The notes: generated by a model not told the origin, from the sequence alone. DNA of 64,000 nucleotides from an uncultured delta proteobacterium (GCA_963814585.1 CAWFDF010000008.1:480001-544000), one strand, 5' to 3'. Positions 1 through 64,000 are shown, numbered from the stretch's first letter. Translations and numbers: made by a program.

Positions 1-459
1 CACGGCGCTGAAGGCGAAGGGCACCAGGTTGTCGATCGCCAGCTCCCGGCGGGCGTCCAGCACGGCGGTGGCCGCCGCGGCCGCCCTGGCCTGGTCCTGC
101 TCGCGGAGCGCGGCCCGCCGCTCCGCCCAGCGCTCGAAGACGACCTCGAGGCTGGTGGCGACGGGGAGGATGGGCCGGGCCGCCGGCAGCGGTGGGGACT
201 CCGGAGCCCGGGCCTGCTCGGGGGCCGGCAGGCTGTCCGGGGCGTTGGCGGCGGCCGGATCGGGCGGCGGCTCCGACCTGGTCCGATCGGCCGGCCGGTC
301 CACCTGGCCTCGAGGAGCCATCCGGGGCGACGCCCCGTCGGCGGGAGGCGGCGCTTCCGGCTCGTCGTCCACCAGCGCCGGGGTGGAGACCTGCGCCATC
401 GCTGGCCAGGGGAGGAGCGCGAGGACGGCAATGGCGAGGAGCGTCTTCCGGGTCGGCAC
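1..459 (-). CDS. Exported protein of unknown function, N-terminal part (continues beyond the left edge)
   Basis: Manual translation from GTG 459: MPTRKTLLAIAVLALLPWPAMAQ (signal-peptide-like), a Pro/Ala-rich linker, then helical VFERWAERRAALREQDQARA; open to position 1; divergent from mazG. Confidence 0.65.
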   Translation of the reverse strand, partial: MPTRKTLLAIAVLALLPWPAMAQVSTPALVDDEPEAPPPADGASPRMAPRGQVDRPADRTRSEPPPDPAAANAPDSLPAPEQARAPESPPLPAARPILPVATSLEVVFERWAERRAALREQDQARAAAAATAVLDARRELAIDNLVPFAFSAV

Positions 460-506
460 GCGAGGAAGTGATGCTATCACGCCCCCCGCCGCGCTAAACA
501 CGTCCG

Positions 507-1364
507 ATGTCACGCGCTGCAGAAGCCATCGACCGCCTCCTCGCCATCATGGCCCGCCTCCGCGCCCCGGACGGTTGCCCGTGGGACCTCGAGCAGACCC
601 TGGAGACGCTCCGTCCCTACCTCCTCGAGGAGACCTACGAGGTGCTCGAGGCCATCGACGCCGGCGACGCCGCCGCCCACCGCGAGGAGCTGGGCGACCT
701 GCTGCTGCAGATCGTCTTCCAGGCCCGCTTGCGCGAGGAGGACGGCGCCTTCGAGTTCGCCGACGTGGCGGACGCCATCTCCGACAAGCTGATCTCGCGT
801 CATCCGCACGTGTTCGGGGACGGGAAGGTCAAGGACGCGGAGGGCGTGCTGAGGCAGTGGGCGGCGCTGAAGCGCGAGGAGAAGCGGAGGAAGGGAGGGG
901 GCCTGAGCGCCCTCGAGGGGGTACCAAGGGAGCTGCCGTCGCTGGCGCGAGCCGATCGGCTCACCGAGAAGGCCAGCCGGGTCGGATTCGACTGGCCGGA
1001 TCCGGCCGGCGCCCGGGCCAAGGTCGTCGAGGAGCTGCGAGAACTGGACGAGGCGATCGCGACCGGACGGCGCGACCGGATCGAGCACGAGCTGGGCGAC
1101 ACCCTCTTCGCCCTGGCCAACCTGGCCCGCAAGCTCGGGGTGGCGCCCGAGGAGGCCTTGCGGGGAACCGTGGCGCGGTTCATCTCCCGCTTCACACACG
1201 TGGAGCTGGAGCTGACTCGCCGCGGCGTGGCACCGGGAGCCGCCACCCTGGAGGAGATGGATCGGTTCTGGGACGAGGCAAAGGCTCTGGAGGATCAAGC
1301 GAAATCGCCCCGATCGACCCAGCCGGGGGGGGATTCTGGGCCGTTGGGGAAAGTGCGTGGATAA
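507..1364 (+). CDS. mazG: Nucleoside triphosphate pyrophosphohydrolase MazG
   Basis: LRAPDGCPWDLEQT, EETYEVLEAI, EELGDLLLQIVF, RHPHVFG, GFDW, ELGDTLFA: tandem MazG domains. Confidence 0.95.
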   Translation: MSRAAEAIDRLLAIMARLRAPDGCPWDLEQTLETLRPYLLEETYEVLEAIDAGDAAAHREELGDLLLQIVFQARLREEDGAFEFADVADAISDKLISRHPHVFGDGKVKDAEGVLRQWAALKREEKRRKGGGLSALEGVPRELPSLARADRLTEKASRVGFDWPDPAGARAKVVEELRELDEAIATGRRDRIEHELGDTLFALANLARKLGVAPEEALRGTVARFISRFTHVELELTRRGVAPGAATLEEMDRFWDEAKALEDQAKSPRSTQPGGDSGPLGKVRG

Positions 1365-1545
1365 CTTCAGCCACCCCGGTCCGCTTCCAGCCGGAGTCGC
1401 CGTACCGACACCTTCTGTGAAGTGAAGCCGGATGGTTTTTCATGAGTTTTTCCAGCAGCTTGAAGTCCAGCACCCACTTGGTCCATCGTTGCTCCCGGGC
1501 CGGTCCAGCCGGCGGCGCCAGGTCGTTGGTCCAGCGGTGGATAAC
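1345..1545. promoter_or_regulatory. Cluster of DnaA-box-like 9-mers
   Basis: GTGGATAAC at 1357-1365 and 1537-1545 (each in an 8/9 match to TGTGGATAA); weaker TGGGGAAAG at 1345 and TTTTCCAGC near 1448; long, relatively AT-richer spacer. Confidence 0.4.
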
Positions 1546-1791
1546 TCCCCAAGCAAGTGGCGTTCTTGCGCAGGTGCGACAGGGCACCGCGGCGCAATCG
1601 CGTCGGTCCTGCTTGCGCCGCAAGGCCGGGCCAGCCAGGTTGCTGGCCGGTCTTTGTCCCGCAAGGTCCCGGAGCGCAGGTGGCTGGCGGACCCTTGTGG
1701 CCCTAGGGCCCTCTCGTCACGTCCCGCCAGCAGCCCTGGCCAGGAGGAGCTCGGGGCACGGCCGCGGCCTGGCCTTTCCCGGCGCAACTCC

Positions 1792-1820
1792 TTGACTCTC
1801 CAGGGCGCGGGCGGTACATA
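1792..1820 (+). promoter_or_regulatory. Sigma70-type promoter of rpsT
   Basis: TTGACT (1792-1797), 17 nt, TACATA (1815-1820), ~30 nt upstream of rpsT. Confidence 0.7.
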
Positions 1821-1851
1821 GCGCGCCCTCAACTCGCAGGGAGAGTCCGCT

Positions 1852-2121
1852 TTGGCGAACACCGTCTCGGCCCAGAAGCGCAACCGTCAGGCGCAGAAGC
1901 GCCGCACCCGCAACGTCCAGGTCCGCACCGGCGTGAAGAGCGCCGTCAAGAAGGTGCGCGAGGCCCTGGAGAAGGGTGACACCGCCGCCGCCGCCGTGGC
2001 CCTCCAGGCCGCCGAGCGGACCATCGCCAAGGGCGGGTCCAAGGGCGTGGTGCACAAGAACACCGCCTCCCGGAAGATCTCCCGCCTGGCTCACGCCCTG
2101 GCGAAGGCTTCCAGGAAGTAG
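1852..2121 (+). CDS. rpsT: 30S ribosomal protein S20
   Basis: MANTVSAQKRNRQ...KGVVHKNTASRKISRL; TTG start with GGGAGAG upstream. Confidence 0.97.
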   Translation: MANTVSAQKRNRQAQKRRTRNVQVRTGVKSAVKKVREALEKGDTAAAAVALQAAERTIAKGGSKGVVHKNTASRKISRLAHALAKASRK

Positions 2122-2147
2122 CCGGCCCGGCGTGCCGTCCGGCGCCA

Positions 2148-2630
2148 TCACTCCTCGAACGCGCTCAGGACGTCGCGGGCCGCCTCGCTGGCGAGCCGTC
2201 GCAGCGCCTGGGCTCGCCGTGCTTCGCCCTCCAGCGCGTCGGCCCCGGTGAGGTAGTCGGCCTCCCTCCGGACCTGCCGCTCCAGCACCAGCGCCCCGTC
2301 GACCGACAACCGCGCCAGGACCACCAGGCCGACGCGCTGGGTGGCGCCGGAGCCGAAGGACGGCGCCACCGAGTCGGTCTGGACCTGCCCGTCGATGAGC
2401 CCGCGCCCGCCGTCCCCGCCAGCGCCCCGGCGCGCCAGCGCCTCGCGGAGCGCCGTGGTCACCTCCACGCCCACGGAGGGGTCGGTGGAGAGGTTCTCGA
2501 AGGGGCGGACCTCGGCCCGATTGGCGCCGCCCCGAAGCTTCAGCCCGGCCGAGACGCCGTAGCCGCACCCGGACAGCAGCAGCACCCCGGCCGCCAGCCT
2601 CGCCAGGCGCCAGTGAGGGCGTGGCCTCAT
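2148..2630 (-). CDS. lptE: LPS assembly lipoprotein LptE-like
   Basis: Lipobox LLLSGCGY, VRPFENLS motif, directly downstream of leuS (usual synteny); ATG at 2630. Confidence 0.75.
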   Translation of the reverse strand: MRPRPHWRLARLAAGVLLLSGCGYGVSAGLKLRGGANRAEVRPFENLSTDPSVGVEVTTALREALARRGAGGDGGRGLIDGQVQTDSVAPSFGSGATQRVGLVVLARLSVDGALVLERQVRREADYLTGADALEGEARRAQALRRLASEAARDVLSAFEE

Positions 2631-2634
2631 GGCG

Positions 2635-5130
2635 CTACCCCGCGACCACGTAGTTGATGAGCCGGCCCCGGACGTAGACCACCTTCTTGACCGCCTTGCC
2701 GCGCAGGTACCCCTGCACCTTCTCGTCGGCCTCGGCGGCCGCCCGCACCTCGGCCTCGGTGGCGGCCGCCGGGACCCGCACGTCACCGCGCAGCTTGCCG
2801 TTCACCTGGACCGCGACGGTGACCGTGTCGGCCACGATGAGGTGCGCGTCGAAGGCTGGCCAGGGCTCCTCGGCCAGCAGGCGATCGCGCGCCGGCGGCC
2901 CGAGCACCTCGTGCCAGAGCTCCTCGGCGACATGGGGCGCGAACGGGGACAGCAGCGTGGCCATCGCCACCAGCGCCTCCCTGACCGCCGCCTGCTCCGG
3001 CTCCGCCCTGGGCTCCAGCCCCTGCAGCGCGTTCATCAGCTCCATCAGCGCGGCGATGCCGGTGTTGAACTTCAGGTCATCCTGCATCCCTTCGGTGACC
3101 TTCTTGATGGTCCGGTGGGTGCGCCGCCGAAGCTCGAGGTAGGCCCCGCTGGCCTGGGCCAGGGCGCCCTCCGGGGCGCCGAAGCAGGCCTGCCGCCCGT
3201 GGAAGAGCCGCCAGATCCGGGTGAGGAAGCGGAAGAGGCCGTCGACCTGCTCGTCCGACCAGTCGATGTCCTTCTCGGGAGGCGCGGCGAAGAGCATGAA
3301 GAGCCGCACCGTGTCGGCACCGAACCGGTCGACCATGTAGCCGGGCGCGACCACGTTGTTCCAGCGCTTCGACATCTTGCGGCCGTCGGGGCCGTTGACG
3401 ATCCCCTGGGTCACCAGTCGCCGGCAGGGCTCCGGCTCGTGCGTCAGCCCCAGCTCGTGCATCACCCGGTGCCAGAAGCGGAAGTAGAGCAGGTGCATGA
3501 CGGCGTGCTCGGGGCCGCCGACGTAGACGTCGACCGGGAGCCAGCGGCTGGCCAGCGCCGGGTCGAAGGGCTGGGTGGCGTCCCGGGGCGAGAGGTAGCG
3601 GGCGTAGTACCAGGCCGAGTCGACGAAGGTGTCCATCGTCTCGGTCTCGCGCCGCGCCGGCCTCCCGCAGGTCGGACAGGCGGCGCTCACGAACTCGGGC
3701 ACCTTGGCCAGCGGCGGCTCCCCGGTGCCGGTGATGATGGCCTGCGGCGGCAGCTCGACCGGCAGCTGGTCGTAGGGGACGGGCACGGCGCCGTGGGTGT
3801 CGCAGTGGATGATGGGGATGGGCGTCCCCCAGTAGCGCTGGCGGGAGAATCCCCAGTCCCGCAGGTGCCAGCGGACGGTGGCGCCGCCGAAGCCCCCGGC
3901 GGCCGCGTGGGCGCTCATCCGCTCGCGGGCCTGGGCCGAGGCCAGACCCGTGAACGGTCCCGACGCCTCGGTGACCCCGTCGGCGGTGGTGGCGGCGGCG
4001 AGCTGGTCGCCGGGCGGGGTCGGCTCCCCGCCGGCGGGCTGAATGACGGTGCGGATGGGCAGGCCGTACTTCCGGGCGAACTCGAAGTCGCGCTGGTCGT
4101 GGGCCGGGACGCTCATCACCGCGCCGGTGCCGTACTCGGCCAGGACGAAGTTGGCGATCCAGACCGGCACCGGCTCGCCGGTGAACGGGTTGAGGGCGTA
4201 GGCCCCGGTGAAGACGCCCTCCTTGGGCGCCCCCTCCCCGGTCCGCTCGGCGGCCTCGGTCTTCCTCATCCGGGCGACGAAGGCCTCCACCTCGCCCTTC
4301 CGCTCGGGCCTGGTGACCGCGGCGGTGAGTGGGTGCTCCGGCGCCAGCACCACGTAGGTGCAGCCGTAGATGGTGTCGATGCGGGTGGTGAAGACCTTGA
4401 TCCTCTCGGGCCCGCCCTGCACCGCGAAGTCGATCTCGGCACCGGTCGACTTGCCGATCCAGTTGCGCTGCATGGTGGTGATCCGCTCGGGCCACCCGGT
4501 GAGCGTGTCGAGCCCCTCCAGCAGCCGGTCGGCGTAGGCGGTGATGCGAAAGGCCCACTCGCCGATCACCTTGTCGACCACGGGCGAGCTGCAGCGCTCG
4601 CAGAGGTTGTCGTCCACCACCTGCTCGTTGGCGATGACCGTGAGGCAGCCGGTGCACCAGTTGGCCTTGCCCTGCCGCCGGTAGACGATGCCCCGCTCCA
4701 GCATCTTCAGGAAGAACCACTGGTTCCACCGGTAATACGACGGGTCGGCGGTGACCACCTCGCGGTCCCAGTCGAAGGCGTAGCCGAGGCTCTTCATCTC
4801 GGCGCGGAAGCTGACGATGTTCTCGGCGGTCCGCTCGGCCGGGTGCCGGCCGTCCTTGATGGCGGCGTTCTCGGCCGGCAGGCCGAGGGCGTCGAAGCCG
4901 ATGGGGTGGAGCACGTCGTAGCCGCGCATGCGCAGGAACCGAGCCAGGGCGTCGCCGATGGTGTAGACGCGGGCGTGGCCCATGTGCATGGCGCCCGACG
5001 GGTACGGGAACATCTCCAGGACGTAGCGGGGCTCGGCCTGGGGCCGGCGTCCGGCCTTGAAGACCCCGGCCTGGTCCCACCGCTCCTGCCAGCGCGCCTC
5101 GATCGCCTGCGGCTCGTATCGCTCGTTCAT
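2635..5130 (-). CDS. leuS: Leucyl-tRNA synthetase
   Basis: MFPYPSGAMHMGH (HIGH), KMSKR (KMSKS), SRQRYWGTPIP, VQVNGKLRG; start at ATG 5130 or 5136. Confidence 0.97.
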   Translation of the reverse strand: MNERYEPQAIEARWQERWDQAGVFKAGRRPQAEPRYVLEMFPYPSGAMHMGHARVYTIGDALARFLRMRGYDVLHPIGFDALGLPAENAAIKDGRHPAERTAENIVSFRAEMKSLGYAFDWDREVVTADPSYYRWNQWFFLKMLERGIVYRRQGKANWCTGCLTVIANEQVVDDNLCERCSSPVVDKVIGEWAFRITAYADRLLEGLDTLTGWPERITTMQRNWIGKSTGAEIDFAVQGGPERIKVFTTRIDTIYGCTYVVLAPEHPLTAAVTRPERKGEVEAFVARMRKTEAAERTGEGAPKEGVFTGAYALNPFTGEPVPVWIANFVLAEYGTGAVMSVPAHDQRDFEFARKYGLPIRTVIQPAGGEPTPPGDQLAAATTADGVTEASGPFTGLASAQARERMSAHAAAGGFGGATVRWHLRDWGFSRQRYWGTPIPIIHCDTHGAVPVPYDQLPVELPPQAIITGTGEPPLAKVPEFVSAACPTCGRPARRETETMDTFVDSAWYYARYLSPRDATQPFDPALASRWLPVDVYVGGPEHAVMHLLYFRFWHRVMHELGLTHEPEPCRRLVTQGIVNGPDGRKMSKRWNNVVAPGYMVDRFGADTVRLFMLFAAPPEKDIDWSDEQVDGLFRFLTRIWRLFHGRQACFGAPEGALAQASGAYLELRRRTHRTIKKVTEGMQDDLKFNTGIAALMELMNALQGLEPRAEPEQAAVREALVAMATLLSPFAPHVAEELWHEVLGPPARDRLLAEEPWPAFDAHLIVADTVTVAVQVNGKLRGDVRVPAAATEAEVRAAAEADEKVQGYLRGKAVKKVVYVRGRLINYVVAG

Positions 5131-5206
5131 GCTCATAAGGGGGGCGGATTGTAGCCGAGAACCCGGCGCTTTTCCGCTCCCGCCCCGCGGGGTATGGTCC
5201 GCCCCC

Positions 5207-6513
5207 ATGTTCCCCCCCGTCCATGTCGCCGACATCGCCTCCCACGACGGCCAGGAGGTCACCCTCCACGGCTGGCTCCACCACCGGGCCTCCAAGGGGA
5301 AGCTCCACTTCCTCCAGCTCCGTGACGGCACCGGGATCATCCAGTGCGTGGTCTTCAAGGGCAACGTCACGCCCGAGGTCTTCTTCGAGGCCGACCACCT
5401 GCCCCAGGAGACCTCCATCTCCGTCCGCGGCCTGGTCAAGAAGGACGACCGCTCCGCCATCGGCTACGAGCTCGACGTCCGCGACCTCACGGTGGTGGCC
5501 CGGCCATCGCAGGAGTTCCCGCTCGGCCACAAGGAGCACGGCGTCGCCTTCCTGATGGAGCAGCGCCACCTCTGGCTCCGCTCCCAGCGGCAGACCGTGG
5601 TGCTCCGGGTGCGCGCCACGGTGGTCAAGGCCATCCGCGACTTCTTCGACGACCGCGGCTTCACGCTGGTCGACGCCCCCATCTTCACGCCCGGCCGCCT
5701 GCGAGGGGACCAGCAGCCTCTTCGAGGTCCCCTACTTCGATCTCGGCAAGGCGTACCTGACGCAGTCGGGCCAGCTCTACATGGAGGCCGGCGCCATGGC
5801 GCTCGGCAAGGTCTACTGCTTCGGCCCCACCTTCCGCGCCGAGAAGTCGAAGACCCGCCGCCACCTGACCGAGTTCTGGATGGTGGAGCCGGAGGTGGCC
5901 TTCATGGACCTCGACGGCGACATGGAGCTGATGGAGCAGTTCGTCTCCTCCGTGGTGGGCAAGGTGCTGGAGAAGCACGAGAGGGAGCTGGCCACCGTCC
6001 TCGAGCGCGACGTCTCGAAGCTGAGGAACGTCAAGCCGCCCTTCCCGCGCATCACCTACACCGAGGCGGTGGCGGTGCTGCAGAAGGCCGGCCACCCCAT
6101 GAAGTGGGGCGACGACATCGGCGGCGACGAGGAGACGGTCCTGGCCAGCGCCTACGACCGGCCGGTCATGGTCCACCGCTATCCGGCCGAGATGAAGGCC
6201 TTCTACTTCAAGAAGGACCCGGCCGACTCCAAGGTGGCGCTCGGGTGTGACGTGCTGGCGCCCGAGGGCTACGGCGGAGATCATCGGCGGCGGCCAGCGC
6301 GAGGACGACCTGGCCACGCTGGAGGCGGCCATCGCCCACCACGGCCTGCCCAAGGAGGCCTTCGAGTGGTACCTCGACCTGCGCCGCTACGGCACGGTGC
6401 CCCACGCCGGCTTCGGCATGGGCGTGGAGCGCTCCGTGGCCTGGGTCTGCGGGCTCCACCACGTCCGGGAGACCATCCCCTTCGCGCGGATGATGGAGCG
6501 GATCACCCCTTGA
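5207..6513 (+). CDS. asnS: Asparaginyl-tRNA synthetase, with two apparent +1 frameshifts (~5692, ~6277)
   Basis: [13 protein letters not shown]; after the shift [39 protein letters not shown]; then [31 protein letters not shown]. Removing one base at each site restores the frame. Confidence 0.9.
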
Positions 6514-6562
6514 TGGCGCGGCGCCGTGGGCCGCGCACGCCGCCCCGGCGAGGTCGTGGGAC

Positions 6563-6580
6563 GGGCGTCACTCGACGCCC
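6563..6580. terminator. GC-rich hairpin between convergent asnS and cheY
   Basis: GGGCGTC-ACTC-GACGCCC; no U-tract. Confidence 0.3.
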
Positions 6581-6586
6581 CAGCGG

Positions 6587-6964
6587 CTAGCGGCGTCCCA
6601 GCAGCCCCCGCACCGTCTCCACCAGCACGGCCGGCTCCGCGGCCTTGAGCAGGTAGGCATCGACCCCGACCTCGGTCGCCCGCCCTCGGTCGGCGCCGGA
6701 GTCCTCCGTGGTGACCACCACGATGGGCATGGCGCGGTGGGGGCCAGCCTGGCGGACCAGCGCCGCCAGCTTGATCCCGTCGAGCCGCGGCATGTTGATG
6801 TCGGTGATGAGGATGTCGAACCGGCCTCCCGCCAGCAGCCGCCAGGCCTCGGCGCCGTCGCTGGCCTCCCGCAGGACGAGCCCCGGGAGGACGGCCAGCG
6901 TCGCGCAGATCCGCTGGCGCATGGCGGCGCTGTCATCGACGACCAGGGCGGTGCGCCCGATCAC
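6587..6964 (-). CDS. cheY: Single-domain response regulator (CheY-like)
   Basis: [29 protein letters not shown] start overlaps the cheB stop (GTGA). Confidence 0.85.
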
Positions 6965-8025
6965 CACTCGCTCCGGGCGAAGTCGGCCAGGCGGCCGGCG
7001 ATGGCGTGGAGGCCCAGCGACTGATCCACCAACCCGGTGGCGACCGCCGCCCGCGGCATCCCGTAGATCACGGCGGTCATCTCCGACTCGGCGAGGGTGA
7101 GGCCTCCGGCGGCCTTGACCGCCCGCAGGCCGGCCGCCCCGTCGCTCCCCATCCCGGTGAGCACCACCGCGCAGAGCCGCCTCGGCATGGCCAGCGCCGC
7201 CGAGGTGAAGAGCCGGTCGATGCTGGGGCAGTAGCGCTCGGAGAAGCCGTCCGCCTCGGGCGCGGCCAGGGCCACGCGCAGCGCCCCGGTGCCGCGCTCG
7301 CGACGCAGCTCGAGGTGCCGCCCGCCCGGCGCGATGAGCACCCGTCCGGCCGCCACCAGGTCCCCTTCGGCCGCCTCCGACACCGCGAAGGTCGAGGTGC
7401 GCGCCAGCCGCTCGGCGAAGGCCCGCGTGAACTTCTCCGGCATGTGCTGGGCCACCAGCACCCCGAGCGGCAGGTCGCCCGGCAGCGCGCCCAGCAGCTC
7501 CTGCAGCGCCTGCGGGCCGCCGGTCGAGGCGCCGATCACCGCCAGGCGCGCCGGCTCTACCGGCGGCCTCGGATCGGCGGGCTCGCGCTCGAGGCGTGGG
7601 CGGGAGGCGAGGTTCCCGAGCTGAAGCCCGCGGATCCCCCCGCACTTGGCCAGCAGCTCGTCCCGGATCGCCTCGAGCCCGCCCCGCTCCGGCTTGGCCA
7701 CGAAGTCGAGGGCGCCCAGCTCGAGCGACTTGAAGACGTCGGCCCGCCGCGAGGTGGAGGAGAGGACGATCACCGGGGTCGGCCGTCGCGCCATGAGCAG
7801 CCGGAGGAAGGTGAAGCCATCCATGCGCGGCATCTGCAGGTCGAGCACGATGGCGTCGGGGCGCAACGCCACCACCTCGCGCAACGCCTGCTCGCCATCC
7901 CGGGCGTGGCCCACCACGGCGAGCTCGCCCGCGGTCTCCAGCACGCGCTGCAGCTCGCCGAGGCTGAGCGCCGAGTCGTCGACCAGCAGGAGCCGAAGCC
8001 GGCCCGACGGGTAGGGGGCGGTCAC
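6961..8025 (-). CDS. cheB: Chemotaxis methylesterase CheB (REC + esterase)
   Basis: REC domain (DLQMPRMDG), GASTGGP, QHMP, LTGMGSDG. Confidence 0.95.
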   Translation of the reverse strand: MTAPYPSGRLRLLLVDDSALSLGELQRVLETAGELAVVGHARDGEQALREVVALRPDAIVLDLQMPRMDGFTFLRLLMARRPTPVIVLSSTSRRADVFKSLELGALDFVAKPERGGLEAIRDELLAKCGGIRGLQLGNLASRPRLEREPADPRPPVEPARLAVIGASTGGPQALQELLGALPGDLPLGVLVAQHMPEKFTRAFAERLARTSTFAVSEAAEGDLVAAGRVLIAPGGRHLELRRERGTGALRVALAAPEADGFSERYCPSIDRLFTSAALAMPRRLCAVVLTGMGSDGAAGLRAVKAAGGLTLAESEMTAVIYGMPRAAVATGLVDQSLGLHAIAGRLADFARSEW

Positions 8026-8879
8026 GGCGCGGCCTCGGCGCGAGGCTTGCGGAAGACCAGCTCCCTGTCCAGGTGGACCAGCTCGAAGTCGGCGCTGAGC
8101 TGCAGGAGCGACTCGGCGTGGCCGAGCAGCAGCCAGCCCCCGTCACCCAGCCGGGCGTGGAGCTGCCGGAGCACGCGCCGGCGCGCCGGGAGGTCGAAGT
8201 AGAGCAGCACGTTGCGGCAGAGGATCACGTCGAACGGGGCCTCCGGCATCCCTTCGCCGTCGAGCAGGTTGGCGGCGCCGAGACGGACCACGCGCCGCAG
8301 CGCCTCGTCCACCACCCAGCGTCCTTCCTGCAGGTGGAACCAGCGCCGGAGCGCCTTCCCCTCGACGCTGCGGAAGGCCTGCTCGGCGTAGGAGCCGGCC
8401 AGCCCCCGGGCCAGGCAGCGCCGGGAGAGATCGACGCCGTGCACCTCGATGGCCCAGCCCTCGAAGCGCGGCGAGCCGAGCACCAGCGCGGCCAGCGTGT
8501 AGGCCTCCTCCCCGGTGGCGCAGCCGGCCGAGAGCAGCCGCAGCCGCCGCTCGCCGGCGCGCGCCCGCTGCAGCACCGGGAGGATGTCCCGCTCGAGGGC
8601 GCGCAGCTGCTCCGGCTCCCGGTAGAAGTAGGTCTCGTTGGTGGTGAGCACCTCGGCGGCGGCGGCGAGCTCGGCCGGCCCGCGCGGGTCGAGCCGGAGG
8701 AAGCGCTGGTAGGTGTCGAAGTCGCCCAGGCCGTGGAGGGCCAGGCGCGGTCCCAGGCGCAGCTCCAGCAGGAAGCGCAGATCGTCGTGGAACCAGAGGC
8801 CGAAGCGGCCGTGGAACTGCTCGCGCAGGAGCCGGAAGGTCGCCTCCGGGAGCTGGGGCCGTCGCTCCGATCCATCCAT
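8022..8879 (-). CDS. cheR: Chemotaxis methyltransferase CheR
   Basis: TTNETYFYRE, SAGCATGEEAYT, FDVILCRNVLLYF, LLLGHAES. Confidence 0.95.
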   Translation of the reverse strand: MDGSERRPQLPEATFRLLREQFHGRFGLWFHDDLRFLLELRLGPRLALHGLGDFDTYQRFLRLDPRGPAELAAAAEVLTTNETYFYREPEQLRALERDILPVLQRARAGERRLRLLSAGCATGEEAYTLAALVLGSPRFEGWAIEVHGVDLSRRCLARGLAGSYAEQAFRSVEGKALRRWFHLQEGRWVVDEALRRVVRLGAANLLDGEGMPEAPFDVILCRNVLLYFDLPARRRVLRQLHARLGDGGWLLLGHAESLLQLSADFELVHLDRELVFRKPRAEAAP

Positions 8880-10985
8880 TCAGCGCCTTCGATCGCGGGC
8901 CAGTCCCAGGGCAGCATCGGCCAGGGCGCGGGCCACCAGCGGATCCGGCTCGGCCGCCGCCGCGCGCGCCGTCTCCTCCCGCAGCGCCCCGTCGCCGCGC
9001 TGGGCGATGGCGTGGGCCACCGCCAGCCGCACGTCCCAGCGCGGGTTGGCCAGGGCGGCGCGCAGCAGCTCCCGCCCGGACTCGTCCGGGACCCGGATCG
9101 CCGCGACCACCACCGCCTTGGCGACCTCGGGATCGGGATGGTCCAGCGCTCCTCGCAGCAGCCCCGGCTCGGGCGGTCCGATCCGGGCCAGGGCCCGCAG
9201 GGCGGACACCACCACCAGGGCCGGGGCCAATCCATCCGCGGCCAGCGCGGCGACGGCCGGCCCGTGCTCGGGGCGGCCACAGGCCCCGAGGGCCTCCACC
9301 GCGGCCGCACGCACCGCAGGTTCGGGATCGTCGAGCGCGGCCCGGAGTCCTCCCATGGCGAGGGCGCAGAGCGGGTGCTCGCCGGCCTCGGGATCCCCCT
9401 CCCGGGCGGCGGCATTGGCCTCCGCCAGCTCGGCGAAGGCGCGCGCCGCCGCGACGCGCACCGGCCAGGCCGGGTCGGACAGCGCCGCGATCAGCTCGGG
9501 GACGTGCTCGCTGCGAAGCAGCCCCCGCCTCCCCAGGGCGGCCACCGCGGCCGCGGCCGCCACCCGACGCTCCACGGCCTCGGCGCCGAGGCCGAGCCGG
9601 ACCAGCCGAAGGTCTTCCCCCTCGCCGCAGGCCCCCAGCACGCGGAAGAGCGCGGACGAGCCGCCGGCGGCGGCCCGGGCCCGGCACTCGATCAGGACCA
9701 CCCGCCGGCCATCGTCCGCGCTCCGCCCGATCGCGATCAGCGCGTCAGCCGCCAGCCCGGCCACCGTGGGTGATCCGTCGTCGAGCAACCCGCCCAGCAC
9801 CGCCGCCCCGGCCGGATGGCCCAGGCGGCCCAGGGCACCGATGGCCTCGGCCTGGACCTGGGGATCGGGATCGGCGGCGTGCTCCAGCAGCGACTGCAGC
9901 GCCGTGGCCTCCCCGGCCCGGGCCAGCGCCGAGTAGGTCGTGACCCGCGCCACCGGCGGCAGCTCCGGGAGCACCTGGCCCAGCACCTCCACCAGCCCGG
10001 CGCCGCGCGGCATCGACTCCAGCGCCTGCTCCACGAGCGGGCGCAGCCGGTCCTCGGCCGCCTTTCGAGCCACCGCCGGGGCGTGGGGGATCTCTCCAAT
10101 CCAGCCCAGCACCACCAGCGCCCCCTCGGCCACCTGCGGCTCGCCCGAGTCGAGCGCGGCCACGCACTCGCTGGCCACGTCCGGCCGCTCGCTGGCGACC
10201 CGGCGCACCTCGATGGAGAGCCGCTCCAGGGCCTCGGGCGGTCGGCGGCCTCGCTGCACGCCGATGGACGCCAGCGCCGCCAGCCGCGCCGATCGCCCCG
10301 GCCCGGCCAGCCCCCTCCCCAGCAGCTCGAGCGCCGCCGGCTCCTCGCACCAGGCCAGCGCCCGGTAGGCGCCCGGGCGCAGCGCAGGATCGCCCATCAA
10401 CCGGGCCAGCGTCGCCGCCGCCGGCGACACCCGGAGGGTCCCGAGCGCATCGAGGGCGGTGGCCCGCAGGGTCCGGTCATCCGAGTCGAGCGCGGCCTGC
10501 AGCGCGCCGATCGCCTCGGGGCCGCCGACCTTCCCGAGCGCCTCCGCCGCCGCGGCGCGCAAGGACGCATCGGGCTCCGCCAGGCACGCCACCAGGGCCG
10601 GGACGGCCCGGCGGCTGCCGATGGCCCCGACCGCGGCGATGGCCGAGAGCCGCCGCGACCCGCGGCAGGAGGCCAGCCGGAGCAGGAGGGCCGGCAAGGC
10701 GGCCGCTCCGAGGTTGGCCAGCACCATCTCCGCCGCGGCCCGGCCTCCGATGAGCTCCGCCCCGTCCAGCAGGTCGATGAGCCGTGGGAGCGCCGGGGCC
10801 GGATTGGCGAGCGAGCCGAGCCGCTCCACGGCGGCGGTGCGGACCCGCCAGCTCGTGTCGCACAGCCTGGCCAGCAGCTCGGACAGCTCCTCCGACCGGC
10901 TGCCGTCGAGCTGGAGGACGGCCCGGTACCGGGTCTCCTCGTCCGGGTGGCGCGCTTGCCTGAGCGGGGTCTCCATGCCGCTCAC
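8880..10985 (-). CDS. HEAT/PBS-lyase repeat protein
   Basis: Repeated L.D....VR..AA.ALG units along the whole protein. Confidence 0.85.
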   Translation of the reverse strand: MSGMETPLRQARHPDEETRYRAVLQLDGSRSEELSELLARLCDTSWRVRTAAVERLGSLANPAPALPRLIDLLDGAELIGGRAAAEMVLANLGAAALPALLLRLASCRGSRRLSAIAAVGAIGSRRAVPALVACLAEPDASLRAAAAEALGKVGGPEAIGALQAALDSDDRTLRATALDALGTLRVSPAAATLARLMGDPALRPGAYRALAWCEEPAALELLGRGLAGPGRSARLAALASIGVQRGRRPPEALERLSIEVRRVASERPDVASECVAALDSGEPQVAEGALVVLGWIGEIPHAPAVARKAAEDRLRPLVEQALESMPRGAGLVEVLGQVLPELPPVARVTTYSALARAGEATALQSLLEHAADPDPQVQAEAIGALGRLGHPAGAAVLGGLLDDGSPTVAGLAADALIAIGRSADDGRRVVLIECRARAAAGGSSALFRVLGACGEGEDLRLVRLGLGAEAVERRVAAAAAVAALGRRGLLRSEHVPELIAALSDPAWPVRVAAARAFAELAEANAAAREGDPEAGEHPLCALAMGGLRAALDDPEPAVRAAAVEALGACGRPEHGPAVAALAADGLAPALVVVSALRALARIGPPEPGLLRGALDHPDPEVAKAVVVAAIRVPDESGRELLRAALANPRWDVRLAVAHAIAQRGDGALREETARAAAAEPDPLVARALADAALGLARDRRR

Positions 10986-11539
10986 TCGACCCTCGCTGCC
11001 GCCAGGAGCTCGCGGGACAGCTCGGCGCCGTCGCCGCCGGCCGGGTCGAGCAGCGCCTTGACGTTGAGCAGGAGCCGAAGCCTGCCCGCTCCGCCGCGCC
11101 GTCCCGCCCGGACCGGGCCTCGCTCGCCATCGCAGACCCCGAGCACGAGGCGGCTGCCCTTCCCGTCGATCGCGGCGGGCGCAGGCCGGAGCTCCTCCCG
11201 GTCGAGCCGGAGCACCTCGCAGACCTCGTCGACCATCAGTCCGAGCAGCCGCCCGGCCACCTTGACCACGACGTACTTGGCCCGTCGCGTCGGCTCGACC
11301 GGCTTCAGCCCGAGCCGGCGACCCAGGTCCACCACCGGGATCACCTCGCCCCGGAGGCGGAACACGCCGGCGACGTGGCGCGGCGCCTCCGGAACCGGCG
11401 TCAGCGGCACCGGCGGGATGATCTCCCGCACCCGCATGATGTCGACGGCGAAGTCCTCACCGGAGACCCGGAAGGTGCAGAGCTGCACCTCGGTCCGTTC
11501 GGCGCCGGCCGACGCCGGTCCTGGCGGGTTCGAGCTCAT
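10982..11539 (-). CDS. cheW: CheW adaptor
   Basis: FAVDIMRVREII, TPVPEAP, GVFRLRGEVIPVVDL, GLMVDEV; ATG at 11539. Confidence 0.9.
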   Translation of the reverse strand: MSSNPPGPASAGAERTEVQLCTFRVSGEDFAVDIMRVREIIPPVPLTPVPEAPRHVAGVFRLRGEVIPVVDLGRRLGLKPVEPTRRAKYVVVKVAGRLLGLMVDEVCEVLRLDREELRPAPAAIDGKGSRLVLGVCDGERGPVRAGRRGGAGRLRLLLNVKALLDPAGGDGAELSRELLAAARVE

Positions 11540-12486
11540 CGGGGCCTCGCCTCCGCCGCCCGGCGAAGCGGCCGGAGCAGGGCCCTCAGGTCCAGCACCA
11601 GGAAGATCCGCTCCTGGTCTCGCCCGATGCCGAGGAAGTGCTCGTGCCCGGCGTTGCCGAGGGCCTGCGGGCACGGCTCGAGGGTGCCCGTCGGCAACCG
11701 GACGACGCCGGCCACGCCGTCGACCAGCAGGCCGCACGCCCCGTCGCCGTCATCCACGATCACCACCCGCCGGGCCGCCCGCCCTTCGGGGCGGCCCAGC
11801 CCGAGGCGGCTCCGCGGATCGACCACGGTGATGATGTCGCCGCGCACCGAGATGACCCCGAGGACGTCGGGGGGCGCCCTGGGCACCTCGGTGATGGGTG
11901 GCGTGCGCATCACCTCGAGCACCCTCCCGATCTCGACGGCGTAGGACTGGCCGCCCAGCAGGACGACCAGGTACTCCTCCAGGGTCACCGGCGCCAGCGC
12001 CTCGCCGCCCGCCAGCGGCGGCGCGACCAGCCCCGGCGCCACCTCGTCCCCGCGGTAGAAGAACTCGTCGAGGGGAGTGAGCGGGACGGGGGGCCAGGCC
12101 GGGTCGGGGGCTGCCGGGGCGGGCGCCACCTCGATCGGGGCGATGGCGGCCATCGCCGGGGACCCGCCGCCGTCGGGACGCCAGGTCACGAAGCGAGCAT
12201 CCGGCGCGAAGGGCAGCGCGGCCACTCGCGAGCCCATCTCGGCCTCCAGCCGGAGCGCCTCGGGGCTGCCGGGCAGGGCCCGGACCGGCCGCGGCGGCCG
12301 CGCCGGCTCGGGGCCGGCTTCGGCCCGGTCGCCGGGCGCTGCCTCGGCCACGGGGGCGGGCCGGGACGCCGGCCGGCGCCTGGGCCGGGGGGCCTGCTTC
12401 GCCTCGGCCGGCGGGGCGGACGCCACCGCCCGGTCCGCGCGGGCCGACCGCTCCTTCGCCTTGCGCCGGATCTTGAGGAAGTCCAT
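11536..12486 (-). CDS. cheW: CheW adaptor with long Pro/Ala-rich N-terminal extension
   Basis: C-terminal ITEVPRAP, GVISVRGDIITVVD, GLLVDGV; N-terminus MDFLKIRRKAK followed by a low-complexity linker. Confidence 0.85.
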   Translation of the reverse strand: MDFLKIRRKAKERSARADRAVASAPPAEAKQAPRPRRRPASRPAPVAEAAPGDRAEAGPEPARPPRPVRALPGSPEALRLEAEMGSRVAALPFAPDARFVTWRPDGGGSPAMAAIAPIEVAPAPAAPDPAWPPVPLTPLDEFFYRGDEVAPGLVAPPLAGGEALAPVTLEEYLVVLLGGQSYAVEIGRVLEVMRTPPITEVPRAPPDVLGVISVRGDIITVVDPRSRLGLGRPEGRAARRVVIVDDGDGACGLLVDGVAGVVRLPTGTLEPCPQALGNAGHEHFLGIGRDQERIFLVLDLRALLRPLRRAAEARPR

Positions 12487-12501
12487 GGCCCGGTGGGAAT
12501 C

Positions 12502-13326
12502 CTACTCCGCCGCCCCCAGGCTTCCCAAGTGGGCCCGCAGGTCCTCGGCGACCGCATCGACCACCGCCGCGTCGATGCGCGCGGCGTCGCGGGCGAATCC
12601 CTCCAGCAGCGCGCCCGAGGCCAGCTGGTTCACTCGCCGAGGCAGTCCCCGGGAGCGGCGGTGAAGCGCGGCCACGGCCTCGGACGTGAAGAGCGGCGCG
12701 GCGCGACCCGCCACGGCCAGCCGGTGCGCCAGGTAGTCACCGACCTCTCCGGCGTCGAGCGCGCCCACGTGGTAGGCCACGCCGACCCGCTGCGCGAACG
12801 GCTCGCCACCTTGCGATCGCAGCCGCTCGCGGAGCTCGGGCTGGCCGATCAGCAGGAGCCCGACCAGCGGCCGGTCGTCGGCGGCGAGGTTGGTGAGGAG
12901 CCTCAGCTCGTCCCAGGCGGCACGCCCGGACAGCAGCTGCGCCTCGTCGATCACCACCACCGGGAACTGACCCGCCTCGTCGAGAGCCTCGAGGTGGCTC
13001 CCCAGCGCCGACCAGGTCTCGCTCTTCCTCCGGGCGGCCGGCAGGCCGAACCCCTCGGCGATGGACGACAGCAGCTGCGCCGGCGGCAGGGCCGGATTGA
13101 CGATGAAGCTGAAGCGGCAGCGCTCGGCGAACTCGTCCACCAGCGCCCGCGACAGCGTGGTCTTGCCGACGCCGATCTCTCCCGTGAGCACGGCGATCTC
13201 CCGCTCCTCGACCGCGTGCGAGAGGCGCGCCAGGGCCTCGGCGTGCTGGCGGGACGGGAAGAGGAAGTCCGGGTCGGGCGTCTTCGAGAAGGGGCGCCGC
13301 GTCAGTCCGTAGTGCTCGAGGTACAT
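12502..13326 (-). CDS. ExeA/GspA-family AAA ATPase (ATPase domain only)
   Basis: MYLEHYGLTRRPFSKTPDP, Walker A GEIGVGKTT, Walker B VVIDEAQ, LIGQPEL, GLPRRVN. Confidence 0.9.
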   Translation of the reverse strand: MYLEHYGLTRRPFSKTPDPDFLFPSRQHAEALARLSHAVEEREIAVLTGEIGVGKTTLSRALVDEFAERCRFSFIVNPALPPAQLLSSIAEGFGLPAARRKSETWSALGSHLEALDEAGQFPVVVIDEAQLLSGRAAWDELRLLTNLAADDRPLVGLLLIGQPELRERLRSQGGEPFAQRVGVAYHVGALDAGEVGDYLAHRLAVAGRAAPLFTSEAVAALHRRSRGLPRRVNQLASGALLEGFARDAARIDAAVVDAVAEDLRAHLGSLGAAE

Positions 13327-13338
13327 GCCTCCCGCCCC

Positions 13339-15486
13339 CTACCCTGCCACCTCGGGCCACGGCTCTCCGACGACCACGTCCTCGATGATGGCCCCCACGT
13401 CGAGCACCAGCACGGTGGTCCGCCGTCCGAGGTCGGTCACGCCGGCGATCCCGCGAACGCCGGCCAGGATGCTGCCGAGCGGCTTGACCACGATGTCCTG
13501 CTGTCCCAGGAGCTCGTCCACGGCCAGCCCGAGGCGCTCCTGGGCCAGGCCGGTCACCACCACGTAGAGGGGATCCGGGGGCGGCCGGTCCCCGGCGGCG
13601 AAGAAGCGGCTGAGGCTCGTGAGTGGCAGCGTGGCACCACGAAGGCTGATCGCGTCGCGCGCCCCCACCGACCGGACGTCGGCGGCCCGCACCTCGAGGA
13701 GCTCCAGCACGCTGTTGAGCGGCACGGCGTAGGTGCGACCCGAGGCCTTGACCACCAGGGCCCGGATGATGGCCAGGGTGACCGGCAAGGTGATCTCGAA
13801 GCGGGTCCCGACGCCGCGCTCGGTGTTCAGGTCGATGATGCCGGAGAGCGCCGCGATGTTGTTCTTCACCACGTCCATCCCGACGCCACGGCCGGAGAGG
13901 CTGGTGACCTGGCGCGCCGTCGAGAAGCCTGGGACGAAGATCAGGTTCATCACCTCCCGCCGGGAGAGCCCCCGCACCGACTCGGCCGTGGCCAGCCCCC
14001 TGGCCACCGCGACCTCGCGGATCCGATCCTCGTCGATCCCGTTGCCATCGTCGGCCACCGACAGCTGCACGTGGTGGCCGCGCTGGACCGCGGCCAGGGT
14101 GATGTGACCCACCCGCGACTTGCCCTTCCTCTGGCGCACCTCGGGCCCCTCGATGGCGTGGTCGATGGCGTTCCGGATGAGGTGCATGAGCGGATCCGCC
14201 AGGTCCTCGACGATCAGCTTGTCGAGCTCCACCTCGCCGCCGGAGACCTCCAGCTCCACCTCCTTCCCCACCTCCCGGGCCAGCTTGCGCACCAGGCGGG
14301 TGAGCTTGTCGAAGACCTGGTCGAGCGGGACCATCCGGACCTCGAGGATCCCGCCCTGCAGCTCGGCCAGCCTCCGCTCCAGCCCGCGGCCGACCTGCTG
14401 GAGCTCGGCCACCAGCACCGGGTCGATCCCCTCGCCCTTGAAGCGCTCGGCGACCGACTGCAGCGAGCTCTTCACCAGCACCAGCTCGCCCACCACGTTC
14501 ATGAGCCGGTTGAGCTTCCGGATGTCGACGCGCACCGCCTGGGAGGCCGACCGGAGCGTGCCGGCGTCGGGCTCGGCGAGCGGCTCGGGGGCGGGCGAGA
14601 GCACCAGCGGGGCGGCGGACGGGGGATGGCTGGAGGGGGGCGCATCCGGCGGGGCGTCCACCTCGGCTGGCCGCTGGAGGGGGGCCCGCCTGGGGGCCCG
14701 GACCGGAGCGCCATCCGCGGCCGCCGTCGCGCCGGAGCCGCCGCCCAGGACCACCACCGGGTCGACCGCGGCGTGGGGGCCGGCCTCCAGCACCACGCTG
14801 GCGAGCGGCGCGGTGGTGGCCAGCAGCAGCTCGAAGGCGATGGTGGTCGGGTCCTTCATGTCGGCCGATGGGAGCGTCGACACCACCTCGCCCAGCTCCT
14901 TGAGCCGCGCCGAGAGGGCGGCCAGCTGCTCGTCGAAGGCCGTCAGCTCGAAGGCCACCCGGATCCGGAAGAGCCCCAGCCCCTTGCGCAGCGCCGCGCC
15001 CAGCCGGTGCTCCTCGTACTCGGTGAGGAGGCGGCGGATCTCCGGTCCGAGCGCCAGGCCGTCGAGCTCGGCGCCGACCGGAGGCGAGGACCCCCGCTCC
15101 TCGGCGCGGAGCCGCTCGGTGAGGCGCGCGGCGGCGTCCCGGGTGGCGTGTGGTGCGCCGGTGGCCTCCTCCGAGATGATACGGGAGAAGACCTCTGGCG
15201 CCTCGAGCAGCAGGTCGAGCGCGCCGGCGTCGAGCCGACGCCGCCCCAGGCGCAGGTCGTCGAGCGCATCCTCGAGCGCGTGGGCCAGCCGCGCCAGCCG
15301 CTCGACGCCAAACATCGACGACAGCCCCTTGAGCGAGTGGGCGGCGCGGAAGACCGAGTTGAGGACCTCGGGCTCGGGCTCGGCGCCCGCCCCTTCCAGC
15401 TGCATCAGCCCCTTGCCGAGCGCGTCGATGGTCTCCTGGGCCTCGGAGACGAAGTCGGAGAGCGCCTTCTGCGATCGGTCGGACAT
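13339..15486 (-). CDS. cheA: Chemotaxis histidine kinase CheA
   Basis: HPt FRAAHSLKG, VRVDIRKLNRLMN, HLIRNAIDHAIE, DDGNGID, GFST, GRGVGMDVV, C-terminal CheW-like domain; ATG at 15486. Confidence 0.95.
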   Translation of the reverse strand: MSDRSQKALSDFVSEAQETIDALGKGLMQLEGAGAEPEPEVLNSVFRAAHSLKGLSSMFGVERLARLAHALEDALDDLRLGRRRLDAGALDLLLEAPEVFSRIISEEATGAPHATRDAAARLTERLRAEERGSSPPVGAELDGLALGPEIRRLLTEYEEHRLGAALRKGLGLFRIRVAFELTAFDEQLAALSARLKELGEVVSTLPSADMKDPTTIAFELLLATTAPLASVVLEAGPHAAVDPVVVLGGGSGATAAADGAPVRAPRRAPLQRPAEVDAPPDAPPSSHPPSAAPLVLSPAPEPLAEPDAGTLRSASQAVRVDIRKLNRLMNVVGELVLVKSSLQSVAERFKGEGIDPVLVAELQQVGRGLERRLAELQGGILEVRMVPLDQVFDKLTRLVRKLAREVGKEVELEVSGGEVELDKLIVEDLADPLMHLIRNAIDHAIEGPEVRQRKGKSRVGHITLAAVQRGHHVQLSVADDGNGIDEDRIREVAVARGLATAESVRGLSRREVMNLIFVPGFSTARQVTSLSGRGVGMDVVKNNIAALSGIIDLNTERGVGTRFEITLPVTLAIIRALVVKASGRTYAVPLNSVLELLEVRAADVRSVGARDAISLRGATLPLTSLSRFFAAGDRPPPDPLYVVVTGLAQERLGLAVDELLGQQDIVVKPLGSILAGVRGIAGVTDLGRRTTVLVLDVGAIIEDVVVGEPWPEVAG

Positions 15487-15520
15487 GGGAAGGAGGGTCG
15501 GCGCGCCGGCGCCGACGGGG

Positions 15521-16060
15521 TCATCGTACCATCGCCGCCGGCCTGGCCGAGAAAGGCGCCACCTCGATCTCGGCCCGCGCCTCGAGGCGGGCGGCGGCGA
15601 GATCGGCGGCCAGGGTCCGGGCATCGCCCAGCAGCACCAGCCGGTCGCCCGGCACGGCGACCGCGGCCCGCAGCCAGGCCCGGCAGGCCTCGGCGCCGGG
15701 CACGCCCGGCACCGGCAGCGCGGCGGCCGCGAAGGACGTCGCGCCGGCCCTGGTCACCACCAGGCCGAGGCGCTCGAGGGTCTCGGCGAGCCGGGTCTCG
15801 CCGGGCCCCGGCGACCAGCCCACCGCCACCACCCGGGCCACCGGCAGCCGCCTCGAGGTCGGCAGGAGCAGCGCCTCGCCCGGGCCAGCCGCGTAGAGGC
15901 CGCCGGTGAGCGTGCGGGTGAGGGCCCCCGCCAGGCGCCAGTCCACCAGGCCGGCCAGCCCGTGCAGCGGCCGCTCCTCGCCGACCAGCAGCGCCACGGC
16001 CTCGACGTCGAGGGCGTCGAGGGTCGCGAGGGAGAGCTCCGCCACCTCGATGCGGCGCAT
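15521..16060 (-). CDS. Stand-alone peptidase M17 N-terminal-like domain protein
   Basis: EERPLHGLAGLVDWRLAGAL...GEALLLP resembles the leucyl aminopeptidase N-terminal domain; no catalytic domain. Confidence 0.6.
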   Translation of the reverse strand: MRRIEVAELSLATLDALDVEAVALLVGEERPLHGLAGLVDWRLAGALTRTLTGGLYAAGPGEALLLPTSRRLPVARVVAVGWSPGPGETRLAETLERLGLVVTRAGATSFAAAALPVPGVPGAEACRAWLRAAVAVPGDRLVLLGDARTLAADLAAARLEARAEIEVAPFSARPAAMVR

Positions 16061-16062
16061 GA

Positions 16063-16491
16063 CTATCCCTCGCCGCGCCGCGCCGCCGGGAGTCCCTGGG
16101 CGATCTTGTCGAGCACGCCATTGACGAAGGCGCCACTCTGCTCGGAGCCGTACTTCTTGCCGAGCTCGATGGCCTCGTTGATGATCACCTTCACCGGGGC
16201 GTCTCCCTGGAGCAGTTCCCAGGTGGCCAGCCGCAGCACGTTGCGATCCACCTTGGCCATACGATCGAGCCGCCAGTTGGTGGAGACGTTCTCGATCAGG
16301 TCGTCCACCTGCCGCCGGTCGACGGCCACGCCCCGGACCAGCAGCTCGGCCAGTTGCTGCACCTCGCGCTCGGTCGGCTCGAAGCTCCTCCAGAAGCTGG
16401 CCAGCGCGTCGTCGATCCCGGCTGCGGCCACGTCGATCTGGTAGAGCGCCTGCAGCGCCCGCTCACGGGCCTTGGTCCGGCGCCCGGTCAT
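16063..16491 (-). CDS. nusB: Transcription antitermination factor NusB
   Basis: [36 protein letters not shown]. Confidence 0.97.
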
Positions 16492-16979
16492 CCGCGCCCC
16501 GCCTTGCCGCGCTTCCCGGTCGCCAGCCTGAGGACCTGGGCCTGCTCGATGGCGGCGGCGGCCGCCTCCGCCCCCTTGTTGCCGCCCTTGACGCCGGCGC
16601 GCTCCAGCGCCTGCTCCATGGTGTCGCAGGTGAGGACCCCCATGGTGACGGCGCAGTCCGCCTCCAGCGCCACCTGCGCCACGCCCTTGGTGGCCTCGCC
16701 CGCCACGTACTCGAAGTGGGGCGTGCCCCCGCGGATGACGGCACCGAGCGCGATGACCGCGTCGTGGCGGCCGCCGGCCACCACGCGCTTCAGCAGCGCC
16801 GGGAGCTCGAAGGTCCCCGGGCAGCGAAAGACGTCGACGTCGCCGTCGGCAACGCCGTGCCGCCGCAGCGTGTCCACCGCGCCGGCCAGGAGCTGGTCGG
16901 TGATCAGCGAGTTGAAGCGGGAGACCACCAGCGCGAACTTGAGCCCCGTGGCGATCAGCGAACCCTCGAAGACGTTCAT
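16488..16979 (-). CDS. ribH: 6,7-dimethyl-8-ribityllumazine synthase
   Basis: [34 protein letters not shown]. Confidence 0.97.
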
Positions 16980-18262
16980 GGCTTCCTTCCTTTTCGTCCG
17001 GCGGCGGGCCGCCGGGTGCGCCGCGCCGCAGGCGCCGGCTTCAGGGTGAGCAGGTGGCCCATCTTGTCCCGCTTGGTGGCGAGGTAGGCCAGGTTCTTCC
17101 GGGTCGGCGCCATCTCAAGCGGGACCCGCGCCACCACCTCGAGACCGTAGCCTTCCAGGCCCACGATCTTCTTCGGGTTGTTGGTCAGCAGCCGCATCTT
17201 GCGAACCCCCAGGTCCCGCAGGATCTGGGCGCCCAGCCCGTAGTCGCGCAGGTCGGGCTTGAAGCCGAGCTTCAGGTTGGCCTCGGCGGTGTCGAGCCCC
17301 TGGTCCTGCAGGTTGTAGGCCTTGAGCTTGTTGACGAGCCCGATGCCGCGCCCCTCCTGGTCGAGGTAGAGCAGCACGCCCTTGCCGGCCTGCTCGATCT
17401 GGGCGAGCGCGGCGTGGAGCTGGGGGCCGCAGTCACACCGCTCGGAGCCGAAGACGTCGCCGGTCAGGCACCGGGAATGGACCCGCACCAGGACCGACTC
17501 GCCCGGCTTCCACTTCCCCTTCACCAGCGCCACGTGCTGGAACTTGTCGACATCGTTCTCGTAGGCCACGGCCGTGAACCCGCCGCGGGTGGTCGGCAGC
17601 GGCGCCTCGGCGGCGCGGTGGACCAGGGTGTCCTTGAGCATCCGGTAGGCGATCAGGTCCGCCACCGAGACGATGGGGAGGTCGTGGGCCTTCGACAGGG
17701 TCTCCAGCTCGGGTCGCCGGGCCATGGTCCCGTCGTCGTTCATCACCTCGCAGATGACGCCGGCCGGCGTGAGGCCGGCCAGCCGGGCCAGGTCCACCGA
17801 GCCCTCGGTCTGGCCGGCGCGCACCAGCACGCCGCCGCGCCGCGCCCGGAGCGGGAAGACGTGGCCGGGCCTGGCCAGGTCCTCGGGGCGGCAGTCCTCC
17901 CGCACGGCGGTGAGGATGGTGTGGGCCCGGTCCCTGGCGCTGATGCCCGTGGTGACACCCTTCCTGGCCTCGATGGAGATGGTGAAGGCGGTCCCGAAGG
18001 ACGAGGTGTTGGAGCCCTCGTCGACCATGAGCGGCAGGCGCAGCTTCGCCACCTTCTCCTCGTTGAGCGAGAGGCAGATCAGGCCGCGGCCGTGCTTGGC
18101 CATGAAGTTGACGGCTGCCGGCGTGACCAGCTCGGCCGCCATGCAGAGGTCGCCCTCGTTCTCCCGGTCCTCGTCGTCGACCATGATGACCTGCTTGCCG
18201 GCGCGGATGTACGCCAGGGCCCGCTCCACCCGCTCCACCGACTTCCCGGTCGACAGCGTCAC
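16976..18262 (-). CDS. ribBA: Bifunctional DHBP synthase / GTP cyclohydrolase II
   Basis: [53 protein letters not shown]. Confidence 0.97.
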
Positions 18263-18906
18263 GGTGCGCCTCCGCCGGGATAGCCCCAGGCCTGCAGCGT
18301 GGCCGCGTCGAGCGGCGGGAACTCACGCAGCCGCGCCACGTGGCGGGCCACCAGGTCCGCCTCCAGGTTGACGGGCCGGCCCGGCGCCGCGTCGCCCAGC
18401 GTGGTGCGGGCCAGCGTCTCCGGGATGAGCGCCACCTCGAAGCGATCGCGTCCGGCCGACGCCACCGTCAGCGAGATCCCGTCGACGGCGATCGACCCCT
18501 TCTCCGCCACCAGCGGCGCCAGCGAGGCCGGCAGCGAGATGGTGAGCCGGGCCCCCTGTCCCTCGGGGCTTCGTGCCAGCACCTCCCCGACGGCGTCGAC
18601 GTGGCCGGCCACCAGGTGGCCACCCAGCCGGTCGGAGAGGCGCAGCGCCCGCTCCAGGTTGATCCGGCTGCCGGGGCGCCAGCCGCCGATGACGGTCCTC
18701 GCCAGCGTCTCCGGGACGGCGTCGAAGGCCACCAGCCCCCCGCCCCGCTCCACCACCGTGAGGCAGGCGCCCGAGCAGGCCACGCTCTCCCCCACGGCGA
18801 GGTCGTCCACCGGCAGGGCGCCCGGCCGGACCACCAGGCGCACGCCGCCGGCGCGCGGCGTGATCCGCTCGACCACCCCGATATCGCTGATGAGCCCGGT
18901 GAACAT
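18259..18906 (-). CDS. ribE: Riboflavin synthase alpha chain
   Basis: [34 protein letters not shown]. Confidence 0.96.
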
Positions 18907-18918
18907 GGGAGGTCGATC

Positions 18919-20034
18919 CTAGACCCGTCCCCTCGTGGCCGCCAGCGCGGGCGTCCCCTGCAGGAGCAGGTCGTCCCCCAGCCACTCCACCGTCAGGTCT
19001 CGCACCCGGAGGGCGTCGGCCATGCGCGCCGGGCCGGTCGCGCCGCTCCAGGAGAGGCCGGCGCCCAGCACCCTCGGGGCCAGCACCAGCGCCAGCCGGT
19101 CGACCACCCCGGCCGCCAGGCAGCTGGCCGCCACCGCGCCGCCTCCCTCCACCAGCAGGTGCACCACGCCGCGGTCCGCCAGCCTGGAGAGCACGTCGTG
19201 GAGGTCGAGGCCGCCCGGCCCGCGGGCGCAGCGAAGCTGGTCGACACGGGGCCCCAGGTCACGCTCGCGCCTGGCGGCATGGACCACCAGGGTGCGGGCC
19301 GCCGACCGCTGCCGGAAGAGCCTGAGCGTGGCGGGCAACCGGAGGTCGGTGTCGAGCACCACGCGGAGCGGATCCCGCCCGCCGCCGGCCGGCAGCCGGG
19401 TGGTGAGGCGTGGATCGTCGGCCTGCGCCGTGCCCCGCCCCACCAGCACGGCGTCGACCCGATCGCGCAGCCGGTGCACCCAGGCGCGCGCCTCGGGGCC
19501 GCTCACCCAGCGAGAGTCACCGGCGAGCGTGGCGACGCGGCCGTCGAGGGTCGACGCCACCTTGAGCGTGACGAACGGGCGGCCGCTGGAGATGAAGCGG
19601 AACCAGGGGGCGTTGAGCGCATCGCACTCGGCCTGCAGCGGGCCGGCCACCACCTCGACCCCGGCGCGCCGGAGCCGGGCCGTCCCCCGGCCATTCACCA
19701 GCGGGTTGGGATCGCGCGAGCCGACGAAGACCCGGCGCACCCGCGCCTCGATCACCGCCGCGCTGCAGGGCGGCGTCCGCCCGAAGTGATCGCAGGGCTC
19801 CAGCGTGGTGTAGAGGTCGGCGCCGCGGGCTCGGGCTCCGGCCTGCCGCAGCGCCTCGATCTCCGCGTGCGGGCTGCCGGCCCGGGCGTGGTGCCCACGC
19901 CCCACCACCCGGCCGCCGCGCACCAGCACCGCGCCCACCGCCGGGTTGGGTGCGGTGCGCCCCACCCCGCGCGCCGCCTCCTCGAGCGCCATCCGCATGA
20001 AGCGCTCGCCCCCCGCGCTGGTGGTCGAGGTCAC
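18919..20034 (-). CDS. ribD: Riboflavin biosynthesis deaminase/reductase RibD
   Basis: [30 protein letters not shown]. Confidence 0.96.
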
Positions 20035-20501
20035 GTCCGGCGACCGCCCTTCTCACCGGCCAGCCCCTGCAGCTCGCTCATGAAGTCGCCGACGTCCTCG
20101 AAGGCGCGGTAGACCGAGGCGAAGCGGACGAAGGCCACCGGGTCGAGGTCGCGCAGCCGTCGCATCAAGGTCTCGCCGATGACGCGGCTCTGCACCTCCT
20201 TCTCGCCCAGCTCCTGCACCTGGCGCTCCACCTCCGAGACCAGCGCCTCCACCTGCGCCGAGGAGACCGGCCGCTTCTGGCAGGCCCGGGTCAGCCCCTC
20301 GACGATCTTCTTCCGGTCGAACGGCTCGCGCCGCCCGTCCTTCTTCACCACCACCGGGAGGCTCTCCTCGATCCGCTCGTAGGTGGTGAAGCGGCGCGAG
20401 CAGGCCAGGCACTCCCGGCGCCGGCGCGTGCTCTGCCCGTCCCCGGTCTCGCGGGAGTCCACGACCTTGTCTTCCAGGTGGCCGCAGGCGGGGCAGCGCA
20501 T
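20031..20501 (-). CDS. nrdR: Transcriptional repressor NrdR
   Basis: MRCPACG...RRRRECLAC zinc ribbon, ATP cone, [10 protein letters not shown]. Confidence 0.97.
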
Positions 20502-20508
20502 GAGCGTC

Positions 20509-21765
20509 TCAGTAGCGATCGGCGTACATGGGGAAGCGGGCGCAGAGCGCCTTCACGTCGGCGCGCACCGCCGCCAGCGAGGCGGCGTCGTCGGGCGCGT
20601 CGAGCGCCCGGCCGATGAGGGTAGCCACCGTCGCCATCTCGGCCTCGCCGAACCCGCGGGTGGTGAGCGCCGGCGTGCCGACGCGGATGCCCGAGGTGGT
20701 CATGGGCTTCTCGGGGTCCCACGGGATCATGTTCTTGTTGACGGTGATGCCGGCCTGCCCGAGCGCCTCCTCGGCCACCTTGCCGGTCAGCTTCTTGGGG
20801 CGAAGGTCCACCAGCATGAGGTGGTTGTCGGTGCCGCCCGAGACCAGCCGCAGCCCGGCGCCGATCAGCCCCCCGGCCAGCGCCTGGGCGTTCTTGACGA
20901 TGCTGGCCTGGTAGGCCTGGAACTCCGGGCGCAGCGCCTCGCCGAAGGCCACCGCCTTGGCGGCGATGACGTGCTCCAGCGGCCCGCCCTGGATGCCCGG
21001 GAAGATCTGGCTGTTGAGCTTCTTGGCCAGCTCGGGGTCGTTGGTCAGGATCATGCCGCCGCGCGGGCCGCGCAGCGTCTTGTGGGTGGTGGTGGTGACC
21101 AGCGCGGCGTGCGGCACCGGGCTGGGGTGCTGGCCCGCCGCCACCAGGCCGGCGATGTGGGCCATGTCGACCATCAGCTTGGCCCCCACCTCGCTGGCGA
21201 TGGCCGCGAACCTCTCGAAGTCGAGGGTTCGCGGATAGGCGCTGGCGCCGACCACCAGCACCCTGGGACGGTGCTCGCGGCAGAGCCGCGCCACCTCGTC
21301 CATGTCGATCTGCTCGTCGGTCTGCCGCAGGCCGTACGGCACGACCTTGAAGAGCCGCCCGGAGAAGTTGACCGGCGAGCCGTGGGTGAGGTGGCCGCCG
21401 AAGTTGAGGCTCATGGCCACGATGGTGTCACCCGGCTGGGCCAGCGCGAAGTAGGCCGCCATGTTGGCCTGGGAGCCGGAGTGGGGCTGGACGTTGGCGA
21501 ACGCGGCGCCGAACAGCTGACGGGCCCGGTCGATGGCCAGCTGCTCCACCTGGTCGACCACCTCGCAGCCGCCGTAGTAGCGCTTGCCCGGGTAGCCTTC
21601 GGCGTACTTGTTGGTGAGGGTCGACCCGGCCGCCTCGAGCACCGCCGGGGACACGAAGTTCTCGCTCGCGATCAGCTCCAGCCCCTCGGCCTGGCGGCGG
21701 GTCTCCTCGCGGATGAGCCGGAAGATCTCGGGATCGGCCTCGGAGAGGCGGGCGGTGGGCATCAT
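20509..21765 (-). CDS. glyA: Serine hydroxymethyltransferase
   Basis: [43 protein letters not shown]. Confidence 0.97.
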
Positions 21766-21836
21766 GTGGGACTCCTGGTGGAAGCGGCCGGAGGCGCGTT
21801 CATAACGCGCCGAGCCATGGATCGGCAACCGCGCCG

Positions 21837-22280
21837 TCAGCGGTCGAGGGCGTCGAGCTTCTCGACCCGCCGGGCGTGGCGGCCCCCCTCGAACGGCGTG
21901 GCGAGGAAGGCCTCGACGATGGCGGCCGCCAGCCCGGCGCCGGTGACCCGCTCGCCGAGGCAGAGGACGTTGGCGTCGTTGTGGGCGCGCGCCATGCGCG
22001 CCTCGTACTCGGTGCGGCAGAGCGCGGCGCGGACGCCGGGGAGCTTGTTGGCGGCGATCGACATGCCGATCCCGGTGCCGCACACCAGCAGGGCGAAGCG
22101 GGCCCGGCCGGCGGCCAGCGCCTCCCCGACCCGGACGGCCTGGTCCGGGTAGTCGACGCTGTCGGTGGTGAAGGGGCCGAGGTCCTCGACCTCCAGCCCG
22201 CGGGCGCGCGCCACCTTGATCGCCTCGGCGCGCAGGGCGAGCCCGGCGTGATCCGAGGCGACGACCAGCTTCTCGGACAT
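21837..22280 (-). CDS. rpiB: Ribose-5-phosphate isomerase B
   Basis: [36 protein letters not shown]. Confidence 0.96.
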
Positions 22281-22300
22281 GGGATGCCCCTCCGGGCCCG

Positions 22301-22338
22301 ACGGCCCTCGACGGCCCTAGACGGCCCTAGACGGCCTT
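22301..22338. repeat. 10-bp tandem repeat x4 spanning the fabF stop codon
   Basis: ACGGCCCTCG ACGGCCCTAG ACGGCCCTAG ACGGCCTT. Confidence 0.8.
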
Positions 22339-23568
22339 GAACAGCAGCACCGAGTTGGTGCCGCCGAAGCCGAAGCTGTTGGACATGGCGGCGCCGAGCT
22401 TCTTCTCGCGGGCGGTGTTGGGCACCACGTCGAGCTGACACTCGGGGTCCTGCTCCTCGACGTTGATGGTCGGCGGAACGACGCCGCGGTGGAGCGCCAT
22501 CACGGTGATGACCGCCTCGCAGCCGCCGGCGGCCCCCAGCAGGTGACCGGTCATCGACTTGGTCGACGAGACCACCAGGCCCTTCCTGGCGTGGTCTCCG
22601 AAGACCTTGTTGATGGCCTGGCACTCGGCCACGTCGCCCTGGGGCGTGGAGGTGCCGTGGGTGTTGACGTAGCCGACCTGATCGGCGCCCATCCCGGCGA
22701 ACTTGAGGGCCATCCTCATGGCCCGCTGCCCGCCCTCGCCTTCCGGCGCCGGCGAGGTGACGTGGTAGGCGTCGGCGGAGGCGCCGTAGCCGGCCAGCTC
22801 GGCGTAGATCCGAGCGCCGCGCCGCCGGGCGTGCTCGTACTCCTCGAGGACCAGCAGGCCCGAGCCCTCGCCGGCCACGAAGCCGTCGCGCCCCTTGTCG
22901 AACGGCCGGCTGGCCCGCTCCGGCTCGTCGTTCCTCTCCGACATGGCACGGGCCGCGCAGAAGCCGCCCACGCCGAGCGGCGTGATGGTGGCCTCGCAGC
23001 CGCCCGCCAGGATCACGTCGGCCAGCCCCCGCTCGATGTAGAGGAGGGCGTCGCCGATGGAGTGGTTGCCGGTGGCGCAGGCCGAGACCGTGGAGAAGTT
23101 CGGCCCCTTCATCCCGTAGCGGATGCTGATCTGTCCCGGCGCCAGGTTGATGATCAGGCTGGGGATGAAGAACGGGCCGATCCGCTTCAGGCCGCGCTCG
23201 GTGAGCAGCGTCCGGTTCTCCTCGATGGTGCCGAGGCCGCCCATGCCGGCGCCGACGATGCAGCCGACCTGCTCCGGGTCCTCCTTCGACATGTCGAGGC
23301 CGGAGTCCTTCATGGCCATCTCGGCGGCGGCCAGCGCGAACTGGATGAAGCGATCGTTCCGGCGCGCCTCCTTCCTGTCCATGAAGTCACCGGGCTCGAA
23401 GCCCTTCACCTCGCCGGCGATGCGGGTCGGGTAGGTGGAGGCGTCGAAGAGGGTGATGGGGCCGATGCCGCTCCGTCCCGCCACCAGCGACTGCCATGAG
23501 GGCTCCACGCCGATTCCGACGGGAGAGACGAGGCCGAGCCCCGTGACCACCACTCGACGCCTGCTCAT
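22327..23568 (-). CDS. fabF: 3-oxoacyl-ACP synthase II
   Basis: [41 protein letters not shown]. Confidence 0.97.
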
Positions 23569-23679
23569 CGAACCCACCTCGTGCCAAGCGTGAAGACCTG
23601 CCGGCCAGGCGCGGACGCCCCGTGCCCCCGGCCCGGATCGCCGCGGCCCCGGGACCGCCCCGGGGCGCCCAGGCCCCGC

Positions 23680-23919
23680 CTACTTCTTGTGCGTGGTGAT
23701 GAAGTTGACGGCGTCCTGCACGGTCTTGATGTTCTCGGCCTCTTCGTCCGGGATCTCGACCTCGAACTCCTCCTCCATCTGCATGACCAGCTCGACGATG
23801 TCGAGGGAGTCCGCGCCGAGGTCGTCGATGAAGCTGGAGGTGATCTTGATCTCGTCGGCGTTGACGCCGAGGTTCTCCGCGATGATGGCCTTCACCTTCT
23901 GCTCGATGTTCGCCGACAT
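23680..23919 (-). CDS. acpP: Acyl carrier protein
   Basis: [17 protein letters not shown] at 23919 with AGGAGG upstream. Confidence 0.97.
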
Positions 23920-24005
23920 GGTGCTCCTCCTGGGTGGGGGGGGACTGCCCTGATGCTGCCACACTCCGGTGACCGGCCCGGTGCCGTGCCGCGGGTCGCC
24001 CGCGA

Positions 24006-24755
24006 TTACATGTACATTCCGCCGTTGACCTTCAAGACCTCGCCCGTCACGTAGGCGGCCTGGTCGCTGGCGAGGAAGCAGACGGCGTTGGCGACGTCCT
24101 CGGCCGAGCCGAGACGCCCCAGCGGGATCGCCTCCATCATCCTGGTCCGGGCCGCCTCCGGCAAGGCCGACGTCATGTCGGTGTCGATGAAGCCGGGGGT
24201 GACCGCGTTGCAGCGGATGTTACGCGAAGCCAGCTCCCGCGCGACACTCTTGGTCAGCCCGATCAGGCCGGCCTTGGTGGCCGCGTAGGCGGCCTGCCCG
24301 GCGTTGCCCATCTCGCCCACCACCGACGAGAGGTTCACGATGGCCCCGCCGCGCGCCTTCATCATGGGACGCGAGGCGGCGCGGGTGAGGTTGAAGGCGC
24401 CGGTCAGGTTGACGTCGAGCTGCCGCTTCCAGTCCTCGTCCTTGGCCCTCATCAGGAGCTGGTCGACGGCGATGCCGGCGTTGTTGACGAGGATGTGGAG
24501 CGCCCCGAGCTCGGCGACCACCTCGTCGAGGGCCTTCCCGCAGGCGGCCGAATCGGCCACGTCGAACCGGTAGAGCCTGGCCCGGGGGGCCCCGGCGGCC
24601 AGCACCAGCTGGAGCGCCTCCTGGGCGGCGGCCTCGTTGCCGGCGTAGTTGAGCGCCACGCTGGCGCCGCCCCGGGCCAGGGCCACGGCGATGGCCCGGC
24701 CGATGCCGCGCGACGCCCCGGTGACCAGGGCGACCTTGCCCTTGAAGTCGTGCAT
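24006..24755 (-). CDS. fabG: 3-oxoacyl-ACP reductase
   Basis: [26 protein letters not shown]. Confidence 0.96.
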
Positions 24756-24760
24756 CGAAC

Positions 24761-25705
24761 TCACGCTCCCTTCAGCGCGGCCAGCGTCTTCTCCAGCGAG
24801 GCCGCGTCCTCGACGTTGAGCGACTCGATCCCGGGCGCGATCCGCTTCACCAGCCCACCCAGCACGCGCCCGGGCCCCACCTCGACCACCCGGGTGACGC
24901 CCTGCCGCGCCAGCTCCTCGACGCACTCGATCCAGCGGACCGGCGCCGTCACCTGCTGCAGCAGCAGCGGGATGACCCGCGCCAGGTCCGCGTTGGGGCG
25001 GGCCTCGACGTTGCTGACCACCGGACAGGACGGGGCGCGCCAGGCCAGGCCGCGCAGCACCGGCTCCAGCCGGCCCGTCACCGGGGCCATGAGCGCGCTG
25101 TGGAAGGGGGCGGAGACCGGGAGCGGCAGCACCCGCTTGGCCCCGGCCTCCTTGAGCCGCGCCCCGGCCAGCTCCACCGCGGCGGCGGCGCCGGCGATGA
25201 CGGTCTGGGCCGGCTCGTTGAAGTTGGCGGGCGAGACCACCTGCCCGGTGGCGGCGGCCACCTCGGCGCAGACCTCGGTCACCCGGGCCGGATCGAGCCC
25301 GAGCACGGCGCTCATCGCCCCCTGTCCGGCCGGCACCGCCTCCTGCATGAAGGTGCCGCGGGCGCGCACCGCGCGGGCGGCGTCGGCCGCCGAGATGGCC
25401 CCGGCGGCCACCAGCGCCGAGTACTCGCCCAGCGAGTGGCCGGCCACGTAGTCGGGGACCACGCCGGCGCGGGCCAGCACCGCCGCCGCCGCCGAGGAGA
25501 CCGCCAGGATGGCCGGCTGGGTGTTGGCCGTCAGCTTGAGCGCCTCGTCCGGGCCCTCGAAGCAGAGCCTGGAGAGGGGCTCGCCCAGGGCCCCGTCGAT
25601 CGCCTCGAAGACGGCGCGCGCCTCGGGGAAGCGCTCGGCCAGCTCGCGCCCCATGCCCGCCTTCTGCGCCCCCTGCCCCGGGAAGATGAATGCCAGCTTG
25701 CCCAT
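24761..25705 (-). CDS. fabD: Malonyl CoA-ACP transacylase
   Basis: FPGQG, GHSLGEY, VSAPFHS, EVGPG. Confidence 0.96.
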   Translation of the reverse strand: MGKLAFIFPGQGAQKAGMGRELAERFPEARAVFEAIDGALGEPLSRLCFEGPDEALKLTANTQPAILAVSSAAAAVLARAGVVPDYVAGHSLGEYSALVAAGAISAADAARAVRARGTFMQEAVPAGQGAMSAVLGLDPARVTEVCAEVAAATGQVVSPANFNEPAQTVIAGAAAAVELAGARLKEAGAKRVLPLPVSAPFHSALMAPVTGRLEPVLRGLAWRAPSCPVVSNVEARPNADLARVIPLLLQQVTAPVRWIECVEELARQGVTRVVEVGPGRVLGGLVKRIAPGIESLNVEDAASLEKTLAALKGA

Positions 25706-25727
25706 GTCGGTCCCTGGATGGCGCCGG

Positions 25728-26708
25728 CTACCAGCGGAGCAGCGCGCCGCCCCAGGCCATGCCGCCGCCGATGGCCATCATCAGGATCTTGTCTCCGGGC
25801 TTGAACCAGCCGGCCCGGTTGGCCTCGTCGAGCGTGGTCGGCACGCTGGCCGACGAGGTGTTCCCGTACTTCTCCAGGTTCATCCAGCACCGCTCGGGCG
25901 GGATCTCGAGCCGCTGCAGGGTGGCGTCGAGGATCCGCTTGTTGGCCTGGTGGGCGATGACGTGATCCACCTGGCTCGGCTTGAGCCCCTCGGCGTCGAG
26001 CACCTCGTGGCAGACCTCCGCCAGCGCGCGGACCGCCACCTTGTAGACCTCGGTCCCCTTCATGTAGATGTGCTGCCTCCCCGCCGCCAGCCCCTCGGCG
26101 GTGAGCGGCTCGCGCGAGCCGCCGCCCGGCTGCAGCAGCATCGAGACCATCGAGCCGTCGGCGTGGAGCCGGATGGTGGAGAGGCCGCGGTGGGCCTCCC
26201 CGGTCCCTCTCAGCACCATGGCCCCGGCGCCGTCGCCGAAGAGGATGCAGGTGTTCCGGTCCTTCCAGTTGGTGATGCGGGTGAGCGTGTCGACGCCGAT
26301 CACCAGGGCGTTCTTGCAGGCCCCCGAGGCGACGAAGCGATCCGCCACCGAGAGCGCGTAGATCGAGCCGGCGCAGGCCGCCGAGACGTCGAAGGCGAAG
26401 GCCTTCTTGTTGCCCAGCTTCCCCTGCAGCACCGCGGCGGTGCTGGGGAACGGGTAGTCGGGCGTCACCGTGCCGACCACGATCATCTCCACGTCGGCGG
26501 CGTCGAGCCCGGCCATCTCCAGCGCCCGCTTCGAGGCCTCCAGGGCCAGATCGCTGCTGGCCTGCTCGGGCGCCGCCAGGTGCCGCTCGCGGATGCCGGT
26601 GCGCTCCCGGATCCACTGGTCGTTGGTCTCGACCAGCTTCTCCAGGTCCGCGTTGGTGAGGATCTTCTCCGGGGCGTAGCTTCCGGTACCGACGACGAGC
26701 GAGCGCAT
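25728..26708 (-). CDS. fabH: 3-oxoacyl-ACP synthase III
   Basis: RTGIRERH, AACAG, FGDGAGA, HQAN, YGNTSSAS; ATG at 26708. Confidence 0.96.
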   Translation of the reverse strand: MRSLVVGTGSYAPEKILTNADLEKLVETNDQWIRERTGIRERHLAAPEQASSDLALEASKRALEMAGLDAADVEMIVVGTVTPDYPFPSTAAVLQGKLGNKKAFAFDVSAACAGSIYALSVADRFVASGACKNALVIGVDTLTRITNWKDRNTCILFGDGAGAMVLRGTGEAHRGLSTIRLHADGSMVSMLLQPGGGSREPLTAEGLAAGRQHIYMKGTEVYKVAVRALAEVCHEVLDAEGLKPSQVDHVIAHQANKRILDATLQRLEIPPERCWMNLEKYGNTSSASVPTTLDEANRAGWFKPGDKILMMAIGGGMAWGGALLRW

Positions 26709-27742
26709 CAGGTCTCCTGGGCGCGGGCGAGCAGCGACTCGGCCGGCGCCACGGCCGCCGCGATGTCGTCCACGAAGTGGGTCCGTGCGGCCTGCTGGGC
26801 CCGCCGGATGGCGTTCTCGATGGCCAGTGCGTCGGAGCGCCCGTGGCTGATGAAGCCCACGCCGTTGACGCCGAGGAGCGGCGCGCCACCGACTTCGCGC
26901 CAGTCCATCTTCTTCTTCATCCCCTCCAGGGCCTTGCGGGCCAGCAGGCCCCCCACCGAGGAGACCAGCGTGCTGCGGATGGCGCGCTTGAGGTGCTCGC
27001 CCACCACCCGGGCGGTCCCCTCCATGGTCTTGAGCGCCACGTTGCCGGTGAAGCCGTCGGTGACGATGACGTCGAACTCGCCGGTGAGGAGGTCGCGCCC
27101 CTCGCAGTAGCCGCGGAAGTCGATGTCGGCACGCTTGAGCGCCGCGGCCGCGGCGCGGGTCAGCTCGGTTCCCTTGGCCTCCTCCTCGCCGTTGGAGAGG
27201 ATGGCCACGCTGGGCCGGGCCACGCCCAGCACGCGCCGGGAGTAGACCTCGCCCATCAGGCCGAACTGGACCAGGTGGATCGGCCTGCAGTCGACGTTGG
27301 CGCCCATGTCGAGCATCAGCGGCACGCCCTTCAGGCCCGGCAGCACGGTCACGATGGCCGGCCGCTCGACGCCCTTGGGACGGCCGAGGACGAAGATGGC
27401 GCCGGCCATCACGGCGCCGGAGTTGCCGGCCGAGACCATGCCGCACGCCGTCCCCTCGGCCACCAGGTCGAAGCAGACGCGGATCGAGTTGTCCTTCTTG
27501 CGGCGCATCGCCTGCCCGGGGTGATCGTGGAAGTCGATCACCTCGGTGGCGTGCTTCACTTCGATGGGGAGGGACTTGCCGGCGTGGCGGCGCGCCAGCT
27601 CGTCGCGCACCACGCCTTCCGGGCCCACCAGCGTGACCGGGAAGCCCTTGCGCGCCGCGTCAATGGCACCTTGCACGATCGCGCCCGGGGCATGATCACC
27701 CCCCATGGCATCGACGGCGACCGGCGCGAGGTGCTTGGTCAT
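26708..27742 (-). CDS. plsX: Phosphate acyltransferase PlsX
   Basis: VDAMGGDHAP, SAGNSGA, DMGAN, DGFTGNVALK, HGRS. Confidence 0.96.
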   Translation of the reverse strand: MTKHLAPVAVDAMGGDHAPGAIVQGAIDAARKGFPVTLVGPEGVVRDELARRHAGKSLPIEVKHATEVIDFHDHPGQAMRRKKDNSIRVCFDLVAEGTACGMVSAGNSGAVMAGAIFVLGRPKGVERPAIVTVLPGLKGVPLMLDMGANVDCRPIHLVQFGLMGEVYSRRVLGVARPSVAILSNGEEEAKGTELTRAAAAALKRADIDFRGYCEGRDLLTGEFDVIVTDGFTGNVALKTMEGTARVVGEHLKRAIRSTLVSSVGGLLARKALEGMKKKMDWREVGGAPLLGVNGVGFISHGRSDALAIENAIRRAQQAARTHFVDDIAAAVAPAESLLARAQET

Positions 27743-27748
27743 CGACCG

Positions 27749-27928
27749 CTACGTGGCGTCGACGACCTGCGCGCCCTTGTACGTCCCGCAGGACGGGCAG
27801 ACGCGGTGGGAAAGCACCGGCTCCTGGCACTTCGGGCACGTGGTCACGTTGACGCCCTTCAGCTTGAAGTTGGCCGACCGGCGGCGGTCGCGACGCATGC
27901 TGCTGGTTCGCTTCTTGGGAACGCCCAC
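27749..27928 (-). CDS. rpmF: 50S ribosomal protein L32 (not in the ORF track)
   Basis: Manual translation from GTG 27928: MGVPKKRTSSMRRDRRRS...CPKCQEPVLSHRVCPSCGTYKG. Confidence 0.95.
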   Translation of the reverse strand: MGVPKKRTSSMRRDRRRSANFKLKGVNVTTCPKCQEPVLSHRVCPSCGTYKGAQVVDAT

Positions 27929-27961
27929 TGTGATGCTCCTGCGGCCGTGCCGCGGAATGGG

Positions 27962-28528
27962 TTACGTCAGCTTCACCTTGGCGAGCGCGGCCCACCGCGG
28001 GTCCGGCACCTTGCGGTCGCAGCCGCACTCACCTTCATTCAGATTCGTGCCACACACGGAGCAGAGCCCCTTGCAGGCCTCCTGGCAGACCGGATACTCG
28101 GGGAGCGCCAGCAACACCTGCTCGCGGAGGATGGGGTCGAGATCGACCACCTTCCCCTGGTAGGCCTCCTCCTCGGCGTCCTGGAGATCGAAGCTCCCGG
28201 CCACCGGGTGGTGCGCCTTGTCGTCGGCCGCCACGCTCTCGCGCTCCGCGTACTCATCCGCCGGCACCAGCGTCAGCGCGAAGACGACCGGCAGCCTGGA
28301 GCCGATGGGCGCCAGGCACCGGCTGCACGCCCCGGCCAGCTCGGCCATGGCCCGGGCCTTGACGAAGACGCGCCGGTCGAGTTTCTCGAACCGCGCGTCG
28401 ACGTGGGCGCCTCCGCTCGCGCGCCAGCCGGAACGGTCGCCGACCACGATGGCGTCGAGGGCCTCGCGGGGCAGATCCCAGCTCCGGTCGATGCCGGCTT
28501 CCTTGATTTCGTCAATGTTCACGCGCAT
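27962..28528 (-). CDS. yceD: YceD/DUF177 family protein
   Basis: CSRCL, LALPEYPVCQEACKGLCSVCG, DPRWAAL; upstream of rpmF. Confidence 0.92.
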   Translation of the reverse strand: MRVNIDEIKEAGIDRSWDLPREALDAIVVGDRSGWRASGGAHVDARFEKLDRRVFVKARAMAELAGACSRCLAPIGSRLPVVFALTLVPADEYAERESVAADDKAHHPVAGSFDLQDAEEEAYQGKVVDLDPILREQVLLALPEYPVCQEACKGLCSVCGTNLNEGECGCDRKVPDPRWAALAKVKLT

Positions 28529-28561
28529 TTGCGCACTACTTCCGGCACTCAAAGGGCGCTC

Positions 28562-28589
28562 ATTATAGGGACCGAACCCCGCAAGTCAA
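28562..28589 (-). promoter_or_regulatory. Sigma70 promoter of the yceD-rpmF-plsX-fab run
   Basis: Minus strand TTGACT, 16 nt, TATAAT. Confidence 0.8.
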
Positions 28590-28657
28590 GGCGCGCCCTC
28601 CGAAGTGGCGTGACGGTCCGCGTCATGAGCCGCGGATCGCCGGGATCCGCGAGCGTC

Positions 28658-29305
28658 CTAGGGCTTCACCAGGCCCCGGGCCACGGCCAGCAGCGCCGCC
28701 TCGGCCTTGGTCGAGACGTCCATCTTCTCGTAGATCCGCTTCACGTAGGTCTGGACCGTCCCCTCGGCCAGGCCCAGCGCCTGCGCGACGTCGGCGTAGG
28801 TGTGGCCGTGGACCAGCAGCGCCAGGACCTCCAGCTCGCGCTTCGAGAGCGCCGGGCCGGACGACGGCTTCTGATCCGGGGCGTCGCCGCGGAGCTCCGC
28901 CAGCAGCACCTTGGCGGCTCGTGGGCTGATGGGCGCGGCGTCACCGGCCAGGACGTCCTCGACCGCCTTGGTGAGGTCGGCGGCGTGAAACGGCTTGAGG
29001 ATGTAGCCGGCCGCGCCGGAGCGCATCGCTCCCAGGACCCGGGCCGGGATGTCGACCGCGGTGAGCGCGATGCAGGCCGTCTTGGGGAGGTCGCGACGGA
29101 TGGTGGCGATGACGTCCTCGCCGCTCATCCGCGGCAGGCCGAGGTCGACCAGCGCCACGTCCGGCCTGGTCCGGTGGGCCAGCGCCACGCCCTCCTCCCC
29201 GGTGGCGGCCGTCCCCACCACCTCGATGCCGTGGGAGGTGAGGACCTGGACGATCAGGCGGGAGACCGCCTCGTCGTCCTCGACCGCGATCGCACGCACT
29301 GTCAT
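28658..29305 (-). CDS. NarL/LuxR-family response regulator
   Basis: REC (VEDD, DLGLPRMSG, YILKP) plus LSKRELEVL...YVKRIYEKM HTH. Confidence 0.93.
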   Translation of the reverse strand: MTVRAIAVEDDEAVSRLIVQVLTSHGIEVVGTAATGEEGVALAHRTRPDVALVDLGLPRMSGEDVIATIRRDLPKTACIALTAVDIPARVLGAMRSGAAGYILKPFHAADLTKAVEDVLAGDAAPISPRAAKVLLAELRGDAPDQKPSSGPALSKRELEVLALLVHGHTYADVAQALGLAEGTVQTYVKRIYEKMDVSTKAEAALLAVARGLVKP

Positions 29306-29413
29306 TCGCCACCCGCCCGAAGTTGGTCAGTGGTCCCGAAGGCCGGGCCAGCTCATTCGTACCAGTCCATCCGTGGTGCGGCAAGCCGCCGGTCGGGTGC
29401 CCCGGCGCCAGGG

Positions 29414-29677
29414 CTACTCGCCGCCGGTGCCGGACCCGGCCGACCCGGCCCGTCCCAGCTCGTCGTGCTCGCCGTACCCCTGCAGGTCGAGCGCGATGGC
29501 CAGCAAGTAGAGGACCAGCGAGGCGATGCCGAGGGCCTGCCCGACGCTCATGGCGACCACCAGGAGCAGCGGCTGGGGGAAGATGATCGAGGCGACCATG
29601 AGGAACAGGGAGGTCAGGGTCGCGAAGATGGAGATGAGGACCAGCCTGCGGATGGTGAGCTTGGTGACGTTGAACAT
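29414..29677 (-). CDS. Small two-TM membrane protein
   Basis: Two hydrophobic segments; 3 nt after the cytochrome gene, GGAG upstream. Confidence 0.7.
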   Translation of the reverse strand: MFNVTKLTIRRLVLISIFATLTSLFLMVASIIFPQPLLLVVAMSVGQALGIASLVLYLLAIALDLQGYGEHDELGRAGSAGSGTGGE

Positions 29678-29680
29678 CGC

Positions 29681-30358
29681 CTACTCCTTCCTCTCGCCGG
29701 TGGGCGCCGGGGCCTTGCCGTTGCCGCCGTGGGCGAAGGCCCGCGGGTGGATCTGCTCGCCGGTGTGGCAGTCGAGGCACTTGGCCTGGCCCGTGCGGAG
29801 GTCCTCGATCGTGCCGGCGTGCTCCTCCACGGCCGACCAGCGGGGGGCCTGGGTGGAGTGGCAGCGGGTGCACATGACGTTCTCGAACTTCTTGTACATG
29901 TGGATGGGCTTGCCGCCCTCGCCGTACGGCCCGGTGTTGGAGTACTCGGTGATGTAGTAGAAGAGGTGCTTCATGCCGTTGGCCTTGGTGGTCATGGCCC
30001 CGAAGATCTGGTAGTCGGCGTGGCAGGTGTAGCAGGACTCGTGGCCGAAGGTGCTGTTCCGGCTGTGGATCGAGGCCAGCGACTTCGAGGCCGGGTCCGC
30101 CGCGTCCTCCACGTACGGTCGCATCACGTGGCACGAGCCGCAGAAGTCGCGCTTCAGCGTGTACTCGAAGCCGGAGATGTTGCCGGCCAGGGACACGGCC
30201 AGCGGCATCACCCCCAGGCCGAACAGCAGCACGACCTTGGCGGACCGGCCGAGCGGCGGGCGGGCCACGAGGTAATAGACCAGGATGGCGATGGCGATGG
30301 CGGCGGAGGCCAGCGCGGCCAGCCGGAGGACGTCTTCGGTCGTATGGATCTGGAACAC
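29681..30358 (-). CDS. Membrane-anchored tetraheme cytochrome c (NapC/NirT/NrfH-like)
   Basis: Two N-terminal TM helices, FCGSCHVM, CYTCH, CTRCH, CLDCH. Confidence 0.85.
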   Translation of the reverse strand: MFQIHTTEDVLRLAALASAAIAIAILVYYLVARPPLGRSAKVVLLFGLGVMPLAVSLAGNISGFEYTLKRDFCGSCHVMRPYVEDAADPASKSLASIHSRNSTFGHESCYTCHADYQIFGAMTTKANGMKHLFYYITEYSNTGPYGEGGKPIHMYKKFENVMCTRCHSTQAPRWSAVEEHAGTIEDLRTGQAKCLDCHTGEQIHPRAFAHGGNGKAPAPTGERKE

Positions 30359-30467
30359 GGTGCGGCAGCTTGTAGCAGACCGCCCCCGAAGGGCTCAACC
30401 CTCCATTCTCAGAATCTTGCCGCCACATGGACCTCATCAGCCCACGATCCCTGGCGGCCGGGCCGTC

Positions 30468-30496
30468 TTGCCTTTCCGGCAGGGATGCCCTAAGTA
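30468..30496 (+). promoter_or_regulatory. Sigma70-type promoter of tRNA-Arg
   Basis: TTGCCT, 17 nt, TAAGTA, 12 nt before the tRNA. Confidence 0.55.
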
Positions 30497-30508
30497 CCCT
30501 CCCCGCAC

Positions 30509-30585
<77 letters not shown>

Positions 30586-30598
30586 TTCCAGGCCGTTC

Positions 30599-30632
30599 GA
30601 AGGCCCCGGCGAAGCCCGGGGCCTTCCTCTTT
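30599..30632 (+). terminator. Terminator-like hairpin after tRNA-Arg
   Basis: GAAGGCCCCGG-CGAAGC-CCGGGGCCTTC followed by CTCTTT. Confidence 0.75.
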
Positions 30633-30734
30633 CGCGATGCGCCGGCCGGCTGGGCCCGGGCTTCCCCCGGGGGAAGCGCCGCGGCGAACGGCGGATTCTC
30701 GACACCTCCGGTACCGCGTGGTCGAATCACCGCC

Positions 30735-32408
30735 ATGGCCGACCACCGGCTGGACCCACGGCCGCTCGTCCAGCGGCGAGCTCGCCCGTCGCGGACCCAC
30801 GCGCTCAGGCCGCTCGCGGCCGCCCTGGCGCTGCTGGCCGCGCCGCTCCCGGCGACGTCCACCGAGCCGGCGGCGGGCCTGGCCTCGTCGCTGCTCGAGC
30901 TGGAGTCGCGCCCGGTCATCCGCTTCATGGCCTCCCTCGGCGCCACCCCTCCGGCCGAGCGGGCGCGGCAGGCCCGGGAGCGGCTCGAGGCGCTTCCGCT
31001 CGACGCGGCCGACCAGCCCATCGAGACGTCGCCGGCCCGGCTCGGCGACCAGCGGGGCCACCTCGTGCTGGTCGGCGGGAGGCTGGCCTTCGCGGTGCTG
31101 GAGGGCGACCTCGACCCGGCCGGGAGCGACACCACGCAGTCCCTGGCCACCGCCGCCGCGGCGAAGCTCTCGGAGGCGCTGCGGGCGCGCCGTGACCAGC
31201 GCTCCATCCCCCTGGTGCTGCGCGCCATCGGGGCCAGCGCGGCGGCCACCGCGATCCTGGCCTTCCTGCTCTGGGCCCTGAGCCGCCTGCGGCGCGGCGT
31301 GACCGGCGCGGTCACCAGCTTCGCCGAGCGACACACCGGCCTCCTGGTGCGGAAGGGGATCGACCCGAGGCCGCTGATCGCCTCCGGGGCGAGCGGGCTG
31401 CTGCGCCTGATCTCCCTGGTGGTGGCGATCGTCCTGCTCGACGTCTGGATCACCTTCGTGCTGGGACGCTTCCCGGCCACCGCCCCGTGGGCCGACGTCC
31501 TCACCGGCCGCGTGCTCCGCATCGTCGGCGACCTGGGCCTCGAGCTGCTGCGAGCCGTCCCGGGGCTGGTCGGCGTCGCCGTCATCCTCGCCGTGGCCCG
31601 GGCGATCTCGAAGTTCCTCTCCGGCCTCTTCGACCGGGTCGCGGCCGGGACCTTCCAGATGCCGGGGCTCCACCCCGAGACCATCGGGGCCTCGCGGCGC
31701 ATCGCCCAGACGCTCCTGTGGCTGGCCGCGCTGGCCGCCGCCTACCCGTACCTGCCGGGCTCCAGCTCCGAGGCCTTCAAGGGGCTGAGCCTGCTGATCG
31801 GCGTGATGGTCTCGCTCGGCTCGACCGGCCTCATGGCGCAGGCCATGAGCGGCCTGGTGATCATCTACTCCCGCTCCCTGGCCGTGGCGGACCTGGTCCG
31901 GTCCGGCCAGGTGGAGGGCGTGGTCTCGGAGGTCGGGCTGCTCTCCACCAAGCTGATCACGCAGCGCGGCGAGGAGGTGACCATCCCCAACAACGTGATG
32001 GTCGCCGGCGGCGTGACCAACTTCAGCCGGCTCAACCGCGGGACGGGCTCGCTGCTCACCACCACCGTCACCATCGGCTACGACGCCCCGTGGCGCCAGG
32101 TCGAGGACCTGCTGCTGGGCTCGGCCGCCAGGACCCGGGGACTGGTCGCCGAGGTGCGCCCGTTCGTGCTGCAGCGCTCGCTCGCGGACTTCTACGTCAC
32201 CTATGACCTGGTGATGCGGCTGGAGGATGCCCTCGACCGGCCGCAGGTCCTCTCCGAGCTCCACGGCCACATCCAGGACGCCTTCAACGAGGCCGGGGTC
32301 CAGATCATGTCGCCCCATTTCATGGTGCAGCCGCCATCACCGGTGCTGGCGCCGCCTCCCGGCGCCCAGGCCAAGGCCGCGCCGCGGACCCCGCCGGTTT
32401 CGGGATAG
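30735..32408 (+). CDS. MscS-family mechanosensitive channel with N-terminal periplasmic domain
   Basis: YPYLPGSSSEAFKGLS, VEGVVSEVGLLSTKL, VTIPN, IGYDAPWRQV, FNEAGVQIMSPHF. Confidence 0.9.
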   Translation: MADHRLDPRPLVQRRARPSRTHALRPLAAALALLAAPLPATSTEPAAGLASSLLELESRPVIRFMASLGATPPAERARQARERLEALPLDAADQPIETSPARLGDQRGHLVLVGGRLAFAVLEGDLDPAGSDTTQSLATAAAAKLSEALRARRDQRSIPLVLRAIGASAAATAILAFLLWALSRLRRGVTGAVTSFAERHTGLLVRKGIDPRPLIASGASGLLRLISLVVAIVLLDVWITFVLGRFPATAPWADVLTGRVLRIVGDLGLELLRAVPGLVGVAVILAVARAISKFLSGLFDRVAAGTFQMPGLHPETIGASRRIAQTLLWLAALAAAYPYLPGSSSEAFKGLSLLIGVMVSLGSTGLMAQAMSGLVIIYSRSLAVADLVRSGQVEGVVSEVGLLSTKLITQRGEEVTIPNNVMVAGGVTNFSRLNRGTGSLLTTTVTIGYDAPWRQVEDLLLGSAARTRGLVAEVRPFVLQRSLADFYVTYDLVMRLEDALDRPQVLSELHGHIQDAFNEAGVQIMSPHFMVQPPSPVLAPPPGAQAKAAPRTPPVSG

Positions 32409-32435
32409 AATCGTGCCACGCCACCAGGAGGCCAG

Positions 32436-32624
32436 ATGCCCGTCAGCAAGAAGCGCAAGAAGGATGGAAAGCCAGTCCACCGCACCGAGCCGGCGCGCCA
32501 GGAAGGAGAGCACGTCGCCCACCCGGACGCGAAGCCGGCCGGCCCTCCGCAGCTCCGCCCAGGAAAGCCGAGCAACCCGTTCGTCGCCAAGAAGACCGCC
32601 CGCAGCGCCCAGCGCGGCCGGTGA
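32436..32624 (+). CDS. Small basic hypothetical protein
   Basis: AGGAGG RBS, MPVSKKRKK start, biased codon usage. Confidence 0.65.
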   Translation: MPVSKKRKKDGKPVHRTEPARQEGEHVAHPDAKPAGPPQLRPGKPSNPFVAKKTARSAQRGR

Positions 32625-32628
32625 ACCG

Positions 32629-32913
32629 GTGGCGCGGCGGCGCGGCTGGAGCGTCTACATCCTCCGCTGCGCCGACGGCACGCTCTACACCGGCGCCACC
32701 AACGATCTCGGCAGGCGGATCGAGGCCCACGCCGCCGGGCGCGGGGCCCGGTACACCCGCTCCCGCCTTCCGGTGGCGCTGGCGTGGTCCGAGGCGGCCC
32801 GCGGTCGGAGCGGCGCGCTGCGGCGCGAGGCGGCCCTCAAGCGGCTGAGCCGGGCCGAGAAGCTCGGGCTGGTCGCCGGGATTCGCCGCCACTGGCGCAC
32901 CGAGGCGCATTGA
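32629..32913 (+). CDS. GIY-YIG nuclease family protein (UPF0213-like)
   Basis: WSVYILRCADGTLYTGATNDLGRR...H...GARYTRSRLPV...REAALKRL; GTG at 32629. Confidence 0.9.
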   Translation: MARRRGWSVYILRCADGTLYTGATNDLGRRIEAHAAGRGARYTRSRLPVALAWSEAARGRSGALRREAALKRLSRAEKLGLVAGIRRHWRTEAH

Positions 32914-33007
32914 CTCCCACACCGCGTCACCCGGTACCATCCGCCCGCGCCGATTGGGCCTCCGCGAGGCCCGGGAGAAGGAGCGCCCGCTGGGACCCCC
33001 GCACGAG

Positions 33008-34759
33008 ATGATGCCCTGTTCGCCCCGCTGGCTCGCCGCCACCGCCGCCGCGCTCGCCGCCCTCGGCTGCGTGCCCCAGCCGGTCTCGGGCTCGGCGCCA
33101 GTCGACACGGTGGTGTCACTCGGCGTGGTCGCGGCCGGCGGGCGGATCCCCCAGGCCTCCGGCCCGGTCACGCTCACGTTCGCCGGCTCGAGCGCCGGTC
33201 CGGGCGGTGTGCTGGCCCGCCGGTTCGCCGCCCCCCCGGCCCTCGACGGCGACGCCGCCGAGTGGTCCGGCTGGAGCGCCACCGACGTGCCCCTGGCGCC
33301 GCCCGGGCAGGCCGCCGGGCTGTCGGCGGCGGGCTGGTACTGCCGCTGGAGGACCCACCACAGCCAGGTGATCGACCCGGCCACCGGCCTCACCTTCTGC
33401 CCCACCCCCTGCAACCCCGATGCGCCGCCGGCCAGCGCCGCGGATGGCTCGGCCGGCTGCTCGGCGCCGCTCCCGCCCTTCGACCACGGCGTGGCCAGCA
33501 TCCAGGTGCGCGCGGGCTTCGACGACCAGGACCTCTACCTGCTGCTCCAGTGGAGCGCGCCGTCCCGGCACGACGTCCACCAGCCGTGGACCTGGGACGC
33601 GGCCGGGGCGGCCTGGCGCCAGGATCGGAGCCAGTCGGAGGACGCCGCCTACGTCGCCTTCGCCGTGGGGGAGAGCGCGCCGGCCCACGCCAAGCGCGGG
33701 TGCGCCACCGCCTGCCACGTCGCCGCGGCCCCCACGATCCTGGTCCCGCCCGTGCCGGCCCCCGCGCCCTGGCCGCCCGCCAGCTACCTCGCCAGCTTCT
33801 CCTGCCGGACCGGCGCGGAAGGCGAGCGGCTCGACGCCTGGACCTGGCGTGCCGCCTCGACCGCCCCCTATGGCCTGGCCGACGATCTCCGCATCGAGGC
33901 CGGCGGCCCGGCCGGCGACCGCTGCCAGGCGACCGACGGCATCACCTGCTCGAGGGCCTGCACGGCGCAGGACGGGTTCGGCCAGTTCGTCTACCCGTGC
34001 AGCCGAGGCACGGCCACGGTCAACCTCGCCGCTGGCCTGGCCGGCCAGCCGGGCCAGCCCTTCGCCCGGGCGGCCGGCGGCGGGGGCGGCGACTTCTCGC
34101 TCAACCCCCCCTACCTGTTCCGCCAGCCCGTCGATCCCGAGCCCGGCTGGGACCCGCGCTACCTCGCCTCGCCCCCGCCGCCACCGCTCGGCACCACCCC
34201 GGTGGCGCTCGCGCCGCCCTCCGATGCCGGTCCGTACACCCTCCCCGGCTTCGTGCTCCATCGCCCCAGCCCTCACCGGGACGACGTGCGGGCCGGGGCT
34301 CGCTGGGCCAACGGCGTCTGGACGCTCGAGCTGGCCCGGCGGCGCGTGACCGGCGACGCCGACGACGCCCAGCTCCAGCCCCGGAAGGGCGGCGCGACGG
34401 GGGGCGGAGGTGGGAGCGGCGCCTACTCGACCATCAGCGCCACCATCTTCGTGCCCCGCTGCGCCACCAGCGCGTGCCACTCCGGAGGGCCGCCGCCGCC
34501 CAGCGGGGTCCCGGTCTCGCTCGACGCCGACGTCGGCTGGTCGCAGCTGGTCTCGGTCCCCTCGGTCCAGGCACCGCTGATCCTCGTCGAGCCCGGCCAG
34601 CCCGGGCGGAGTTACCTGGTCAACAAACTTCGGGGATCCCACTCTTCCGTGGGAGGATTGGGGAACGTGATGCCTCCGCCAGCGGCGGGGGCGCCACTCA
34701 CCGAGGAGGAGATCCTGTCCATCGAGGCCTGGATCCGGAGCGGAGCACCCCGTGACTGA
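33008..34759 (+). CDS. Lipoprotein: DOMON-like (ethylbenzene dehydrogenase gamma-type) domain fused to a cytochrome c domain
   Basis: Lipobox LAALGC; PALDGDAAEW, AGFDDQDLYLLLQW, GCATACH, LDAWTW, GVWTLELAR; Gly linker; IFVPRCATSACH...VEPGQPGRSYL...MPP...IEAWIRSGA. Confidence 0.7.
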   Translation: MMPCSPRWLAATAAALAALGCVPQPVSGSAPVDTVVSLGVVAAGGRIPQASGPVTLTFAGSSAGPGGVLARRFAAPPALDGDAAEWSGWSATDVPLAPPGQAAGLSAAGWYCRWRTHHSQVIDPATGLTFCPTPCNPDAPPASAADGSAGCSAPLPPFDHGVASIQVRAGFDDQDLYLLLQWSAPSRHDVHQPWTWDAAGAAWRQDRSQSEDAAYVAFAVGESAPAHAKRGCATACHVAAAPTILVPPVPAPAPWPPASYLASFSCRTGAEGERLDAWTWRAASTAPYGLADDLRIEAGGPAGDRCQATDGITCSRACTAQDGFGQFVYPCSRGTATVNLAAGLAGQPGQPFARAAGGGGGDFSLNPPYLFRQPVDPEPGWDPRYLASPPPPPLGTTPVALAPPSDAGPYTLPGFVLHRPSPHRDDVRAGARWANGVWTLELARRRVTGDADDAQLQPRKGGATGGGGGSGAYSTISATIFVPRCATSACHSGGPPPPSGVPVSLDADVGWSQLVSVPSVQAPLILVEPGQPGRSYLVNKLRGSHSSVGGLGNVMPPPAAGAPLTEEEILSIEAWIRSGAPRD

Positions 34760-35900
34760 CCGAAGCGCCCGGCGGCTGGCCGCGTCGCTGGTCGTGGCCG
34801 CGGCCGCGCTGGGAGCGGCGCGCGCGGTGGCCGCCCCCAGCCTCCAGTTCTCGGGATCGGCCTACGTCGACGGCTGGGTCATCCCCACCCAGCAGCCCGA
34901 CGCCGACCAGGTGAAGGCGCCGCAGGGGATCACCATCGACGCCTCGATGCGGTTCGGCGTCGACATCCACGACACCCTCTCCTTCTCCGCCAAGGCCTGC
35001 ATCAGCTGCCACGGGATCGAGATGGACCACGTCATGCTCGACTGGCAGCCCAAGCCCTGGTTCAACGCCCAGTTCGGCCGGCTCAGCGTCCCGTTCGGCG
35101 AGTACGCCAACCGCATCGACCAGTCCGGCCACAAGACCACCTCGGCGCCGCTGATCTACGACATGGGGCGGATGGCCTACGCCGACCGGACCTCCTTCAA
35201 CTCCGGCGTGATCATGCTCCCCTACGTCGACACCGGCCTGATGGTCTACGGCACGACCTGGCTGGGGAGCGTGCTGCAGGTCTGGTACTCCGGCTACGCC
35301 GTCTCCGGCCTCAAGGGCACCAACGACCTGGAGTGGATGGCGCTCCGCACCTCCCCTTACGCCGACAACAACAAGACCCCCTCCTACGGCGGCCGCGTCG
35401 CCGTCACCTACTCGAGCGACCCGGGGGACGCCATCGGCGACGTCAGCCTCGGGGGCAGCTACACGGGAGGCCGCTACGATCGCGACGCCCTGCTCCGCTA
35501 CCAGGTGGCCGGCGCCGACCTCTCCATCCAGCTCTGGAAGGTCACGCTGCGCGGCGAGTACGCCATCCGCAGGACCGACCTCGATCCCGACGCCACCGGC
35601 TACCAGTGGGCCCTGGTGGACGGGTACTTCGACAAGCGGGGGTACTACGCGGAGCTGGAGCACCCGCTGGGGCGTTACCTCGCCATGGTCTACCGCTACG
35701 ACAAGCTGGAGCGGATCGGCGTCCCGCTCCCGGGCTCTGTGGCGAACATGACCCCGGAGACCGCCATCGAGCGGTTCACCGCCGGCACCGTCATCACGCC
35801 GGTCTCGGGGATGTACCTGAAGCTGTCGTACGAGTACTGGAAGCCGACCAGCTTCGTGGTGTTCCATTCGGGCCACGTCGGCATGGGGGGGGCATTCTGA
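34752..35900 (+). CDS. Outer-membrane beta-barrel (OprO/P-like features) containing a CxxCH motif
   Basis: Signal peptide, alternating beta-strand patterns, GRLSVPFG, DNN, terminal Phe, CISCH near the N-terminus. Confidence 0.7.
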   Translation: MTDRSARRLAASLVVAAAALGAARAVAAPSLQFSGSAYVDGWVIPTQQPDADQVKAPQGITIDASMRFGVDIHDTLSFSAKACISCHGIEMDHVMLDWQPKPWFNAQFGRLSVPFGEYANRIDQSGHKTTSAPLIYDMGRMAYADRTSFNSGVIMLPYVDTGLMVYGTTWLGSVLQVWYSGYAVSGLKGTNDLEWMALRTSPYADNNKTPSYGGRVAVTYSSDPGDAIGDVSLGGSYTGGRYDRDALLRYQVAGADLSIQLWKVTLRGEYAIRRTDLDPDATGYQWALVDGYFDKRGYYAELEHPLGRYLAMVYRYDKLERIGVPLPGSVANMTPETAIERFTAGTVITPVSGMYLKLSYEYWKPTSFVVFHSGHVGMGGAF

Positions 35901-36235
35901 TGAACTTCACGCTCGTGGTGCTGCTGGTCGCGGCGCTCGCCGTCGGGGCCAAGGACCCGTCCAAGGCGGAGTGGGATCCGCGAGACGACGGCCCGGACAA
36001 GATCGACGTCTCCTCGTGGCCGCCGGCCATGCAGAAGCGCTACCCGGTCTTCGCCGGCAAGTGCTCCAAGTGCCACCCGGTGGCGCGGCCCATCAACTCC
36101 CGCTTCGACGCCACGGAGTGGAAGCGCTACATGAAGAAGATGATCCGCCGCCCCAACTCGGGCATCAACGAGGAGCAGGCGGCCGACATCTACGAGTTCC
36201 TCAAGTACTACTCCAGCCACCAGGGGGCCAGGTAG
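35900..36235 (+). CDS. Small exported monoheme cytochrome c
   Basis: Signal peptide MNFTLVVLLVAALAVGA, KCSKCH, WKRYMKKM; ATG overlaps the preceding TGA. Confidence 0.85.
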   Translation: MNFTLVVLLVAALAVGAKDPSKAEWDPRDDGPDKIDVSSWPPAMQKRYPVFAGKCSKCHPVARPINSRFDATEWKRYMKKMIRRPNSGINEEQAADIYEFLKYYSSHQGAR

Positions 36236-38112
36236 TGCTGGAGAGGATCACCAACTCCCTCCGGCTCCGGCTGCAGGCCGCCACCCTGGTGCTGGTCGCC
36301 GGCGCGCTGCTGGTGGCCGCCTTCGGCTTCGACTGGGTGGCCCGCGGCGTGGTCGAGGCCGCCGTCCAGGACCACCTGCAGGCCCGCTCCCGGGAGGTCC
36401 ACGAGGCGGTGCTGCGCTTCCAGCGCGAGCGCGCCCTCACCGTCAGGAGCTGGGCCGAGGCCGAGGCGATGCAGCTCACCCTCGACTCCGGCGATCCCAA
36501 GTTCGTCGAGGACTTCCTCCGCCGGCTCATCCAGGACCAGGGCGGCTCGATCGCCGCCGTCGCGCTGACCGGGCCGGACGGGACGCTGCTGGCCGGAGTC
36601 CGCGCCGCGGCGGTGGGCGAGCGGCGCGGCCTGGCGCTGGCCTCGCAGCACGGCCGGCGGCTCGAGCTCCGCGTGGTGGAGCGGGCCCTGAACGACGACC
36701 CCGACGGCGTCCAGCTCGGGACCCTCGCGCAGCTCGACGAGGAGGGCGGCGACGAGCCGGTGATCCTGGTGGCCTCGCCGGTGCGCGACTTCGCCAGCGA
36801 CATCGTCGGGACGGTGGTGGCGGCCATCTCCACCAAGGCCATGCGCCGCCTCCTCGACGAGATCGGCGGAGCCGACGGCGACCTGGTGCCGGTGGTCTAC
36901 GACGCCGACCGCGCGCTGGTGCTGGTCCCGCCGGGCGTCGACGGGCGACTCATCGACCCGGTGGTCGCCATGGCGGCCCGGCCTGGCGTTCTGGAGCGGA
37001 CCGCGCCTCCGGGCGCCGCGCCGCTCCTCTCGGTGCGGACCGGAGCCGCCCTCAACCCGCCCCGGTGGACCGCCGCCATGGTCGAGCCCGAGGCCTCGGC
37101 CTACGGCCAGCTCGGCTCGCTCCGCCTCCTGCTCACGGTCCTCTTCGGGGCGGTGCTGGCGGGGGCCGGCCTGGCCAGCGTGGGCGCGCTGCGCGCCGCC
37201 GCCCGCCCGCTCTCGGAGGTGACCGGGTCGATGGCTCGCGTCGCCCAGGGCGACCTCTCGACCCGCATCCCCGGCAACTACTCGGACGAGCTCGGCGCCC
37301 TGGTCGGCTCCTTCAACACCATGGTGGCCGAGGTGGCCCGCTCCCGCGGCGAGCTGCAGCGGACCGAGGCGCTGCGCAAGGAGGTCCAGATCGCCCACCG
37401 CATCCAGACGGCCATCCTGCCCAACAGCCCGGCCGTTCCGGGCTACGAGGTGGCGGCGCGGATGAAGCCGGCCGAGGACGTGGGCGGAGACCTCTACGAC
37501 ATCCTCTCCTTCCCCGAGACCTTCTGGGTCCTGGTGGGGGACGTCTCCGGCCACGGCATCAACTCCGGGCTGGTGATGATGATGGCCCAGGCGGCCGCCT
37601 ACGGGACCATCGCCGACGATCCCAGCCGCGACCCGCGCGACGTGGTCTCGGCGGTCAACCGCGTGGTGCACGAGAACGTCCGGCAGCGGATGGGCCGGGA
37701 CGACTACCTCACCCTCATGGCCGCCCGCCACATGGGCGGGGGCCGCTTCGTCGCGGCCGGCGCCCACCAGCCCATCTTCATCGCCCGCGGTGGTGGCACG
37801 GTCGACGTGATCGAGCCGGCCGGCCCGTGGGTCGGGCTGACGGCCGACCTCTCCTCGCAGATCGTGTCCTACGAGTTCCAGCTCGGCCCCGGCGACGCCG
37901 TCTGCTTCATCACCGACGGCGTGGTCGAGGCCCAGGACTCGGAGGGGACGCTCTTCGGCGAGGACCGCCTCACCGAGCTCCTCCGCGCCGAGCACCCCGC
38001 CTCGGCCGCCGAGATCCTCACCCAGGTGTTCAAGGACGTTGAAGCACACGCCGCCACGCAGGCGGACGACATCACCGCCGTGGTCCTGAGACGGAAGACA
38101 CATGACGACTGA
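36235..38112 (+). CDS. Membrane PP2C/SpoIIE (RsbU-like) phosphatase with periplasmic sensor and HAMP domains
   Basis: Two TM segments, HAMP (GDLSTRI..DELGAL..FNTM), VGGDLYD, VGDVSGHG, ITDGVVEA, ADDITAVV; GTG at 36235. Confidence 0.92.
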   Translation: MLERITNSLRLRLQAATLVLVAGALLVAAFGFDWVARGVVEAAVQDHLQARSREVHEAVLRFQRERALTVRSWAEAEAMQLTLDSGDPKFVEDFLRRLIQDQGGSIAAVALTGPDGTLLAGVRAAAVGERRGLALASQHGRRLELRVVERALNDDPDGVQLGTLAQLDEEGGDEPVILVASPVRDFASDIVGTVVAAISTKAMRRLLDEIGGADGDLVPVVYDADRALVLVPPGVDGRLIDPVVAMAARPGVLERTAPPGAAPLLSVRTGAALNPPRWTAAMVEPEASAYGQLGSLRLLLTVLFGAVLAGAGLASVGALRAAARPLSEVTGSMARVAQGDLSTRIPGNYSDELGALVGSFNTMVAEVARSRGELQRTEALRKEVQIAHRIQTAILPNSPAVPGYEVAARMKPAEDVGGDLYDILSFPETFWVLVGDVSGHGINSGLVMMMAQAAAYGTIADDPSRDPRDVVSAVNRVVHENVRQRMGRDDYLTLMAARHMGGGRFVAAGAHQPIFIARGGGTVDVIEPAGPWVGLTADLSSQIVSYEFQLGPGDAVCFITDGVVEAQDSEGTLFGEDRLTELLRAEHPASAAEILTQVFKDVEAHAATQADDITAVVLRRKTHDD

Positions 38113-38623
38113 ACCCATCGAATCCAGCCGACCCATCTACCTGATGCTGCGCATGAAGCCGCCCTGGGTCTTCGTCGACGAGATCCGGCGCTTCGTGGAG
38201 TCCTTCTGCGCCTGCGCCTGCCCCGGCCAGACCCGCGAGGCCCAGGTGGCCCTGGCGGTCCACGAGCTGATGCAGAACGCCATCCCGCACGCCGCCGGGG
38301 AGAGCGTCGACCTGACCTTGCAGGTCGACCCCATCGCCGACCGGATCGAGATCGCGGTCTCCAACCCGGCCACCGCGGAGCAGTTCCAGGACGTCAAGAA
38401 CCGGCTCGACCGGATCAACGGCGAGCCCGACCCCTTGCAGAGCTACCTGCGCGCCATGGCGGAGGCGCCCATGAACCAGCGCGGCGGCCTCGGCCTGGCG
38501 CGGGTCCGCTTCGAGGCCCAGCTCGATCTCTCCATCACCCGCGAGGGGAACCGGATCACGGTCCTCGCCTGGGGCCGCCTCCGCGCGCCCCAGATCCAGG
38601 CACCCGGAGGTACCCATGGTTAA
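38102..38623 (+). CDS. RsbW/SiaB-like GHKL Ser/Thr kinase
   Basis: HELMQNA (N box), GGLGLAR (G box); lies between the PP2C and STAS genes. Confidence 0.75.
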   Translation: MTTEPIESSRPIYLMLRMKPPWVFVDEIRRFVESFCACACPGQTREAQVALAVHELMQNAIPHAAGESVDLTLQVDPIADRIEIAVSNPATAEQFQDVKNRLDRINGEPDPLQSYLRAMAEAPMNQRGGLGLARVRFEAQLDLSITREGNRITVLAWGRLRAPQIQAPGGTHG

Positions 38624-39017
38624 CCCCCCGTCCCCGCCCGGCGCACGCGCGCCGGCCATCCAGGTCTCGGAGGAGAAGTACTCGGCGTCGATGCACGCGG
38701 ATCCGATGGGCGCCCGCGTCCACTTCCGCGGCACCATCAGCACGGTCAACCCCGCCAGCGTGCTCAACCCGTTCGTCGACCAGGTCCACGACCACCTGAT
38801 CAAGAACGGCGCCAAGTCCGTCCGCGTCGACTTCACCGAGCTGGAGTTCTGCAACTCGTCCGGCTTCAAGAGCTTCATCTACTGGATCCAGAAGATCCAG
38901 GCGGCCGGCGACAAGCAGTACCGGCTTCGCTTCATCTCCAGCCCGGCGCGCAAGTGGCAGCGGACCAGCCTGCTGGCCCTCTCCTGCTACAGCCCGAGCG
39001 CGGTCGAGATCGGCTAG
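38616..39017 (+). CDS. STAS-like anti-anti-sigma factor / phospho-acceptor protein
   Basis: VDFTELEFCNSSGFKSF matches the STAS D.S.l.f.dSsG motif; KWQRTSL tail. Confidence 0.75.
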   Translation: MVNPPSPPGARAPAIQVSEEKYSASMHADPMGARVHFRGTISTVNPASVLNPFVDQVHDHLIKNGAKSVRVDFTELEFCNSSGFKSFIYWIQKIQAAGDKQYRLRFISSPARKWQRTSLLALSCYSPSAVEIG

Positions 39018-39039
39018 CGCCTCGACGACCCGGCACCGC

Positions 39040-39073
39040 GAAGGGGTCCGCTCCTCCGGGAACGGACCCCTTC
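39040..39073. terminator. Hairpin between convergent operons
   Basis: GAAGGGGTCCG...CGGACCCCTTC inverted repeat. Confidence 0.7.
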
Positions 39074-39112
39074 CTCGTCGGAGGCCCGGGCGGCGCCGAG
39101 GCGCCGCCACCC

Positions 39113-42100
39113 CTACATCAGGCCCGGCTTGCCCGCCTGCCAGCGCTTGAGCTCGGTGGTGAGCAGGTCGACGTGCTCCTTCTCCTCGGCCGCCAGCTCC
39201 CGGTAGAGCTGCTTCTCCGGTGAGCCCGCCGCCACCGCGGCGCCGCGCTCGGTGAAGAACTTCACGGCACGCTCCTCGAAGGCGATGGCGATGCGGAACA
39301 GGTTGGCCGGGTCCTCCGGCCGGTTGGGGATGCCGGCGTAGATGGCCGCCCGGTCGACCTTGAAGTCGCCCGCGGCCGGGACCTGCACGTGGTAGCGGCG
39401 CGAGAGCGTCGCCATGTGCTCCTTCTCCATCTCGGCGAAGCGGCCGAAGAGCTCGCGGAGCATCGGGTCAGCGGCCTCCTGCGCGGCCCGGCCGTAGAAG
39501 GCCATCCCGCCCAGCTCGATCTCGAAGGCGATGCGGACCGCCTCGAGCGCGGCCGCGTCGGCCACCTTGGCGGGATCGGCCACGGCGAGCTTGCCGCCGC
39601 AGGCCGGGCACATCCCGTAGGGGAAGGCGAAGCCCTCGCTCACCTTGGCGCAGTCCTGGCACTTCCAGGAGAGCTTGGCGGTGGCGCAGCAGACGTACTC
39701 CTCCTCGCCCTCGAGCGGCTGCCGGCACTTCGGGCAGAGCTTCCCGGCGGTGGTCGCCGCCGGAGCCGACGGCGGAGGCGCCGGCCGCTGGCGGCGCCCA
39801 GCGGGGCGGGTGGCGTGAAGGTGCTCATGTCGTCCTCGGTGATGGGCCACTTCTGCTTCTTGCCCTTCAGGTAGGCGCCGATGGAGCGGGCCGCCCGGCG
39901 CCCGGCCCCCATGGCCAGGATCACCGTGGCGCCGCCGGTGACGATGTCGCCACCGGCGAAGACGCCCGGCAGCGAGGTGCACTGGGTCTTGCCGTCGTCG
40001 GCGACGATGTTGCCCCACTTGTTGAGGGCCAGGCCCGGGGTCGACTGGGTGATGATGGGGTTGGCCTTGGTGCCGAGCGCGTAGATGACGGTGTCGCACT
40101 CGAGGTCCTTGAAGCGGCCGGTGGCGATGGGCTTGCGGCGCCCCTTCTCGTCCGGGTCGCCGAGGACCATCTCCTCGACCTTCATCCCCTTCACGTTGCC
40201 GTCGGGGTCCACGTAGATCTCCACCGGCGAGTGGAGGAAGAAGAACTCGATCCCCTCCTCCTTGGCGTGGCGGAGCTCCTCGATGCGGGCCGGGGCCTCG
40301 GCCTCGGTGCGCCGGTAGACGCAGCGGACCGTCTCGGTGCCGAGCCGCTTGGCGACGCGCAGGCAGTCCATGGCGGTGTTGCCGGCGCCGATGACCACGG
40401 CGCTCTTGCCGATGGAGACCGGCGTGTCCTTGAGCGGGAACTGGTCGCCGCCCATGAGGTTGACGCGGGTGAGGAACTCGTTGGCCGAGTAGACCTGCCC
40501 GGCGAACTCGCCGGGGATGCCGAGGAAGGCCGGGGCGCCGGCGCCGACGCCGAGGAAGACCGCGTCGTAGCCCTTCTCGCCCATGAGCTGCGGCACCGTG
40601 AAGGTCTTGCCGATGACCTTGTTGGTCTCGATCTTGACGCCCAGGTCCACCAGGCTGCTGCACCTCGCGGTCGATGATGTCGCGCGGCAGGCGGAAGGAG
40701 GGGATGCCGTAGCGGAGCACGCCGCCGACCACGTGGAGCGCCTCGTAGACGGTGACGTCGCAGCCGAACTTCACCAGGTCGGCCGCCACCGCCAGGCCGG
40801 CCGGGCCGGAGCCGCAGACCGCCACCCTGCCGAGCTTGTCGGCGGGGGCGAAGACCGGCGGGACCGCCGGCTTGAGCTTGCCGTTGTCGCCGACGAAGCG
40901 CTCGAGGCGGCCGATGCCGACCGACTCGACCTTCTTGGCGATGACGCACTGGGCCTCGCACTGCGTCTCCTGCGGGCAGACGCGGCCGCAGACCGACGGG
41001 AAGATGGAGGCCTCGTGGATCACCTCGAGGGCCCCGTCGATGTCGCGCACCACCAGGTGGCGGATGAAGCGCGGGATGTCGATGGCCACCGGGCAGCCGG
41101 CGATGCAGGTCGGCTTGGCGCACTGGATGCACCGCTCGGCCTCGAGGAGGGCGTCCTGGAGCGAGTAGCCCAGGTTGACCTCCTTGAAGTTGCGGGAGCG
41201 CTCCACGTGGTCGCGCTCCGGCATCTTGGCCTGGTGCGGGGTCAGCTCCTTGATCTTCCTGTAGTTGCGCTTGTTCTCCTCGAAGAGCTGCTTCTCCAGG
41301 TTGCAGACGTGGGCGTAGTCCTCGGTGGCCGTGGTCTCCTGGGCCTTGAACCGCTTCTGCCGGGCCAGCAGCTCCTTGAAGTCGACCAGGTGGCCGTCGA
41401 AGTCCGGGCCGTCGACGCAGGCGAACTTCACGTCCTTGTTGACGGTGACGCGGCAGGAGCCGCACATGCCGGTGCCGTCCACCATGATGGCGTTGAGCGA
41501 GACCATGGTCTTCACGCGCGAACGGGCGGGTGGTCTCGACGCAGGCGTTCATCATGGGCAGCGGCCCGATGGCCACCGCCAGGTCCGGCTTGTCCTTCTC
41601 GCAGAGCTCCTTGAGCGCCTGGGTGACGAAGCCGGGCTTGCCGTAGCTGCCGTCGTCGGTGCAGACGATCAGCTCGTCGCAGTACTTCGCGGAACTTGTC
41701 CTCCCAGAAGACCAGGTCCTTGTTGCGGAAGCCGATGATGCCGGTGACGCGGTTGCCGGCCTCCTTGAAGGCGCGCAGCTGCGGGTAGACCGGGGCCACG
41801 CCGAGGCCGCCGCCCACCAGCACCACGTGGCCGACCTTGCCGACGTGCTGCGGCAGGCCGAGCGGGCCGACGAAGTCCTCGAACTCGTCGCCCTGCTTGT
41901 AGTCCGTCATCATCTGGCGCGTGGTCTTGCCGAGCGCCTGGATGACCATGGTGATGGTGCCGGCCTCGCGGTCGAAGTCGGCGACCGTGAGCGGGATGCG
42001 CTCGGAGTCGCCGCCGAGCCGGAGCATGACGAAGTGTCCCGGTTCCGCGGCCTTGGCCACGTCGGGGGCATGGACATCCCAGAGGAACGTCGTGTCGGAG

Positions 42101-42129
42101 AAGGCCTCGCGGCGGACGATCTTGTACAT
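39113..42129 (-). CDS. NfnA-NfnB (SudB-SudA/GltD-like) fusion with C-terminal zinc ribbons and a rubrerythrin/ferritin-like domain; apparent frameshifts ~41690, ~41517, ~40655, ~39780
   Basis: ERIPLTVAD, GGGLGVAP, MVDGTGMCGSC..CVDGP; CIQCAKPTCIAGCP, CGRVCPQETQCE, GSGPAG, GAGNTAMD, FAGGDIVTGGATVILAM; CPKC, CQDC, CPAC; two EKEH motifs. Confidence 0.85.
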
Positions 42130-42175
42130 CGGGGACGTACCCTCCGTGTCAATTGGGATTCCAGGCGGCCCGCCG

Positions 42176-42204
42176 GGAGTACCAACGTGGGACCGACGAG
42201 TCAA
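42176..42204 (-). promoter_or_regulatory. Sigma70-type promoter of the nfnAB-like gene
   Basis: Minus strand TTGACT, 17 nt, TACTCC; GGAGG RBS before ATG 42129. Confidence 0.55.
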
Positions 42205-42272
42205 GGCCGCCGGGATCGGCGGATTGACCAGTCCGGTCCAGAATCCAGGTGGATGACGGCCCCCTGGCCGGG

Positions 42273-43303
42273 CTAGCCGCCGGCCAGGGCCCGCCCGATC
42301 TCGGCGGCAATCTCGGCGTCGCCCGGCGCGAGCTGCAGGGCGCGCCTCAGGTGGGCCAGCGCGCTGCTGCTCCGCCCGGCCGCCAGCTCCCTCCGGCCGA
42401 GGTCGAAGCTCTCCTGGGCTTCCCGCGAGCGGGCGCGAGCACCTCCCCGCCAGCCCGTCCCGGCCGTCGGGCTCTCCGGGCTGGAGGCCACGGGAGCGGC
42501 CGGAGCCACCGGCACCGGCGGGACCGCTGGAGCGGCCGGCACCGGGAACGGCGCCGGAGCCGGCGGCGTGGGGCCGGGCTTCGCGGCGATCTCCCTCGCC
42601 ACCGCGGGCCGCCGCGGCGTTGCCCGCCACCAGCCTCTCGATGAACGGCGCCGGCTTGACCGCTCGCGGCGCCTCGATGACGAACTCGGCGCCCAGCCCC
42701 GCCATGACCTTCTTCCAGGCCGACGGATGGGCGGAAGCGCCCCGTGAGACGGTCACCACGCCGCGCGCCAGGAGCGAGAAGACGGCCCGCTGCGACGCGC
42801 TCCAGCTGGCGGCCAGCCGGGCACGGAGCGAGGCGATGGTGGTCCCGCCCGCCACGTGGCGCAGCACCTCGATCTCGTCCGGCGTGAAGTCCAGCAGGAA
42901 GGTGGGCGGCGGCGACAGGAAGAGCATGGCGTCGACCGGGAGCCGGTCCGGCACGCGGCGCAGCCCGCTCAAGCCCCGGGTAGGCGGCCACCAGCCGTGC
43001 GAACCAGCGATCGACCGACGGGCGCCCCTCCTCCCCGAAGGCCACGCCGACCCGCCACGGCGGCCGCGAGCTGCCCCAGGCCACCTTCCCCTCCACCTTC
43101 AGCGACCCGGGCACCTTGGGGTTGGCGAAGACCAGCGTCATCGGGAGTCCCCGGGCCACGGCCCCCGGCGCCACCAGCTGGCAACCCAGGGGGCTGATGT
43201 CCTCGGTCTCCGCGCTCCAGGCCGCCTCGGCCGTGCGCACCTGGATCGCGCAGCGTGACGGGGACCGCGGCGCGCGGCGCGGGTTGACGATGTACTCGCT
43301 CAC
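42273..43303 (-). CDS. PilZ-domain protein with C-terminal TPR; apparent +1 frameshifts ~42970 and ~42608
   Basis: GTG 43303: SEYIVNPRRAPR (RxxxR), TEDISPLG (DxSxxG); last frame ALAHLRRALQLAPGDAEI. Confidence 0.7.
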
Positions 43304-43376
43304 GGCGCCATCGTACCGCGTCGGACACCTCGACGATGAGCCGGCGGCAGGTCCTTCTCGGGCCATGTGCCGCGGT

Positions 43377-44561
43377 ATGGTGACACCATGGAGCAGGACC
43401 CCCGCCAGCCCGAGCCCTGGCAAGACGCCCCGCCACGGCGACCGCCGGCCGCCACCCTCGTGGACGCAGCCCCCGGCGCCACCTCGCCCGTCACGCCTCG
43501 CCGCCCTGGCCGAGGCGCCGGTGGCCGCCGGCCTGGTGGCCGTCAACGTCGCGGTCCTCGTCCTCCTCGGCTGGCGCTTCGACGAGCCGACCAGCAGCGA
43601 GGCGCTCATCGCAGCCGGCGCCCTGGAGCGCGGGCTGATCGCCTCCGGCCAGTGGTGGCGGCTGCTCACCGCCGTCTTCCTCCACATCGGCTGGATCCAC
43701 CTGCTGGCCAACTCGATCTTCGGCTTCGGCTGGTGCCGGATGGTGGAGCGGGTGCTCGGCCACGGCCGCTTCCTCGCCCTCTACCTGGCGGCCGGCGTGG
43801 GCGCTTCGGCGGCGTCGATGGCGACCCACGACGCCGTGGGCGCCGGGGCCTCGGGCGCCCTCTTCGGGATGATCGGCGCCACGCTGGTGATCGACCGGCG
43901 CCTGCTGCCAGGCTGGGTGGCGTTCCTGCGCAGCCCGTCGACCCTCAGCGTCGCCGTGCAGCTCGGCGTCTGGACCGTGCTGGCGCTGTCCGCCAACCTC
44001 CCCATCGACCACGCCGCCCACTTCGGCGGGCTGGTCACCGGCGCGGGAGCCACCTGGATCATGACCCGCCCCTTCCCGCGCCGGGCGGTGGCCTGGATTC
44101 CCTTCGCGCTCCCCCTCGCCCTGGTGCTGGCCGCCGCCGTCTGGCCTCGCCCCGGCCTCTCCCGATACGGCGCCGACGAGGCGATCCAGGCCGCGCTGGC
44201 GGCGCTCGAGCGCGAGGACGTGGACGCCGCCGAGCGCGAGCTGCGGCGGCTCGACGCGGCCGGAGTCCAGGCCGACCAGGTGGAGCTGATCCGGGCGGTG
44301 GTGGCGGTCGGACGCGACGATCTCCCGGCCGCCGCGCGCATCGGGGAGCGGCTGCTGCGCGAGACGGCCATCGCGCCGATCCGGTCCGCCGCCCGGTCGG
44401 TGCTGGCCAACGTCGGGTATCGCTACTACCGGGGCCAGGGCGTCCCGGCCGACGCCGAGCGAGGCTACCGCTACATCCTCGAGGCCTGCCAGGCGGGACT
44501 CGAGGAGGCCTGCCGGGCGGAGAGGGCGATCCGGACCGCGGACTCGCCAGAGCCGCCCTGA
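43377..44561 (+). CDS. Rhomboid intramembrane serine protease with C-terminal TPR/Sel1-like region
   Basis: WWRLLTAVFLH, HLLAN, GASGA, AHFGG, GYRYYRGQGVPAD; start uncertain. Confidence 0.88.
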   Translation: MVTPWSRTPASPSPGKTPRHGDRRPPPSWTQPPAPPRPSRLAALAEAPVAAGLVAVNVAVLVLLGWRFDEPTSSEALIAAGALERGLIASGQWWRLLTAVFLHIGWIHLLANSIFGFGWCRMVERVLGHGRFLALYLAAGVGASAASMATHDAVGAGASGALFGMIGATLVIDRRLLPGWVAFLRSPSTLSVAVQLGVWTVLALSANLPIDHAAHFGGLVTGAGATWIMTRPFPRRAVAWIPFALPLALVLAAAVWPRPGLSRYGADEAIQAALAALEREDVDAAERELRRLDAAGVQADQVELIRAVVAVGRDDLPAAARIGERLLRETAIAPIRSAARSVLANVGYRYYRGQGVPADAERGYRYILEACQAGLEEACRAERAIRTADSPEPP

Positions 44562-44690
44562 CGGCGCCGCTCACCGGGCCCGATCCCTGCTGCCGTTCCC
44601 GGCGCGTCCTGCCTCGCGGTCGTCAATGACCGCTGACGCCGGGAGCCACCCGCTTTGTTGCCCGGGCCTGGACCGGCCGGTAGATTTCCC

Positions 44691-45065
44691 GTGGTGTCGA
44701 CCCGCCCGCACATCCTCGTCGTCGACGACGACGTCGCCTTGCTGGAGAACATCTCCGAGTGCCTCCTCGGCGAGGGGTTCGAGGTGTCGGTGGCGCGTGA
44801 CGCGGCCGGCGCGCTGGCCCGGCTGGCCTCGTTGCCGCTCCCGGCGGTGGTGATCGTCGATCAGTTCATGCCCGGGATGACCGGCACGGAACTGGTGGCC
44901 CGCATCCGGCGTGAGCCCAGCATGGCGGGCGTCCGGCTGGTGCTCGTCTCCGGCCTGCTCCCGACCCGCGGCCCGGCGGGCGCCGATGCCGACGCCGTGC
45001 TGGAGAAGCCGTTCGGCGTCGAGGAGCTGATCGGGGCGGTGCGCGCCCAGCTGGCGGCGGCCTGA
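44691..45065 (+). CDS. Single-domain response regulator
   Basis: ILVVDDD, VDQFMPGMTG, LEKPF. Confidence 0.85.
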   Translation: MVSTRPHILVVDDDVALLENISECLLGEGFEVSVARDAAGALARLASLPLPAVVIVDQFMPGMTGTELVARIRREPSMAGVRLVLVSGLLPTRGPAGADADAVLEKPFGVEELIGAVRAQLAAA

Positions 45066-45108
45066 AGATCGGCCCGGAGCGCCGATCGGCGCCAGCCGGC
45101 CACCGCGG

Positions 45109-47473
45109 CTACGGCGCGGGCCCGCGCGGCCGCCGACGCAGCGCCTGGGCCTCGTCGGCCTTCCCCTGCCGCAGGTAGACCTCCAGCAGCAGGCCGTCGG
45201 TCTCCGGGTAGGCCGGATGGGCCTGCCGCAGCGCCTCCAGCGTCCGCTCGGCGCCGGCCAGGTCGCCGGAGCGCGACTGGTAGAAGGCCAGCGTCCAGGC
45301 GTACCGCGGCTCCTCGGGACGCAGCGCGGCAGCCCGCTGCGACAGCGAGAGCGCCTCGGGAAGTCGCCGCTGAGCCACCAGCACCGCCAGGTTGAAGGCG
45401 GCGGCGGCCAGGTCCGGGTCGGCGGCCAGCGCCTCACGCAGCGCCCGCTCCGCCTCGTCAGGCTTGCCCGCCTCGGCCAGCAGCAGCCCGAGGTTGAAGG
45501 CGAGGCCGGCCTGCCGGGGCTGAGCGGCGTGGGCCTCCCGGAGCAGCTTCTCGGCCTCGTCGAGGCGTCCTCGGGCGGCCAGCAGCATCGCCAGGTTGGC
45601 CTTGGCCATGAAGAGCTGGTCGTCGATGGCGAGCGCTCGCCGGTACTGCACCTCCGCGTCGGCCGGGCGGGAGAGCGTGGTGTAGAGGTTGCCGAGGTTG
45701 TAAGGACCCGAGGGCAGGTCGGACATGTAGCGCTGCGCGGCGACGTACTCGTCGAGTGCCGCGGCGTGCGCCGTGCGCTGGGGCCCGGTGAGCAGCAGCG
45801 CCGGCGGGCCGGCCAGCCGGGCCGCGGCCTCGGCGCGGACGGCGCGGACCGGGTCCTGCAGCAGCGGCGCCAGCAGCCGCGCCAGGACGGCCGGATCCGT
45901 GACCGGCAGCCGCTGCGCCGCCGTGACCCGCACCAGCGGCTCGCCGTCTGCGAGCGCCTTCTCCAGCGCCGCCCGGCTCCCCTCGCCCCGGTAGCCGCCC
46001 AGCAGCTCGACGGCGGTGGCGCGCGCCACCATGGGCCGGAGCTGGTCTCCCGCCAGCTGGACCAGCGCCAGCTCGGCCCCGGGCGACCCCGTGCGTCCCT
46101 CGGCGAGGACCGTCCCGTAGTGCGGCTTGCGCTGCTGGCCATACCAGCCGTCGTAGCGGGCCTGCACCCAGGACGCCGGCTTGCCGGCGTGGCACCCGGA
46201 GGCGGCGCAGGCGTTCGGGACGCCCAGCGAGGTGGTCAGGTCGGGTCGCGGCACGCGCATGGAGTGGTCGCGCCGGAAGTGGACCACCATGAAGTCCTTC
46301 CCCGGCATGTGGCAGGAGACGCAGCGCCACGCCGGCGCTGGGCTTTCCCTGCCAGGTGGCCTTGTGGAAGTGGTGCGATGGCGCATCGTAGGTGTCGGGC
46401 CGGTGGCAGCGGGTGCAGAGGTCGTTCCCCTCCTTGAGCCGCTTGCCGGAGTGGACGTCGTGGCAGTCGCTGCATCGCACGCCGCTGGCGAACATCTTGC
46501 TCTGCGTGAAGGCGTGCCACTCGAAGTCCTCGTCGAGGATCTGGCCGTCGGGGTGGAAGGTGCCCGGGGTGAGCAGGGTGGGCAGGTAGCGGTCGAGCAG
46601 CTCGCCGCCCGGCGTCCCCTGGTCGGCGAACTGGGCCCGCCGTGCGTGGCAGGGGGCGCAGAGCCCGACCAGTTCCCCGCCGGCCAGCCTCGAGGTGCGG
46701 GTGACCAGCGCGGCGTTCTCCACGGCGGGCCGCCCCATCGCCGGCTGGTCGGCCCAGGCCACGTGACGCGAGCCGGGGCCGTGGCAGGCCTCGCAGCCGA
46801 CCATGATCTCCGACCAGGTGGTCTGGTACTCGTCCTTCTCCGGGTCGTAGCGCTTGCGCACCGCGGTGGAGTGGCAGTCGGCGCACATGGCGTTCCAGCC
46901 CTGCCCGGCGCGGGTCCAGTGGAGCCAGTCGCCGGGCGGTGCGTCGGGGCCGGGGTTGACGTAGAACCAGCGCCTCGCGGTGGTGTCCCAGGCCGCCGAG
47001 AGGCACTGCAGCCGCCCGCCGGGGAAGGCCACCAGGTACTGCTGCAGCGGGGCGACGCCGAAGGTGTAGGCCACCTCGTAGTCGTGCAGCGCGCCGTCCG
47101 GCCCCTCGGCGTTGACCATGAACTTCTCGCCCAGGCGGAAGAAGCGCCAGGTCTTGCCGCGGTGCCTGAAGGATGCACCGCCGAAGTCGCCGAGCACCGT
47201 GGCGTCGCGGGCTGCCTGCATGGCCTGGGCGTGGTGCGAGCCCTTCCACCCGTCGTAGGCCTTCTGGTGGCAGGCCCTGCAGCGTTCGCTGCCGACGTAC
47301 TGCGGCTCACCGGGCGGCGCGGTGCGCGGGCCGCGGGCGGCGTGGACCGCCAGGTGGATCGGGATGGAGAGGGCGATGGCCGCGGTGGCGACCAGGCCGG
47401 CGGCGCGCCAGCGGCGCAGCGACTGGCCGGGGCCGTTGCCGTCCGGGGCGGAGGTGGAGGGAGGTGTCGCCAT
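45109..47473 (-). CDS. Membrane-anchored octaheme cytochrome c with HEAT and TPR repeats; apparent +1 frameshift ~46327
   Basis: CRACH, CADCH, CEACH, CAPCH, CSDCH, CTRCH, CVSCH, CAASGCH; RRDHSMRVPRPDL; C-terminal YNLGNLY/FNLGLLL TPRs. Confidence 0.85.
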
Positions 47474-47479
47474 GGCTCG

Positions 47480-47992
47480 CTAGAGGTAGGTCACCTGCGA
47501 CGGCTCGAAGCGGCTGCGCTCGATGCGGCGGGCGGTGTCCACCTTGACGATGCCCCCCTCGATGACCACCGGGAAGAGGTCGAGGGCGCGCGGCGCCGGT
47601 GGAGAGAGCACCTCACCGCGCAGGTCGAAGGTCGAGGCGTGGCATGGGCAGGGGAAGGTCCTGGCCTGCTCGTTCCACGGCACGGTGCAGCCGAGGTGCG
47701 TGCACTTCGAGGACAGGGCGAGGAAGCCGCCGTCGGCGAGCCGCACCAGGTAGAACCTGCCGGCCGGGAAGGGACGGACCGAGGCCGGCGTGAACTCGGC
47801 CACCGGCCCGGCCACCACCAGCGCGGCGGCGCGGCCGGCCCCCTCCTTGCGCGGGGCGAGGAAGGCGGCCGCCACCCAGGCCAGCTCGAGTCCGGCCAGG
47901 ATGCCGAGCCCCTTCCAGAGCCGGCCGACGAAGGCGCGCCGCTCCGGCGAGGGGGGCGGCGGCTGCGGTGCAACGGGCGGCCGGTGGTCCAT
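47480..47992 (-). CDS. Rieske [2Fe-2S] protein
   Basis: Tat-like ERRAF plus TM helix, CTHLGC, CPCHASTFD, PAPRAL; ATG at 47992. Confidence 0.92.
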   Translation of the reverse strand: MDHRPPVAPQPPPPSPERRAFVGRLWKGLGILAGLELAWVAAAFLAPRKEGAGRAAALVVAGPVAEFTPASVRPFPAGRFYLVRLADGGFLALSSKCTHLGCTVPWNEQARTFPCPCHASTFDLRGEVLSPPAPRALDLFPVVIEGGIVKVDTARRIERSRFEPSQVTYL

Positions 47993-49306
47993 CACTCGAG
48001 CTCCGTCGGGGGCGAGGCCCAGGGCATGGTGAGCGCCATCCCCTGGCCGCGGAAGAGGATGCCGGCCAGGGTGAGGACGACGAGGGCGGCCAGCAGGAAG
48101 GTGAAGGCCGCCTGGACGGCCTCCTGCCGCGAGCCGCCGCGGCGACGGGACAGCCAGGCGACGGCGGCCACCAGGCCGGCGGCGACGAGCGCCGGGAGCA
48201 GGCCGCCGCGAACGGCCGGCGCCAGCTGCGGGAACCAGGGCGGCGCGCGGCGCAGCGGCTCGTCGGCCAGGATCGCGAGCGCGGTGAGCAGCGCCCCGGC
48301 GATGGCGGCGACCAGCGCGCTGCGAGCGCCGCGCCGCGATCCGAACCAGCGCCCGGCCGGAGCCGCGCGGCCGCCGAGCGTACGGCAGCGCCACCAGCAG
48401 ACCCAGCGTCGCCGCCGGCAGCACCACGGCGGCGAAGAGCGGGTGGAGGTGGACCAGCAGCTCCTGCAGCCCCATGAAGTACCAGGGGGCCTTGGCCGGG
48501 TTGGGGCTCAGCCCTGGGTTGGCCTGGGCCAGCAGCGGCGCGTCGGCGACCGCCGAGAGCAGCAGCACGGCCGCCGCCACCACCAGCGCCGCCACTCCCT
48601 CGCGCTGCGTCAGCCCCGGCGAGGTCGGGACCAGCGGGCCGCGCGGCGCGGCGGGGTCGCCCACGTCGTCCGGGAGGACCACGCCGCCGCTCTTCCGCAC
48701 CAGCCAGAAGTGGAAGGCGAGGAGCAGGAGCGTGGCGATGGGCAGGACCGCCACGTGGAGCACGAAGAAGCGGGCCAGCGTGGCCGGCCCGATCTCGGCG
48801 CCGCCCCGCGCCGCCCGGAGCAGCAGGTCACCGGCGAGCGGCACGTACTGCAGCATCCCGGTCGAGATGGTGACCGCCCAGTAGGCGAGCTGGTCCCACG
48901 GCAACAGGTAGCCGGTGAAGGCGCTGGCGACCGTGAGCAGCAGCAGCGCCACCCCGACCCACCAGTTCCCGCGCCTTGGCGGCAGGTGGCCGCCCCGGTA
49001 GAAGACCCGCAGCAGGTGGAGGAGGGCGACCAGCACCAGGCCGTTGGCCGACCAGTGATGGGCGTTGCGGACGAAGGCGCCGAAGCGGACCTCGTCGACC
49101 AGCGCGGTGACCGTCCCCCAGGCCCGCTCCGGCGACGGCTCGTAGGAGACCAGCAGCAGCGTCCCGGTCACCGCCAGCAGCAGGAAGAGCACCAGCGCCG
49201 CGCCGCCCAGCCCGAGGGTGCGCGAGAAGCGCAGCGACTCGGCCGGCACGACACGCGGGTGGAGGTGGAGGATGAGGTTGGAGAAGCCGGAGGGCCGGGG
49301 CGGCAT
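47992..49306 (-). CDS. Cytochrome b (b6 and subunit IV parts in one chain); apparent +1 frameshift ~48380
   Basis: RNAHHWSA..LHLLRVF, FTGYLLPWDQLAYWA, RFFVLH..FHF, PAKAPWYF; ATG at 49306, stop overlaps the Rieske start. Confidence 0.88.
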
Positions 49307-49347
49307 GGACGGCCGGATTCTACCCCCGGGCGAAGGGCGTCGGGCGT

Positions 49348-50045
49348 TCACTTCCGCTCGGGCGGGTAGACCACCTTCCAGTCGGCCTTCATGCTCACCA
49401 CCGTCCAGCCCTTCGCCCTGGCCTCGTCGAGCCCCTTGTCGAGCCGGCCGACGGGCGAGGTGCGGTCGTAGGCCACCTCGCGCGCGGCGTCGTCGTGGCG
49501 GACGTAGAGGCAGAGGCGCGGACCGGCGCCGGCCGCGGTCCACTGCAGCATCTGCAGGTCGCCGTCGGAGTTGCCGAAGGCGGCGATGGGGCGTCGGCCG
49601 ACGTGGCGCTGGATGCCGATGGGCTTGCCGGCCTGGTCGTCGACGAAGTCGACCTCGGGCAGCCGCGGGTTGTCCACCAGCGAACCGGGGCGCTCGTCGC
49701 GGCCGCGTCGAACCGCGGTACTAGCGCGCTGACGCCGCTGCCGATCACCTGGCCCGGGCGGCGGACGCCGTGCGGAGACCGGACTCGGCCCGAGGGCCGC
49801 ATGAACCCGTTGGCGGTGAGGCTCGACGTCGCCGCCGGAGACGGATGAAGGCGTCGGTGAGAGGTTGGCCAGCGGCGTCCCGGCGGGATGTCGTTGAAGC
49901 CGTTGGCGCAGGTACGCGAGCATCTCCAGCTGGCTGGTAGACCGATCCCGGTGTAGGCGAGCCGCCTCGTCACCGGGTGCCTGGCCGTGTCGATCTCGCC
50001 AGTCGCGGACGATGGCGTCGAGCTCCCGTCGGTGGTGATGCCGAA
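49348..50045 (-). pseudogene. HAD-family hydrolase: intact C-terminal third, scrambled middle, N-terminus absent (probably a sequence artefact)
   Basis: LPEVDFVDD..GKPIGIQRHVGRRPIAAFGNSDGDLQML..HDDAAREVAYDR..WTVVSMKADWK; fragments MLAYLR, SGGD, FMRP, QVIGS, TARHP lie in different frames. Confidence 0.65.
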
Positions 50046-50059
50046 CTCACCGCGCCTTG

Positions 50060-50980
50060 CCGTCCGGCCAGACCAGCTCGACCGAGTCGCTCCTTCGGTC
50101 GGACACGGCGTCCGGCCATCGGCCAGGATCGGCCTCCTTGAGCCGGTGAGGCTGTGCCCTCCGTCACCACTCGATGCCCGGCACGGCCGGGGCCAGCGCA
50201 CGTCGTCGCGGTCGTGAGCGCCCTTCCTTCCCCTTCACCACGCCGCCGTGGCTCGAGGGCGATGACGACATCCACCTTCTCCGTCTCCGGAGGAGCTGCA
50301 CCATGCGCCCTGGCCGCCTCGAGGCGTGGTGAACTTCGCCGCCGGTGTAGTAGGCAGGCCTCGGCGCCGCAGCAGCCCGAGAGGCCGAAGCGGAGGCCCC
50401 GCGCTCGATCACGCGTGCCGACGGACCAGGCCGCTGCTCGGCCAGGCGTCCGCAGCCTGGCCAGCATCGGGTCGCCCGCCCGCGAGGTCGAGGTTGGAGG
50501 CGACGCACCGACCGGGATGCGGCCGGCCTTGGCGGCCACGTCGATCGCCGCGCCGAGGCCGTCGGGCCCGAGGTCGAACTCGTGGTTGCCGAAGGTGGTG
50601 GCGTCGTAGCCCATGCGGGCCATGAGGCGCAGCTCGGCGCCCAGCTCGCGGCTGGCGGCGCCGAAGGGCGTCCCCATGCTGTAGTCGCCGGCGTCGAGCA
50701 CCAGCATCGGCCCCTGCTCCTGCCGCGCCGTCCTGGCGCGTGGCGATCCGAGCGCGGCGAGGCGTGCGTACCCGCCGCGGGTCTGGTCGTCGCCGATCGT
50801 GACATGGGCGTGTAGTCCGACGACGGGCCCAGGCCGATCAGGCTGGAGTGCATGTCGTTGGTGTGCAGGATGGTGAAGGTCCGCTTGCCGGCGGGCGCAG
50901 CGGCCCGCGGCGGGCAGGGGACCGTCGCGCCGACCGCGGCCGCGGTCACCAGGACTGCGACGGAGGGTCTGCCATCGCGG
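50060..50980 (-). pseudogene. 5'-nucleotidase/metallophosphoesterase N-terminal fragment, heavily frameshifted
   Basis: FTILHTNDMHS, GGYARLA, LVLDAGDYSMGT, MGYDATTFGNHEFDLG, VDVVIAL, GGHS spread across frames; C-terminal domain missing. Confidence 0.7.
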
Positions 50981-51042
50981 CGGGCGGGCTTCTTCTCGTC
51001 TCCACGCAGGCGTGATCTGTGGCGCGGCTGGGGCCTGGTGAA

Positions 51043-51079
51043 GGCGGCGGGCCTTCCTCGATGGGAACGACCCGCCGCC
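51043..51079 (-). terminator. Hairpin downstream of the arylsulfatase
   Basis: GGCGGCGGG...CCCGCCGCC outer stem with an inner TTCC/GGAA pair. Confidence 0.55.
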
Positions 51080-51101
51080 CACTGAGGCTCGGAGCCGGTG
51101 G

Positions 51102-52694
51102 CTATTTCTGGGTCTGCTGCAGCTGCTCCATCACCTTGTCGAGGTTGAAGGAGGCGGCCTTCTGCCGCTGCGGGTACTCCTTGAACGTCATGAGGAACTC
51201 ACCCACGTAGGCCTGGACCGGCACCAGTTGGAAGGCGTGGTCGAGCAACCAGTCGTAGTAGGTGTTGGAGGTGACGTCGGCGTGCTCGTAGGGGTCGGTG
51301 CGGAGGTTGAAGATCTTGGGGATGCGCAGGCTGACCAGCGGCTCGGACCAGATGCGCAGCGTCCCCTCGACCCGTTGCTCCATGAAGACGAACTTCCAGT
51401 TGTCGTAGCGCAGCCCGGTCACCTGCTGGTCGTCGTCGACGTAGAGGAACGACTCGCGCGGGCTCTTGGCCACCTTTCCGGCCAGGTAGGGCACCAGGTC
51501 GAAGCCGTCGAGGTGGACCTTGTAGGTCGTGTCGCCGACCTTGTGGCCCTTGAGCAGCTTCCCGGTCACCTGCGCGTCGCCGGCCATGGAGAGGAGCGTC
51601 GGCAGCCAGTCCTGGTGGGAGATGACCTCGTTGGAGATGCTGCCCGCCTTGATCTTGCCCGGCCAGCGGACCAGGGCCGGCACCCGGTAGGCCCCCTCCC
51701 AGTTGGAGTTCTTCTCGTTGCGGAACGGCGTGGTCCCGGCGTCCGGCCAGCTGTTCTGGTGGGGGCCGTTGTCGGTGCTGTACATGACGAAGGTGTTGTC
51801 GGCGATGCCGAGGTCGTCGATGGCCTTGAGGACGGTGCCGACGTTCTTGTCGTGGTCGATCATGGCGTCGTGGTACGGGCTCTGCCAGCGGCCCGACTGG
51901 CCGAGGCTCTCCGGCTTCACGTGGGTGCGGAAGTGCATGTGGGTGAAGTTCACCCAGACGAACATGGGCTTGCCGGCCTTGTGCTGCCGCTTGATGAAGT
52001 CCACGGCACGGTCGGCGGTGACGTCGTCGATGGTCTCCATGCGCTTCCTGGTGAGCGGGCCGGTGTCCTTGCAGACCTGCTTGCCGACCTTGCCGAAGCG
52101 CGGGTCCACGGTCTGGTCGTCGGTGCCCGAGGCCTTGCAGTCCATCACGCCGCGCGGGCCGAACTTGGCGAGGAAGGCCGGGTCCTTCGGGTAGTCGGGC
52201 AGCTCCGGCTCCTCCTCCGCGTTGAGGTGGTAGAGGTTGCCGAAGAACTCGTCGAAGCCATGCACGGTGGGCAGGAACTCGTTGCGGTCGCCCAGGTGGT
52301 TCTTGCCGAACTGGCCAGTGGCATACCCGAGCGGCTTGAGCAACTCGGCGATGGTCGGATCCTGCTTCTGGAGGCCGGTATTGGCGCCCGGCAGGCCCAC
52401 CTTGGTCAGGCCGGTGCGCAGGCCCGACTGCCCGGTGATGAACGAGGCCCGGCCGGCGGTGCAGCTCTGCTCGGCGTAGTAGTCGGTGAAGAGCATGCCC
52501 TCGCGGGCGACGCGGTCGATGTTGGGCGTCTGGTAGCCCATCATGCCGCGCGAGTAGGCGCTGACGTTCGACTGACCGATGTCATCGCCCCAGATGATGA
52601 CGATGTTCGGCTTCTTCTGCTGCGCCCCGGCGGAGGCCGGCAGGCCGAGCCAGGCCATCGAGGCGACGGCCAGGATCTTGAGGTGGACTCTCAT
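51102..52694 (-). CDS. Exported arylsulfatase (Cys-type)
   Basis: Signal peptide, KPNIVIIWGDDIG, SCTAGRASFITG, GKNHLGD, STDNG, FNLRTDPYE. Confidence 0.93.
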   Translation of the reverse strand: MRVHLKILAVASMAWLGLPASAGAQQKKPNIVIIWGDDIGQSNVSAYSRGMMGYQTPNIDRVAREGMLFTDYYAEQSCTAGRASFITGQSGLRTGLTKVGLPGANTGLQKQDPTIAELLKPLGYATGQFGKNHLGDRNEFLPTVHGFDEFFGNLYHLNAEEEPELPDYPKDPAFLAKFGPRGVMDCKASGTDDQTVDPRFGKVGKQVCKDTGPLTRKRMETIDDVTADRAVDFIKRQHKAGKPMFVWVNFTHMHFRTHVKPESLGQSGRWQSPYHDAMIDHDKNVGTVLKAIDDLGIADNTFVMYSTDNGPHQNSWPDAGTTPFRNEKNSNWEGAYRVPALVRWPGKIKAGSISNEVISHQDWLPTLLSMAGDAQVTGKLLKGHKVGDTTYKVHLDGFDLVPYLAGKVAKSPRESFLYVDDDQQVTGLRYDNWKFVFMEQRVEGTLRIWSEPLVSLRIPKIFNLRTDPYEHADVTSNTYYDWLLDHAFQLVPVQAYVGEFLMTFKEYPQRQKAASFNLDKVMEQLQQTQK

Positions 52695-52842
52695 CGGTGG
52701 TTCTCCCTGACTCTCGTTGGACAGCTCGGCCCAGTTCTGCGGCCTGGTGCGCCGCGGCGGTCAGCGGGCACCCGCTCGCCCAATTGGGCGGGCGCATCAT
52801 GCCGCTGTGGGATGCCGCCATGAGAACTCTTTTGGGCTTACG

Positions 52843-52857
52843 ATAACCACGGGTTAT
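52843..52857. promoter_or_regulatory. LysR-type T-N11-A dyad operator
   Basis: ATAAC-CACGG-GTTAT, 8 nt upstream of the lysR start in the divergent spacer. Confidence 0.7.
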
Positions 52858-52865
52858 GTTGGTCC

Positions 52866-53831
52866 ATGCCCCTGGATATCCGCCAGCTTCGCCACGTCGC
52901 CGCCATCGGCCGCCACCGGAGCTTCGCCCGGGCCGCCGCATCGCTCGGGATCAGCCAGCCGGCGCTCAGCAAGAGCCTCGCCGCCATCGAGCGCGCCCTG
53001 GAGGTGCGGCTCTTCGAGCGGAACCAGAAGGGGGTGACGCCGACGGCCTTCGGCGAGGTGATCCTGGCCCGGGCCGGCCCGCTCTTCCGCGGCGTGGACG
53101 AGGTGCTGGCCGAGGTGCGTCGCCTGCGCGGGCTCGAGACCGGTTCGGTGGTGGTCGGGACCGGCCCCTTCCCGTTCGAGCTCTCGGTGTCGGACGCGGC
53201 GGTCGCCGTGGTGAAGAGCCACCCCCGGCTCCTGGTGCGGCTGATCCAGGGAGACTGGGAGTCACTGGCCCACGAGGTGCTCTCCGGCGCGCTCGACCTG
53301 GCGGTCGCCGAGGTGTCCGCCGCGGAGCAGGAGCCTCGCCTCTCGGTCGAGCCGCTCGGCGCCCACGGCGGGGTCTTCTACTGCCGGAGCGGCCACCCGC
53401 TCCTGTCACTTCCGGCGCGGGACTTCGACGACCTCGCCGGCTTTCCCTTCACCATCAACCCGCTCCCGGGTCGGGTGGCCCCATTCTTCGAGCGGATCAC
53501 CTCGGCCGGAAGGATCGACCCGGTCACCGGCCACTTCCTCCCGTCCATCACGCTCGACTCGGTGGCGCTGATGCGGCGGATGGTGCGACAGACCGACGCG
53601 GTGAGCTGGGCGCCGACCATCCTGATCGCCACCGAGCTGCGGGCCGGCACGCTGGCGGCGCTGCCGTTCAACCCGCCGTGGGCTCGGCTCAACTACGGAA
53701 TCATCCGCCGGGCCGACCGCCCGTTGACGCCTGCCGTCGAGGCGTTCCTCGCCGAGCTCAGGGCGGCCGAGGCGAGGCTGCCGCCCGTGGTGGAGCCGCC
53801 GCGACCGCGCCGCCGGGCTCAGCGCGGGTAG
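52866..53831 (+). CDS. LysR-family transcriptional regulator
   Basis: SFARAAASLGISQPALSKSL..LFER HTH plus substrate-binding domain; divergent from the sulfatase. Confidence 0.93.
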   Translation: MPLDIRQLRHVAAIGRHRSFARAAASLGISQPALSKSLAAIERALEVRLFERNQKGVTPTAFGEVILARAGPLFRGVDEVLAEVRRLRGLETGSVVVGTGPFPFELSVSDAAVAVVKSHPRLLVRLIQGDWESLAHEVLSGALDLAVAEVSAAEQEPRLSVEPLGAHGGVFYCRSGHPLLSLPARDFDDLAGFPFTINPLPGRVAPFFERITSAGRIDPVTGHFLPSITLDSVALMRRMVRQTDAVSWAPTILIATELRAGTLAALPFNPPWARLNYGIIRRADRPLTPAVEAFLAELRAAEARLPPVVEPPRPRRRAQRG

Positions 53832-54140
53832 ACGGCCTTCCAGTCCTCCCTACATGCTCACCACCATCCAGCCCTTCGCCCTGGCCTCGTCGAGCCCCTG
53901 GTCGAGGCGGCCGACGGGCGAGGTGCGGTCGTAGGCCGCCTCGCGCGCGGCGTCGTCATGGTGGACGTAGAGGCAGAGGCTCGGCCCCGGGCCTGCCGCG
54001 GTCGACTGCAGCATCCGCAGGTCGCCGTTGGAGTTGCCGAAGGCGGCGATGGGGCGGCGGCCGATCGCCCGCTGGACCCCGACCGGGCAGCCCGCCTTGT
54101 CGTCGACGAAGTCGACCTCGGGGAGCTGCACCACCACGAG
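53819..54140 (-). pseudogene. Second, truncated copy of the HAD hydrolase C-terminus
   Basis: LPEVDFVDDKAG..GRRPIAAFGNSNGD..HDDAAREAAYDRTSPVGRLD..GWMVVSM; aligns by eye with 49365-49663; no N-terminal part. Confidence 0.75.
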
Positions 54141-54159
54141 GGCGCCCCCGCCGCCTCCT

Positions 54160-56727
54160 TCACTTCCCGTCGCTGCGCTTGACCACGCCCGCGCAGCGCT
54201 GCGTCCAGTAGAAGCGGTCCGCGTCCACGGCGACGAGGTTGGGCTGGTCCGAGGCGCAGGCCCCCTCGAAGAGGTCGAGCCCCGCGGCGCGGAGCCTGGC
54301 CTCCTGGGTGCCCAGGTCCACCTGCCCGAGGTGGTACGGATCCGCCCAGTAGAGGCTGGCCCCGTCGAGCGCCAGCGACACCGGCGCTCCGGCGAGCCCG
54401 GCGGCGAGCAGGGTGCGCGCCCCGCCCGTCGCCGCCACACGGTAGATCTCCCCGGAGCCCTGCACCGCGTAGTAGGCGGCGTCCGCGTCGGCCACCAGCG
54501 CCGAGATGGCCGGGAGGTCCGACGCCACGGTGACGACGCTGCCGCCCGTCACCGGGATGCGGCGAAGGACGTGCTTCCCGTATTCGACGGCGTGCGGCGT
54601 CACCCAGGTGACCACGCCCGCCGCCACCACGACCTCGGAGCCCCCGGGCTGCCCGGGCACGCCGCCGGCGAAGAGCACCACGGGCGCGCCGCCGGCCACC
54701 GGCGTGCGCAGCAGCGTGCCGTCGGACACCAGGGTCACGAGGTGGATCCCGTCGGTGGCCAGCGCGGCGACGCCGCTGGAGGCCGACACCACGCTCTCCG
54801 GAGCTCCACCGGAGATCGGCGCACGCTTCACCCGCCAGCCGTCGGCCAGGAAGACGCTCGTGCCGTCCGAGGCGACGCGCGGCGTGGCCGTGAAGAGCGC
54901 CCCGATCACCGTGGTGGCGATCCCTCCGGAGAGCGGCACGCGACCGACCCGGCCGAGGCCGCCGATCTGGCCATAGGCGCCGCCCTCGATCCAGGTCACG
55001 GCCGCCGCCGCGGCGTCGATCCGGACCCCCTCCGGGAAGTCGAGGAGGTCTGCCAGGGTGGTGGCCGCGCCGACGGAGAGCGGCGCGGCGCGGACCCGGC
55101 CGTTGGCGGTGATGGCGCAGCACTCGGTCTCGGCCCAGGCGACCTGGCCCGGGCCGACGGCGAGGCTGACGCCCTGCGGGATGCCGGAGACGAGCGTGGA
55201 CACCGCTCCGCCCGCCACCGGCGCGGCGCGGATGGCGTGGAGGTCGATCCAGGAGGCGGCGCCGCCCCCTGCCACGATCTGCCTGGCGTAGTCCGAGCCC
55301 TCGACGCCGCTCGTCTCGAAGAGCACGGTGACGGTCCCGCCCGCCACGGGCACCGAGAGGATCCGGTACCCGCCGAAGTTGGTGTCCGAGTAGACGACGC
55401 GCCCGGCGTCCACGGCGACGCCGCCCCGGGTCATCCAGTTCCCCGGGACGGAGCCAGGGGGGAGCGTGGGCGGGGGCTCGTTCCTCCAGCCGTCCACCAG
55501 GATCGCCACCTCGCCCCCCGCCTTGGGCACCGCGCGGACGCCGCTGTCGGCAGGCTGGCGCCCGTCCCCCGTGAGGGGCCCCATTCCCTCCTGGACCCAG
55601 TAGAGGTGGGAGGCGTCGGCGGCGATGCCTCTGACCTCCGTCCCCGTGGTCGCCAGCGTCACGGGGGGGCCGCCCGAGAGCGGCACCTTGACGATCGCCC
55701 GCGAGCAGTACGGGCCGCAGAGGTTCTTCACCCAGTAGGCCGAGTCGGCATCCACCACCAGGTCGCCCATGCCGCCGATGCTGTTCTCCAGCGGCCCCTC
55801 GTCGAGCACGGTGGTGGCCGTCCCGTCGAGCCCGCTCCGGAGGAGCTGGGTCCCGGAGATCCAGTAGAGGTGGTTCCCGGCCTGGAGCGCGCTCTTTGGC
55901 ATGTGGTGCCGCTCGACCACCACGGTGGGCGGACCCCCGGCGGCCGGCACCGACTTCACCGGCGCGTCGCTGGCGTCGGTCCACAGGAGCCTTCCGGCGG
56001 TGGCGATGAGCTGGGCGGCGCCAGGGGCCGAGGCGACCAGGGTGCCGACGGTCACGTCGAACGGGACCCCGTCGAAGCCGAGGAGCAGGACGCCCGACTC
56101 CGGCGCGGCGCCCGGGAACGGGTGGAGCGTGGCGCCGCCCACCACCATGACCCGCGTTCCCTCGGTGAGCGAGCCGGCCGGGATCTCGAGCGAGGTGACG
56201 CTCCCGGCCACCTGCCGGGTCTCCCCGGCGCCGGGCCAGAGCAGGTTGCCCTGGAGGTCGGCGACGCTCACGAAGTACCCCTCCCCTGGCGGCGGGACGG
56301 CCGCGCTCCAGGTCACCGTGTTGGATCCGAGGCCCGACCAGGTCGCGCCGCTCGTGGGCGCGGTGATGGTGGCGTAGCTCGACGGCTGCTGCACCGTGAC
56401 CGAGACGTCCCTCCCGGCACCGGTGACCGAGACGGTGACCGGCACGCCTGGCCGGACGTCCACCGGCCCTCCGTAGGTCATGCTCTCCGCCGCGTACGGC
56501 AGGACCACCCCGTTCACCCGCACCGTGGCCGTGGTGATCACCGCGGTGCCGGCGGCATCGGCCACGATGATCTCGGCGGCGCCCTCGAGGCCCGGGGACC
56601 CGAGCCCCGGCGCCACGCCGATGACCGTGGCGAGGACGAGCGGCGCGGGGCCCTCGTCCTTGCTCCCGCACCCCGCGAGGACCGCGACCAAGGCCAGGCA
56701 GCACGCCGAGCGACCGAGACGGGCCAT
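54160..56727 (-). CDS. Large lipoprotein with beta-propeller-type repeats
   Basis: Lipobox VLAGC; repeats LVVDADSAYW, IAADASHLYW, LALDGASLYW, VAVDADRFYW separated by P..GG....L linkers. Confidence 0.8.
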   Translation of the reverse strand: MARLGRSACCLALVAVLAGCGSKDEGPAPLVLATVIGVAPGLGSPGLEGAAEIIVADAAGTAVITTATVRVNGVVLPYAAESMTYGGPVDVRPGVPVTVSVTGAGRDVSVTVQQPSSYATITAPTSGATWSGLGSNTVTWSAAVPPPGEGYFVSVADLQGNLLWPGAGETRQVAGSVTSLEIPAGSLTEGTRVMVVGGATLHPFPGAAPESGVLLLGFDGVPFDVTVGTLVASAPGAAQLIATAGRLLWTDASDAPVKSVPAAGGPPTVVVERHHMPKSALQAGNHLYWISGTQLLRSGLDGTATTVLDEGPLENSIGGMGDLVVDADSAYWVKNLCGPYCSRAIVKVPLSGGPPVTLATTGTEVRGIAADASHLYWVQEGMGPLTGDGRQPADSGVRAVPKAGGEVAILVDGWRNEPPPTLPPGSVPGNWMTRGGVAVDAGRVVYSDTNFGGYRILSVPVAGGTVTVLFETSGVEGSDYARQIVAGGGAASWIDLHAIRAAPVAGGAVSTLVSGIPQGVSLAVGPGQVAWAETECCAITANGRVRAAPLSVGAATTLADLLDFPEGVRIDAAAAAVTWIEGGAYGQIGGLGRVGRVPLSGGIATTVIGALFTATPRVASDGTSVFLADGWRVKRAPISGGAPESVVSASSGVAALATDGIHLVTLVSDGTLLRTPVAGGAPVVLFAGGVPGQPGGSEVVVAAGVVTWVTPHAVEYGKHVLRRIPVTGGSVVTVASDLPAISALVADADAAYYAVQGSGEIYRVAATGGARTLLAAGLAGAPVSLALDGASLYWADPYHLGQVDLGTQEARLRAAGLDLFEGACASDQPNLVAVDADRFYWTQRCAGVVKRSDGK

Positions 56728-56973
56728 GACGACCTCCCCCTTGATGCACCCCCGGTCGAGCGCGCCGACCAGTGACGCACCCCAAGGCTAGCCCCTGCCG
56801 GGCGCTGCGGATACCCCTCGCCCCGTCGAGGTCCGCCCTCGCAGGGGCATGACCCCTGGTGTATCCCGTCGCGGCGCCATCGCGGCGCCGTCTGCGTCAG
56901 GGCGCCACATCTCGACACCGTGCCGCCGGGCCAGACGTGCCCGCCCCGCAGGGCGATTCCTCCGCCCCGCTCC

Positions 56974-58188
56974 CTAGAACGGGTGCACGAACAGCCCGCT
57001 CCGCAGCTTCGGCTCGAACCAGGTGCTCTTGGGCGGCATGATCAGCCCGGCGTCGGAGACGTTCATCACCTGCTCGACGCGCGTCGGGAAGAGGTGGAGG
57101 GCCAGCGCCCAGCCCTCCCCATCCACGCGCCGCTCCAGCTCCTCGTGGCCGCGGATGCCGCCGACGAAGTCGACGTCCCTGGAGGTGCGTGGGTCCTTGA
57201 TGCCGAAGAGCGGCTCGAGGATCTGGTCCTGGGCCAGCGAGCAGTCGAGGCTGGCCACCGGGTCCTCGGCCGGGAAGGTCCCGGGGCGGACGTGGGCGTG
57301 GTACCAGCGCTTCCCCAGGTAGATGCCGAAGGCCTGCGGGTGGTCGGGCACCGGCGAGGCGGCCGGCTCGAGGTCGAGGACCTCCTGCAGCGCCTCCAGC
57401 AGCGCCTTCGTCGAGCGCCGCTGCGGATCGCGCACCAGCCTGTTGTAGGCCAGGATCTGCATCTGGTCGTGGGGGAACACCACCGCCAGGAACTGGGCGT
57501 GATCCCCCGGCTGCCCCTTCCGCCTCGCGTGCACCCGCGACGCCGCGGCGGAGCGGTGATGGCCGTCCGCCACGTAGAGGGCCGGCACGGCGGCGAAGAG
57601 CGCCTCCAGCCTCGCGGCCGCGGCGTCCGGCACCAGCCAGAGCTGGTGGGCCACCGCATCCTGCGTCACCAGGTCGTACTCCGGCGCGGCCCGCTGCACC
57701 TCCGCCACCAGGGCGTCGATGGCCGGCACCGCCCGGTAGGTGAGGAAGACCGGCTCGTCGTGGGCCGCCATGGCGTCGACGTGGCGGACCCGGTCCTCCT
57801 CCTTGTCGGCGCGCGTCTTCTCGTGCTTCTTGATGAGCCCGCGATCGTACTCGTCGACGCTGGCGCAGGCCACCAGCCCGACCTGCCGGTGCCGCCCCAT
57901 GCGCTGGGCGTAGACGAAGTAGCGCGGCGCCGCCTCGGCCACCAGCACGCCGCGCCGGGTCAGCTCGTCGAGGTTCCTCTTTCCCTGGGCGTAGACCTCG
58001 TCGGCGTGCTCGTCGGTCCCGTCCGGCAGGTCGATCTCGGGGCGCGAGACCCGCAGGTAGCTGTCTCGGTTGCCGGCCGCCAGGGCACGGGCCTCGGCCG
58101 TGGAGACGACGTCGTACGGGGGAGAGGCCACCCTCGCGGCCAGCGCGGCCGGCGGACGGAGGGCGCGGAACGGTCGGAGGATGGACAT
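56974..58188 (-). CDS. DUF1015 family protein
   Basis: PFRALRP, SPPYDVVS, IKKHEKTR, YVADGHHR, MPPKSTWFEPKLRSGL. Confidence 0.9.
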   Translation of the reverse strand: MSILRPFRALRPPAALAARVASPPYDVVSTAEARALAAGNRDSYLRVSRPEIDLPDGTDEHADEVYAQGKRNLDELTRRGVLVAEAAPRYFVYAQRMGRHRQVGLVACASVDEYDRGLIKKHEKTRADKEEDRVRHVDAMAAHDEPVFLTYRAVPAIDALVAEVQRAAPEYDLVTQDAVAHQLWLVPDAAAARLEALFAAVPALYVADGHHRSAAASRVHARRKGQPGDHAQFLAVVFPHDQMQILAYNRLVRDPQRRSTKALLEALQEVLDLEPAASPVPDHPQAFGIYLGKRWYHAHVRPGTFPAEDPVASLDCSLAQDQILEPLFGIKDPRTSRDVDFVGGIRGHEELERRVDGEGWALALHLFPTRVEQVMNVSDAGLIMPPKSTWFEPKLRSGLFVHPF

Positions 58189-58203
58189 GTCGGGGCCTGG
58201 CGC

Positions 58204-58425
58204 TCAGCCCCAGAGCTTGTCGTCGCGCCCCTTGAGCACCGCGCCGCAGATGGCGCAGATCTTGGTGCTACCGCCGGCGGCGGCGTGCCGGCCATCGGGG
58301 TAGGTGTGCTCGCACCCGGCCAGCGTCTTCTCCACCTCGGCCCGGAACTCGGCCAGCGCCCCTTCCAGCCGCTTGATCACGTCTCGCAGCACGTCCTGAC
58401 GGGCAACACGTTCGGCCTGGGTCAT
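58204..58425 (-). CDS. Small protein with putative metal-binding CxH...CxxC motif
   Basis: GGAGG RBS; helical N-terminus, then CEHTYPDG..CAICG. Confidence 0.65.
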   Translation of the reverse strand: MTQAERVARQDVLRDVIKRLEGALAEFRAEVEKTLAGCEHTYPDGRHAAAGGSTKICAICGAVLKGRDDKLWG

Positions 58426-58659
58426 GCGACCTCCGAGGTCCATCGTTGAAATGGGGGGCGATGATACACCGCAGCCGCCGCCGGTGTCCCGCCCCCTCGC
58501 GCACGCGCCGGCGCTGGAGTCCCCGACCGAGGCGAGGCGGGCCTGGCCGGTCGCCGGGCCGGCTCATTCCTGTTGACCGCCCTGCCCGTTGGAGCAGACT
58601 CGTACCGCCTGGGAGTGCGCCAATCGCGCACTCCCTCAACGTCCAGCGAGGTCGACCGC

Positions 58660-59928
58660 ATGCTTGCCAGTCCGTCCCTCCGTGTTGCCGTGATCGCGAG
58701 CGCCCTCGGGTTGGCGGCCTGCGGCACGTCCCGGGACACTCCACCCCCGGCCGCCGACACCAGCTGCACCGGCTGCCACGGCGACCCGTCGCGCTCCGGC
58801 ACCTCGGTCGAGCAGGCCGCGCCGCCCAGGGACGCCCACGGCCAGTCGGACGCCACGCTGGTGACGGTGGGCGCCCACCAGGCCCACCTGTCGAACGGAG
58901 TCGCCTGCGCCACCTGCCATGTGGTCCCGCCGGCGGGCGACCTGAGCCACTTCGGCCAGCCCTACGCCACGGTCACCTTCTCCGGCAACATCGTGGGCGC
59001 CCAGGGCGCCACGGTGGCGCCGTGGAACCGCGACCTGCCGACCTGCGCGAACTACTGCCACGGTGACTTCACCAACGGGAACAGGGCCACCCCGAGCTGG
59101 ATCGCCGCCGCCGCCATGACCTGCAACTCCTGCCACGGCGCCGGCGCCGGCGCGGTGGCGACGCCGCCGGGCGGGACGCACCCCCAGGGCAAGCCCGACT
59201 GCTCGGGGTGCCACACCGGCTACACGACCACCTCGGTCAACCTGGCGAGCCACCTCAACGGCCAGTTCGACGTCGTCACGCTGACCTGCACCTCCTGCCA
59301 CGGCGACGCCACCCGGCCGGGTACGGCGCTCGTGCAGGCAGCCCCGCCCGTGGACTCGCAGGGGCACTCCGGCACCAACGAGCTGAGGGTCGGGGCCCAC
59401 CAGGCCCACCTCGGAAACGGCGTCGACTGCACCACCTGCCACGAGATCCCGCCGGCCGGTGACACCGCCCACAGCCTCGAGCCGTACGCCACGGTCACCT
59501 TCACGGGCAACCTGGTGGGAGCCAACGGCACGCCGGTGGCGCCGTGGAATCGCGACCTGGGAACCTGCACCAACTACTGCCACGGCGCCTCCCTGCCCGC
59601 GACCGCACGGCCCGCGCCGCACTGGACCAGCTCCACGCCGCTCGGCTGCGGCGGCTGCCACGCTGACCAGCAGTCCTTCGCGACCTCCAGCGGCCTCCAC
59701 TGGTTCCACCTGACGTCCATCTCGCCGACCTTCGACTGCGTCGCCTGCCACGGAGCCGGCTACACCGGCACCGCCGTCACCGCACCGGCGACCGCCACGC
59801 ACCGCGATACGCTGGTGAAGACGCAGCCCGTCGTGGGCTGGCAGGACCCCCGCTGCGTCGCCGACGGTCCGCGCGCCTGCTTTGCGAGCTGCCACACCGT
59901 CGTGGTGGCGTGCAAGGTCTGGCCCTGA
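58660..59928 (+). CDS. Multiheme cytochrome c lipoprotein (8 CxxCH + 3 CxxxCH)
   Basis: Lipobox LAAC; CTGCH, CATCH, CANYCH, CNSCH, CSGCH, CTSCH, CTTCH, CTNYCH, CGGCH, CVACH, CFASCH; two VGAHQAH modules. Confidence 0.92.
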   Translation: MLASPSLRVAVIASALGLAACGTSRDTPPPAADTSCTGCHGDPSRSGTSVEQAAPPRDAHGQSDATLVTVGAHQAHLSNGVACATCHVVPPAGDLSHFGQPYATVTFSGNIVGAQGATVAPWNRDLPTCANYCHGDFTNGNRATPSWIAAAAMTCNSCHGAGAGAVATPPGGTHPQGKPDCSGCHTGYTTTSVNLASHLNGQFDVVTLTCTSCHGDATRPGTALVQAAPPVDSQGHSGTNELRVGAHQAHLGNGVDCTTCHEIPPAGDTAHSLEPYATVTFTGNLVGANGTPVAPWNRDLGTCTNYCHGASLPATARPAPHWTSSTPLGCGGCHADQQSFATSSGLHWFHLTSISPTFDCVACHGAGYTGTAVTAPATATHRDTLVKTQPVVGWQDPRCVADGPRACFASCHTVVVACKVWP

Positions 59929-60026
59929 GCGCGACGACCGGGTCCCGGTCTCGACAGGCGCACGGCGGTCGACACGCATCGGCCAGGGCCCGCTGGCAAG
60001 CAGATCGTGTCGGCCGGGCCCGGCCC

Positions 60027-60040
60027 TTGACCGCGGTCAA
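60027..60040. promoter_or_regulatory. Perfect palindrome resembling an Fnr/Crp-family box
   Basis: TTGAC-CGCG-GTCAA versus the FNR consensus TTGAT-N4-ATCAA, ~95 nt upstream of the giant cytochrome gene. Confidence 0.6.
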
Positions 60041-60135
60041 TCCCACCGGGCCAGGGAACCGGCATCCTTGGACGTCCGCCAGCCCGCCCCGTGGCTCCAT
60101 GATCGGGACGGGCCGCTCTCGCCGAGGTCATCCGC

Positions 60136-63100
60136 ATGCGCTCCCGTCGACTCCTGGCCTCCGCCGCGCTCGCCTCCCTCGCCTCACTCGCCATCCTCTC
60201 CGGCTGCGACAAGGCGCGGCCGCTGCCGGCCCCGGCCGACCCGAGTCGCGGCTGCACGAGCTGCCACGGCGGCCAGGACAACTCGACGGGCGCGCCGCCC
60301 TGGAGCCTTCCCCGGAACGCGGCCGGCGACATCGTGTCCGGCGGCAACCAGGTCGATGGCGCCGCCGCCACCACGCACGTCGAGGTGGGCGCCCACTCCC
60401 GCCACGTCTCGCGCGGCGTCTCCTGCGGCGCCTGCCACGTGGTCCCGACCCAGATCTCCTCGCCCGGCCACAACACCGGCAAGCGGGCCACGGTCACGTT
60501 CAAGGAGCTGGCCGCGGCCGGCAACGTGATCCCGTCGGCCTGGAACGCCGATCCCGGCGCCGCCAGCCACACCTGCAGCAACTACTGCCACGGCTCGCCG
60601 CCCTTCTCGGCCGGGGGCAGCAACCACGCACCCGACTGGCTGCGCCCGGCCGACGGGGCCTGCGGCACCTGCCACGGCCAGGGGACCTCGGGCAACCCGC
60701 TGCCACCTGCCGGCGCCGGCCACCCGCAGGTGGACGGCGCGGGCCAGCCCATTCCCATCACCGGCTGCATCGCCTGCCACCCCGGCACCGTCAACGCCGA
60801 CGGGACCATCAACGTGGCCGGCGGCAAGCACGTCAACGGCGTGCTCGACGGCGGCAGCGGCCACCCGGCCGGCTGGGCCGACCCTGCCAGCCACGGCCCG
60901 GCCGCCACCGCGGGCCTGCAGAACTGCGCCGCCTGCCACGGCGCCGACTTCAGCGGCGGCACCTCCGGCGTCAGCTGCAACGCCTGCCACGCCACCGCCG
61001 GCCACCCCAGCTGGCAGACCGAGTGCACCTTCTGCCATGGCGATCCCGCCCGGACCGCCGACGCCGCCTTCCCCGAGGTCGGCACCGGCGCCGTGGTCCG
61101 CGCCAACCTGGCCTCCCCGCCGGTCGGCAGCCAGGGCGAGAACGCCATCTCTGCCTACGCCGTCGGCGCCCACCAGGCCCACGTCAGCCCCACCCGCTAC
61201 GCCGACGCCATGCCGTGCGCCGAGTGCCACGGCCCGGCGCTGCCGGCCGACACCGCGCACGTCGGCGGGCAGGTCCTGCTGGGCTGGGGCCCCGTCGCCG
61301 CGGCCCATGGCACGCCGCTGGCCCCCCCGGCCGGCGAGACCAACCGCTGGAACGACGCCACGCTCCCGGCCAACGGCGCCAACTGCACCAACTACTGCCA
61401 CGGCGCCACCCTGGGCGGTGGCACCAGGCCCAGCCCGAAGTGGAACGAGGGACCCTCCGGCGCCTCGTGCGGCAGCTGCCACGCGCTCCCGCCGGCGGCC
61501 AGCGCCGGGCACGTCCAGCGCGGCGACTGCGCCACCTGCCACCCCGGCTACCCGTCCAGCCCGGTGGCGGCCTCCACCATCACCGGCGCGGCGCTCGCCA
61601 CCCATGTCGACGGCACGGCGCAGGTCGTCCCCCTCTCCTGCACCACCTGCCATGGCGGCGCCAACCCGGCTCCCCCGGTCGACACGACCGGCGCCAGCAC
61701 CGGCGTCAAGGTGGGCGCCCACCAGCGGCACCTCGCCACCACGCTCAGCGCCGCCGCGATCACCTGCGACGAGTGCCACCCGACCGTCAGCTCGACGGGT
61801 CACGCCGACGGCGCGGTCAACGTCTCGTGGAACCTCGGCGCCACCGTCTGGGCGGGCGCCACCTTCCCGGCGGTGACGCCGGCGGCTGGTCCGTTGCCGG
61901 CCGGGTGGGAGGCCACGCCCACCTGCACCAACTACTGCCACGGCGGCTTCACCAACGGGAGGGCGGCCACCGTGGACTGGACCTCGACCATCGCCATGAC
62001 GTGCAACTCCTGCCATGGCGCCGGCACCGGCGCGGCGGCGACCCTTCCTGGCGGGACGCATCCCCAGGGCAACTCCACCTGCTCGGCCTGCCACACCGGC
62101 TACACCGCCACGACGGTCAACGGCGCCGCGCACCTCAACGGGCAGTACGACGTGAGCGCCTCCTCGTGCACCGCCTGCCACGGCGCCAAGGGGGCCTACA
62201 CACCCATCCCCGGCGCCGACGGGCTGGCCCCCGTGGCCCCGCCCACGGCGGCCGATGGCACCAACACGCTCATCCGGGTGGGCGCGCACCAGGCCCACGT
62301 GAACCAGGCCACCTACCGGGCCAGCCCGCTCGCCTGCAGCGCCTGCCACCCCATCCCCAACACGCACGGCGGCACGCGCGACGCGGCCTGGAGCGCGCTG
62401 GCCACCAACACCATCGTCAACGGCACGCCGGTGACCATGGCCCCGACCCCGGCCGCCGCGACCGGCTACACCACCACCTGGGAGGCGACGCCGACCTGCA
62501 CCAACGCCTGCCACGGCGGGAACATCCCGTCCAACGCGTCCCGGCCGGCGCCGAGCTGGACGGCCGCGGGCGGCCTGGCCTGCACCTCCTGCCACGGGGC
62601 GCCGCCGCCGCTCTCGGCCACCGCCAACCAGAGCCATCCCCAGAACACCGCCTGCGACGACTGCCATGGCGCCGGCTACGGCGCGGCCGCGGTGAACAGG
62701 CCGACCCACATCGACGGGACGCTCGACCGGATCACGAGCGGCTGCACCGCCTGCCACGGCGACCGGGCCGACCCGGCGGTGACGCTCACCACCAGCACCT
62801 TCAAGGCCGCCCCGGGCGCCACCAGCGCCCCCACCAGCACCGACACCACCGGCGCCGGCGCCACCACCGACCCCGGCGTCGGCGCCCACCGGGCCCACCT
62901 GGTCGGCTCGGGAGGGACGCCGCGCTGGCGCTCCGCCGCCATCGCCTGCACCGAGTGTCACGCGCTGCCGGCCATCGACTCCGACACCACCCACGCCACC
63001 GGCGTGGGCACGGGCGGCGCGCTCGCGAGCCTGAGCTGGGGCCCGCTGGCGACCGACTCCGAGTTCGAGACCAAGACGCCCGGCTACGCGCAGCCGACCT

Positions 63101-64000
63101 GCTCCAGCGTCTACTGCCACGATCCGAAGGGCACCGACACGGCGGCGACGGCCACGACGCCGGCGTGGACCGGCGCCACGGCGGTGGCAGCCTGCGGCAG
63201 CTGCCACGGCCTTCCGCCGGCCGGAACCGGTCACCCGGCCGACGCCAGCTGCAGCGGCTGCCACCCGGGCTACGCCGATGCACCGGGCGCCGCGAGCACC
63301 ATCGCGGCGGTGAACGCGCTGAGCCACATCAACGGCCAGCTCGACGGAGGCGGCGACTGCACCGGCTGCCACGCCACGACGCAGTCCATGGCGGCGGGCG
63401 GGACGCGCCGCGCCATCGTTCCGGAGTTCGCCCTGGCCTGGTCGCACAAGCGCTCGGGCGGCGGCACCGTCACCAAGTTCGACTGCGCCGTCTGCCACAT
63501 GGAGGGCGACACGGCCTCCGGTGACACCACGGCCGTCCACAGGGACGGCGTCATCAACCTGAGGGACCCGGACACCGGCGCCAACATCAAGGGCGTGACC
63601 TTCTCCGGGACCGGCGCGGGGGCCTACGCGAGCACGGCGACCGACATGACCTTCGTCGAGTTCAGCCGGAACCTCTCCAGCGCCACGCTGGAGCCGGCGG
63701 TCCAGGCCATCATGGTCAACCAGTGCCTCAAGTGCCACGACGGCAACGGCGCGCTGAGCGCCTCGGCGCGGGTGCCGTCGACGGGGACGGCGGAGAAGCC
63801 GTTCGGGACCACCATCTCCGGCGCGGCCTACGCCGGGGCTGGCGTGACCGCCAACGGCGTGCCGGGCGGCGTCACCGACGTCAGCGCCTCCTTCGCGCCG
63901 GCCAACTCCTCCTACCACCCGGTGACCGCGAGGCAGAACAACTGGTACGCCAAGCTCACGCGCATGGCCGCGCCGTGGAACGCGGCGGCGAGGGGTGCCA
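60136..64000 (+). CDS. Giant modular multiheme cytochrome c lipoprotein, partial (not in the ORF track; runs off the right edge)
   Basis: Manual translation from ATG 60136: MRSRRLLASAALASLASLAILSGC lipobox; open for 1288 codons; by hand ~25 CxxCH, 4 CxxxCH, 1 CxxxxCH; five VGAHxxH modules. Confidence 0.92.
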   Translation, partial: MRSRRLLASAALASLASLAILSGCDKARPLPAPADPSRGCTSCHGGQDNSTGAPPWSLPRNAAGDIVSGGNQVDGAAATTHVEVGAHSRHVSRGVSCGACHVVPTQISSPGHNTGKRATVTFKELAAAGNVIPSAWNADPGAASHTCSNYCHGSPPFSAGGSNHAPDWLRPADGACGTCHGQGTSGNPLPPAGAGHPQVDGAGQPIPITGCIACHPGTVNADGTINVAGGKHVNGVLDGGSGHPAGWADPASHGPAATAGLQNCAACHGADFSGGTSGVSCNACHATAGHPSWQTECTFCHGDPARTADAAFPEVGTGAVVRANLASPPVGSQGENAISAYAVGAHQAHVSPTRYADAMPCAECHGPALPADTAHVGGQVLLGWGPVAAAHGTPLAPPAGETNRWNDATLPANGANCTNYCHGATLGGGTRPSPKWNEGPSGASCGSCHALPPAASAGHVQRGDCATCHPGYPSSPVAASTITGAALATHVDGTAQVVPLSCTTCHGGANPAPPVDTTGASTGVKVGAHQRHLATTLSAAAITCDECHPTVSSTGHADGAVNVSWNLGATVWAGATFPAVTPAAGPLPAGWEATPTCTNYCHGGFTNGRAATVDWTSTIAMTCNSCHGAGTGAAATLPGGTHPQGNSTCSACHTGYTATTVNGAAHLNGQYDVSASSCTACHGAKGAYTPIPGADGLAPVAPPTAADGTNTLIRVGAHQAHVNQATYRASPLACSACHPIPNTHGGTRDAAWSALATNTIVNGTPVTMAPTPAAATGYTTTWEATPTCTNACHGGNIPSNASRPAPSWTAAGGLACTSCHGAPPPLSATANQSHPQNTACDDCHGAGYGAAAVNRPTHIDGTLDRITSGCTACHGDRADPAVTLTTSTFKAAPGATSAPTSTDTTGAGATTDPGVGAHRAHLVGSGGTPRWRSAAIACTECHALPAIDSDTTHATGVGTGGALASLSWGPLATDSEFETKTPGYAQPTCSSVYCHDPKGTDTAATATTPAWTGATAVAACGSCHGLPPAGTGHPADASCSGCHPGYADAPGAASTIAAVNALSHINGQLDGGGDCTGCHATTQSMAAGGTRRAIVPEFALAWSHKRSGGGTVTKFDCAVCHMEGDTASGDTTAVHRDGVINLRDPDTGANIKGVTFSGTGAGAYASTATDMTFVEFSRNLSSATLEPAVQAIMVNQCLKCHDGNGALSASARVPSTGTAEKPFGTTISGAAYAGAGVTANGVPGGVTDVSASFAPANSSYHPVTARQNNWYAKLTRMAAPWNAAARGA

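Follow-up and report, generated by a model that had tools for sequence, protein, structure and literature searches.

Six overlapping genes join a heme-motif porin and cytochromes to a PP2C/GHKL/STAS-like switch: a candidate trans-envelope redox-sensing relay in Anaeromyxobacter-type myxobacteria

The cluster lies in a 64,000-nucleotide stretch of DNA (the window) from an uncultured delta proteobacterium and consists of six genes, g1 to g6, followed by a hairpin (Table 1). An ORF check of the window found all six reading frames open, with GC3 values of 0.93–0.98, and confirmed the chain of overlaps given in a preliminary description of the locus. These are 1–11 nt long: 8 nt between g1 and g2 (34752–34759), 1 nt each between g2 and g3 (35900) and between g3 and g4 (36235), 11 nt between g4 and g5 (38102–38112) and 8 nt between g5 and g6 (38616–38623). 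The hairpin that was said to close the cluster is followed by a convergent oxidoreductase gene and is stable (region 39018–39112 folds with z −4.29, and 0/200 shuffles were as stable). Its stem lacks a U-tail, and 0 sites were listed by a terminator scan; it is possibly a terminator or an RNA-stabilising stem. A promoter scan from 31 to 41 kb, limited to the sigma-70 type, returned 0 sites and thus none near 36.2 kb, where an internal promoter had been named as evidence against the initial proposal. PADLOC assigned 0 families to the proteins (6/6 searched).

Table 1. Positions of the six genes and the hairpin, counted from the first nucleotide of the window
Feature	Position	Strand	Description
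g1	33008..34759	+	583-aa predicted lipoprotein, Cys21, imperfect lipobox
g2	34752..35900	+	382-aa predicted 16-strand OprP-like porin
g3	35900..36235	+	111-aa predicted periplasmic monoheme cytochrome c
g4	36235..38112	+	625-aa predicted inner-membrane sensor phosphatase
g5	38102..38623	+	173-aa GHKL-type (RsbW/SiaB/slr1658-like) putative Ser kinase
g6	38616..39017	+	133-aa STAS-like (SiaC/slr1659-like) putative switch protein
hairpin	39040..39073		11-bp perfect stem between g6 and the convergent downstream gene

The first protein, g1, would be lipidated and located at the cell surface. Its N-terminal EB_dh-family domain (residues 159–461; PF09459, 70.6 bits against a cut-off of 33.3) encloses a CX3CH motif at 232–237 that is invariant in 12/12 aligned domains, and its C-terminal monoheme domain carries an invariant Met555 and a CX4CH motif at 485–491 that is invariant in 21/21. 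The AF2 model of g2 has 16 strands (pLDDT 96.4, pTM 0.92), with OprP as its best structural match (2o4v; Z 27.6, rmsd 3.0, 301 aligned). The CxxCH motif of g2 (C83, C86 and H87; window positions 34998–35012) spans mature residues 56–60, beyond the first two strands and where the third one ends. The model predicts for it a place on the outer side, at strand 3 / loop 2; which side is outer was deduced from strand parity rather than from coordinates. A heme is probably attached at this motif, which is invariant in two alignments (24/24 and 120/120 sequences), and cytochrome maturation genes are present in the genome. The long loop 3 contains two conserved methionines, Met138 and Met141, that may serve as distal ligands, and both the CxxCH and the loop-3 Met are kept from Myxococcota to Planctomycetes. 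The small cytochrome g3 combines a heme motif (C55, C58, H59) with an invariant Met81 (22/22 sequences), and its C-terminal half is basic, with a net charge of +5 to +8 in 22/22. In distant relatives the same barrel bears a g3-like domain fused to its N-terminus (hmm E 4e-17 and 3e-16; hhalign 96.6%), and g3 is therefore placed at the periplasmic face. The roughly four heme c motifs counted originally are present, but only those of the barrel and the small cytochrome are canonical CxxCH motifs.

Profile searches with g2 found no Pfam or NCBIfam family, and PDB sequence searches with g1, the barrel, g5 and g6 gave nothing meaningful; the best PDB match of g3 was 3a9f (E 0.0019). Among the matches to the barrel listed by VIA and by Foldseek there was no cytochrome-porin structure, which excludes nothing. 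A complex prediction combining the barrel, g3, three hemes and the C-terminal domain of g1 scored 0.00 in both runs and is evidence in neither direction.

The remaining genes encode the putative switch. In g4, transmembrane segments at 18–36 and 298–316 flank a periplasmic region with a predicted dCache fold, followed by a HAMP domain (320–366) and a SpoIIE/PP2C domain (429–621). Scores exceed the Pfam cut-offs for SpoIIE (PF07228, 130.9 bits) and HAMP, and the genome has no strong SpoIIE match other than g4. The PP2C aspartates are D419, D436, D561 and D611, and the four Asp motifs occur in 30/30 PP2C ORFs examined. The sensor region matches dCache sensors with a best E of 4.9e-10; its helical tip is conserved at a mean of 0.88 versus 0.56 and 0.57 for the PAS cores, and is acidic in 28/28. 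The designation of g5 as a GHKL kinase is backed by a score above the HATPase_c_2 cut-off (33.5 versus 27.4 bits) and by an N-box (HELMQN) and G2 box (GGxG) that are invariant in 17 sequences, but the DxG G1 box is missing and its Asp is replaced by an invariant Asn88 in the same 17; kinase activity is accordingly presumed. For g6 the original label of STAS protein is softened to STAS-like, since its matches to STAS, SiaC and slr1659 all fall below the cut-offs. Its LEFCNSSGFK motif is invariant (17/17), and Ser81 is the predicted phosphosite by analogy with T68 of SiaC, which is described with its peptide in PMC7647112. No linked output in the form of a sigma factor or diguanylate cyclase was found in the cluster, and 0/9 GGDEF matches in the genome lie near it.

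The cluster was found in Anaeromyxobacter-type myxobacteria. Among 92 family genomes searched, 40 had a STAS match and 45 had the barrel. The barrel and the STAS-like gene are colinear in 35/40 of the STAS-match genomes, separated by 2,715–2,784 nt, and in two more family genomes the linkage is broken by contig ends inside the phosphatase gene. The heme and switch genes are thus linked in other genomes, the point on which the preliminary description had beforehand staked its refutation. In 25/31 GTDB loci the barrel is directly followed by the small cytochrome, sensor, GHKL and STAS genes in that order, which is more than chance. In both genomes in which the trio of g4 to g6 lies apart from a barrel (G095 and G028), a g3 gene still directly precedes it. 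One genome (G093) keeps the decaheme-barrel-g3 set with no STAS match. Cultured strains with five or all six genes are A. oryzae Red232, A. oryzisoli SG63, PSR-1, A. terrae SG22 and A. soli SG29, and the barrel is found in A. dehalogenans 2CP-C, 2CP-1 and strain K. Chance adjacency and assembly artefact were rejected because the cluster is conserved across related loci and genomes. No description of it was found in the openly available main-text literature searched, and term look-ups in PMC10654088 and PMC13741234 gave no mention of Myxococc or Anaeromyxobacter.

Comparison of the related loci separates a constant core from changing partners. The core comprises the CX4CH lipoprotein domain, which is only the C-terminal domain of g1, the heme-motif barrel and the small cytochrome c. 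The outer partner, here the EB_dh domain, is elsewhere an OmcA/MtrC decaheme or a DUF7482 partner. The fusion of EB_dh and CX4CH domains also occurs in 6/31 loci, and an OmcA/MtrC-type decaheme is present in 17/31 (8 fused to the core, 9 adjoining it), with all 5/5 decahemes tested above the TIGR03507 cut-off. The inner partner, here the PP2C/GHKL/STAS trio, is in other Myxococcota a Ser/Thr kinase, a chemoreceptor or a YfiR-like fusion. The kinases form two membrane groups (29–33% identity between groups, 52–72% within) and have one transmembrane segment in 11/11 tested. The order EB_dh-CX4CH-barrel-Ser/Thr kinase-g3 occurs in 8/10 loci of that kind outside the family, and family f14 has a co-directional kinase in 12/13 loci; the kinase background is at least 65–138 per genome, about 1 per 70–97 kb. 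A chemoreceptor lies immediately upstream in 4 loci whose fetched flank holds no trio, and in one locus (L078) g3 is fused to a YfiR/HmsC-like domain. The different outputs fall in separate clades of a quick barrel tree, from which 20 redundant or partial loci were left out. A further 16 loci with a barrel and a di-domain cytochrome (type D) were not counted as support because their kinase is on the opposite strand in 12/16. Barrel relatives that lack CxxCH also adjoin kinases (L065 and L066); in L065 (G056) the barrel gene is directly upstream of a kinase 57–58% identical to type-B kinases. Among 93 ORFs neighbouring Planctomycete-type cytochrome-barrel fusions (27 metagenome loci), 1 encodes a signalling protein.

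Several known systems share features with the cluster. Cyc2 shares with g2 a predicted OprP/OprO-like barrel of 16 strands, a lone CxxCH and a monoheme partner on the periplasmic side (10.1101/228056); in the Planctomycete relatives of g2 this partner is fused to the barrel. In Cyc2, however, the CxxCH belongs to an N-terminal cytochrome domain, and in g2 it lies on barrel strand 3 / loop 2. The cluster moreover includes signalling genes and a cytochrome that is an outer lipoprotein, and the AXPXFAR motif given for Cyc2 in the same source was found in 0/271 sequences checked. The order of outer lipoprotein cytochrome, porin and periplasmic cytochrome recalls MtrCAB of Shewanella and Pcc of Geobacter and Anaeromyxobacter (PMC4245776; 10.1101/228056), and relatives of the cluster, though not the cluster itself, carry true OmcA/MtrC-family decahemes. 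Atypical CX3-4CH motifs are likewise found in some Pcc outer cytochromes (PMC4245776). The differences are a small barrel of 16 strands that bears a heme motif itself versus a 26-strand sheath around a decaheme, and one heme in the periplasmic partner versus 5–14; g2 has no Pfam match, and no match to the MtrB family (PF11854) was found in the genome, which is 91.7% complete. In PMC4245776, Anaeromyxobacter Pcc is a two-gene set of porin and 12–14-heme cytochrome, and GM18_3465 has another architecture, a porin of 21 strands whose loops bear 10 heme motifs.

The switch genes resemble SiaABC(D) of Pseudomonas aeruginosa and RsbU/V/W (PMC7647112) in pairing a membrane PP2C with HAMP, a small GHKL-type putative kinase and a small STAS-like putative target, and the N-S motif of g6 aligns with N-T68 of SiaC. 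They differ in having heme and porin genes upstream and no SiaD-like diguanylate cyclase or sigma factor, and scores for SiaA (75.9 against an equivalog cut-off of 700), SiaC and slr1658/9 are all below cut-off. In E. coli, TorC is a cytochrome c that controls a periplasmic sensor domain, that of TorS; unlike g3 it is a membrane-anchored respiratory pentaheme acting as the apo form, with no outer-membrane step (PMC8534201). Shewanella congregation also needs outer-membrane cytochromes to sense an external redox state, and depends on a general respiratory conduit and an unlinked chemoreceptor, with no dedicated operon (PMC5789149). Membership of Cyc2, Mtr/Pcc and SiaABCD was in each case rejected on defining features. 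YfiBNR also joins an outer-membrane lipoprotein, a periplasmic relay protein and an inner-membrane enzyme with a periplasmic PAS-like sensor; it has no hemes or porin and its output is c-di-GMP. The fusion of g3 to a YfiR-like domain in one relative adds to this likeness.

The cluster is probably, though not firmly, a dedicated trans-envelope redox-sensing relay. The surface lipoprotein cytochrome g1 would exchange electrons with a heme likely to sit on the porin wall, and g2 would hand them to g3. The redox or docking state of g3 would then tune the phosphatase g4, which with the opposing kinase g5 would set the phosphorylation of g6 at Ser81. The protein contacts, the electron flow and its direction, and the stimulus are deduced. 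The best evidence for a sensory wire is the repeated pairing of the core with different signalling proteins. Further points in its favour are the retention of g3 by the trio when apart from the barrel, the periplasmic placement of g3, the concentration of sensor conservation in the helical tip, and the acidic character of that tip beside a basic g3. Precedents are the binding and inhibition of the TorS periplasmic domain by apo-TorC (PMC8534201) and the requirement of Shewanella congregation for Mtr/OmcA and a Cache chemoreceptor (PMC5789149). The signalling wire proposed at the outset thus draws support from linkage and partner exchange, but its original argument, that about four hemes are too few for respiration, is weak because a decaheme is fused or adjacent in 17/31 loci; that heme numbers are not low in all relatives counts against a wire.

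Other observations also weigh against the relay. The related loci are kin, so that the counts reflect about 4–5 independent pairings, and myxobacteria are kinase-rich. Barrel-kinase pairing is possible without a barrel heme, as L065 indicates. The helical tip of a dCache domain could be a dimer interface and such domains mostly bind small ligands, both of which count against the relay, as do G093 and the 7/45 barrel genomes without a STAS match.

The heme proteins could instead constitute a minimal conduit for respiration or electron uptake that functions like Cyc2, often with an MtrC-type decaheme outside, in which case the co-transcribed switch would regulate the conduit or the same physiological state and would not read the hemes. 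This is unlikely but carries appreciable weight. Decahemes in 17/31 loci are as expected for a real electron conduit, Cyc2 is predicted on the same OprP-like 16-strand scaffold (10.1101/228056), the genome has three decahemes yet no MtrB match, G093 has the heme genes and not the switch, and the stand-alone Planctomycetes fusions indicate that barrel and cytochrome work as a unit with no sensor next to them. Yet the conserved core has no quinol dehydrogenase or multiheme periplasmic carrier, the slot beside g3 or the barrel is repeatedly taken by different membrane signalling proteins, and the trio retains its own g3 once apart from the barrel. A wall heme at the outer barrel end and one periplasmic heme would moreover leave a long gap, reasoned rather than measured from coordinates, which would suit slow signalling more than flux.

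A barrel acting as a selective channel for a small molecule (anion, gas or metal), heme-gated or heme-bound, with the dCache domain sensing the molecule directly and the cytochromes processing or buffering it, is improbable. Within the sensor, conservation is lowest in the PAS cores, which form the pockets of dCache domains; the CxxCH and the Met of loop 3 persist from Myxococcota to Planctomycetes, and a decaheme can take the input slot. These points stand against a nearest solved fold that is a phosphate channel (OprP), a sensor fold resembling amino-acid and carboxylate receptors, kinases beside barrels without CxxCH (L065, L066) and an EB_dh-family domain that could bind substrate. Less probable still is a switch that monitors assembly rather than redox, with unmatured or undocked g3 (apo, or off the barrel) binding the sensor and so signalling the supply of heme or the state of the envelope. 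The YfiR-like fusion of g3 in L078 fits such a role, since YfiR acts as a periplasmic inhibitor by partitioning, as do the weak likeness of g3 to the C-terminal domain of TorC (E 0.0032, far below the cut-off) and the apo-TorC–TorS precedent (PMC8534201); why the variable outer input domains (EB_dh, decaheme, DUF7482) stay with the cassette is left unexplained.

An open question is by what means bacteria perceive the redox state of insoluble acceptors that cannot be imported, and the Shewanella model (PMC5789149) is indirect, via the respiratory conduit. As a sensory relay, the cluster is a candidate for direct sensing that is compact and genetically defined, would be read out simply through one Ser phosphorylation and is present in cultured strains. 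A working relay, if true, would provide a small part set for electrode-to-gene-expression control. Quite possibly, with confidence falling just short of even, the core is a modular heme wire on a wall-heme porin and represents a new trans-envelope signalling class in Myxococcota. Its outer receivers (MtrC-type decaheme, EB_dh or DUF7482 partner) and inner readers (PP2C switch, two Ser/Thr kinase groups, chemoreceptor or YfiR-like) would be interchangeable, and cells could thereby gauge directly, and apart from respiration, the redox potential of minerals, electrodes or neighbouring cells. Should the signalling reading fail, there would still be an unannotated family of porins, spread from Myxococcota to Planctomycetes, whose barrel wall carries a heme motif; it would add another cytochrome-porin design to Cyc2 and Mtr/Pcc.

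The six-gene system of the window is real and conserved. It encodes a predicted heme lipoprotein (g1), a heme-motif barrel (g2), a small cytochrome c (g3) and a trio comprising a sensor PP2C phosphatase (g4), a GHKL protein (g5) and a STAS-like protein (g6). The gene overlaps and the closing hairpin of the preliminary description are both borne out: successive ORFs share 1-11 nt, with GC3 of 0.93-0.98. The cluster is present once in the window's own genome (G000, 91.7% complete), and the relatives carrying it are Anaeromyxobacteraceae. The neighboring oxidoreductase gene, with DHODB Fe-S, Fer4_20 and Pyr_redox_2 domains, is one we take to be NfnAB-like; its five frame pieces have 90-97% identity to a single 1,003-aa ORF of the homologous locus L023. 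The frame breaks probably stem from indels in the assembly, and the six-gene cluster is unbroken.

Coordinates of the cluster, its surroundings and related loci (window positions unless a contig or locus is named)
Feature	Location	Strand	Remarks
g1 ORF	33008-34759	+	
g2 ORF	34752-35900	+	
g3 ORF	35900-36235	+	
g4 ORF	36235-38112	+	
g5 ORF	38102-38623	+	
g6 ORF	38616-39017	+	
Hairpin	39040-39073		11-bp stem without U-tail
Oxidoreductase gene	39116-42129	-	five frame pieces
tRNA-like gene	15213-15304	-	called by ARAGORN; unassigned four-base anticodon (cgag); possibly tRNA-Ser or tRNA-Leu with an indel
NapC/NirT-type tetraheme cytochrome gene and small membrane ORF	29414-30358	-	~2.6 kb upstream of g1, opposite strand
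Multiheme cytochrome gene	45109-47473	-	seemingly divided between two frames, likely another indel
3,118-codon ORF	G000:C14:170279-179632	-	58 CxxCH motifs
28-motif ORF of G000	begins at C8:540103		near window end
Tandem decaheme-CX4CH fusion genes	L036 2014-7930		two, preceding one barrel
Second multiheme-CX4CH gene	L033 1745-7912		upstream
Barrels with lone Cys and His	L062 7046-11375; L116 7489-12619		PSCyt/CX4CH-like and g3-like genes adjoin
f6 clade loci	L087, L088, L099-L104, L106-L111, L117, L118		mostly barrel, then cytochrome with two g3-like domains

Linkage within the family is described by two overlapping samples whose counts are not additive, namely 31 GTDB loci found with g2 and 92 family genomes. 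Among the GTDB loci, g3 directly follows the barrel in 30/31, the C-terminal monoheme domain of g1 (the CX4CH domain) precedes the barrel in 29/31, with the other 2 beginning at a contig edge, and the sensor-GHKL-STAS trio lies directly after g3 in 25/31. The family genomes contain a STAS match in 40 and a barrel match in 45; the two are colinear in 35, and 2 more are broken at contig ends inside g4. In one genome (G095) the trio has its own g3 and is placed between two barrel genes, in another (G028) g3 and the trio stand at a contig end with no barrel found, and a third (G096) has no STAS other than a distant one in a different context. Seven genomes have a barrel without STAS, and G093 keeps the heme genes with the switch absent, which counts against a strict heme-signal link. 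A chemoreceptor gene is directly upstream in 4 family loci without the trio in the fetched flank. Across the 301 genomes searched, the close STAS subfamily is confined to the family, and distant STAS matches in another Myxococcota family (f6) do not adjoin barrel matches.

The heme motifs are highly conserved. The predicted lipoprotein g1 has an N-terminal EB_dh domain bearing CX3CH (12/12) and a C-terminal domain with CX4CH and a Met (21/21), and the monoheme cytochrome g3 has an invariant CxxCH and Met81 (22/22). No Pfam or NCBIfam family is assigned to g2, whose CxxCH is invariant in 24/24 aligned orthologs and present in 120/120 among the homologs listed. Its AlphaFold2 model, built with 143 sequences as input, has 16 strands (pLDDT 96.4). 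Since long loops follow the odd strands, strand parity would place the CxxCH (mature 56-60) at the outer end of strand 3/loop 2, adjoining long loop 3 with its conserved Met138 and Met141; the putative heme may have His/Met ligation. Barrel relatives in two loci (L062, L116) have a lone Cys and His instead of CxxCH, possibly an intermediate or heme b form.

The outer input to the barrel is variable. The 29 loci with a CX4CH domain show several arrangements. An EB_dh domain is fused to it in 6 and encoded by a separate adjoining gene in 2; a decaheme is fused to it in 8 and encoded by an adjacent gene in 9 (5 divergent and 4 downstream, one of the latter split); in 1 locus it is truncated and in 3 it stands alone. 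All five decahemes tested score above the OmcA/MtrC cut-off. This association with decahemes suggests that the CX4CH domain may serve as an adaptor for docking and lie on the side where MtrC-type proteins are found. The extra CX4CH genes of L036 and L033 suggest alternative inputs into one porin.

The inner output also varies. The barrel profile matches 87/301 Myxococcota genomes, and CxxCH is present in the barrel of 39/40 stronger loci fetched outside the family. Ten of these loci have the CX4CH-barrel order. In 8 of them a gene for a membrane Ser/Thr kinase separates the barrel from g3, in 1 the g3 is joined to a YfiR/HmsC-like domain (Atlas 0.93, DUF4154), and 1 stops at a contig edge. YfiBNR is a further system for comparison. 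The loci of family f14 consist of DUF7482, a PSCyt-like lipoprotein, g3 and the barrel, parts being absent in places, with a co-directional kinase in 12/13. In the f6 clade of 16 loci, a conserved kinase is on the opposite strand in 12, co-directional in 1 and not adjacent in 3; these opposite-strand kinases are left out of the signalling pairings. Identity between the two kinase groups compared is 29-33%, and the kinase background is about one per 70-97 kb (two genomes; a lower bound on density). Outputs fall on separate barrel clades in a quick tree, and the signalling pairings number about four to five independent ones, not dozens. At L065, a barrel without CxxCH is paired with a kinase resembling one of the two groups (type B), which also counts against a strict heme-signal link.

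The g4 protein of the switch has two TM segments, a predicted periplasmic dCache fold and a HAMP domain; its PP2C domain keeps the four Asp motifs, as do 30/30 ORFs, and G000 has no other strong SpoIIE match. The N and G2 boxes of g5 are kept, and its G1 Asp is replaced by Asn. The NSSG of g6 is invariant and aligns with the phosphopeptide around T68 of SiaC in the accessible text of PMC7647112; g6 family scores are all under the cut-off. In its working the trio may be likened to SiaABC, although the cluster is without SiaD and contains no cyclase or sigma factor. The accessible part of PMC7555055 links slr1658 with recovery from iron starvation in Synechocystis.

G000 has cytochrome c assembly genes and 55 six-frame ORFs with at least three CxxCH, some being alternative frames. 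Three decaheme ORFs all lie outside the cluster, and no MtrB match was found in this 91.7% complete genome. Besides the 58-motif ORF, others have 42, 42, 30, 29 and 28 motifs. The NapC/NirT-type gene is also close to the cluster in L021, L023 and L025 and is absent there in more distant relatives.

It is moderately likely that g1, g2 and g3 together make up a short relay spanning the outer membrane, along which electrons would flow, with g3 controlling the g4 phosphatase by contact at the dCache tip. Conservation within the sensor is highest at this tip (0.88 versus 0.56 and 0.57), which is acidic in 28/28, and g3 is basic in 22/22; alternatively, the tip could serve for dimerization. That the heme proteins are a respiratory conduit with which the switch is co-regulated is rather unlikely. 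The preliminary description had argued against respiration from a count of only about four hemes, an argument undercut by the decahemes of related loci. Gene order is akin to that of Mtr/Pcc as given in the accessible text of PMC4245776, but the large barrel and multiheme periplasmic partner described there are absent here.

A ligand channel, with dCache sensing the ligand directly, is improbable. Among solved structures, the g2 model is matched best by OprP (Z 27.6, rmsd 3.0, 301 aligned). Cyc2, in the accessible text of 10.1101/228056, resembles g2 in predicted scaffold, but its defining N-terminal cytochrome domain and AXPXFAR are absent in g2. An assembly monitor in the manner of apo-TorC/TorS is very improbable. 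TorC-TorS (PMC8534201) and Shewanella congregation (PMC5789149), as far as their accessible text extends, are each a precedent for a single step. The accessible portions of PMC2330069 and PMC3831638 do not mention the cluster, and a literature search, with supplements and most subscription papers outside its coverage, found no account of it; the six-gene system is apparently undescribed so far.

A g3-like domain is fused N-terminal to the barrel in many of 150 distant representatives, those that are named being Planctomycetes. By hhalign, these fusions are related to g3 at 96.6% and to the barrel at 100%, and the barrel CxxCH is kept in 19/19 and 11/11. The neighbor survey used E cut-offs of 1e-8 and 1e-10, with 29/62 loci long enough and 4/97 ORFs dropped as duplicates or mis-calls; in 27 metagenome loci, only 1/93 ORFs was a signalling neighbor, an RsbRD_N-STAS gene (L142). 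A BBP7 porin gene follows the Planctomycete-type fusion, downstream of the match, in 4/27 loci (L138, L140, L150, L170). The heme-motif porin and its modular pattern of inputs and outputs are evident at the gene level, and a sensory function is, from sequence, the best reading of the cluster. Because the distant fusions are generally without signalling neighbors, the barrel-cytochrome unit looks general and its coupling to signalling looks like a speciality of Myxococcota.
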